A stretch of 63,390 bases of DNA, counting the filler, from Reclinomonas americana ATCC 50394 (lineage: Eukaryota): the NCBI GenBank assembly GCA_048213135.1. It is 15 parts of 7 records of this genome, joined end to end, with 100 filler letters (N's around TTAATTAATTAA, not from the genome) between each part and the next. Parts side by side here need not be neighbours in the genome. Positions count along the whole stretch, not along the records: positions 24,355 to 28,244 come from PS015848.1; 14 more parts are not named here. One strand, written 5' to 3'. Each line of letters begins with the position of its first letter. Position 1 is the first letter of the stretch. A model generated the notes under the pieces. The model did not search any database, was not told the origin of the DNA, and saw nothing but the letters and a program-made list of their open reading frames with translations. Positions 1 through 63,390 of this stretch are shown piece by piece. Both the position numbers and the translations under genes were made by a program.

Positions 1-187
1 AGGAGGAGGAGGAGGGTCTGATGATGGAGAAGAAGAAGAAAAGGATGCAGGAGCAGGTAGAAGTTGAAAACGTAAACGAAGATAACCGATGAAATAATTA
101 CGAATACGGAGACGAGACAGAGGGAGGAAAGGAGAAAGAGTGACAGATACAGAGCACACAAGACCGTGCAGCTTCCCATCGTCTCAC

Positions 188-1704
188 CTGTGGTGATAGT
201 GAACGCCTTGTCGAAGAACAGCGGCGGCGTTCCATTGTCAGTCGACCGAATCGTCACCGCCAGCGAGCTGCCCGCCTGCCCTGCCGCCACAATTACCAGC
301 GACTGCCCGCTGATCGAAAACACCGCGCTATTGGTGCCACCGACAATCGAGTACGTAAACGACTGGCCCGTGTTGGCATCCGTCGTCTGGAGTGCACACA
401 CGACTTGATTCGCCACCGACGGCGACACATACGTCGTCGACGAGCAGCTAATGTCGGTGGGAGCCACATTGGTGGTGGTGGTGAACGACACGGTGGCGCC
501 ATTGACGGTGCTGGGGGTGGAGGTTACACCGACAGCGCGATAGTAATACGTCCAGTTGCTCATCAATCCAGTAAGTGAAGCGGTGATGGACGTGGCCGCG
601 GAGCCAGTGGCAGTGGCGGGTGTGGCCGACGCCGATTGCGATGCCAGAGCGAGGCGACGGATGGTATGATTGGAGACATCGGCAACCAGCACCGATGCCG
701 TCGAGGCATCAAATGAAACATAATGCGGCAAATTGAAGCGTGCCACGGTCAGTGCGCTGCCATTGGCTGATCCGCTCATGCCCGCCACGCCGCCAATGGT
801 GCTCACTGACGAGTCTGACACTCGGAGTTGACGAACGGTGTTGTTGGTAGACTGAGCAAATCAAGCATACGAAGTGAGAATCAAGAAACAGAACCCTGAG
901 AGTGTGGTGTGAGGAGTTTGGGAGGTACTCAACATCGGCAACGTAGATGACGTTGTTGCCGGCGTCGTATGCCATGGCCACGGGCGTGTTGAAGCGGGCA
1001 GCCGTTCCTGGTGGGGGCATCTTTCAGCATGAATGAAAAGGACCACATGAGGTTGCCCATGATGATAGACTCACCGGTGGCATCCGTGGACCCAGATGCA
1101 CCGCTCGTTGACCCCGCCACCGTCGTCACCGTCATTGCCACCGTGTCAATGGCACGGATGGAGTTGTTATTGCGGTCGACTGCACTCACACACCAAGCAG
1201 AAGGCGCAGATGAGGACGGGAGGAAGGGCATCTCTATCTCGCTCCCAGCGCTCACCAACATACAGCGTGGATCCCACGAGCAGCACGCCATTGGGACCAC
1301 CGAATCGCGCCGTTCCCGCACACGCACCATCGGCGGTGCCACTCATGCCCGTAGAGCCACAAAAGGTCGTCACCGCACCGGCATAGGTCACTCGCCGAAT
1401 GATTTTGTTGTTCCAGTCGCCTACATACACCACTTGGTTCGTGGCATCCACCGCCACTCCCACAGGCCAATTGAAGGAGGCTGCTGCACCCGTGCCATTG
1501 GCACTCCCCGATGCTCCGTTTCCCGCCAACGTGGTGACCACGGCCGCTGCGGTGACCGCACGCACAGCGTGGTTTGTCATCTGTGTGATGAGAGAGACAA
1601 CATCACCACAGAGTCAGCAGAATGCAAAACTCATGCAAATCATCGCACTCACATCGGCGACATAGATGGTTCCCGTGGTTTGGTCGATTGTGAGGCCATG
1701 AACA
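188..1704 (-). CDS. Multi-exon NHL-repeat (beta-propeller) protein with a following FN3-like segment and a cadherin-like domain; partial, both ends unresolved
   Basis: Exons ~1653-1704, 1256-1580, 1075-1179, 934-1007 and 188-851 are flanked by CAG/GT sites. They splice into NHL repeats ([66 protein letters not shown]), then [16 protein letters not shown], then [11 protein letters not shown]...[17 protein letters not shown]...[22 protein letters not shown]. Confidence 0.85.
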
Positions 1705-1728
1705 CTGCGAGCGAGCTCGAGTGCGTGA

Positions 1729-3345
<1,617 letters not shown>

Positions 3346-3866
3346 GGCCGCCCACCTGATTGAGCACAGATAAGAAACGCGATATCCACAGTCGATCCAG
3401 TGAACTCCTCGATTTTTCAATACTCGAAACGAGGCTCATTTGACCGAGAAGGCACTCTCACATGCAGCATAGTGGTCACTGGTCCAGCCCTCGCCCAAAC
3501 CTGCGCTTATCCGGCTTATCCTTCCACTCGAACAAGAAAAACAGCGCCGAATCGCTCAGCAAAGTCTTTGATTTGCAGCTTAGATGATCGTCTAAACCGT
3601 GTTTGGAGTCTAAGAGAACGATAAATCAGTCACATAAGCACGGAGAACCGCGTAATACCATCAGGAGACTGTTTTGCACAGATGGCTATGGAAGAATAGT
3701 GGAAACACGCCACCCTTGGCACTTGGAGTGAGCAACTTCGGTGTCCCGCTTGTCCCGCCAATGCAAATGAATTCACGCACCGCCAGCCCCTTCCCATCCA
3801 TGCACGGCAGCACGCGTATGCTNNNNNNNNNNNNNNNNNNNNNNNNNNNNNNNNNNNNNNNNNNNN

Positions 3867-3878
3867 TTAATTAATTAA
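3867..3878. other. Artificial contig spacer TTAATTAATTAA between N runs (recurs throughout the window)
   Basis: Identical 12-mer with stops in all six frames, always flanked by ~44 Ns (also ~5622, 10080, 16687, 18246, 21997, 24299, 28289, 30362, 35218, 42632, 49026, 51195, 54921). Confidence 0.95.
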
Positions 3879-5684
3879 NNNNNNNNNNNNNNNNNNNNNN
3901 NNNNNNNNNNNNNNNNNNNNNNAACAACTGCGACTGTGCGGGTCTCCCAGTGCGTGATGGATAGCAGTACGGTGCCGAGCCCCTGTGACTCATCGCATCT
4001 CGAGTGGCTGCATCGGCATGTATCTGGACTTGTGCTCCCGCGCTGGTGATTATGTGGCGCGCATCCCCTCCTGCGAGTTCCAGCGGGAACGGTGCTCCGT
4101 GATGCTGTGGGGCCGGGCTGGATTTGCCTACTGCCTTGAGCTCCAGTACCAGCACGCTGCCTCCCAGCCCGACGTCGCCACTCGGCAACTGCTTACGTGC
4201 CACCCTTCCGCCCCTGTCCCTGCTCGACGATTATCTGGCGAATGGCAACCAATGGAGACAGACGTGCTGCGAACAGCTGTCTGGCTCGTTCCATTACGCG
4301 CGGTGACTGGAGCGTCGACTATCATCTGCTGGGAGGTCTCCGTGTGCCGACGGCACGACCCGAGCCGCCTCTCATGGTGATGCAAGTCCCCCACGACTAT
4401 ACCTTTGAGCGCGGCCACCCTCCCTCCCTCCCTTCACGCCCAGTAACAGTGCCACGGTGGGCCTGTCCGCCAACTGAGGTGGAGGGGGGAGCGCTTGCTG
4501 GGCGCATTAGTGGTGAGCACCCGAGCCGATGAGGCCCTACCAATGTGGTACGGTGCCCTTGGCCCGGAGCCACCACTGCCCCACTTGCCGACGCCCGGTG
4601 TGGGTGGGTACTGGATGAGCTACACCCTTCGTCCCTTACCCCACCTGCCCCGTTGGTTGTCATGGGCCGGTTTTCTCTCCGACCCCCTCCAGCGGCCACC
4701 AGTGGCCTGCATGGCCCCCTCCCTTCCTCTCATCATCACCTGCCGTGGAGGTCAGCTACCACTCGCCGGGTGGCTGACTCTCTCACGCGCCCACTTACGT
4801 CCCCCTCCCCACCATGCCCCCTCCACCCCCTCGTTTAACTCACTCCTTCCCCCCACACCTACACAACAATTGAACTCTCGACTCCTCCGTCCTCGACCAT
4901 CTCCCACATCACCCTTGGCTGATCTCTGGTTGACGCAATGCGTAATCGCTGGGTGTGATCCCCTGCATCCCTCTTAGTGGTATCTCGCTGGGTTTGTGCC
5001 GTGGTGCATGTACCAGCGGTAGCCCATGATGCGAGCGGAAGCCACGGGTGTCTGCTTGCGGTATCCCAGCGACCATGATCCATTTGTGTCAACCAGCGGT
5101 CCCTTCGGGTGATGCGTGGAGACTTGCTGCCGCCCGGCTCCTCGTTGGTTTGATCGGTCACCTACGAGAGAGCGCCGACGGGGAGGTAGCAAGAGAGGCG
5201 GATGGCTCGTCGCAACAACACCAAATTGACTATCCTCGATACGCCAGGCCCGTATGGGTATGCGTGATGAAGTCGCCAGGGGTGTTGTAACCACGCGGCC
5301 AGGCACCCCCCCCCTGCGGCCCTCTAAGGGGGGCGAGGGGGGGAATGCCAGCGGTTTTTTCCGCCGCCCCCTTTCGTGTTCCCCGTAGAGACTGCCCTGC
5401 CGACAATGGGTGGTCTGAGGGGCAGAAGAGTGTTTTTACCGGGTCCACAGCCTGATGGAGGCATCAGGGAACCCCGGACAAGGTCGGCCTCGTACAGCGG
5501 AATCTGCCACCCGAATAGGGCGCAGATACTTGGGCACCCGAACACGAATGCCCAAGTTTGCTCGGGCCTGTTGATCTNNNNNNNNNNNNNNNNNNNNNNN
5601 NNNNNNNNNNNNNNNNNNNNNTTAATTAATTAANNNNNNNNNNNNNNNNNNNNNNNNNNNNNNNNNNNNNNNNNNNNTTTATAG

Positions 5685-6413
5685 ATGGCATATAATCAGA
5701 TTTTTAATGACATTGTTGAATTGCAGAATAAAAAAAGTACACAACAAAAAGATGTTAGCACCTTAGATAAATTATTTGAGAAACCCAAAAAAGATAAAGG
5801 ATTAGAGGCAACGACATTTAGTCATCCAACAGCGGGATACTATCAACAGGCTGATTTATTATTTTTGCCAAATGATCAAGGTTATCAGTATTGTTTAGTT
5901 GTTGTTGATCAGGGAAATAGATATGTTGACGCGGAACCACTAAAAGGCAAAAAATAGTAGTGATATATTAAATGCATTCAAAGCGATTTATAAAAGAAAA
6001 ATATTGAGTGTTCCAAGAAATTTAAGGACAGATTCAGGAAGTGAATTTAAAAATGATGTTGTTAAAAAAGGACTGGAACAAATGGGAATTATATTGACAT
6101 TCGCAAAAACTGGCAGACATAGACAAGTCGCACTAGCAGAAAGAAAAAATCAAACTATTGGGACAGTAATTCATAAGATTATTGTTAATGACACTTTGGC
6201 GACTGGTCATTCATCATCTGCGTGGGTTAGTACATTGCCGTCCATTATTACTGTCATTAATATACATGTTGATAAAAAAGAAGATACAAAACCAAAGAAA
6301 AAAGATTTTTCTAATCCCAAATTAAAATTATTAGAAGTGGGGCAAAAAGTAAGGGTAATGTTAGATAATCCGAAAGATGTGACAGGAAATAAATTAAGTG
6401 GAAAGTTTAGATC
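5685..6413 (+). CDS. rve (retroviral-type DDE) integrase, Polinton/virophage-like; one apparent frameshift, 3' end lost in gap
   Basis: QQADLLFLP..GYQYCLVVVDQGNRYVDAEPLK, then RTDSGSEF...LAERKN with exactly 35 residues between D and E, then LEVGQKVRV...GKFR. Removing one A from the A6 run at 5949-5954 joins ORFs 5685-5957 and 6004+ (…GKNSSDILNAFKAIYKRKILSVP…). Confidence 0.88.
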
Positions 6414-6872
6414 NNNNNNNNNNNNNNNNNNNNNNNNNNNNNNNNNNNNNNNNNNNNNNNNNNNNNNNNNNNNNNNNNNNNNNNNNNNNNNNNNNNNNNN
6501 NNNNNNNNNNNNNNNNNNNNNNNNNNNNNNNNNNNNNNNNNNNNNNNNNNNNNNNNNNNNNNNNNNNNNNNNNNNNNNNNNNNNNNNNNNNNNNNNNNNN
6601 NNNNNNNNNNNNNNNNNNNNNNNNNNNNNNNNNNNNNNNNNNNNNNNNNNNNNNNNNNNNNNNNNNNNNNNNNNNNNNNNNNNNNNNNNNNNNNNNNNNN
6701 NNNNNNNNNNNNNNNNNNNNNNNNNNNNNNNNNNNNNNNNNNNNNNNNNNNNNNNNNNNNNNNNNNNNNNNNNNNNNNNNNNNNNNNNNNNNNNNNNNNN
6801 NNNNNNNNNNNNNNNNNNNNNNNNNNNNNNNNNNNNNNNNNNNNNNNNNNNNNNNNNNNNNNNNNNNNNNNN

Positions 6873-7502
6873 AATAGTGTTTTTCTTTTCGTGATATTTT
6901 CTTTTCTTATAATCACGTTGATACTTCTTATATTTATCTGTCTTTGTGTAACATTTTAATGCGTTTATTTTTGATGCCTTCTTTTCTTCATCGGATGCGT
7001 ATTTTGTCTTTCGTGGTATAACTTTAGTGGTTTCATCATTTGTGTGTTCAAATGTGTATTTTTCATTTGATTTTTTTGATATGCCACTTTTAACATTATT
7101 CTTACCGGTGCAACACATAATAACAAGACCGGCATTAATATCTAGTGCTTTTTGACACGCATATGCTGATGAATATATTTCTACTGTGTTATCACTCAAT
7201 TTCGTGGCTTTAATATTCTGTCTATTCTTATGATTGTTTTTAACAAATGAATAATCTTTAGTGTTTGTTTGTGACTTACCATTAATGTGTTCATTTATAA
7301 CTTTATCCCACGACTTGCCATTTAACTTATACTTATCCGAGGTGTGCATAATCTTGTTATGTTTATTTATCAATGTTTTAGTCGTTGGATTAATTCTATA
7401 CTTTTCATACATATCATTATCATAATCATTGCTGTCACTTCTGTAAAATTTTAAGTTTTCATATCCCGTCATATCTGTTTCATAAACTTTAGTTTCTGTC
7501 AT
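6873..7502 (-). CDS. NUMOD1/IENR1-like DNA-binding-motif protein (homing-endonuclease-associated); 3' end lost in gap
   Basis: IKATKLSDNTVEIYSSAYACQKALDINAGLVIMCCTGK resembles the NUMOD1 helix-turn-helix pattern; Lys/Tyr-rich basic tail. Confidence 0.55.
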
Positions 7503-7672
7503 TATTTATAAATGTATATATCACTATATCTTTATATGTTATATAGTGATATTTTTTCAAATTCTTTTTAAAGATCCAAGAATAGATTTTCGAACATGCA
7601 TTACTGACCAAACTTTTTAGTTTGAAATCAAACTTTTTTGTTTGCTGTGCTGTATCCAATATTGGAAATGAA

Positions 7673-8005
7673 TCATAGTTTATCATAAGCATTGTTAAGT
7701 ATACTCTTCAATCTGTCTTCATGATCGACAAACCAATACCTATAATATCCAGATTCCCGATTATGCCATTTCTTCAGAAACTCAAATAATTCATTTTTAA
7801 TGCATGCATCATGTAGCTTTTTACATATATATTTAGTTTGGTTATGCCAACAATGTTTAATAAGTCCTTGATATAAACCTAATAAACGCGATTCTTCGTC
7901 ATTTGTCTCACATCTTAGAAATCCATAATCATATGCGCATGCTAAAGAATAATCAAATGTATCCTTCATAACTATTTCTGCTAAATTATCTACTGATCTT
8001 CTCAT
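7673..8005 (-). CDS. Hypothetical 110-aa protein within the AT-rich element
   Basis: Clean ATG-to-stop ORF with globular composition (DYGFLRCETNDEESRLLGLYQGLIKH...GYYRYWF). Confidence 0.65.
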   Translation of the reverse strand: MRRSVDNLAEIVMKDTFDYSLACAYDYGFLRCETNDEESRLLGLYQGLIKHCWHNQTKYICKKLHDACIKNELFEFLKKWHNRESGYYRYWFVDHEDRLKSILNNAYDKL

Positions 8006-8723
8006 TTTATAATATTCTATATTGTTAATTCTTTAAATCTTATATTACTAAAATTTTTGTGGCTCTATTTTCTCGCCGTCGCAATCATTCTTTTTCCTCG
8101 CCATTCTACTATCTCATTTTTTTAGCCCTTAAAATCATCTTTCCACAACTTTGGAATTTGGAAATGGAAATCTTGCTTTTTTCACTCTTGCTCTATTTTA
8201 TATATATTTTACTATTTTCTTATACTTTATATATTTTCCAATTCCAAAATTCCAATATATATAATACCATATAAATAATATATTAATTAAAAAAATAAAT
8301 AAATATATAAATAAAAATATTTTAACTTTCTGTACATATATAGATTTCTTAAATGGAGAAAAAAAATAAGCAAAGCGTTTTTTCCCGAAACAATGATTTA
8401 ATTTTATGGCTAAGTTTTAGTTTTTAATTTTCGTAAGACGAAAATTTAAAAACATAACCACTAAAAAAAAACTTCGTAACTAAAATAAAATCATAAAATC
8501 GTTTGTTTTGTTTGGTAGAGGCTGGGGGGCACCATGATGTACAAGATGGCGCGTAAGAGTGAACCACCATGCGCTGACATGTGTACAATTGAGTGAGGTG
8601 TTGAGGTTGACATCCTACAAAACGAGCACCTGTGAGACGACAAAGTGTTGGATTTAGAGACATCGAACAAATGCAATGTGTGTTCGAGCGCTTGAAGTAA
8701 AACATTTGTATGTTTAGTAGAGG

Positions 8724-8890
8724 CAAATGTTTGACATTGCGTGACAAATGTTTGACATTGCGCGACAAATGTTTGACATTGCGTGACAAATGTTTGACAG
8801 TGCGTGACAAATGTTTGACAATGCGTGACAAATGTTTGACAGAGTGTGGCAAGAGGGCGACAAATGTTTGCAAAAGTGAGACAAATGTTC
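8724..8890. repeat. 21-bp tandem repeat ACAAATGTTTGACATTGCGTG (about 5 full plus 3 degenerate copies)
   Basis: Read directly; lies just right of the AT-rich island. Confidence 0.92.
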
Positions 8891-10304
8891 ATTAGTTCTC
8901 GTGCATTGCACGTAAAATCCGAGGCAGTGCATAAAAATCAGGGGTGGAAAATGAGGCAGTGCCTCGAAAATCTCGTGCACTGCCTGGGAATGTCCTGACA
9001 AATGCTTGTCTTTTTCGTGCAGTGCATGGCCACTACGACCTAAAACTAAGGTAGGTATCAAAGGATCTAACAAAGGTATCATTTCTCTTCCCACCTATGA
9101 TGATCCTCCCTTGCCACACACACAAACAGCCTCCGCAGATATTCTCCTCTTTGTTTCTCTCTCCAATGCATTCCCATGTGTACACCCTCAGCCGCAACCA
9201 ATCCGTTCCATCCCTCCTCTGTCGATTCTCTCTGTCACACGCATATATTTCCACAGACAGTCTTTTCCTCTCCCTTGTATCTATCCACACATACTTAATC
9301 AACGTATCATTTTCTTCCCCATCGGACGATTCTCTCTGTCACACATACACATTTCCACAGACATCCTTCTCCTCTTCCTTGCATCCATCCACATCATCTA
9401 CCACGACAACTCCTTTCCCTCCCCCCTCTGTATTTCTTCGCATGCCACACGCAATCTCCTCGAACTCACTTCTCTTTGGTTCTCTCTTCCTTGCATCTAT
9501 GCACACACTGTCAACCACAACCAATCCTTTCCCTCCCCCTCTGACGATCTTCTCTTGCCATCCAATCTCCACCGACACACTTCTCTCTGTTTCTCTCTCC
9601 TTCACATCTCCATCCACGCACTCACTGCCGCAACCAATCCGTCTCCTTTCCCTCCTTCTGCTTTCCATCCTTGGTACTCTCATTCTCTCAATCGTTTGCA
9701 TCCACATCTACACAATACCACAACCTATTCATCCCTTGACGGTCCTCTCTTGCGCCACAAACACTCCACGGACACACTTCTCTTTGTTACTCTCCCCAAC
9801 GCGTTCCCATCCACACACTTCCAAAGCTAATCTGTTCCCTTTCTCCCTTCTGTCTTTTCTCTCTTGCAAGGCACACAAATTCAACATACTTTCTTCAGTC
9901 TGTTTCTCTCTCCCTTGCTTTCTCATCAACACACTTCCACCCTCTGTCTCTTCCATGCAAAATGCCTTCAAGAACTTGCTTCTCCTTGCCTCACTTCCCT
10001 CCCTCTGTAACATTCGCCACGCCCCCCCTTTTTTCNNNNNNNNNNNNNNNNNNNNNNNNNNNNNNNNNNNNNNNNNNNNTTAATTAATTAANNNNNNNNN
10101 NNNNNNNNNNNNNNNNNNNNNNNNNNNNNNNNNNNTTACACCCCTTCCCTCTCTACCCCCCTTCCCTCTCTACCCCCATACCTTTTTACGCCCCTTCCCT
10201 CTTCACCCGCCTTCACTCTTTCCCCCTCCCCATTCACCCTCCTTCCCTCTTTCCCCCCTTCCCTCTTCACCTCCCTTCCCTCTCTACCCCCCTTCCCTCT
10301 TCAC

Positions 10305-10930
10305 CACGCAACAATTGTACCCGCCTGGTTGGCCACCACCGACGACGTCTGCACCAGCATACCCGAGGTAACACGAATGTCGCTGTTCGACACCGCCTTG
10401 TACGTCGCCCCTGGAGTGGTTGCCACACAGAATGTGGCATACACCGACTTGGAGCTCGTGAGCTGCACTTTGAACTGTCCACAGCCGCCAGCAACAGATC
10501 CATAGAAGCATGACGACGCATCAAACACGCCGTCTTGGAAGGCCATAAGCGCAAGGGCCGCTGACGAGAGAGAAAGAGAGAGACATGCAAAGAGGGTGAG
10601 CAAAGATCTCCTCCACCAACCGCCCGCGCAAAATCTTATCATTCTCAGCACTCACCCGAAGCCGGACCATTGCAGTCGGATCCAGCGTCGACAACCTTGA
10701 AACGAGTACAATTCGACAACGTGCGTGATGGCGAATGCAACACCAGCGTAGTTGGCACACCGAGAGGCAGAGACTTTGGAGAAATGAAGCCGACATCGGG
10801 GTCGGTGACGGTCGTGATGGTCAATGTCACACCGAGAGGCACATACGAGCCGTCGTGGAAGCTGCGCGCAGATATTTTGTCAGTCGAATAGTCGATATAT
10901 ATCGATGGTGGTGAAACGCCATTAGATCCG
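10305..10930 (-). CDS. Two internal exons of an uncharacterised, probably extracellular beta-rich protein
   Basis: Exon ~10656-10930 ends G|GTGAG and exon ~10305-10560 starts after CAG. They join in frame (...SDCNGPAS-A-ALALMAFQDG...), with GC-rich coding-like composition. Confidence 0.6.
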
Positions 10931-12079
10931 TCGCATTCTCTCTCATCCTTCCACTTTTCTCGTTGAACAAGAAAGAGAATGACAAAAAGTCCCACTCATT
11001 CGCGCATGCAGTCTCTCACTGTCAGTTGCCTACTGTTCCTCAGCCCTCTTGCCTCTCGCAACCGCCCTCTCATTCACATCCTCGCACATCTCTCGCACAT
11101 ACGTGGCTCACCTGCAGCCTCTCACTCATTTTCCCTATTGCCCCTCAGCCCTCTTGCCTCTCACAGCTACCCTCTCATTCACAGCCCACCACGTCCTTCG
11201 CACATACAGAAGATCTACTTCGTGGCTAACCTGCCTCTCCCGCTTTACTTCATCTCTCCTCCCGGCACCCACTGCTTTGTTCTTCCTGCACCACACCATT
11301 CACTCTCACGCCCTTCTCTATATAAAGCAAACCGTTCAATGACCACACTTCAAAAAGATAAGATATACAGCTGAGAATATTTACTGTGCAAATATTATGA
11401 GCATCTCTGGGAACAAATATTGAGTGAAGATGTACTTACCTCTGCGTTGCGGGGACGACATAATCTTTGAGATGTAATTGCGGAACACCGAATGTTCCGA
11501 TGCAATCTGCGATTCATGTGTATTAGTCATTTTGACTTCATTATGAAATAACAAACCACATTCGCAAAATACGCACAAAACCAACGTGCTGCATTCATAG
11601 TCACTGATATGAACAAGCCACATATGCACAACAAGTAGTCAGCCAACAAAACCCACGCACGTGAGTACATACACTCCCTCAACAAGCTCTCCTCTCTACT
11701 CTATCTCTATTCTCCAACATGTACATACACGCACAAGCTCTACCACTCTCTCACGCACACTCTTTCCCCTTCCAGGGCCATGGCCAGTTAACATTCTCAC
11801 ACATACATATACTCATTCATTTTGCAAACAACACAAGCAAAACAAAAACAAAACATACAACAACAACTACAACAACGACAATCACAACCAACACAAGACA
11901 AAATCCCTCACTCTACTCTCTTTCTCCCTCTATGTGTAACTCTATTCCCAAAAATACACACACAAATACTCTCTCTTTCTCTTTTCTACTCTTCCTCTCT
12001 CTCCCTAGCTCTCTCTCCCCTCTCCCTTCTCTCTCTCCTCTCTCTATCTCATACACATATAAACACACGCATACTCAAC

Positions 12080-24496
<12,417 letters not shown>

Positions 24497-24829
24497 CTGC
24501 ATGATCATGCATCCATCGCCATTGTCGCCATGCACACAAAACACACCCACACACGCCACGTGCACAGTCAGTTGACTGCCCGCACACACATATACACACT
24601 CCCAGTCTCTCGCTCATCTCTCTTTCTTCCTCGTTTTCTCCCTTCTTCTCGTATATCCCTCATTCACGCGCGCTCTATTTCCCCCTCTTACAATCCATTC
24701 TCACTTACACACACCGGTACCGGCTGCGAAGTCATACATCCGGGTCGTTGACGTCGTCACATTCAAAAAAACACCGCATACAAGTTATCAGCCAGAGACG
24801 GAAAAAACGGAATCGGCACGCTAACTCAC

Positions 24830-26339
24830 CCTTGCAGCAGCCTCTTGCTGGCGGCGTTGCTGTTCGGCTCGTGCCGCAGCATCCTCAAGAAAACGGGCTT
24901 CCACTGGCGCAAAACGAGCAAGCAGCTACAAGAACGAAAAATCTTAGTTCAACTTATTCACCGACTTCCCACTCTAAATCGGCACACCAGACTGAGTTGT
25001 TGCTCAAACCCCTGTTGTTGACGTCGCAGAAGAAGACTCTGCTCCTGTAGTTGTTGTTCCAGCGCCGACTGTCGCTCTTGCAACCTCTCCTTTTCGCGTG
25101 ACTCGGCGGCAAGTCGTCGATCAAATGTTTCTTGCATGTGTATCAAACTCTCCATGTGACGTTGATCCCTGTCGCGCGCTTCATCCTCCAGCCGCGACAC
25201 AGTCTCTGTCAACTCTAGCACCCGACCATGCAGCTGTAAATAGGCATGGTTAGCTGTGTGATAACACAAAGGATACACAATGCTGCAGTCCCGTACCGCT
25301 CGCAACGGTTGTTCCACGCGGAGTAAGTCGCACAACCGCTCGTGGTCCTGCACCTCACGGCGAGTACCACGCATCTTGCAACCAAGGTCTTCTGCTCGAC
25401 ATGCCGCCGGCGTCATCGCACATTGTTGCGCTGCATCATGCGAATGTGAGAAAATGCCTCCCACGCAAGAAATACGCAAGATCAGAGCCCGCACTCAAGT
25501 GCTGCCGCATGTTTGCAAGCGTACATCCAACACGGCATCGAGGGCATGGCAGCCGGCACACACTGCGACTATGCTGCTTCATCTGGCTCAACGGCAGCCG
25601 CGCACCACATCCATGTGGACATTCGCGAAGACATTCGCTCCAATTATGCTCAGCGATGCGGCCAAGTGTCATTGTCGCTCCACACACGCGGCAGCTGTAC
25701 AGACACACTGACAGAGCATGCGAAGCGTTGTAATCGCCAACGGTCTGCAGCAGGTGAGAAACAACAGAGGTTTCTCCGGGAATGGCGAAGTGTGGATTAC
25801 CATTCGCTGGTAACAAGTTGGACATGCTACCTGCGCAAAAAAAAAAGCAGTGATTACATAAATTGGACCAGCAAACGGGTGATAAGCATGATTCTAAATA
25901 TCATACCTCCAAATTCGCGTAAGTCAACTTTGAACGCCGAATGGGCTCCACCGCGTTGGCCGCTGACGTGACACCACATCCACACCAGTTGGCTCCCTGG
26001 GGAGCCTCGCTCAGGTGCTCTCTGAGTAGCACCGGTCAGCTTGTGTATCCTTCCAATGTACAACCACATCCTGCACTCACCGACACAAGTGATGAACCTC
26101 ATTGGAACAGATTACGAAGTCTGGTTGACAGATGTCCTGGAAGAATGCTTGTGAGTTCACACTGTTTCTCTCTCACATTCTCACTCTCTCACATACACAA
26201 ACGCATCCTCTTCTCCTGCGCATCCCAGCCACGCCATTGACTTGCTTCCCTCCATTCTTTCTGTCTTCCTCTTCCTTTTCGTCCGCTGCTCATTCCCTCT
26301 CGCACCCTCTCATAAAGCCCCCCTCCTCCTCGTCATCCG

Positions 26340-26393
<54 letters not shown>

Positions 26394-27026
26394 NNNNNNN
26401 NNNNNNNNNNNNNNNNNNNNNNNNNNNNNNNNNNNNNNNNNNNNNNNNNNNNNNNNNNNNNNNNNNNNNNNNNNNNNNNNNNNNNNNNNNNNNNNNNNNN
26501 NNNNNNNNNNNNNNNNNNNNNNNNNNNNNNNNNNNNNNNNNNNNNNNNNNNNNNNNNNNNNNNNNNNNNNNNNNNNNNNNNNNNNNNNNNNNNNNNNNNN
26601 NNNNNNNNNNNNNNNNNNNNNNNNNNNNNNNNNNNNNNNNNNNNNNNNNNNNNNNNNNNNNNNNNNNNNNNNNNNNNNNNNNNNNNNNNNNNNNNNNNNN
26701 NNNNNNNNNNNNNNNNNNNNNNNNNNNNNNNNNNNNNNNNNNNNNNNNNNNNNNNNNNNNNNNNNNNNNNNNNNNNNNNNNNNNNNNNNNNNNNNNNNNN
26801 NNNNNNNNNNNNNNNNNNNNNNNNNNNNNNNNNNNNNNNNNNNNNNNNNNNNNNNNNNNNNNNNNNNNNNNNNNNNNNNNNNNNNNNNNNNNNNNNNNNN
26901 NNNNNNNNNNNNNNNNNNNNNNNNNNNNNNNNNNNNNNNNNNNNNNNNNNNNNNNNNNNNNNNNNNNNNNNNNNNNNNCTCTCTCCCACTTCTCTCCTTC
27001 TCTCCTTCTCTCTCTCTCTCCCTTTC

Positions 27027-27057
<31 letters not shown>

Positions 27058-27367
27058 CGGCTCTCTCTTTGTCTGTCTCTCCCTCTCTCTCGCTCACTCT
27101 CACTCTCTCCATCCCACTCCCTCCTCCCTTTCCACCACACACCCTGCACACTGGACACTCATAATCCTGCGCCGTCCGACGACACTCCTCCACCACATTC
27201 TCCATACACACCGGAGGCGGAATGACATTCTCCACCGCCGGTCGATTAACTGCCAGCACCACGCGAAACACAAAGCGCTCCTCGTGCGGAGCCTCGCCCA
27301 CCACAATCACCTCGTCGCCAAGGACGATGTGTGGGTCAGCTGCCGGTGGCGGTGCAGCGGCGGACAT
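24830..27367 (-). CDS. RING- and TRAF-type zinc-finger, coiled-coil protein (TRAF-like E3 ligase), multi-exon
   Basis: Exons ~27143-27367 (MSAAAPPP...DYECPVCR), ~26081-26136 (DICQPDFVICSNEVHHLC), 25801-25830 (VACPTCYQRM), 25495-25744 (CRVCG..EHNWSECLRECPHGCG..HSRSVCRLPCPRCRVGC), 25297-25430 (QCAMTPAACRAEDLGC..DHERLC), 24988-25233 and 24830-24925 (E/Q/R-rich coiled coil). The last ends at phase 0 (AGG|GTGAG) without a stop. Junctions at 25860-26080 are unresolved. Confidence 0.82.
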
Positions 27368-27755
27368 GTCACTCGGCGCGGAAGAACTCCCGCCGCTCTC
27401 CTGCTGATCGTGGAGTCCCGTTGCAGTAGACAGAGAGCACAACCGAGATGCAACGAAGGCGAGTGTGTGACGCGTGCGCGCGTGTGATGGCCGGCAGACA
27501 ATACAAGTGGGGGACACGCGACGTCACAGACCATTCCATTAAACTCTCAAGAAAACGTGTTTGAATGCCAGGCTCTCTCTCCGTGTGGCAAGAGCTCTCA
27601 CCACATGACCGCTCATCACTCACTACAGGCAATGTGCACCATCCTGAACAAACAACGTCCTGTCCCACCAATCATACTTTTGTCCGGATTGCCCTCGTCT
27701 GCGCATTCTTCTCTCCTCCCTCCTCCTCCTGGCGATCCGTGGCGCCCGCGCCGCC

Positions 27756-28182
27756 ATGCGGTGTGTCCCTCACCTGCTGCACAACCTCCTGTGCTGGGCA
27801 CTGCTCCTTCTCGCATTATTCGCCAGTGCCGCTCATGGAAACACCCTTCGTCATCGCGAGTCGCATTTGACTGCGCACACGACCTCGTCCACCGCCGCCC
27901 TCTGCCAAGGTGAGCGCACTCACCACTCCTGCATCACTGCCGTCGATCTCGCTCATTTGATTGCAATCAGTGTCGGTGTCACCCACTGGAACGACCAACC
28001 CACCGTGCGGTGACGACGGCAGTAGCACACCGTGTGCGCTGAGTGCGGTAATGGCGTCGTGTGTGGCGCGTGGGTATTCTGAGTCGTCGTTGGAGTGGGC
28101 GTTGGAGGTGTTGTTGGACAGCGGTGTGTACGATTTGACAGCGAATGGAGCGCAGCTGGCGGTGACGGGTGAGTGGTGGTTG

Positions 28183-28229
<47 letters not shown>

Positions 28230-31200
28230 GGAGAGTCTGCTGTCNNNNNNNNNNNNNNNNNNNNNNNNNNNNNNNNNNNNNNNNNNNNTTAATTAATTAA
28301 NNNNNNNNNNNNNNNNNNNNNNNNNNNNNNNNNNNNNNNNNNNNCTCCCTTCCGCTTCTCCCTTCCGTCTTCCCCCTTCCGTCTTCCCCCTTCCCTCTTC
28401 CCCCTTCCCTCTTCCCTCTTCCATATCCCCCTTCCCTCTTCCCCCTTCCCCCTTCCCCCTTCCGTGTTCTCCCCGTTCCCTCTTTCCTTCTTCTTCCCTT
28501 TCCCTTGCCCTATTCCCCTCACCCATTCCTCTGCCCCTCCCCTTTCCCCCTCACCCATCTCCCCTGCTCATCGCCTTCCCCCTCGTCACCCCCACAGGCC
28601 GCAACACCACCCTCCACCCCTCCAACCCCCTCTCCCCACCCCCCACCCTCTCGGTTGGCTCCACCACCGCCCTCTCCACCTCCCACACCCCCCTCCTCCA
28701 CCTCTCGAATCTTGCATTCTCCAGCACCACCACCCCCTCCCCACAAGCCATCCACTGGACCGCCCCCATCACCACAACCCCCGCACAAGTCATCATCACC
28801 GACTGCACATTCGACTCTGTCACGATCCTCCTCGACGCGTCCGCCACTGGCTCTGCTCCCTCCACACTCTCCCTGTCATCATCGTCGTTCAGCCACGTGC
28901 GCTCCACTGGAGCTTCCTTCAACTCATCGCCACTCACCGTGGTCGGCGCGTTCACATCCTCCTCCGTCTCCGCATCACAATTCGAGGACTGCTTGAAGAG
29001 TGGCGCCAGCGCTTCCGGCGGAGCCGTATCGTTCTCCGACTTGCGCGACGGTGCCGTGGTGACCATGACGGCCTCAAATTTTACCGACAACGCGGTGATG
29101 GATCCATCGCTGACGCACGACGGAGGATCAGGCGGTGGCGCCGTGTTTGTCAGCGGTGCTGGAGTGCTGAACGTGACGGCCGATGACTGCTCGTTTGTGA
29201 GGAACTCGGCGTCGAGTCTCGCTGGCGATAACACGGGTGGTGGTGCACTACACGCCGCGGCATATGCCGGTGGTCGCGTACATCTGCGCGATACAGGCAG
29301 CTTGTGGCTCAACAACACCGTCTCGCAATGCGGCAACGGTGACTTGACGGCCGTGCCCAGTGGAGCCAACAATGTTGGTGGCGGCGCGATTCACATCTGG
29401 AATGGTGGTGTCGTTGCGATTACAGAGTCATCCTTCTCAGGCAACACGGTGGCGAATTGTGCGTCGGGCGTGCAATGCAGCCCTGGTTCAATGCACTGTG
29501 CGCTGCCTTCAGGGATGACGAATGCGGGAGGTGGAGCGCTGTCTGGTGGTGGGGCGATTTGGATGTTGGCATCGTCCAGTGCTGCTGCGTCGCCGTCGGT
29601 GGAGGTTTGTTGTGAGTTCAAGGTGTTGAAGGAGTCGTCACTCATTCAGCTCGCCTCTCACAGATTGAGCAATGCCGCTTCATCGCCAATCAGGCAGCCA
29701 GTGTTTGCAATGGAGGGAGTTACACATCAGGCGATGGAATATCGGGCCATCACTGCGGTGGCGGTGGGCTGTGGATTGACTCTGTTGCAGAGATCAAGGT
29801 ATTGGTGCGTGAACAGCGGTTGGTTGATTTTCTTGCTCACTCTCCCTCAGATTTCGGCAAGCGTGTTTACGGGTAATCTCGTAACACGGATTGCGAATGG
29901 CGGAGTCAACAATGTCGGCAGCAGTTCCTCCACAGGCAGCGTGGTCGGCGGAGGAGCCATCTGGTGGCGGTCTCCGGATCATGCGCCAGCCGTTGTGCAA
30001 CAGGTGAGGAGGGAGGGGAAGGGACGAAGTAAGCGAGCGTGGAAGCAAGGAATGCAGAGTGAATGAGTGAGGGAGAGAGAGAGAGAGAGATAGAGAAGAG
30101 GGGTGGCTGAGAGAAGTCAGAAGAGAGAGAACAAAGGACACAGAGCAAGACAACAAGAAGGAGAAGACGAGATGTATGGGAACGAGAAGTGGGAACGAGA
30201 GTGGGAACGAGAGTGGGAACGGGAGTGGGAACGGGAGTGGGAACGGGAGTGGGAACGGGAGTGGGAACGGGAGTGGGAACGGGAGAGTGGGAACGGGAGA
30301 GTGGGAATGGGAGTGGGNNNNNNNNNNNNNNNNNNNNNNNNNNNNNNNNNNNNNNNNNNNNTTAATTAATTAANNNNNNNNNNNNNNNNNNNNNNNNNNN
30401 NNNNNNNNNNNNNNNNNCTCCTTCCCCTCCTTCCCCTCCTTCCCCCTCCCTTCCCCCTCCCTTCCCCCTCCTTCCCCCTCCTTCCCCCTCCTTCCCCCTC
30501 CTTCCCCCTCCTTCTCCCTTAGCCACCTTCCTCATCCTCTTTCCCCCACCGCTGTGCAGATCGTGGACTCCATATTCGACTCCAACTCGGCAAGCGCAAT
30601 CACTCAGCAGGTCGATAATAATCCACACGCCCTGCTGATGGACTCCGTGTCTGCCGATGTTGTTGGCGGTGGGGCCATTCTCACGTACTCTGGCGTGGCC
30701 GATGACGATGCGTCGACTCGTCTTCAAGTTGCGCTGATCAGCGTTGCTGCTTTATGATGCGTTGCTCAACCAAGCCTGTTTCAGGACATTCGAAACACGA
30801 CGTTTGTGCTCAACTCCGTCTCCAATGCTGCCACCGGACGCAACGTGTATGCCTCTGTCGTTGGCGGTGGCGGCCTGTTGACGTATTTTGGGAGTGGCGG
30901 CCAGAGCACACAGGTGCGATCTTTCAGTTTGCATCAAGTAGAGGAGAGGGCGAGGCTGACTTTTGTCGGCAGGCACTCCAAAACTGCACCTTTGTCAACA
31001 ACCAAGTCAGCGACAGTGGCCTATCTCTTACCGTCGAAGGTGAGACACGTTGCGATCTTCATTTCTTGCACGCCTCGCTTATCTTGTGCGCAGAGAGCGT
31101 GCTGAACTTCGCCGGCGGAGGTGCTGCGCTCACGCACGCAGTGAACGCTGTATCCATCTCCCAGGTTAGGCGCTGTTCCTGCCGAACCCGCCTATCGTAG

Positions 31201-34200
31201 CAGCTGATCCGCGCAATCACAGGTCGTCCGCACGTCGCTGTTTTCGAGCAACATGGTGCAGGGACTCGGTCGCGGAAGCTCCGCTTACAGTCGCGCAGGC
31301 ATGATTGGTGGTGGAGCTCTGTATCTGTTTGCGAATTCGACATCCTCCAGTCAACAGGTTGGTTCTTCTTGCTCGACACATTCACCCGATTGTCCTCACT
31401 CACCTCTGTGCAGTCGATCTATGACACTGCGTTCCTCACCAACGGCGTGAGCAGCATTGCCTCAGACGGCGTCGGTTTGTCGTTGAGCCTCTGCAGCAGC
31501 GTCACGCTGATGCTGATCTGACTGTACATGCAGATTCGAGCGACATTGGTGGTGGTGCGCTCTGGTCCTCACTCGCGTCAGCGTCAGGCACTACAGGACA
31601 GGTGGGACTTCTGCAGCTTCGGCTTCGTCAGCGCGCTTTGTTTACATACTTCTCTGTTCAGGTTTTGAGCAATTGCACGTTTCAAGACAACTCTGCCACC
31701 GAACTGGGAAGCAGAGGTAGAGCATGAATGAGTTCAACCGCTCGCATCGAGTTGCTGACTCTGTGAACAGCGTCGTACACCGACACGTCATTATGCCAAC
31801 GTGTCGGAGGCGGAGCAGTATTTGCCTCCCTCTCCGCAGGTATCAGTGTCTCAGCTCAGCAGGTGAGTTTCCTGTCGCATCGGGCGAGATTGGGTCTCTT
31901 CTCACTTCGTCGCGCAGAGCATGCTCAACACTACTTTCATCCAAAACCACGCCAACCGCAACTGCGTGAAACGTTTCGTACATTGCCATTGATTTTCATC
32001 GATCGCAGTGACTCATACCTTGTCGGTGATGTCAGAAAACGTGATTGGCATCCCGAACGCAAGTGCCACGGCTCGCTCGCTGGCAGTTGGAGGCGGAGGC
32101 GTGTGGGCGAGTTTCTCAGTCGTTCAGGGCTCTCTTGTGCAGGCAAGTCTTTCTGTTCTATGAATTTTGACGTTTCTTCTCGTTGTTTGTTTCTTGGCAA
32201 GTGAGACACATCGGCTGCGATGCAGAAGCGCTCACCTTGACAGAGAGTGGCGTTGGATGAGGTCGTGTGCACCATTATGCGAATCACGATGGCGAAGTGT
32301 GCTAATCTCTCGCGATCATCATCTCTCTGAGTCTCTCATCAGTTCTTTCCTGCCCTTCACGGTGACGAAGGGTTTTTATCTCTCCCGATCATCATCTCTC
32401 TTAATCCCTGATCAATCTCTGCCTGCCCTTCACGGTGACGAAGTGTGCTCATCTCTCGCGATCATCATCTCTCTCAGTCTCTCATCAGTTCTTTCCTGCC
32501 CTTCACGGTGACGAAGGGTTTTTATCTCTCCCGAACATCATCTCTCTTAATCCCTGATCAATCTCTGCCTGCTTTCACTTCCAGTTTTCTCTCATACCTC
32601 TCCTTGTACCTTTTGTTTCCATGCCATCTCCTCTTCCTCGGTCTTTTTCTCATTCCTTCTTTCTCTAACTTCCTCGCTTCCCACGCACTGCACACGCGCA
32701 CAGTGCAGGAAACTGTAACGCGAGTGTTTTCGTCAGCGTTCCTTGTTCCCTTTTCTGCAAGTTTTCAATTCCCTTCGCGCTGTGCTTCGTCCATCTATCT
32801 GTCTCTCTCGCCAACTATTATTGTCGGCATCCTGATTCCGTCCCTTATTCTGCTTTTCCTTTGTTCTTGTCCCCTTTCAATTGCTTTGCTCTCTCGCGCT
32901 TGCGCGCCACTCACCCCACCTCCTTCTGTTCCTTCCTTACGCAGCGAATCGCCTCGTGCACCTTTTCGCGCAACTCAGCCGACGACAACGCGACTGGTGG
33001 TACGATCTTGTCAGTGCCTCGTCTTGCATACCTATTCTATTATGTAACATTTGCCGGTTCCCAGGCACCGATACGGTTGCGAGCAACGCTGATGCTTCAT
33101 CTGAATCGCAAGTTGTTGGTGGCGGCGGCATGCTGGTCGTAATGTCATCGCTGTTGAACAGCACGATGTCTCAAGTTGTGTGTTTTGGTATTATTGGTCT
33201 TCGTTTCTTGGTGTTGACTCCGTGTCCGCAGTCTATCGACACGGTGGCCTTTCTCGGCAACACTGCCGACCGCAACGGCGGAGCAGGTTTGTTTTAGTGA
33301 TTTCAAACGCATCTCAGCAGCGAGCTCACGACCTTACAACAGGCACTGTGCGCGACACCGACGCCAATTCCATTGCATCGCGCATCGGTGGTGGCGGCAT
33401 GATGGCAATCTTTGGCACTGTCGACAGTAACGCTGCTCATTCCAATGCGCAACAGGTGCTTGTGTGTTGAATCGATATTCTCGTGTCTGTGCAACTGACC
33501 GCGTGTTGCAGGAGGTCGTCAACTGCAGATTCCTGGGCAACGCAGTGAGGGGCAATGCACGAGGTGGAACTGTAGGTTTGTCAGCAACGTGTTGCCTGAT
33601 TCGTCTGTCACGGCTCGTCGCACTCTCGTATGCTTCGCATCTGATTCTCTTGCTCTCATTGGGTACTTTGTGCTGTTCCAGTCAATGTGATCCGCTCTGT
33701 CATGTGATTTGGGCTGATGTCTCTTCGTCTTGGTCTCAGTCAATCACGCATCCTTTGCCTCTGCTCCAGACTCCGTCTCAAGGTCTTTCTCTCATTCAGT
33801 CTCTGTCGATCGCGGAGTCGTTGCCTTCTGCTCCATGTCTCTGTCTTAAGACCTTTCTCATTTGGTCTCCATTGTGCGGCCATTGCCTCCTGCTCCAGGC
33901 TCGGTCTTTCGCTCATTCGGTCTCTATCAATCACGCATCCTTTGTCTTCTGCTCCAGACTCTGTCTTAAGACCTTTCCCATTTGGTCTCCATCGCGCGGT
34001 TATTGCACTGTGCTCCAGGCTCTATCTCGCTCATTCGGTCTCTGTCGATCGCACAGTGTTGCATTCTGCTCCAGGTCTTTGAGTTTCTCTCTCTTGGTCA
34101 CTGTCAATTACGCGGCCGTTGTCTGTTTGATCCAAACCTCTTTCCTCCTCTGGAAGTGGCTGCCCTCCCAGAACTTTGTCTTCTCACAGAGCTCTTCAGA

Positions 34201-37200
34201 TCACCGACCTGCTTTCATCCTGTCCATGATTCTCTCCTTGTGTCTGTTTTTCTTCTATACACCTCTCAGTCTTGCTTGATCTCGGTTTCTTCTGTCCTTC
34301 TGTATGTCTCTTACATTTTTTGTCTTCTCGCACACTCTTCGTCTGCTCCGTTGTGGCACCACTGTTTTAACCTGCTTGACTCATACCTCCCCAGCAACTC
34401 CCTTCACTGGCTCCACGTACTCATACACCTCGGAATCCGGCGGTGGCGGCATGTATGTGCTCTTCGACACTGGCCTGCAGCAAGCCCACCAGGTCTCTTC
34501 ATGCTCTATCTTTCTACGATATTCAATCTATACTTACCATTCTTCGCAGCTTGTCTCACAATCGTCGTTTCATAATAATACGGCGAGCGACAACGGAGTG
34601 GGAGGTGTGTGACAAGCATTTGTGCTGCGATGCGGTTGAGCAACTGACTCTCTGTTCGCGACAGGCGCAAGTGGCAGTATAGCGGCATCAGCAACTGGCA
34701 TAAGTGTCGGCGGTGGAGCCATTTGGTTGCGCGCGACGCCGACGTCGAGCAGCTCACAGGTATTTGTTTCACGAGACAGTCGCGGCTAACTCAGTCTCTG
34801 TTTCTCTGTTCTTCTTTCTCTCGTGTACTCTCGCTCTCTTTCTAGCTTTCCTTTGTCCACCTTCTCTTGGGTTTCCTCTCTCTTTCATTTCTTCCGTTCG
34901 CTCTTTTCCGTTGTGTCTCTCGTCTCTCATGTCATGTTGTCCTCTTGTTCCTGCTTTGTCGTTTGGCTCCACCCTTCCTCTCATGTTCCCTCCACTTTTT
35001 ATCTTACTTCCCTTCTCATCTCATCGCTTCTCTGTACTTCTTTTTTCTCCCTCTCTCTTTCTCTGTCTCTCTATTTCTCCATGTCTCCCATGTCATATCC
35101 TTTCTTCTCTTTATTCTCCTTCTCCTTCTCCTTCCCCTTCTCCTTCTCCTTCTCCTTCCCCTTCTCCTTCTCCNNNNNNNNNNNNNNNNNNNNNNNNNNN
35201 NNNNNNNNNNNNNNNNNTTAATTAATTAANNNNNNNNNNNNNNNNNNNNNNNNNNNNNNNNNNNNNNNNNNNNTTCTCCTTCTCCTCTCCTCTCCTCTCC
35301 TCTCCTCTCCTCTCCTCTCCTCTCCTCTCCTCTCCTCTCCTCTCCTCTCCATCCCCGCCCCTCTTTTCCTCTTCTTATTCCTCCTTGCCCTCCTCCCCAG
35401 ACCATCACCTCCTGCACCTTCACGCACAACCGCGCCGAAAACAACATCGTCGGCGGTGCACACGGCGTCGACGCCAGCGCCAACGGCCGTCGCATCGGCG
35501 GAGGCGCCTTGCTCCTGCAACTGATGTCTGCCACGGTTTGTTACTGAAATTCCCCGTTGTCTTTCTACACTGTCCTCCTCATTTGCCCTCTCCACCATCG
35601 CAGCTCGGCATTGTGGACTCGCTGTTCGTAGAGAACAGTGCGCAAGGCAACGGCTGCGGAGGACAATTCAGCGCCGACCAATCCAACGCCGGAGGACGCG
35701 CCGTCGGCGGTGGAGCTGTACAGGCCACACTGAGCATCAAAGCACTGCTGCAGGTGCCTCGCATCCTTCATGTTCATTCGTGGAATTCTGTGAGCCTGAC
35801 CTTGCTTCACAGATCGCATTCTCTGCATTCGTGAACAACACCGCCGTGGGCAATGGTGAGTGTGCGATTTCGTCACGATTGTCTCTCTTCTGTACTTCTA
35901 ACTCTCTCCGCAGGCGCTGCTGGTGATCACGCCGCCATCTCCGCGGCATCATTCACTGCATTTTCTGGCGGCGGCGCCATGCTGCTGTACTGCGACGAAG
36001 ACGTGCTGCAATCTGCCGTTGCCGGCGTGGTGGTCTGTCATGTCGTCGGCAGTCCTTCAATTTCTCAACCTGTCTCACTCCCCTTGATGTTCGCCAGTCC
36101 GCGTCACACTCCATTTTCAGCAACAACCTTTCCACCCGCAACGGCTGGAGTGGGAGCTACACACTGAGCGGTGCCTCATTTGGTGGTCTCAGCGGTGGTG
36201 GGGCGATTTTGGTGCTCGGTCCGCAGGCTGTGATACCGGTGAGTGGTGATGTAGAAATTGAAGAATCGAGTTTCCCCACTCCGACCCTCTCTCATTCCTA
36301 CTTTCTCTCACTCCTCCATCTCTCACCTCTTCCATCTCTCTCCTCTTCCATCTCTCATTGCTTCCATCTGTCATCTCTAATTCCTCCTTCACCTTCGCAT
36401 CTCTCCTTCCTTCTTCTCTCGATCTCGCTTCTTCTTTGTCTCACTCCTTCTTTGTCTCGCTCTTTTTTGTCTCACTCCTTCCATCTCTCATGCTTTCCAT
36501 CTCTTACTCGTTTCATCTCTAATGTCTCCCATCTCTCGCTCCTTCCACTTCTCACTCCATTCTTCTCTCGCTCTTTCTTTGTCTCGCTCCTTTTGTCTCT
36601 CTCACCTCTTCCATCTCTCACCTCGTCCATCTCTCCAAGTGTCTCACCTTCCATGTCTCACTCCTCCATCGCTCACTCCTTCTTTCACTCTTTCCTTCCG
36701 TGTATCACCTCTCATTCCTCCACCTTCACCTTCGCATCTCTCCTTCCTTCTCGCCTTCCTTCTCTCTATCGCCTCTTCTTGTCCCACTCCTTCTTTGTCT
36801 CACTCCTTCCATCTCTCGTTCATTCCATTTCTCACTTATATTTTCCGTCAAAGCAACACACGTGCAGTTTGTACTGCAAGTATGCTGCTCCTTTGTCTTG
36901 TTGTTTCGCGTTGCATATTCTCTCCACGAAGATTAACACTCTCTCCTCAATTCTCCTGACTTTCAAGACTGTGTTCTCGCTCTTCGTCCACGAGTACTCA
37001 ACTTTCCACTGACAAAATTGTCAACTCTCCATAACTCGCTGTTTGCACACACACTCTCTTCCGCCTCCGTTTCTTCCTCTCTCTCTCCCTTTCTCTCTTA
37101 ATTTCTCTCTTTGTATCATTTTCCCCCTCATATCCCCTTTTCTCTTTGTTCCCCCTCACTCCCTTTCCATATCTTCCTCTCTCTCTCCCTTTCTCTCCTA

Positions 37201-40200
37201 ATTTCTCTCTTTGTATCATTTCCCCCTCACACCCCCTTTCCCCTTTATTCCCCCTCACTCCCTTTCCATATCTTCCCCTCTCTCTCCCGTTCTCTCCTCA
37301 TTTGTCTTCTTTTCTCTTTGTGTCTTTTCCCCCCTTACACCCCATTTCCCTCCCTTCCCCTTCCCATTCCCTCAATCCCCCTTCCCCTTTCCCTCCCCTC
37401 ACTCCTTTCCCCATTNNNNNNNNNNNNNNNNNNNNNNNNNNNNNNNNNNNNNNNNNNNNNNNNNNNNNNNNNNNNNNNNNNNNNNNNNNNNNNNNNNNNN
37501 NNNNNNNNNNNNNNNNNNNNNNNNNNNNNNNNNCTCTCTCTCTCTCTCTCTCTCCTCTCTCCTCCTCTCTCTCTCTCTCTCTCTCCTTCCCTCCCTCCCT
37601 CCCCTCCCCCCCCCCACCCAGTGGGTCCTCCACAACAACACCTACCTCTCCAACACCTCCTCCAACGACGGCACCGGCGGCCTCTCCACCCTCTTCGGCG
37701 CCGAAGGCAGCAAGCGCAACGGCGGTGGCGCCCTCATGCTCCTCAACAATGTCGTCGTCTCCTCCTCCCAATTCCTCGGCAATCGCGTGGAGGACGCTGG
37801 CGTAGGACGCGGCCTCTCTGCCTCGGGATCTCTGTGCGGCGGCGGCGCCATCCTGCTCCTGAATGGAGCCTCCGTGGCCACGTCGGCGATTATCGGCAAC
37901 TCCGTGTCGTCGTCGGTCCCGCAAGTCATTGCCGGTCACTCGTGCGGCGGCGGTGGCCTGTTGGTGGACACCATTGGCGTTGTTTTCAACAGCACTGTCG
38001 TCGGCAACAACGTATCGGGTGCGCTGATCAGTGGCGGCGGCGTGCTTCTGGGCCAGGGCTCCATGTTGAATCGTGTGACGGTGGCCGGCAATATCGCCGA
38101 GTTTGCTGGTGGCGGTCTCTCGGTGTATGGAACCGATGGAGTGCTGGTGAATTCGACGATAGCGCAGAATGGAGCGGGAGGTTACGGAGGCGGCATTGTG
38201 GTCATCGAGGTCGCCACCATCTGCCAGCTGCTTGGAGTGCAGCTGGTGGAGAATGTGGCAGTCTATGGTGGCGGCATTGCCATGGTCAGCCCGTTCTCCA
38301 CGCTGACCGTGCTGTCGTCGTTGATGCACGGCAATGTGGCGCAACGCAACGGCGGTGCCGCGTTCATCACGGCCATTGCCGTGTTCCAGGTGGCGGCGCA
38401 GACGGTGGCGTCGAACAATCGGGCCCTGAGTTTCGGCGGCTGCATGTTTGCCAATTCGCAAGCCACCTCGGTGTGGACCGACTCCTTCATTGTGGACAAC
38501 ACGGCGGTGTTTGGCAGCGCTGTGGCGGTGTCGGAGAACAGTGTGCATACATTTGTGCGTTCGTACATTGAGCGAAACAAGGGCGCCGACGGCAGCGGGC
38601 TGTACGCCGTCGGCGAATCGATAGTGACGCTGGACACGTGCCTGGTGACTGGCAACGAGGCCTCGCTGGCCGGCGGCGGCATGTACATTTCCGAGCTGGC
38701 AGTTGTCACCACTAGCGAGACGGCATTTACCGACAATGTAGCGGCCACCACCGGCGGCCACGTGTACGCGCGCGGGCGTGCCAAGTGGGACGACAGTGGG
38801 AGTCAATTTATGCGTGGGCGAGCGCAAGACGCCGGCGGAGGAGCGTTTCTGGGTGGCACGGCACGCTCACGTCTCGACACGACTCACTTTCGTGACAATG
38901 TCGTCACCGATGGCGTCGGCGGCGCCATGTCGGTGATAGAGAGGGCGTTTGTGTCCCTCGCACACGGTTCATTGGTAGGCAATCGCGCACTGACGGGCGG
39001 CGCGGCGTCGATCGAGGGCGACTCCACTGTCATCCTCGACGCGGTGCGTGTCGACTCGAATCAGGCGCTGGCGGCCGGCGGAGGCTTCCTCATCAGCGAC
39101 GCGAGCAACGTGACGTGCACGCACTGCGTCTTCACGAGCAATGCGGCATTGCGCGGCGACGGCGGCGGCGCCAGTGTCGCAAGCAGTTCGCGCACCAGCT
39201 TTATCCAGTCGTCGTTTGTAGACAACCGCACCGGCAGCCGCGGCGGAGGCCTCGCCGTCAACATGACCGACACTGCGTCGGCGCCATTTGTGGCGGGTGT
39301 GGCACTTGATCGAGTGGATTTCACCGGCAATGCCGCATTTGGAACGGGAGACAGTGATGCCACGCAGCTGCTGGGCGAGGGTGCCGGCGGTGGTGTGTAT
39401 TGGAACGGTGGTGGCGATCCCGCCCTGCTGGTGCCGTTGTATCAGGCGTTTCAGTTTATGGGTGGATGGCGTGAGTGGATGGAGGCGCATCGGGTGACCG
39501 CCGCAGGCAATGTCGCCACCAGTGTGAATGCCACGGATGTGGGGAGCAGTTGCGGAGCGGGAGGGAGGGGAAGGGGGTGAAGGGGGAAGGGATGTGGGGA
39601 AAAGGGGGAAGAGAGGTTTCGTTCAGCGTGGCTTCGGCTTCTCTCTGATATTTTGAACGCAGACAAGAGGTGTGGGTGTGTACACTCGTTGCTTCTTCTG
39701 TTTTGGTGTGTGTCGCCTTTTGCCATTTCACACGCGCATTCCTTTACCCGCGTAACTTTCCCTCGTTCATCTTCTCTCTTCTCGACCTCGCCTCTGCCCT
39801 TCTTCCTCTCTACCCTCTCTTCCTCTACCCTATTCGTCTCTTCTCATTCTCGTTCTCATTCTCGTTCTCATTCTCATTCTCATTGTCGTTCTCATTCTCA
39901 TTCTCATTCTCATTCTCGTTCTCATTCTCATTCTCATTCTCATTCTCATTTTCTTTCTTTGTCATTCATAGTTCTTTGTTCTCCCATCTTTCCTACCTAT
40001 CTTTACTGATCTGTCCTTCCTATTGCACATGCGGAGAGTGAGTGACAACACGTTGATTGTTCCTTATCTCTCTTCCTGTACGCTTTGTGAGAGATGCATC
40101 GATTTGACCCGCTTCCCCTTGTTGCCAGCCTTCTCTCTTTTTGTTGCTCATGTCAGGGGAGACCAGAAGTAGAGTAATATGTTCTTGCTTTCTGAAAGTT

Positions 40201-43200
40201 GCTGCGCGTCATTGCTACGCGAGACGCTGAGTTGCGTATCTTTCGTGCCCACTCGATTCTCTGTCGGTGTCTGTATGTGTCTTCTTTCTTACGAGCATGT
40301 CCAAAAAGACGACAGGGAGCGGTGCTTGTTCCTTTCGTGCTTGTGCCGGCCATTCTCCTTGCGCTCGTTGAATGTGGGTGATGGGCGAGAAAAAGGGTTT
40401 CTTCCTCTCTTCGCGTTTCTCCGCCACTCCCTTCTCCCTTTATGCTCACACCCCCACGCAGCTCTATTCACGGCCTCTCTCTCATTGGTTTCAAGCGGCA
40501 ACGTCACGTATCCCTCGCCATACGAGCCGCGCGTTTTGCGCGTGCTGGCGATTGATATGTTTCGTCAATTCATGTCGACGCTGGATGGCACGCTTTTTCG
40601 CGTCAACTGCCCGGCGTGTAACTCGGTGAGAATGAGGGCAGGGAAAGGGAAAGGGAAGGAGGGGAGAGCAGCTCATTTAAGTTCTCGGTTTTCACTCTCT
40701 CTCCAGCTGTGGGTTCTCTCGCACTCTTGGCTTGCCTGTCCCATTATCTTGTCGTATGTCTCTCTCCCCTGTCTGTCACTGCTCGTTCTGCTCTTTCTTT
40801 CATCTCTCACTGTTTCATGTCTCCCTTGCTCTTTCTTCTTTCTCCCTTCACGCCCTTTTCTTTCCTCACTCCCTTTTTCCTCTTTCTCACTCTCTTTCCC
40901 CTCTCTTCTCACTCCGTTTCTCCTCTCTTCTCACTCTCCTCACTCGCTTTCTCCTCTCTTCTCACTCGCTTTCTCCTCTCTTCTCACTCGCTTTCTCCTC
41001 TCTTCTCGCTCGCTTTCTCACTCGCTTTCTCCTCTCTTCTCACTCGCTTTCTCCTCTCTTCTCACTTCCTTTCTCCTCTCTTCTCACTCTCTTTCTCTTC
41101 TCCTCTCACTCCCTTTCTCCTCTCTTCTCACGCCCTTTCTCCTCTCTTCTCACTCCCTTTCTCCTCCTCCTTCTCCTTTCGCCCTTCTCCTTTCCCCCAT
41201 TCCCCTGCTCTCCGTCTCCTTTCTCATCTCATCCCTTCTCCCTCTTCAAAGACCCGCGACCAAACCCAAGCCACGTTGAACGGCGCCACCTCCTTCAACC
41301 TCTTTGTCTCCGGTCGCGGCCGCACTCCCACTACCACCGCCAACAACGGCACCGTCACGCGAGACACTGGCGACTTTTCCATCGCCGTCTCCATCAATGG
41401 CTTCGATCTGTTCGCCGTCAGCGACGCACCGCCCGTGGCCGCCGTCGTCAATCAGGCCTGCCCTGCCGGACAGCAGTACACGAGCATCGGCTGCCAGTCG
41501 TGCGCAGTGGGACAGTACTCGCTCACCACCTTTGACGAGCAATGCCGAAACTGTCCCACCGACGTCGACTGCAACGGCGGCACCGCGCTTACCCTCGGCT
41601 CCACGCTGTGGACGTTTCCGGTGACAGATGACTGGCGGCTGACGTCGGTGCTCTCCAAGGGCACCAGCGGCTCCGTCATTCAGCCGCCAGCGAGTGGCGA
41701 GATCGTGGCGTACACGTGTCCATTTGATTTCTGCCAGCGGTCGGAGTCCGTTGACATTACGGCGGGTGCTGATTACTGCAACCCGAATGCCAATCGGCTG
41801 TCATCGTCGCCACTGTGTGGGGCGTGTGCGGTGAGTTGGTGGAAGTGGGACAAGTGGGGTTGCGACAAGGGTGCTGTCGTCCTTACTCTGTGTCAGTGCT
41901 GTCTGTCATTCAGTCAGAGACTGTTTGGATGTTCCTTGTTTGTCATGTCGTTCACTGCTCTGCGCCCCGTTCACTTCTTCTTCCAGCCTCGCATTTTCTT
42001 GCCGTCTCGCAGTCAGCCACCTTCGCCCTTTCTTCCTGTTCACTCCCGGCGTTGTGCACCGACACTGGACATTGTCTGCTTGCGCGCTCTCTCTTCTCTG
42101 TTGCCATCTTTGCTGTCAGTTCAGAAGTCACTCTCTCGTCCCCTTGTTGAATAGCCTCTCTTCTCAATACGCTTGCTCTGTTCTGCATCAGGCTACACTT
42201 GCTTGCGTCCTCGACTCCTTCTTGTGTTTCACTTCTGTGACTTGTCCCTCCTCCTTCCCCTTCTCATCTTCACTGATCACTTCTGCCAACAGGACGGCTA
42301 CTCCCACTGGCAAGGCCAATGCATCGAGTGCGAAACGGCCACGCACACTGCTCGCTTTATCACGCTCTTGAAGATGGTCGCCTTTGTGCTCTTTCTGCAC
42401 ATTCTGTTCTCTGGAAGCGAAGGCGGCGGAGGTGAGTTTGCGCGCACAGTTGATCCACCTGGAGCGAGGAAGAATCAGTGAGAGTGAGCGTGTAAGCGTG
42501 CGTGTGTAAGCGTGAGCGTGTAAGCGTGAGCGTGTAAGCGTGCGTGTGCAAGCGTGAGCGTGTAAGGTGTGTGTGCAAGCTTAAGCGNNNNNNNNNNNNN
42601 NNNNNNNNNNNNNNNNNNNNNNNNNNNNNNNTTAATTAATTAANNNNNNNNNNNNNNNNNNNNNNNNNNNNNNNNNNNNNNNNNNNNTTTGTAGGAGAAG
42701 AAACAAGGCAAAGGCCAAGTCTTTTCTTTCTCTTTACAGAGAGAGTGCTTCTCTTGAGAAGTGCATTTCGTTGCCTCTGTTTGAGAAAGAGTGTGTGTCA
42801 CTTTCTTTCTCTTCCACAACGAGGGAGTGAGCGAGAGAGAGTGTATCTCTCGTTATTTGTCTTTTGTTAGAGTGAATGACAGAGATTCGGTGCGTCTCTA
42901 TTTCGCTAACACACAAAGAGAGATGTCTCATGCTTTGATTCTTTTTACAAAGAGTGTGAGCGAGAGAGACTGACTCTGTCTGTTGCATTCTCTTTCACTC
43001 CGAGAGTGGTAATGCTGAATGAATCTCTTCCTTTCTTCCTTTCTGAGAGAGCATGACCGGGAGAGAGATAGAGGGAGTCCACCTCATTCTTTCTTGAAAC
43101 GGTGTGTGTTTCTCTTCCCTTGTTTTCTTTCTCTTCGAGAACAAGTGTGCGTCTCTTTTTTTGGTTTCCTTCCACAAGAGGGTGAATTAGGGCGGTGTGT

Positions 43201-46200
43201 ACATGTATCACTCGTGAATGGGAGAGACACTTTATTTCCTCTATCTTTCTCTATTTGCGTGCGTCTCCTTTCTTCTCGCTTTATTACAAAGAGAGTGTGA
43301 ATGATCTTTCATGGAGAGAGAGAGAGAGAAAAAGAGTACCTGAGAAAGAAGGAGAGTGTGTCTGTGTCTTTATGATCGTGTACGTCGTTTCCAACAACAG
43401 GCAGCGAGCGAGTGAGCAGCAGTGCAGTCCTTCCTTTTCTTAACCTTCCTTTTCTTAACATTCCTCCCTTTGGCCCTCCCTCTCGCTCTTGCCCTCCATA
43501 CAGCCTCCGCCGAAGTCATCATCTTCACCATGCAGACGACCACGCTGCTCTTTTACCCCAATGTCGAGTTGCTGTCATTCGAGCGCCTGCTAGAACTCAT
43601 GCCGATCCAGTTTGGCGGCAACTGTCCATTTCAATTAGATGCCATGGGCGACCTCATCAGTCGCGTCATCTCGCCGCTCGTCTCGCTGGCAATTGCCTGG
43701 GGCATCTACGTCGTGCATCGCCTGCTGTCAATGCTCTTGCACCAGTGTGGATGCGTCCCGCCACCGGTGATCCGACCAGCGTCTTCCGCCAGCAAGAGCT
43801 ACCTGCGGTACATTGGCATGCTGGCGAGGTCGTCGGCTCCACACCGCTACATCAGGACCTCCATTGTGCTGCTGTTGTCGGCGTACGAGGGCTGGGCCGA
43901 GGCCGTGGTCATCTTTTTCTCCTCGTGCACTCGTGTCGGTCAGTCGCGGGTGGTGCTGTTTGCGCCGAGCATTGTGTGCTTTTCTGGAGTGTTGCGTCTT
44001 GTTTTCTTGCAAGAGAGAAAGATAAGTGCGCTCTCGTCGCCTCACTCTCTCCACATCATCGCAGGTGGGTGCAAGTGGCGCCACTCTTTGGATTTCTTCT
44101 GCTGGTGGTGGTGATGACGCCGATTGGTCTCGTGTGGTGGACGTTGCGATTGCGGCAGCAGCGTCGACTGCACGACAAGATGCTGCATCGCAGTGTGGGC
44201 ATGTTGTTTCAGCATTTTCGGCCGCCGGTGGTGTGGTATCAAGGTGATTGGGGAAGGAGAAGGGAGGATGGGAGAGAAAAGGGGAAGGGACGACAGCGAG
44301 AAAGGAGAGGGTGACGAGGAATAGAAGAAGACGATGAAGAGAGAAGGGAGTGAGAGGAGAAAGAAAGAGTGTGAGAGAGAGATCATGAGCGAGCAGAATG
44401 GAGAGAGAATTGAAGTACAAGTGTTTGAGGGAGTTGGAGAGTGAGGATCGTTTGTGTCTGTGTGAGAAATGACGTCGACGAGGCTGCAGAGTGGACGTGG
44501 AGCATTACATTCTGTTATGTGTTGCTCGTACTCGAATGATTAAGAAAACGGAAGCTGTGTGGAAGCATGGGTAATAGAATACACTCATGCCAACTGTGTT
44601 GAATGGATGTAATCAGATGTAAAATTGTGTTAGTGATTACGCGTGGGTGCTTGGGAGTGGCAGCAAGGACAAGATAGTTGCCAGTTGTTTGACTCATTGC
44701 ATCCCCACACCACAGCCTACCAACTCACTCGCCGTCTGATCCTCGTTCTGGTATTGTTCCCGCTGGCGGCATACGATTTGCTGGACATTCTGCCGCTGGC
44801 GTTGTGGCTGGTGTGTGTCGTGTTCTTGGCCATTCACTTGTTTGTTCGGCCGAATGAGCATCACGGTGACAATCGATTGGAGGTGAGTGCGGTGGGTGGG
44901 AGGGAAGGGGAAAGTTGAAGAGAGGATCGGATCAGAGTGCACTCGTTGTCGGTCAACAGAAATGCGCACTCTTGCGAGTGAGACTGCATGTATTAAGCGC
45001 TTCATTCGCCACACTGCAAGAATGTGACGATTATCGTTGTGAGTTGCTATTTACCAAGTCACCTACCCTTTTGTCAACCCCCGTACCTCTTTGCAGTCTC
45101 CATTGTGTTTCCTGTTCTCATGATGTGGCACCAACACGTATCTCTCTGTATGCAACCACCTACGCTTTTGCATCGTGATTGAGATCCTGATCTTGTGTGT
45201 GTTTGTGTATTGCACGCTGCGCGAGTGTCTGTGTTGCAATCTTTGTTGCATATAGAACAATGGAGCATCCGCAACAATTAGGGCTTGAGATTGACTCTCT
45301 GCATCTATATCTATATCACCTAGTCAGATTTAGAGTCTATTGTTGTACAAGGAAAGCACACGAGACTTGTTGTCGACCACTGGTAGAGATAGATCTAGAT
45401 GCGTATTGTTGTATATGGATCAGTGAAGTTTCTCTTCCGATGGACTTGTTCACTTCCCAACTGTCACTAACGACAACTAACTTCTCCCCTATTCTCTTCC
45501 CCCCGTCCCCGTCCCCGTCCCTTTCCCCGTCTCCCTTCTCCTTTATTCCCCCTTTCCCTTCTCCTTCCCCTTATCGCAGGCCATCGGTCTCGGCAGCCTG
45601 GTCGTCATTTCCACCATTTTCGCCTCCCGCGCCTCGGTGCGCTTCAAGACCGTCACCAGCATCACCATTCTCGTCGTGGTCAGCGTGATTCTCATCAGTC
45701 CGCTGGTGTGGGACTCGGTCCGCCGCCTAATCGACTGCCTCCGTCGCCGACAATGCTGTCGCTGTTGTTGTGGCGGTGCTCGTGGAAAGAAGACGCCAGT
45801 GATGTACATGTCGGGTGAGTGGGAAAGGAGAGAATGTGTTCATGAATTCTACGAATCTCATTCAAGCGATGCACAGATGCTGAAGTCGGGGCGCGGCCTC
45901 TGGAGTTGACATGTGAGTGGCATCTCTTTATTTGCAAGCAATGAATTTGTGTCTCACCGTTGCATGTCGGCTGCAGCGCTGCAACTGCTGCACCGCACGC
46001 AGGGCTCGGATATCAGGGACGACAGCGCGCGCACCGACACCTTGTCTGATCCGGCAGCGGAGGACTCCGATGCACTGTTAACGCATCGACGCGGTTCACT
46101 GCCGCCACCCCCGCTGCCGCCACCGCCAGAGGATGTGTTATCGCCGTCGCAGCTGTCGGAGCTGCGCGGCATGACGCCGTCCATCACAGTGAACTCATCG

Positions 46201-46344
46201 AGTCGGCAGCTCGACCTTTTGCCGTTGCCGCAGTCGCCGGTGGACGATCAGTCGCTGGATGAGGATGTCGGAGTGGCGATGCCGGTGGGTGCCGCCGACC
46301 TGGCCAGCTGTTCGGTGTTGACGGAGACCGGGCGATTTCGATGA
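27756..46344 (+). CDS. Very large intron-rich membrane protein: signal peptide, Pmp-like GGA(I/L)/FxxN right-handed beta-helix repeats, Cys-rich GCC2/GCC3-like module, multi-pass TM C-terminus
   Basis: Start [28 protein letters not shown]. Exons 27756-27909, 27971-28168, 28598-29604, many short exons 29660-36240, 37622-~39560 (repeated GGG(A)I/L and FxxN), ~41252-41830 ([44 protein letters not shown]), TM exons ~42293-42431, 43504-~44243, ~44717-44882, 45580-45814, and a last Pro/Ser-rich exon ~45977-46344. Confidence 0.8.
32294..32571. repeat. Intronic ~146-bp direct duplication
   Basis: gaagtgtgct..tctctcgcgatcatcatctctct...ccctgatcaatctctgcctg occurs at ~32294 and ~32440. Confidence 0.85.
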
Positions 46345-46704
46345 ATGTTAGTTTTTTGTAAAGACAATGAATTGTTTATGGTAGATATGTTACCGCGCAG
46401 CAGCTTTGTTGGGTTTGTATGCCAGTGAGTATTATCTTGAAAAGAGGAGAGCCGCGACGTACTTGGTGACAACGAGGTTGCCTTTGGAACGAAGAACCAA
46501 CACGGATCGCTTGCTGTCGAAACTGTGCAGCTGCGCCGCGCGCCAATACCGTCTCTCTGAAATGCAGTTCACGTTGTTCCAACAACAAACGGGTTCAGAT
46601 CTTCATCTTGAGCCGATCTCTTCCGTGCAGTACGTGGGCGCAGTACGTGGGTGCAATCGCACTGCACGCGAACGAGCTTGACTCTGAGACCGTGCAATGC
46701 CGTT

Positions 46705-46910
46705 GCCAGAATCAACAAGCGGCAGTGACAACTCCCGTGAGCAACACCATCTTCAACGACAACCACTCAACTACATCTCAGCTCCTTCCCGAATTTAATT
46801 GCACGTTGCCTGGCTTTGTTGGGTTTTCCTATGTGTTCTGACACCAACACCTCTTGCTATCTTTCTGCATTCCTTTGTGGAATTCGGCGTCAAATCCGTG
46901 CTTGTCACGA
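46705..46910 (+). repeat. Dispersed repeat copy A (inverted relative to 59627-59840), cut by gap
   Basis: gaatcaacaagcggcagtgacaactcccgtgagcaac...gggttttcctatgtgttctgacaccaacac...ggaattcggcgtcaaatcc matches the reverse complement of copy B. Confidence 0.9.
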
Positions 46911-47869
46911 NNNNNNNNNNNNNNNNNNNNNNNNNNNNNNNNNNNNNNNNNNNNNNNNNNNNNNNNNNNNNNNNNNNNNNNNNNNNNNNNNNNNNNNNNN
47001 NNNNNNNNNNNNNNNNNNNNNNNNNNNNNNNNNNNNNNNNNNNNNNNNNNNNNNNNNNNNNNNNNNNNNNNNNNNNNNNNNNNNNNNNNNNNNNNNNNNN
47101 NNNNNNNNNNNNNNNNNNNNNNNNNNNNNNNNNNNNNNNNNNNNNNNNNNNNNNNNNNNNNNNNNNNNNNNNNNNNNNNNNNNNNNNNNNNNNNNNNNNN
47201 NNNNNNNNNNNNNNNNNNNNNNNNNNNNNNNNNNNNNNNNNNNNNNNNNNNNNNNNNNNNNNNNNNNNNNNNNNNNNNNNNNNNNNNNNNNNNNNNNNNN
47301 NNNNNNNNNNNNNNNNNNNNNNNNNNNNNNNNNNNNNNNNNNNNNNNNNNNNNNNNNNNNNNNNNNNNNNNNNNNNNNNNNNNNNNNNNNNNNNNNNNNN
47401 NNNNNNNNNNNNNNNNNNNNNNNNNNNNNNNNNNNNNNNNNNNNNNNNNNNNNNNNNNNNNNNNNNNNNNNNNNNNNNNNNNNNNNNNNNNNNNNNNNNN
47501 NNNNNNNNNNNNNNNNNNNNNNNNNNNNNNNNNNNNNNNNNNNNNNNNNNNNNNNNNNNNNNNNNNNNNNNNNNNNNNNNNNNNNNNNNNNNNNNNNNNN
47601 NNNNNNNNNNNNNNNNNNNNNNNNNNNNNNNNNNNNNNNNNNNNNNNNNNNNNNNNNNNNNNNNNNNNNNNNNNNNNNNNNNNNNNNNNNNNNNNNNNNN
47701 NNNNNNNNNNNNNNNNNNNNNNNNNNNNNNNNNNNNNNNNNNNNNNNNNNNNNNNNNNNNNNNNNNNNNNNNNNNNNNNNNNNNNNNNNNNNNNNNNNNN
47801 NNNNNNNNNNNNNNNNNNNNNNNNNNNNNNNNNTCATGCTCTCGAGCGTATAATCAGTGTTTTGCAATC

Positions 47870-48245
47870 AACTCTTGATCGGTATGAGTGCAATCTGTGT
47901 CTCTCCTATAACCTCAACCCTTGATCGGTGTGTGTATGTGCGATCAATGTCTCCCTCCACCCCTCGACCCTTGATCGGTGTGTGCGTGTGATCAGTGTCT
48001 GCTCTCCGCACCCTTGACCCTTGATCGGTGTGTGCGTGCAATCAGTGTCTCTCTCCACCCCTTGACCCTTGATCGGTGTGTGCGTGTGATCAGTATCTCT
48101 CTCCACCCATGACTCTTGATCTGCGTGTGATCAGTGTCTCTCTCCACCCCTAACCCTTGATCGGCGTGTGCGTGCAATCAATGTATCTCTCCCCTCAACC
48201 TAGTATCGGTGTGTGTGATCAGTGCTGCCACCCTCGACCCCTTGA
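47870..48245. repeat. ~40-50 bp minisatellite (cccttgatcggtgtgtgcgtgtgatcagtgtctctctccacc), about 8 copies
   Basis: Read directly; immediately downstream of the HAD gene stop. Confidence 0.88.
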
Positions 48246-48264
48246 TGTGAACAAGCGTCAACAG

Positions 48265-51082
48265 CTATACTGATTTCCCTTCCTCCTGCAGTCTCAACAG
48301 CGCCGCCTCTGCCTCCTGCCAACTTTGCACGACCTCGGCACCAGTCGGCAGTGTCACCATGCGGCTCCACGGATATGTGCCGTTCAGGTTGAAGAGCAGG
48401 CCCTGTTGACGCATGCGTGAGGCGAGTGTGAATGCACATGTTGCGGAGAACAAGAAAAACCTTGATGCCAGCAGCCGTCACGTCCTCAATGTACTGCGAA
48501 TGGCAACAACAGGTGAGATGTAGCAGACAGAATGCCTTGCCCGCTTTCTCTTCTTCAACGCAACATGAGGTGCATCGTCAATGAGAGCCTGCGCGCCCAC
48601 GTCGAGGCACATGTCACTCTTAGAGCGCTTGAGGCCTTCGCGACCGTAGTGATTGCCTGGCACCATACGAAGGAGTGTAAGAAGATATTCGAGGACGAAA
48701 GACAGCGTGGGGTGAGAATCAAGCGGCGGGAGACGCAGTGGGGGGGGGGGGGGGAAGAGGTGGGAGGGAGACGGAGTGGGAGGGAGGACGGAGTGGGAGG
48801 GAGACGGAGTGGGAGGGAGACGGAGTGGGAGGGAGACGGAGTGGGAGGGAGACGGAGTGGGAGGGAGACGGAGTGGGAGGGAGACGGAGTGGGAGGGAGA
48901 CGGAGTGGGAGGGAGACGGAGTGGGAGGGAGACAGAGTGGGAGGAGAGGAGTGGGAGGAGAGGAGTGGGAGGAGACGGAGTNNNNNNNNNNNNNNNNNNN
49001 NNNNNNNNNNNNNNNNNNNNNNNNNTTAATTAATTAANNNNNNNNNNNNNNNNNNNNNNNNNNNNNNNNNNNNNNNNNNNNGGAGTGGGGGGAGACGGAG
49101 TGGGGGGAGACGGAGTGGGGGGAGACGGAGTGGGGGGAGACGGAGTGGGAAAGGGAGAGAGACACAGAGATAGAGAGACAGAGAGATTAACAAAGAAAAA
49201 AGTCAATGGATGCAAAGAAAACGATGAGCAAAGACAACCGCACATTGATGGCCTTTCCGCACCCTCTTCCAGCCATTACTCACCCAGCATCACGCCCTCG
49301 AACACCCCCGGATAGTGCGCGCCGAGCCAGTCCTTGGTCGCCTGCTCCAGAAACGCCTGGCGCGAGGTGACGACCACGAAACGGAATCCGTGCTGCGTCT
49401 GCAGTCGCTGGAGGGTTTCGCAGGCGCCGGGCACAGGTGGCAGGCTCTCAAAGTGCTCCGAGCGAAGGAATTTGTCCACGCGGTCTTGGCATTCCTGTGA
49501 GAAGGGGAAGAGTAGGCACGACGCAGGGAAGCGAGGGGAATGTCGAGAGAAAACAAAGAGCAGAGAGAGAAAGGGTGGGATAAGAGAAGAGACGCAGTGA
49601 GAGACTGAGAGAGCAACAAGAGAAGAGGAGAGTGAGAAGACAAGAGGAAGCAAAGAGCAGAAGAAAGAAGAGACAGGCAGGGAGTAAAAAGATGACGGCG
49701 TGAGGGCGAAGAAGACGAGGACTACAGTGAAGGGTGCACAAGGCCATGAACGACAGTCATGTGCGTGAATGAGTCGACGGAGTAAAATGCACAAGATACA
49801 ATGCCACCACACGCAGGCACAGATGACAGCGATGTGAGGATGGAGAACAGGCAGTCATGCAGAGCGTGCAATGACGCCTACACACAAGCACAGATGACAG
49901 CGATGTGAGAATAGAGAACAGGGAGTCGTGCAGAGCGTGCAATGACGCCTACACACAAGCACAGATGACAGCGATGTGAGGATTGAGAACAGGGAGTCGT
50001 GCAGAGCGCGCAATGCCACCCACACACGACACAGATGACAGCAATGTGAGGATTGAGAACAGGGAGTCATGTGGAGCATGCAATGACGCCTACACACAAG
50101 CACAGATGACAGCGATGTGAGGATTGAGAACAGGGAGTCGTGCAGAGCGCGCGATGACGCCTACACACGAGCACAGATGACAGCGATGTGATGATTGAGA
50201 ACAGGGAGTCATGTAGAGCGTGCAATGACGCCTACACACAGACACAGATGACAGCGATGTGAGGATTGAGAACACGGAGTCGTGCAGAGGGTGCAATGAC
50301 GCCTACACACAGGCACAGATGATTGCGATATGGAGATTGAGAGGACGAAGTCATGTACAGCGTGCAATGACAACTGCTCTTGACACAGACGCCAATGATG
50401 TGGAGAATGAGATCGACAGAGTGTTGCATGTTGTTGCACAAACACAGAGCGAACTGGGGTGAGAGAGAAGCAAGAACCATGTGGCACGAGCAATTGCCTG
50501 ACGAGAGATGCACAAGGGCGAAGCCGCCTTTTGCTGGAATATTCTATATCTTTCAACGCAACGTCCTTGTGGCAGCCCCATACCTCCCAAAAGGAGTATG
50601 AGTGGAAGTGCGAGATGTCGTGTGCGGTGCCGTATCTGAGGAACACGCAAGGGAGTGAGCGAGGAGCGAGAAAAGTTTACAAAAGTGATGTGTCCAAAAC
50701 TCTTGATTGTGGAACTCCGCCAGCCGGGGCACAAAATGGCCAAGCACTGCGCAGATTGCGGTGAGAGAAGAAGGCACGGGGAGCACAGAGGAAGGAGAGG
50801 GGAGTGTGTGTTGAAAACGAGAGAGCGACGAGGGTGAGGGAGTTGCAGAATGTAGAATGCAGACGATTCAGGGAGATTGCGAAGGATTGAGGAACGCGTG
50901 ACGAATGAGAGAGCACAAAGGTGACGCGCAACCTCTCACTCGTACAAGTGATCACCGGGACACATCTCACTCACGCACGATCAGGTGAGCTGCAAACTCC
51001 GACAATGCCAAACAACATTCTTCTCCATCACACAAACACAGTTCACAGCAAGTCCACCCTTCCCTTCCCTGTCGCCTTCGAG

Positions 51083-51150
<68 letters not shown>

Positions 51151-51537
51151 NNNNNNNNNNNNNNNNNNNNNNNNNNNNNNNNNNNNNNNNNNNNTTAATT
51201 AATTAANNNNNNNNNNNNNNNNNNNNNNNNNNNNNNNNNNNNNNNNNNNNAGAGAGAGAGAGAGAGAGAGAGAAGGGGAAGAGAAAAAGAGGGGAATGAG
51301 AGTGAGAAGAAAAGAGGGCGAGAGACAGAGCATCTGGGAAAGAGGAATGGAGGAATGGAAGGACAGAGGGAGGGAAAGAGAGGCACCCTGCTGTCTTGCT
51401 CTCTCGCTGCGCGACACACCCGACAATGGAGGAAGCGATCGTGCGTCTCTGTCTCTTCTCTATTTCCATCCATCACTCATCCCTTCTCCTCTCTCACTCT
51501 TTCTCTCACCCTCATCCAAATCCACCGCCACCAGCAT
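48265..51537 (-). CDS. HAD-superfamily 5'(3')-deoxyribonucleotidase (NT5C-like), multi-exon
   Basis: Exon 51510-51537 MLVAVDLDE joins the exon starting 50746 (V-LGHFVPRLAEFHNQ), giving DxD motif I. Then YGTAHDISHFHSYSFWEVWG, LPPVPGACETLQRL..FVVVTSRQ (motif II), SKSDMC..ALIDD (motifs III/IV), YPWS..VQSWQE, and a stop at 48265-48267. Confidence 0.88.
48770..49150. repeat. 17-bp (gggagggagacggagtg) and related 15-bp G-rich intronic tandem repeats
   Basis: Read directly on both sides of the gap. Confidence 0.9.
49795..50365. repeat. 71-bp intronic minisatellite, about 8 copies
   Basis: Unit gcagagcgtgcaatgacgcctacacacaagcacagatgacagcgatgtgaggattgagaacagggagtcgt. Confidence 0.92.
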
Positions 51538-52384
51538 TCTCTCTCGCAAACAAACACACTTCACCGCAATCCACAGTCCATTCATTCCATCACCCTATCG
51601 GCGACACGAAATTTCCCCGTCAATTGTTGTTTTTTTGTTTGTTTGCGGGTGAGTTTCGCTCCTTCTCTTTCTCTCTCTCGCTCTCTTTCTCTCAGAGGCA
51701 CACAGCGCGCACACGCCTGTCTTTCCCTTATCAGTGTGTGTGTTCTCGCACACACACACGCGCGCACATTGTTCGCTGGGCGATTTTTTGTGTGGGGTGT
51801 GTGACTGTTTTTCGTTACGCTCTCTCTCTGTGTGTGTGAGGGCGCGTGCCTCCACTCACACAAAAACTAAAAACAAACGTATGTGCGCTCTCTCGTGCTC
51901 TCTGTCTCTTGCTCTGTCTCTTTGTGGCACAACTCCCACGCGCGCGTCACTGCGCTCTCTCCTGTCCGCAACCGAATCCACGCAGGCACGCGCTCACTCA
52001 CACACTTTGTCTCTCTCTCTCACACACACATCATGTCGTGTGTGTCTTGCGTCGTCATGACAGCGTGTGATTGCTGTCCTTCACATTCACGTGCGCGTGA
52101 GTTCAAGTTGTGTGCGTCTCTCTCTCTCTCTTGTCAGTGTCGCTCTGTCGTGGAGGAGATCGCTTTTGTCGCGGTCGCATTCGCGGTGCCTTTTTTTGTC
52201 GCGCAGAAAAAAATCTCCCTTGTCGCCTGTTGTGCCTTGCCACACAGCCTTTCCCTCGAGTTCTTCAATCGCTGCCTCTTTCTCTCCTCGTCGTCTCCAG
52301 CAAGTCTCTCTCTCTCGCTCTCTCCATCTCTTCCTCTCTCTCTCTCCTCGCTCTCTCTCTCTCTCTCCACCTCTCCTCTCTCTG

Positions 52385-52419
<35 letters not shown>

Positions 52420-53178
52420 TTTCTCTCCCTCCCTCCCTTCTTTGTTTCCCGTGTTTCTGTTGGATTCAGCCGCTGGCCACTCTTCTCTCTCGTCTCTCCG
52501 CCTCTTCTCTCTCTTTCTGTCTTCTTCTCTCTCTCTCTCTCTCCTCCTCTCTCTCTCTCTCTGCTTTCTTTCTCTCTCTCTCTCTCTGCTTTCTCTCCCT
52601 CCCTTCTTTGTTTTCCGTGCCTCTGTTGGATTCAGCCGATGTCCACTCTTCTCTCGTCTCTCCACCTCTTCTCTCTCTTTCTCTGTCTTTCTCTCTCTCG
52701 CTCTTCTCTCTCTTCTTCGCTCTCCTGCTGTGCTTCTGTTGGATTCACCTGCTCTCCACTCCTCTCTCGTCTCTTCTCCTCCTTATCTCCCCCTCCCTTC
52801 TGCCATGCGTCCGCTCGCTCTCTTCGTCGTTCACTTCTCTGTTCTACCTGCCATTCCAGCCTTGTCTCCCGCCTCATGTTTCTCATCCCTCACTCTCCAC
52901 CCTTCGCTTGTCACGCTGCTGCCGATCCTACCGCCCATCCTTGTTCGTCCAATCGCTTCCTTGCTCTCTTTATCCGCCGCTCGGCGCCACCTCTCACATC
53001 GGTTTGTCGTGTTCGTCTCCTCGCCTAATTTCTTTACCGCTCTCCTTCCCTTTTGGTCTCAAGTCCTCTCCTCTGTCATTCTCCTGGCACCGCCACCCTT
53101 TCCCTCATACCCTTCCCTTCACACCCTTTCTCCTTCCCCATCCTTTCCCTCACATCCCTTTCCCTCACGCAGATCACC

Positions 53179-54200
53179 ATGACCCAACCATCCCGAAGCC
53201 TACCACCACTGCCCGACCTTGACGGCCGCCTCCATCTGAAGTTCTCCGGCCCCACACTGGTCTCCAACTGGGTCATTCCCGGCATTATCTGCCAAGGCCC
53301 GTTTCCTGGTGAGCTTTTATCTCTTCACAAAGGGATCGCCCATTTGCTCACTCCCTCTCCCACAGGCAACATTGTGAACGAGAGCCAAGTGTCCAACCTC
53401 ACATCGCTGGCCGATTCAGGTGCGTCCTGTTTGGGAAAGGAATGCTACTCTCTCCCCTCCGCTCACCTCTTCCTTGCCCCACCCCAGGCCTGGACACGTT
53501 TGTGTGCGTGCAACGCGAGTTTAACCCCGAATCCACCACTGGCGAGCATGCTGGCTCACGGCGGAAAATGGCCAACTACCTCGCGGACGCGTCGCGCATT
53601 CTGAGTCTGCGAGACCGCGAGTTCAAATTTATGCAGCTGTCGGTGGAAGGTGTGTCTCGCGCATACACATTCTCTCTTTCTCATTATCACCTTCACGCAC
53701 TCTGTTCGGCGCTCAAGTACCCTTCGATATTCACCGCCACTCTCCCTCTCTTTCTCTCTCTCTCTCACACACACACGCGCCTCCACGCTCTCTGGTGTGC
53801 ACTCAAGTGCCTTTTGATATTCACCCCCCGGTGCCTCGCACAAGCTCTCTCCCTCTCTTTCTCTCTCTCTTTCTCTCTCTCTCTCCCCTTCACGCACTCT
53901 GTTGTGCACTCGATTACCCTTTTGATTACCCGATTGCCCTTTGATTCTCATCTCCTCCTCCCCGGTGTCCCGCACACACGCTCCTTCTCTGTCCCTCTCT
54001 TTTTCTCTCTCTCTCTCTCTCGCCTTCACGCACCCAAGAACCCTTTGATTCTCACCGCCTCCTGTCCCGTCACTCTCTCCCTCTCTTTCTCTCCCCCCTC
54101 ATGCACTCTGTTGTGCACTCGATCACCCTTTGATTACTCGATTGCCCTTTGATTCTCGTCGCCTCCTATTCGGTGCCTCGCACTCTCTCTCTCTCTCCTC

Positions 54201-54231
<31 letters not shown>

Positions 54232-54611
54232 CCTCGCGCACTCAGTTGTACACGCGATCACCCTTTGAAACTCACCACCACCTCCTCCCCGCACAGATCA
54301 CTCCACCTGCAGTGACGAGGATCTCCTCGAGTTCGTCGTTCAGCTCCTGGAGCGCATCCGACAAGGCTCCTCGCTGTACGTGCACTGCTACGGCGGCCAC
54401 GGTCGCAGCGGTGTTGTGTGCGGCGTTTTGCTTGGTGAGTGTCGCCGCCAAGCGTGTTGATCCCTGCGACTTGGCGCTGACTCCTTGAATGCATGGCGCA
54501 GGCCGCATTTACAAACTGGACGGTGAAACCACCCTCCAGCGCCTGCAACGGTACCACGATTGCCGATTCCAGGGTTCCGAGTTCCAGTCGCCAGAGACGG
54601 CGGATCAAAAG
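53179..54611 (+). CDS. Cys-based protein tyrosine/dual-specificity phosphatase; last exon unresolved
   Basis: Exons 53179-53308, 53366-53419, 53488-53649, 54297-54434 and 54502-54611 splice in frame: SNWVIPG..GPFPG, LDTFVCVQRE, LSVED, LYVHCYGGHGRSG (CX5R, ~54383-54406), QSPETADQ. Confidence 0.9.
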
Positions 54612-54843
54612 GTGCGTAAAGCGTGGGAGCGGGACGGGGAGAAGGAGGGGCAAGAGGGAGAAGAGGATGACGAATTGGAACAGAATGCGAGCTAGTGTTT
54701 AGTGATTGGTGTTGTTTCTCGTGCACTGTCTTGCGCAGTTCAGGCGTTCTGTTGCTCCTTTGCTCACTCTCCAAGCTCCGCTCGATTCTCTTTGCTTCTA
54801 TTTATCTCACGCTCTTGCCTCCGCCACTCTCTATTTGTACATC

Positions 54844-54876
<33 letters not shown>

Positions 54877-55174
54877 NNNNNNNNNNNNNNNNNNNNNNNN
54901 NNNNNNNNNNNNNNNNNNNNTTAATTAATTAANNNNNNNNNNNNNNNNNNNNNNNNNNNNNNNNNNNNNNNNNNNNCCTAACCCTAACCCTCTTTCCCTC
55001 TTTCCCTCTTTCCCTCTGTCCCTCTCCCTGTTTCCCTCTTCCCTCTTTCCCCTCTTTCCCCTCTTTCCCCTCTTTCCCCTCTTTCCCTCTTTCCCTCTTT
55101 CCCTCTTTCCTTTTTTCCCTCTTTCCCGCTTCTTCGCCCTTTCCCTGTACCCCTTCTCCTTCCTGCGCACTCAC

Positions 55175-57972
55175 CAACACCGGCAACAACACCGTCATCT
55201 CACCCGTCAACTCAAACACGATAATGGCCGTCGACACGGCACGAGTCACTCCCGAATTGACGGCCGCACCTCCTACACACATCGGTCAACAAGCACCTAT
55301 CCAGATCTCCATCACCTTTTCCGCCGCCATCACTCACCGACGATCGAATAGGCACACGGCAACACGGCCAGCCCCGGGAAGACGACCTCGATGACCTCGC
55401 CATAAAAGCGACCGAGGCAGGCGCCCATGAGGAACGTGGGGATGAAGATTCCGCCGGGAATGGGCTGCGTCGAGGCAATGGGACTCGTGGCCAGCTGTGC
55501 GCACGACAGTGAGTGGAGGGATTTGCAAGGCGAAGCATACAGAAAACACCACGATAACGCACGACTATCAAGAACACCACGAGTGTGGAGACAAAGTAGT
55601 TGGGTGCCTGCCACTCATCCGTGTAATCAGGCAAGAAGAGATTGTCGATCATGATGTTCGGGACCGGCTGCGTGAAATCAAACACGCGGTGAGGGCGAAG
55701 CAGATTTGGAGACGAATATGGGCATTGTGTGATTGAATGCATCAGAACGAGAGAGCCAGGAGAAGCGAGTGATAAAACACGTTCTGTGAAGGAATTGGGA
55801 CGCAACTCGCGCATACGGGAAGGGCCACAAGAGGGCAGAGGTGATGAACGTAATGATCAACACAGTGGAATATTTCCTGCAACAGGGCGTGAGAAGAGAA
55901 GGCGACAACCACGACTAGTGCGAGGATACGCAACGACGTTCTCATCCAGGCGTACTTGCGGCGGAAGAGCACCCAGAACTTGGAGAGCCACACGTAAAGG
56001 GAGCCGCATGCGCCACCCACGATGCCGAGAATGACAAAGAGAAGGAGCTCCTGCACCGTGTACGGAATTGGTCCCAAATCCGTCTGGAACAGGTTGGTCG
56101 TGCCGGTGGCGGCCTCTGCCGGAGCGAGACGATGAATCACGGAGAGACGGATGCGTAGACATGCACGCTGCACGCAACGACGCGTGAGGTATCCAAACAC
56201 GGAGCTGCCGGCGACGGCCACCCAGCACTTCCACAGGTTCGCCGTCAAGTAGTACGTCGACGTGGTCTCGATGCTGAACAGAATGCCTGCACAGCAAGTC
56301 GGGTGAGAAACAAGAGGCATCAATCAATGTCATATCAAAGCTCACCTCCAAACGGAGAACCGAGGGCGGAGCTCACGCCGCACGCAGCCGACGCACCGAC
56401 CACGTGCATGCGCAAAAAGTCGCTCTGCATTCGTACACATGAGCCACAAAAAGGAGTGACTGCGACCGCGCACGAACGCAACTCTGCGCAAACGGTGAAA
56501 CACCGGCAGTCGAGTAAAGCTGTCTGACAGCGCAGTGGAGATGTGCACGAATGGACCGACGCGGCCAACGAACAATCCTGGATGCGACAAGGGGATGAGC
56601 GAAACGACAAGGAAAAAGGGATCGACTGAAGCACGACGTCGTACCACTCGAGAGAGTGCCAATCAAGCCGACTGCTTTGCCGACTGCCACGCGCGGTGCA
56701 AAATAGCGATCCATAATGATACCCGACATGGCGCACTTGACTTCAGGAATGCCGCTGCCTGTGGCATGAATGAGGACGGAAGAAGAGAGGGTCAACCCGG
56801 GCAGCGGAGGGTGGGAGAGCGGCAAGCGACGCACACGGAGTGGGGGAGAGCGACAAGCGACGCACGGAGAGTGGGAGAGCGACAACCGACGCACGGAGAG
56901 TGGGAGAGCGACAACCGACGCACGGAGAGTGGGAGAGCGACAAGCGACGCACGGAGTGTGGGAGAGCGACAAGCGACACACGGAGANNNNNNNNNNNNNN
57001 NNNNNNNNNNNNNNNNNNNNNNNNNNNNNNNNNNNNNNNNNNNNNNNNNNNNNNNNNNNNNNNNNNNNNNNNNNNNNNNNNNNNNNNNNNNNNNNNNNNN
57101 NNNNNNNNNNNNNNNNNGCACAGCGGACGAGCGATGAGAACACACACTTCCCCCTCCTACACACCTGCCGCCTCTCGAGCAATATATTGCACAGCCAGTG
57201 GTGCCAGCATGACAAACACCATGCTCAGCGAAACGTAGACAGCGTAGCCGGCCCAGAAGCCGCCGGCATCCTCTGCCATTTCGGCCAATTGTAATCGACC
57301 TGCACGACAAACAAGGAGGTGAGGCAAGTCAACACACGAGCGAGTACCCGAGACACACACAAACCGGTATTGATGTGTGCTGAAGCCTGGTCCACGGCAA
57401 GAGCGATGGCGGCCATGATAATGCCGGAGAAGAGCAAGAAAATGAAGATGAGCACGCCATCCTTCTTGAAAACTGTGCGCGCACACGGATGAGAAAGCCG
57501 CGCAGCACCTCAACACCGCACACACGCAACATCTCCAAATCGCAGCACAGCAGCCCTTCTTGTTGTATTTCAAACGCGGCTCCTGCTCGGTCAGAAAATG
57601 GAAGAAACCCTCGGTCGAGCCCTGCAAATCGAACGCCACGTGCGCAATCATACAATGATAAGCAGCTGGAAACTAAGACGTGTGCCAGAGTGCGCGCGTG
57701 TGTGTGATGCACGCGCAGAGGGAAAGAAGGGCAGTGCGCATTCGTTGAGAACAATTTGCGTGGTGTGAGAGAGAGAGCGATCAATATGTCCGCCGCATCT
57801 TGCGCGGAGAATGACACAAATACACGGAGACACTGAGAGGCACAAAGAGGGAGACAGAGAGAGAGCAAGGCGTGAAAGAAGGCAACATGATGACGCATAG
57901 ACTAACTCACAGATTCGCGCAAGTGAGTGTGTGAGAGAGAGAGAGAGAGAGTGTGTGTGTGTGTGAGAGAGA

Positions 57973-58020
<48 letters not shown>

Positions 58021-58377
58021 GAGTGAGAGAGAGTAATGTGGTCAGCACTGACTACCTCAGACGCGAAAGTGTGTGTGAGAGAGTGTGTGAGAGAGTGAGT
58101 GTGAGAGTGAGTGAGTGAGTGAGTGAGAGAATGAGAGAGTGAGAGAGAGTGTGCGTGCGAGTGAGAGCATGGGGTCACTGACAGAGTCCGACTGAGTCCG
58201 ACTGTCTCCCGCTCACACACGCACACACACACACTCACTCTCTCTCTCTCTCTCNNNNNNNNNNNNNNNNNNNNNNNNNNNNNNNNNNNNTACCGTTACG
58301 TACGTTACCGTACCGTACCGTACCGTACCGTACCGTACCGTACCGTACCGTACCGTAACCGTACCGACGACACCACA

Positions 58378-58440
<63 letters not shown>

Positions 58441-58739
58441 CACTCACTCTCTCTCTCTCTCTCTCTCCCTCCCTCTCTTCTCCCTTTTCCTTTTCTTACC
58501 TCTCTGCGATCATGAGCCCACTTCACGGGCACCCTCTGCGCCGCCGACATCAAGTCGACTGTGTCATACGGATGCTCCTTCTCGACGCGCTTCAGCGTCG
58601 GATTGTCGACCAGCGACTTGTACGGCGTCGACGACACCGACGAGTGTGAGTTGTGAAAGAGCTGCGAGTTCGCACTGTGCTGCTTCGACATTGATGGGTG
58701 GCTGTTGCTGTGGTGCGCACTCCCGCCCTGTGCGGACAT
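55175..58739 (-). CDS. CLC-family chloride channel, multi-exon; C-terminus lost at gap
   Basis: Motifs GSGIPEVK, GLFVGRVGPFVH, ALGSPFGG-ILFSIETT, ELLLFVILGIVGG, PIPGGIFIPTFLMGACLGRFYGE and GVTRAVSTAIIVFELTG. Probable first exon 58500-58739 (MSAQGG...). Confidence 0.92.
56810..56986. repeat. ~28-bp intronic tandem repeat (gtgggagagcgacaa(g/c)cgacgcacggaga)
   Basis: About 6 copies running into a gap. Confidence 0.85.
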
Positions 58740-59626
58740 GGTGGGAGCGGAGAAGGGGAGGGAGGCCAGGCGGAGATGAAGTGGTGGGACATGGACTGGG
58801 ACACTTGAAATGCAGAGACGGCTGTGTCCACCAGCAGGTGCAGCAACAGATATCTTGATGCTCAAGTCCAACCACATCCAAGATATCAACAGACACGAGT
58901 CTGGAAGGCGCCGGCAGCTGTCTTCTGCGCATGCGCGCGTGTGTTCGAATTCTCTCGATCGGAGCTTCAGAGGTCGAGAACTGCAGTCTTCGGACCGGAA
59001 AGCAGCGTGGCTGAACCACGTACTTGCCAGCGGATAAGGGTTTCCGCGTACAAGCCGGAAACGAGGGCCGGGAATTCGATTTCGACGTGCAGGAGCTTGA
59101 AATCGTCAACTGCAACAAAGTGAATTCGGCATCGGTGGCAGAAGAAAGGGCAGCTGGCCATTCAGAAGGGCTGAACAAGCCGTCTCCCTTGCTGGATAGG
59201 CCCATCCTTCACAACAGGCAATGGTCCGGACTTCGGCGGCAGGTTTTTATAGAAATTCCAGAAGATTTCAACTGAACTGCGCCCTCTCTCAGTTCTGATG
59301 CTCCCTCGAGCCGGCAATCTGCAAGCAGCTGTGCTGCTGTCAGAAGCTCATAGCTGTCCAAGTTCTTTCTGATCTCGCGATCATGCACGCAGCGCCGGGT
59401 CCGGGGTTCCAGGGCTTCGACGTTGCTGTTTGGATTTGTTGTTGTTGTTGTTGTTGTTGTTTCGAACACTGAAAACAGCGCTAGCAACAACTTTTCCAAT
59501 CCAAACAGCAACACAGCTGCATGATGAACGCCATCTTGAGCGAGCACCAGAAACTCAGACATCGCAGAAAAAACGAGAAAAAATCGAGATGGCTAATGCT
59601 GGCGTTTCTGCAAGAGAAACCGCGGC

Positions 59627-59840
59627 TCATGACAAGCATGGATTTGACGCCGAATTCCACAAAGGAAACGAGAAAGAAAAGATAGCAAGATGTGTTGGTG
59701 TCAGAACACATAGGAAAACCCAACAGAGCCAGGCAACGTGCAAATAAGTCCGGGAAGGAGCTGAGCTGTCAGTTGAGTGGTTGTCGCTGATAATGGAGTT
59801 GCTCACGGGAGTTGTCACTGCCGCCTGTTGATTCTTGACA
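59627..59840 (-). repeat. Dispersed repeat copy B (inverted partner of 46705-46910)
   Basis: Reverse complement aligns with copy A over ~200 bp with scattered substitutions and small indels. Confidence 0.9.
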
Positions 59841-60123
59841 AGCATGGATCACAGCGATTGCAACTCCTGAATTCGGACAGATGCGTGCGCGTTACAGATG
59901 GCCAGCGCAGTCATCGCTATCCGTCCTTAGCGCACATAGGCTTCCAGGATGCGCACGCCGACCGACTGCTGCACTGTTTGTTCGGATTCGTTTTCGGCGT
60001 CCGCCTCGCGAGGAAGATTAGGGGAGAGGAGAGTTGCGAACACTCAGTCGAGGACACCCTGACGATTGTGTCCTCTCCTTTCGGTTCGCTTCTGTTGGCT
60101 TCCTCTCCTCGGAGAGCAAGCCA

Positions 60124-60187
60124 CCTGGTCGGTACTCTACTGTGGTGATCACCCGCCTACTACAGTGATACAAGAGTACTGGCCAGG
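60124..60187 (+). ncRNA. Candidate 64-nt RNA hairpin (unassigned)
   Basis: CCUGGUCGGUACUCU pairs with AGAGUACUGGCCAGG (15 bp) and ACUGUGGU with ACUACAGU (8 bp). All three non-Watson-Crick pairs are G-U on the + strand. Confidence 0.35.
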
Positions 60188-62263
60188 AGACAGTTGTGCC
60201 TTTGCTATGAGCGACATCACGCATGTCGGAGGAGTGGGTTGTCCGCGTGGCAAACCCATTTCTCCGACATGGCTCACCACATGTCTCGCACACACGCGGT
60301 GTGGGTACCGTGTGTGTGTGTGTATGTGTTTTGTGACATGTGTTGTTATATATTTGCCTTGCACACGGTGTGGGTGCCGTGTGTGGGGTATGTGTATATG
60401 TTATATGTTGTGTTCATTCGACCTCGCACATGGTGCTCTGAGGGAACCCGCCGGCCATGAGCGCGAGTGTCCGCACGCACAGTCGCTGATCCCGACTGGC
60501 GGCACTCCGCGTGAAGACGGTCGTGCGTGTTGCCTGTCGTCACCAGTTGCACCTCACGAGGCCACCCACACATACGCCTGCTGATCCCAGGCGCGTGGCT
60601 GACTCGTGAGTCGTGCGTGCGAGGGGAGGCTGATGCATCCGACTGCATCTTAAGCTTTGTTCTGGTGTTTGGGGCACTGTTCACTCAGTTGCACCCCCAC
60701 CTTTGTTTGCCCACCGCGAAACCCTCGTCGCCCGCGGAATTCGTAAGACGCGCGACTGGGAGGGTTGCCTCCGTGTGTAATATGTACCCGCGGTGTGGCG
60801 CAACACGAGCCCCTGCCACCTCGCCCGCCCTGCTCTCGCTTGGCGGCTGTGGACTTCCTCCGTGTGTCCGGCGGCGTTGCCCCTCCACCGCTTGCGGTGG
60901 AGGTGCGCGCCGTGGATGCATGCGTTTCTCCCACGGGAGATCTGCGGTGTCGTCTCACCGCTGCCCACCCTGTTTCGACAGTGGATGCGCAGAATCAAAA
61001 GCTTTATTTGGGGGCTCGTTGTTTGCTTTTCCGCCCTGCTTCGGCAGCTGCGGTGTCTTCGGCTGCGTTGCCCGTCTCTGCCCCGTCAGTAGACATCGTT
61101 GCACGCGTTTTTGGTGCCGAGAGTTGGTCTCCTGTGAGAGACGTGCGGTGTAGTCTCACCGTTGCCTGCGCCTCGCTTCGGCTTGGTGCCGCAAAAACAA
61201 AAGCTTTGGGCGTTTTTTGTGAGTTTTCTTGGTGGTGACCCCACCGTTGTGTTACTCGTTCTTGGACCCTCCTTCGGTGCTTCGCTTGAGATGTTTCATC
61301 ATCGTTGGCGAAACCGACAGGGACCGACGCGTCTGCGGCGACACCACATCCCGTGAAGTAAACGACGTGTCGGTACGCCCGACGACCGTGGAAGCGCAGG
61401 TGCTGGCGCTGGCATCGGTGCTTCGAAGCTGTCTGTACGGTTACGGTGAAAGGGATCCGTGACCAGCAGGGTCGCACACACGCCAAGAAAAATGGGAATG
61501 GGCTGGTCACGAGCATGACCGGCCCCGTTGCGGGAGCCTGTCAAGCAGAGGCATGTAAAATGAAGTCAAACCTTTAGTCATGATGGAGTGCATCGTTTTG
61601 AGGTAGTCAGTGGAGCAGTAGTCAGCGAGCAGACCGAGAGGTCGAGACCATAGTGGCCAGAGTGGTGGCGACAGCTGACGGCCGACTAAGGAGAGGACAC
61701 AAGAGTCTATAGAGTGTCGAGACTCCAGTGGAGTTACTCGAACTCGGGTTTCTCTGAAGTCGTAGACGAGGAGTGCGCCAATCGCAGCTGCTCGTGCATT
61801 CACTGCGCTGCGCCAAGATAACAAGGCAGTCTGTGTAAACGTTTCGGTCACAAAGAGTTCAGATGGCAGCTTTGATGCTGTTTAGATTGGAAAATTGTTG
61901 CTCATATATATTGTCGTTGTTGTTGTTGTTGCGAATCCGAATCTGGATCTGTACCTGCACGCACAGGCACTGCAACGCTGCGCTCAATAAGCTGCGGGTG
62001 CACCCTGTGGATCCGGATCCGGGTCAGCATGCGCAGCTCCTTTGATCATAGCAGTTCGCAAGACAAAGGCCTGCATCGCAAAAGCGAGGGCCTCCAAAAC
62101 TTCCCCACTCAACTCCCACATGCATGTCCCTTTCTCGAGCGCAGTCTGCCTCCCCGTGGCAAAAAACGGAATTTGCGCGGGAAAAATCATCGGAACAAAA
62201 AACGCGGCAAAAATCATCACCGCACAACTCTAGCGCGCTTTCGTGTCTCTCCCCCTCTCTCAC

Positions 62264-62855
62264 ATGGACTTTGACACTGGTGGCAGCGGCAGTGGCGCCA
62301 CCACACACACCACCACCACCACCACCTCAACCACCGCCGCCGACGAGTCTTTCGAGAGCGCCTACTCTCTCCACTCTGTGCTCGACACCACTGCCTCCTC
62401 CGCCTTGTGCGCGCGCGCCTATGACGGCGGAGGCGGCCTGCTCTACACCTCCTCCGAGCGCGACATTGACGAGTGGTACGGGTGCTCCGCGCTGCGCATG
62501 CCCGCGGTGTTGCGCGAGGAGGCGCTCAGCAACAGCGGCGATCCTCAGCAACAGCAGCAGCAGGCGCCGTGTGTGCCTCTGAGTGCAATCATGTTCCCGT
62601 GTGGCGACGATGGCGATGCGCAGATGCGGCGGCGCAGTGGGCACGCCAGTGCGGTGTTGGGTCCGTGGCACATTGTGCATCGGCATTGTCGGCGCAGGCG
62701 CGTCAATGTCGATGTCGAGGCTATGGAGGATGATGATTTTGCTGAAGAGGAAGAGGAGGAAGAGGAGGAAGAGGAAGAGCGTACGTGGGTGGTGGTGTTT
62801 GGGGGCTTTGCGGAGCCGATGGGCTTCCGGAATGATTTCTATGCGTTTGATCCCG
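62264..62855 (+). CDS. First exon of a probable Kelch-repeat protein
   Basis: MDFDTGG...RRSGHASAVLG...WVVVFGGFAEPMGFRNDFYAFDP, ending G|GTGAG; RxxH...VFGG...ND.Y.FD is the Kelch pattern. Confidence 0.72.
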
Positions 62856-63390
62856 GTGAGTCGGGGAGTGGGAGTTGTCCGAGCGTGTGGCTTGTTGTCT
62901 AGTCGCGCTGTATTTGTGTGGGAGGGTTGCAGTGGAGGTTCTCTGGTGCTGGCGAGCCTCGATTCTCCGTGATTGTTTGTTTTTGGAAGCGTTTTGCCTC
63001 TCAATGCCGTGCTTGTTTGCCTGGTGACCCTGCAGCCATGCCCAGGCCACCTCAGTCTCCTCCTCCTCCTCCTTCTCCTTCTCTCTCACTCTCGCGAACC
63101 TGTCTGCTCTCTGGCCATCTTCCTCTGCAACCACGCCGAAGTTACTTTAATCTCATATTTCTGATTGCAATCCCCCTTCGTGTTGCATCCTGGCGACTTT
63201 TTTCGCACTGTGCCTGTTCCAACTTTCACTGGCCCTTCTGTCTCCTCTGCTCTCTTTCTCTCTCTCTCTCTCCCACCCTCCCTCCCTCTGACCCCTGACT
63301 ACTTTCTTGGCTTCTTCCTCGACAGCCACGATCCAGGCCACCTCAATCTCGTCTTCTCGTTTCTTTCAGCAACTCCCGCCCTCTCTCTTC

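Follow-up and report, generated by a model that had tools for sequence, protein, structure and literature searches.

We found that a TRAF-like gene of Reclinomonas americana ATCC 50394 is followed, on the same strand, by a tandem array of probably about twenty units, each of which has, in its sequence, the anatomy of an intron around one free codon. The DNA analyzed (hereafter the window) is a stretch of 63,390 nucleotides assembled from 15 parts of 7 records of assembly GCA_048213135.1. We tentatively prefer the reading that the array may be spliced onto the TRAF-like open reading frame (ORF) as a short tail of single codons, although we give this less than an even chance.

The TRAF-like gene (27367-24830, minus strand) was modeled with eight exons and introns that are all of the GT..AG type. 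Its coding sequence is 1152 nt, or 384 codons, with 0 internal stops, and the model confirmed both the coordinates and the phase 0 end at 24830 that had been proposed by a previous sequence-only reading of this DNA. The exons are as follows:

27143..27367, minus strand: exon 1, starting with ATG at 27367 and ending in ...YECPVCR, the first Cys pair of a RING-like motif; based on the ORF and a GT donor
26081..26136, minus strand: exon 2, DICQPDFVICSNEVHHLCR
25907..26021, minus strand: exon 3, from the splice model
25801..25830, minus strand: exon 4, VACPTCYQRM, where the alignments of zf-TRAF relatives begin and run over the junction
25495..25744, minus strand: exon 5, TRAF-type zinc fingers, from HMMER relatives and an Atlas score of 0.95 to zf-TRAF clusters
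25297..25430, minus strand: exon 6, where the zinc-finger region ends; zf-TRAF matched at E=0.0066, which is under the cut-off, and alignments span the exon 5/6 junction
24988..25233, minus strand: exon 7, a long helix (coiled-coil stalk) predicted by AlphaFold2
24830..24925, minus strand: exon 8, ending in phase 0 at AGG/GTGAGT

Six of the seven introns are only 56-76 nt long, and an N gap (26394-26978) sits in the intron preceding exon 2. We consider this a genuine gene for a protein with a RING-like motif, TRAF-type zinc fingers and a coiled coil.

The evidence for each of these domains differed. First, the RING that had been named in the sequence-only reading was recovered as a Cys/His pattern over exons 1-4 (C-x2-C-x10-C-x4-H-x2-C-x2-H, then C-x-C or C-x2-C), but its spacing was atypical and a RING profile gave 0 matches to the singly scanned exons; the spliced model also produced no alignment with the RING of relative P0014. 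Second, the TRAF-type zinc fingers were assigned by sequence comparison with relatives and not by a direct profile match, since the Pfam zf-TRAF matches of single exons (E=0.0066 for exon 6 and E=0.97 for exon 5) were both under Pfam's cut-off. A HMMER search with exon 5 identified 24 relatives, and zf-TRAF was above the cut-off in 16 of the 18 that were scanned; the best relative reached just 31-44% identity across the fingers. The alignment of the spliced model with the finger repeats of the relatives spanned two exon junctions, and the nearest Atlas clusters of exon 5 were zf-TRAF (score 0.95) and TRAFD1/XAF1-type zinc fingers. The earlier assignment of the fingers is thus upheld through relatives, cross-junction alignment and Atlas. 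A word-based protein search with exon 5 at longer lengths gave no match, so that neither it nor the HMMER search turned up a close relative, and comparison of exon 5 with solved structures gave only chance-level matches (TFIIIA, E=0.0057; TRAF6, E=0.65). Finally, exon 7 was predicted by AlphaFold2 as a single helix over residues 2-81 (pLDDT 96.6), and this 80-residue helix agrees with the coiled coil that had been placed after the fingers. By eye, the protein start (MSAAAPPPAADPH...) contains no signal-peptide-like sequence.

The sequence-only reading had further proposed that the array takes the place of a missing MATH domain. It was right that none is visible: no MATH match was found in the exon translations, nor at E<=0.01 in 114 minus-strand ORFs downstream of 24830 (145 ORFs of at least 40 aa, from which 31 low-complexity ones were dropped). 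Its premise that MATH is normally expected here did not hold, as zf-TRAF was present in 16 of the 18 scanned relatives and MATH in none. The gene has no C-terminal TRAF-C/MATH domain of the kind that marks the canonical TRAF family (TRAF1-6 type). TRAF7 is described as having WD40 repeats but no TRAF-C domain (PMC12387233). Like TRAF7 and TRAFD1/XAF1-type proteins, which have TRAF-type zinc fingers with or without RING and coiled coil and no MATH, the TRAF-like protein has such fingers without MATH; it differs from them in having no WD40 or other C-terminal domain, an atypical RING and no known orthologue. Because proteins of this kind commonly occur without MATH, nothing is missing at this C-terminus; the lack of MATH is nothing unusual in a TRAF-type zinc-finger protein, and the missing-domain claim should be dropped.

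The region immediately beyond exon 8 allows more than one ending of the gene:

24821..24829, minus strand: GTG AGT TAG, a consensus donor that reads Val-Ser-stop if unspliced
24724..24829, minus strand: candidate intron 8, 106 nt, with no homology to the array unit
24709..24723, minus strand: putative bridge exon in its 15-nt form, PVPVC, followed by GTAAGT

The exon 8 donor (AGG/GTGAGT) fits the consensus at all 9 of 9 positions. An in-frame TAG is present at 24823-24821, 6 nt beyond exon 8, and therefore the ORF can simply terminate as ...AAARVS-stop. The previous description of this end as being without a stop is correct for the phase 0 end and the open model, and misleading in that the TAG lies so close. 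The bridge acceptor TTCGCAG ends at 24724, with 24723 as the next base, exactly as had been read before. GT follows it at exon lengths of 3, 9, 11, 13, 15 and 19; thus, the three frame-preserving donors noted previously (3, 9 and 15 nt) do exist, but those at 11, 13 and 19 break the frame, and three of each is what chance would give. The 15-nt form is the only one with a consensus donor (GTAAGT), the donors of the 3-nt and 9-nt forms being weaker, and it ends in phase 0, 211 nt ahead of the first array acceptor. If unspliced, the bridge reads PVPVCVSENGL-stop, with TAA at 24690-24688. The bridge acceptor showed a weak in-register match to the core profile (E=0.61), and no array homology was detected by the unit profile (nhmmer) over 24829-24724.

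The array follows the TRAF-like gene within ~140 nt, which bears out its previous placement, and its first core lies on the same uninterrupted sequence piece as the gene. The main features are:

11797..24679, minus strand: tandem array of intron-like units, 12.9 kb, delimited with the unit profile (nhmmer)
24494..24513, minus strand: first core and triplet; acceptor box with its CAG ending at 24497, triplet GGA at 24496-24494
12080..12099, minus strand: last core and triplet, triplet CGA at 12082-12080
11440..11623, minus strand: probable first exon of the next gene, with its own ATG at 11623 and a GTAAGT donor, as judged from reading frames

A total of 17 cores were visible, on the minus strand only, between 24513 and 12083, and at least two more are probably hidden in N gaps of the array. 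The motif GATGCATGATCATGCAG accounted for 17 occurrences on the minus strand (24513-12083); when both strands were searched with up to 3 mismatches, 29 matches were obtained against 0.29 expected, a number reached by 0 of 100 shuffles. Gap-free spacing from core to core was 434-710 nt. The first unit of the array is present only as its last third, which supplies a CTGAC box ahead of the first array acceptor, and the final one only as its first half. No clear terminal exon was found after the last unit, and read-through of the weak donor of the last core gives RVEYACVYMCMR followed by a stop. The next gene, whose probable first exon had no family match and continues into exon 2 (10958-10656) with the frame open, carries an ATG of its own and can do without the array.

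Comparison of 9 complete units revealed exactly three blocks with at least 95% identity in 8-column windows: the CTGAC box, a 35-nt stretch with CAG at its end, and the donor GTGAGTATGCGT. Mean identity was 0.97 in the three boxes versus 0.77 in the middle block (non-microsatellite) and 0.75 in the remainder of the unit, and because of this difference within the unit the boxes look to be under selection rather than merely slow-mutating. The spacer between CAG and GT was exactly 3 nt in all 16 readable units. The triplet columns had an identity of 0.41 and an entropy of 1.55-1.88 bits, as against 0-0.5 bits in the preceding 33 nt and the following 10 nt, and they ranked 1st, 3rd and 5th in variability among 321 columns (14 units). 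Ten kinds of triplet occurred among the 16 units; none was a stop codon, which is uninformative because chance alone gives this outcome in 46% of cases. The CTGAC box lay 75-121 nt upstream of the array acceptor, and this variation of 46 nt is in keeping with a branch point that has an AG-free tract behind it, but does not fit promoter-to-start spacing. An AG-free zone of 77-150 nt preceded 17 of 17 array acceptors and enclosed CTGAC in 16 of them; when three units were tried, shuffled stretches of 97 bases lacked any AG with a probability of 0 to 0.002. The zone is a G/T tract, and the array acceptors have no pyrimidine tract. Of 10 occurrences of CAGNNNGTRAGT in the window, where 1.53 were expected, 9 fell within the array.

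Under our preferred reading, some transcripts would use the consensus donor at 24830/24829, so that the TAG is removed, and exon 8 would be spliced to the acceptor at 24724, leaving a 15-nt bridge exon that ends at GTAAGT. Stepwise resplicing would then proceed through the array, each unit being removed as an intron and leaving one codon; as every array exon would be 3 nt, any subset would keep the frame. The product would be the same E3-like protein with an unstructured, possibly variable tail: the array would add at most ~20-27 residues, and not a recognition domain. We infer that the array may be transcribed, that its sites may be used by the spliceosome, and that the resulting tail may be joined to the TRAF-like mRNA and vary. 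The roles in partner recognition and immunity suggested in the sequence-only reading are purely conjectural.

Several observations count against splicing onto the ORF. In addition to the plain stop 6 nt past exon 8, the lack of unit-profile homology over 24829-24724 and the absence of a clear terminal exon behind the last unit, GTT donors were present in 7 of the 16 readable units (GTTGAG in six and GTTGCG in one) versus none of the 8 donors of the TRAF-like gene, all of which have a purine at +3. The array "introns" are 430-720 nt long, compared with the 56-76 nt of most of the gene's own. The array acceptors are also unlike those of the gene, in which AG-free zones measure just 9-61 nt and CTNAC-like motifs, where present, are near the AG, whereas in the array the pyrimidine tract is absent and the branch-like box stands 75-121 nt away. 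Moreover, a 3' splice site would not require an invariant stretch of 35 bases, part of which is the perfect 14-nt palindrome TGCATGATCATGCA of the array core.

In a somewhat unlikely alternative, the gene would end either at the TAG (24823-24821) or, with one more intron of the ordinary kind, at the TAA (24690-24688). The array would then be a satellite that is not transcribed or not spliced, its conserved boxes being sites for a DNA-binding protein and its three free bases an uncontacted spacer. In favor of this alternative, both stops lie ahead of the array, the homology of which begins only at ~24679; a palindrome is what dimeric DNA binders prefer; the boxes are far longer than splice signals require; the units are ten times as long as the gene's usual introns, with off-consensus donors in 7 of 16; and neither an Rfam family nor a protein family matched them. 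In addition, 11.1 kb of array contained 43 copies of TGCATG, where base composition predicts ~3, and TGCATG-like hexamers were found at fixed places in all three boxes. The strand bias of TGCATG is explained by base composition and therefore gives no evidence for a function at the RNA level. The CENP-B box, a short conserved protein-binding box in alpha satellite units that are otherwise diverged, also has some unconstrained positions. The array differs from such satellites in having three boxes that read as branch point, acceptor and donor and follow one another in the correct order on the strand of the neighbouring gene. A satellite leaves without reason the CAG and GTGAGT around a free triplet on this strand, and it does not explain why there is a third box with CTGAC and an intervening AG-free tract, or why consensus donors in phase 0 terminate both the bridge and the last exon of the neighbouring gene. 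By a rough estimate that allowed for a scan of many windows, this combination of features is far below chance.

An unlikely third possibility is that the units are spliced but non-coding, either as 3' UTR introns (after VS-stop or PVPVCVSENGL-stop) or in a separate non-coding transcript, with the triplets as neutral scars and with selection acting on unit removal or on a released element. The splice-signal anatomy would be the same as in the coding reading, stops are available ahead of the array, the triplets look unconstrained (10 kinds in 16, entropy near the maximum), and an element carried by the intron could account for the moderately conserved middle block (identity 0.77). On the other hand, use of the perfect donor at 24830 would leave the frame open into the array by default, this possibility needs a promoter or retention of intron 8, and no small-RNA family was detected in the units.

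Very improbable, in our view, are an assembly artefact, a small-RNA array of the spliced-leader type, a protein-coding repeat, or transposon copies with 3-bp target duplications. The array is broken by seven gap stretches, four of which are fixed 100-nt linkers, and the order and number of units are therefore uncertain. However, the linker gaps keep the unit register and the triplets differ between independent sequence pieces, both of which speak against an artefact; at the linker gap 24255-24354, where a mis-join had been considered, 121 nt correspond to 114 model positions. Spliced-leader gene arrays consist of tandem units with a conserved stretch that ends at a GT donor, and the ~600 bp units recall them. 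In contrast, no Rfam match was obtained even at E<=5 over three units, no Sm-site-like conserved block was seen, no block past the donor box is conserved, and the upstream box-to-core spacing varies by 46 nt. A coding repeat is contradicted by unit lengths, only one of 10 gap-free ones being a multiple of 3, and by open frames that differ between units; this idea was tried and rejected. Judged by eye, the two ends of a unit do not form inverted repeats.

A stronger version of the preferred reading, which we regard as quite unlikely, would make the array a bank of ~20 single-codon cassette exons, with a copy of one specialised intron carrying each of them; the boxes of this intron would recruit a dedicated splicing factor, and inclusion of the cassettes would yield combinatorial C-terminal peptides. 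With 3-nt exons and a phase 0 entry from the TRAF-like ORF, any subset of cassettes could be included without breaking the frame.

Among known systems, the micro-exon genes (MEGs) of Schistosoma contain many very short frame-keeping exons, with 10-20 exons per gene and introns of 0.1-5 kb; exon lengths are given as 3-81 bp in the abstract and as 6-81 bp, mostly 15 bp, in the introduction, and protein variation is ascribed there to alternative splicing (10.1101/2023.06.21.545858). At the DNA level, the array resembles them in its 3-nt CAG-GT spacers (16/16) and in units of 430-720 nt. It differs in that all of its exons would have a length of precisely 3 nt, that a single unit, repeated in tandem with near-identical splice-site boxes, makes up its introns, and that the protein of the host gene, with its zinc fingers and coiled coil, is intracellular instead of secreted; moreover, the organism is no flatworm, with a G+C content of ~50% and most introns of ~60 nt. 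At the ratchet points of recursive splicing, described for long Drosophila introns, an acceptor adjoins a donor and removal is stepwise (10.1101/006163, PMC8605326). Ratchet points leave 0 nt and are independent sites in a unique intron, whereas each array step would leave 3 nt, as CAG and GT are never juxtaposed, and the array sites are copies of one repeat. In animals, regulated neural microexons, which can be as small as 3 nt, require special signals in their introns; the motif of RBFOX is (U)GCAUG. The array is similar in that a long AG-free tract and recurrent TGCATG flank each triplet, but neural microexons are single, dispersed and conserved as coding sequence, unlike ~20 tandem copies with unconstrained codons. 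Regulation of micro-exons by RBFOX and PTBP1 is the subject of PMC4317164, and a lengthened sequence between branch point and 3' splice site is reported in PMC12871342.

If the units are spliced, tandem one-codon exons would be held by ~80 conserved intronic bases per unit. To our knowledge, this would be the most extreme micro-exon architecture, and we know of no previous description of combinatorial diversification by single-residue exons. It would also offer a clean natural system for studying the spliceosomal processing of a 3-nt exon, and for asking whether a variable peptide can be written through resplicing in steps; should the cassette bank be real, the C-terminal peptides that a single gene could place on an E3-like scaffold would be very numerous. 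If unspliced, the array would be an unusual satellite that mimics branch point, acceptor and donor, and a warning for gene finders.

Two further candidates were rejected or gave no information. By eye, candidate intron 8 (106 nt) and the post-array sequence looked like degenerate units, but the unit profile gave no confirmation of this. For the palindrome as an RNA hairpin, substitutions were about evenly wobble-compatible and disruptive, and were thus uninformative. The core motif string was not found in literature text, and no such array was seen among the papers listed by searches on tandem and 3-nt microexons and on introners with 3-bp target duplications. Rfam and tRNA scans of the array gave only low-complexity matches to the mir-297 model. 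A protein search with a neighbouring large ORF returned relatives of only 23-43% identity. Finally, a metagenome scan for the core plus NNNGT yielded 14 loci, each with a single match and without the flanking core sequence, none of which was an array; the surrounding DNA had a G+C content of 63-71% at 13 of these loci and of 43% at the remaining one.

The interest of this locus lies in the array, a run of about 12.9 kb of tandem intron-like units that follows the TRAF-like gene on the same strand. The features discussed here are as follows.

24679-11797, minus strand: the array, delimited with a profile built from nine complete units
27367-24830, minus strand: TRAF-like gene with eight exons, all introns GT..AG, frame open for 384 codons
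10656-11623, minus strand: probable separate gene after the array, with ATG at 11623, donor GTAAGT at 11440 and a second exon from 10958

The core motif, a conserved acceptor box ending in CAG, was found 17 times on the minus strand between 24513 and 12083, compared with 0.29 expected for both strands together. At the start of the array only the final third of a unit is present and at its end only the first half, and at least two further cores are probably hidden in gaps. The linker gaps inside it preserve unit register roughly and behave like sized gaps, not arbitrary contig joins; at 24255-24354, where the sequence-only reading had feared a mis-join, 121 nt stood against 114 model positions and no sign of one was seen. 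This retained register also argues against an assembly artefact; that the array is one, or some other type of element, we consider highly improbable. Within one unit (minus strand, 22080-22200), a (GA)n run passes into short GGTA and GGTAC repeats before a linker gap, and this irregular unit may hide a degenerate core.

Only three blocks reached at least 95% identity within units: GTGTGGTCGACTGACTGTGCATGTGGCGTGTTT, ACGGCGACAATGGCGATGGATGCATGATCATGCAG and GTGAGTATGCGT. Mean identity was 0.97 in these boxes, 0.77 in the unique middle block and 0.75 in the remaining unit. Because the boxes exceeded even the unique middle block, they appeared to be constrained, and not merely free of microsatellite slippage. 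The triplet, a candidate one-codon exon made up of the three bases that separate CAG from GT, had an identity of 0.41 and an entropy of 1.55-1.88 bits, and its columns ranked first, third and fifth in variability among 321 columns. The 16 readable triplets comprised CGA (4), GGA (3), GAC (2) and TCG, CCG, TAC, GTG, GCG, TTG and TTT (1 each); none was a stop codon, an outcome that chance alone gives 46% of the time.

Several properties of the units resembled those of introns. First, donor, CTGAC box, AG-free tract and acceptor follow one another in the order needed by the spliceosome, on the strand of the neighbouring TRAF-like gene. Second, an AG-free zone of 77-150 nt preceded all 17 acceptors and contained CTGAC in 16 of them; in mononucleotide shuffles of three units the probability of finding no AG in 97 nt was 0 to 0.002, although the units are copies of one another and do not amount to 17 independent tests. 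Third, the distance from CTGAC to the acceptor varied by 46 nt, as would suit a branch point. Fourth, CAGNNNGTRAGT occurred 10 times in the window (1.53 expected), nine of them in the array. If the conserved boxes were not splice signals they would be very hard to account for, which weighs against an unspliced satellite. On the other hand, donors began with GTT in 7 of 16 array units, a point in favor of such a satellite, whereas all eight donors of the TRAF-like gene had a purine at +3. The units were about 10 times as long as the introns of the TRAF-like gene, whose AG-free zones spanned 9-61 nt with branch-like motifs near the AG. Moreover, the 35 invariant bases, including a 14-nt perfect palindrome, go beyond what a 3' splice site needs; taken with the recurring TGCATG hexamers (43 in 11.1 kb), they would fit a DNA-binding protein as well. 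Overall, we regard the unspliced satellite as unlikely. Judging from these sequence features, splicing of the units in any form is somewhat probable; splicing onto the TRAF-like ORF, the likeliest single reading, would itself be doubtful, and splicing in a non-coding context unlikely.

Among known systems, schistosome micro-exon genes (10.1101/2023.06.21.545858) come closest in architecture, and recursive splicing in mechanism. No related array was found in metagenomes, no Rfam family was matched by the units, and a literature search for the core motif did not find it in print.

With regard to the TRAF-like gene, six of its seven introns were 56-76 nt long, and intron 1 contained an N gap (26394-26978). 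Pfam searches with single exons gave only sub-threshold zf-TRAF matches (E=0.0066 for exon 6 and 0.97 for exon 5). When exon 5 (83 aa) was searched with HMMER against 1.8 billion representatives, 24 proteins passed E<=0.001; the best reached 4.9e-7 at 31-44% identity, thus there is no close relative. Eighteen of the 24 were scanned with Pfam (all but the very long P0003, P0006, P0021 and P0023 and the short P0017 and P0024), and 16 of these 18 carried zf-TRAF above cut-off; further domains were ankyrin repeats (five proteins), RRM (one) and RING with F-box (one). Residues ~133-264 of the spliced model aligned with the finger repeats of the relatives, and the alignment spans the junctions of exons 4/5 and 5/6, which supports those splice sites. 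The Atlas placed exon 5 beside zf-TRAF and TRAFD1/XAF1 clusters (0.95), as supporting evidence only, since its recognition value (2067) falls short of 2300, a level attained by most known families. Exon 7 was predicted to fold as a single 80-residue helix (pLDDT 96.6). Therefore, of the domains proposed previously, the zinc fingers and helix are sound, whereas the RING is only a Cys/His pattern with atypical spacing, and this part did not align to the sole RING-bearing relative among those scanned.

The sequence-only reading had also placed the array where a MATH recognition domain would be expected. Indeed, a scan of 114 downstream minus-strand ORFs at E<=0.01 found no MATH domain. However, MATH was absent from all 18 scanned relatives as well, and TRAF7, within the TRAF family, lacks TRAF-C according to PMC12387233; thus, the expectation of such a domain is unsupported.

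The coordinates given in the sequence-only reading were largely right, with two details in error. Exon 8 does end in phase 0 at AGG/GTGAGT, but the frame is not without a stop: the next codons are GTG AGT TAG, and the unspliced message ends ...AAARVS-stop at 24821. The acceptor TTCGCAG of the bridge, a candidate short exon between exon 8 and the array, is present at 24724. The three frame-preserving donors (exon lengths 3, 9 and 15) exist, but the list was selective, as GT also occurs at 11, 13 and 19, and only the 15-nt form is followed by a consensus donor (GTAAGT). If no donor is used, the bridge encodes PVPVCVSENGL and a stop. Three endings are therefore possible, none with a domain: VS-stop, a last exon that is short and ordinary, or splicing onward. 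The 106 nt between exon 8 and the bridge were not homologous to an array unit in the nine-unit profile. Beyond the array, the gene at 10656-11623 has a hydrophobic Cys-rich start and a frame open across a 481-nt intron into the second exon; it matched no Pfam family, is probably separate and, having its own ATG, does not need the array.

Eukaryotic DNA with a G+C content of ~50% makes up the window; its introns are short and of the GT..AG type, and (GA)n and (GT)n tracts are numerous. N gaps interrupt it, several being fixed 100-nt linkers (44 N, TTAATTAATTAA, 44 N) at 3823-3922, 5578-5677, 10036-10135, 16643-16742, 18202-18301, 21953-22052, 24255-24354 and seven more places. Two tandem repeats unrelated to the array lie at 8724-8841 and 9223-9654; one consists of 5.6 copies of a 21-nt unit (95% matches), the other of units of ~104-113 nt, each present about twice. 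Large plus-strand ORFs with GGGA-rich repeats occupy 28600-30066, without a Pfam match, and 37640-39577, whose best database relatives (23-43% identical) mostly contain polymorphic-membrane-protein or beta-helix repeat families; the protein library yielded nothing closely related to this organism. A minus-strand ORF at 1170-1613 that matches an NHL repeat (E=0.00018), adjoining a long ORF at 3-860 that matched no Pfam family, probably belongs to a large gene for a surface protein. Finally, a block at 6000-8400 has very low G+C (23% in 6001-8000 vs ~50% around it). Among its ORFs there is a weak match to an integrase core (rve, E=0.0099) and one to a baculovirus RING-like domain (E=0.00035); the block may represent a mobile element, a viral insertion or foreign sequence added by assembly.
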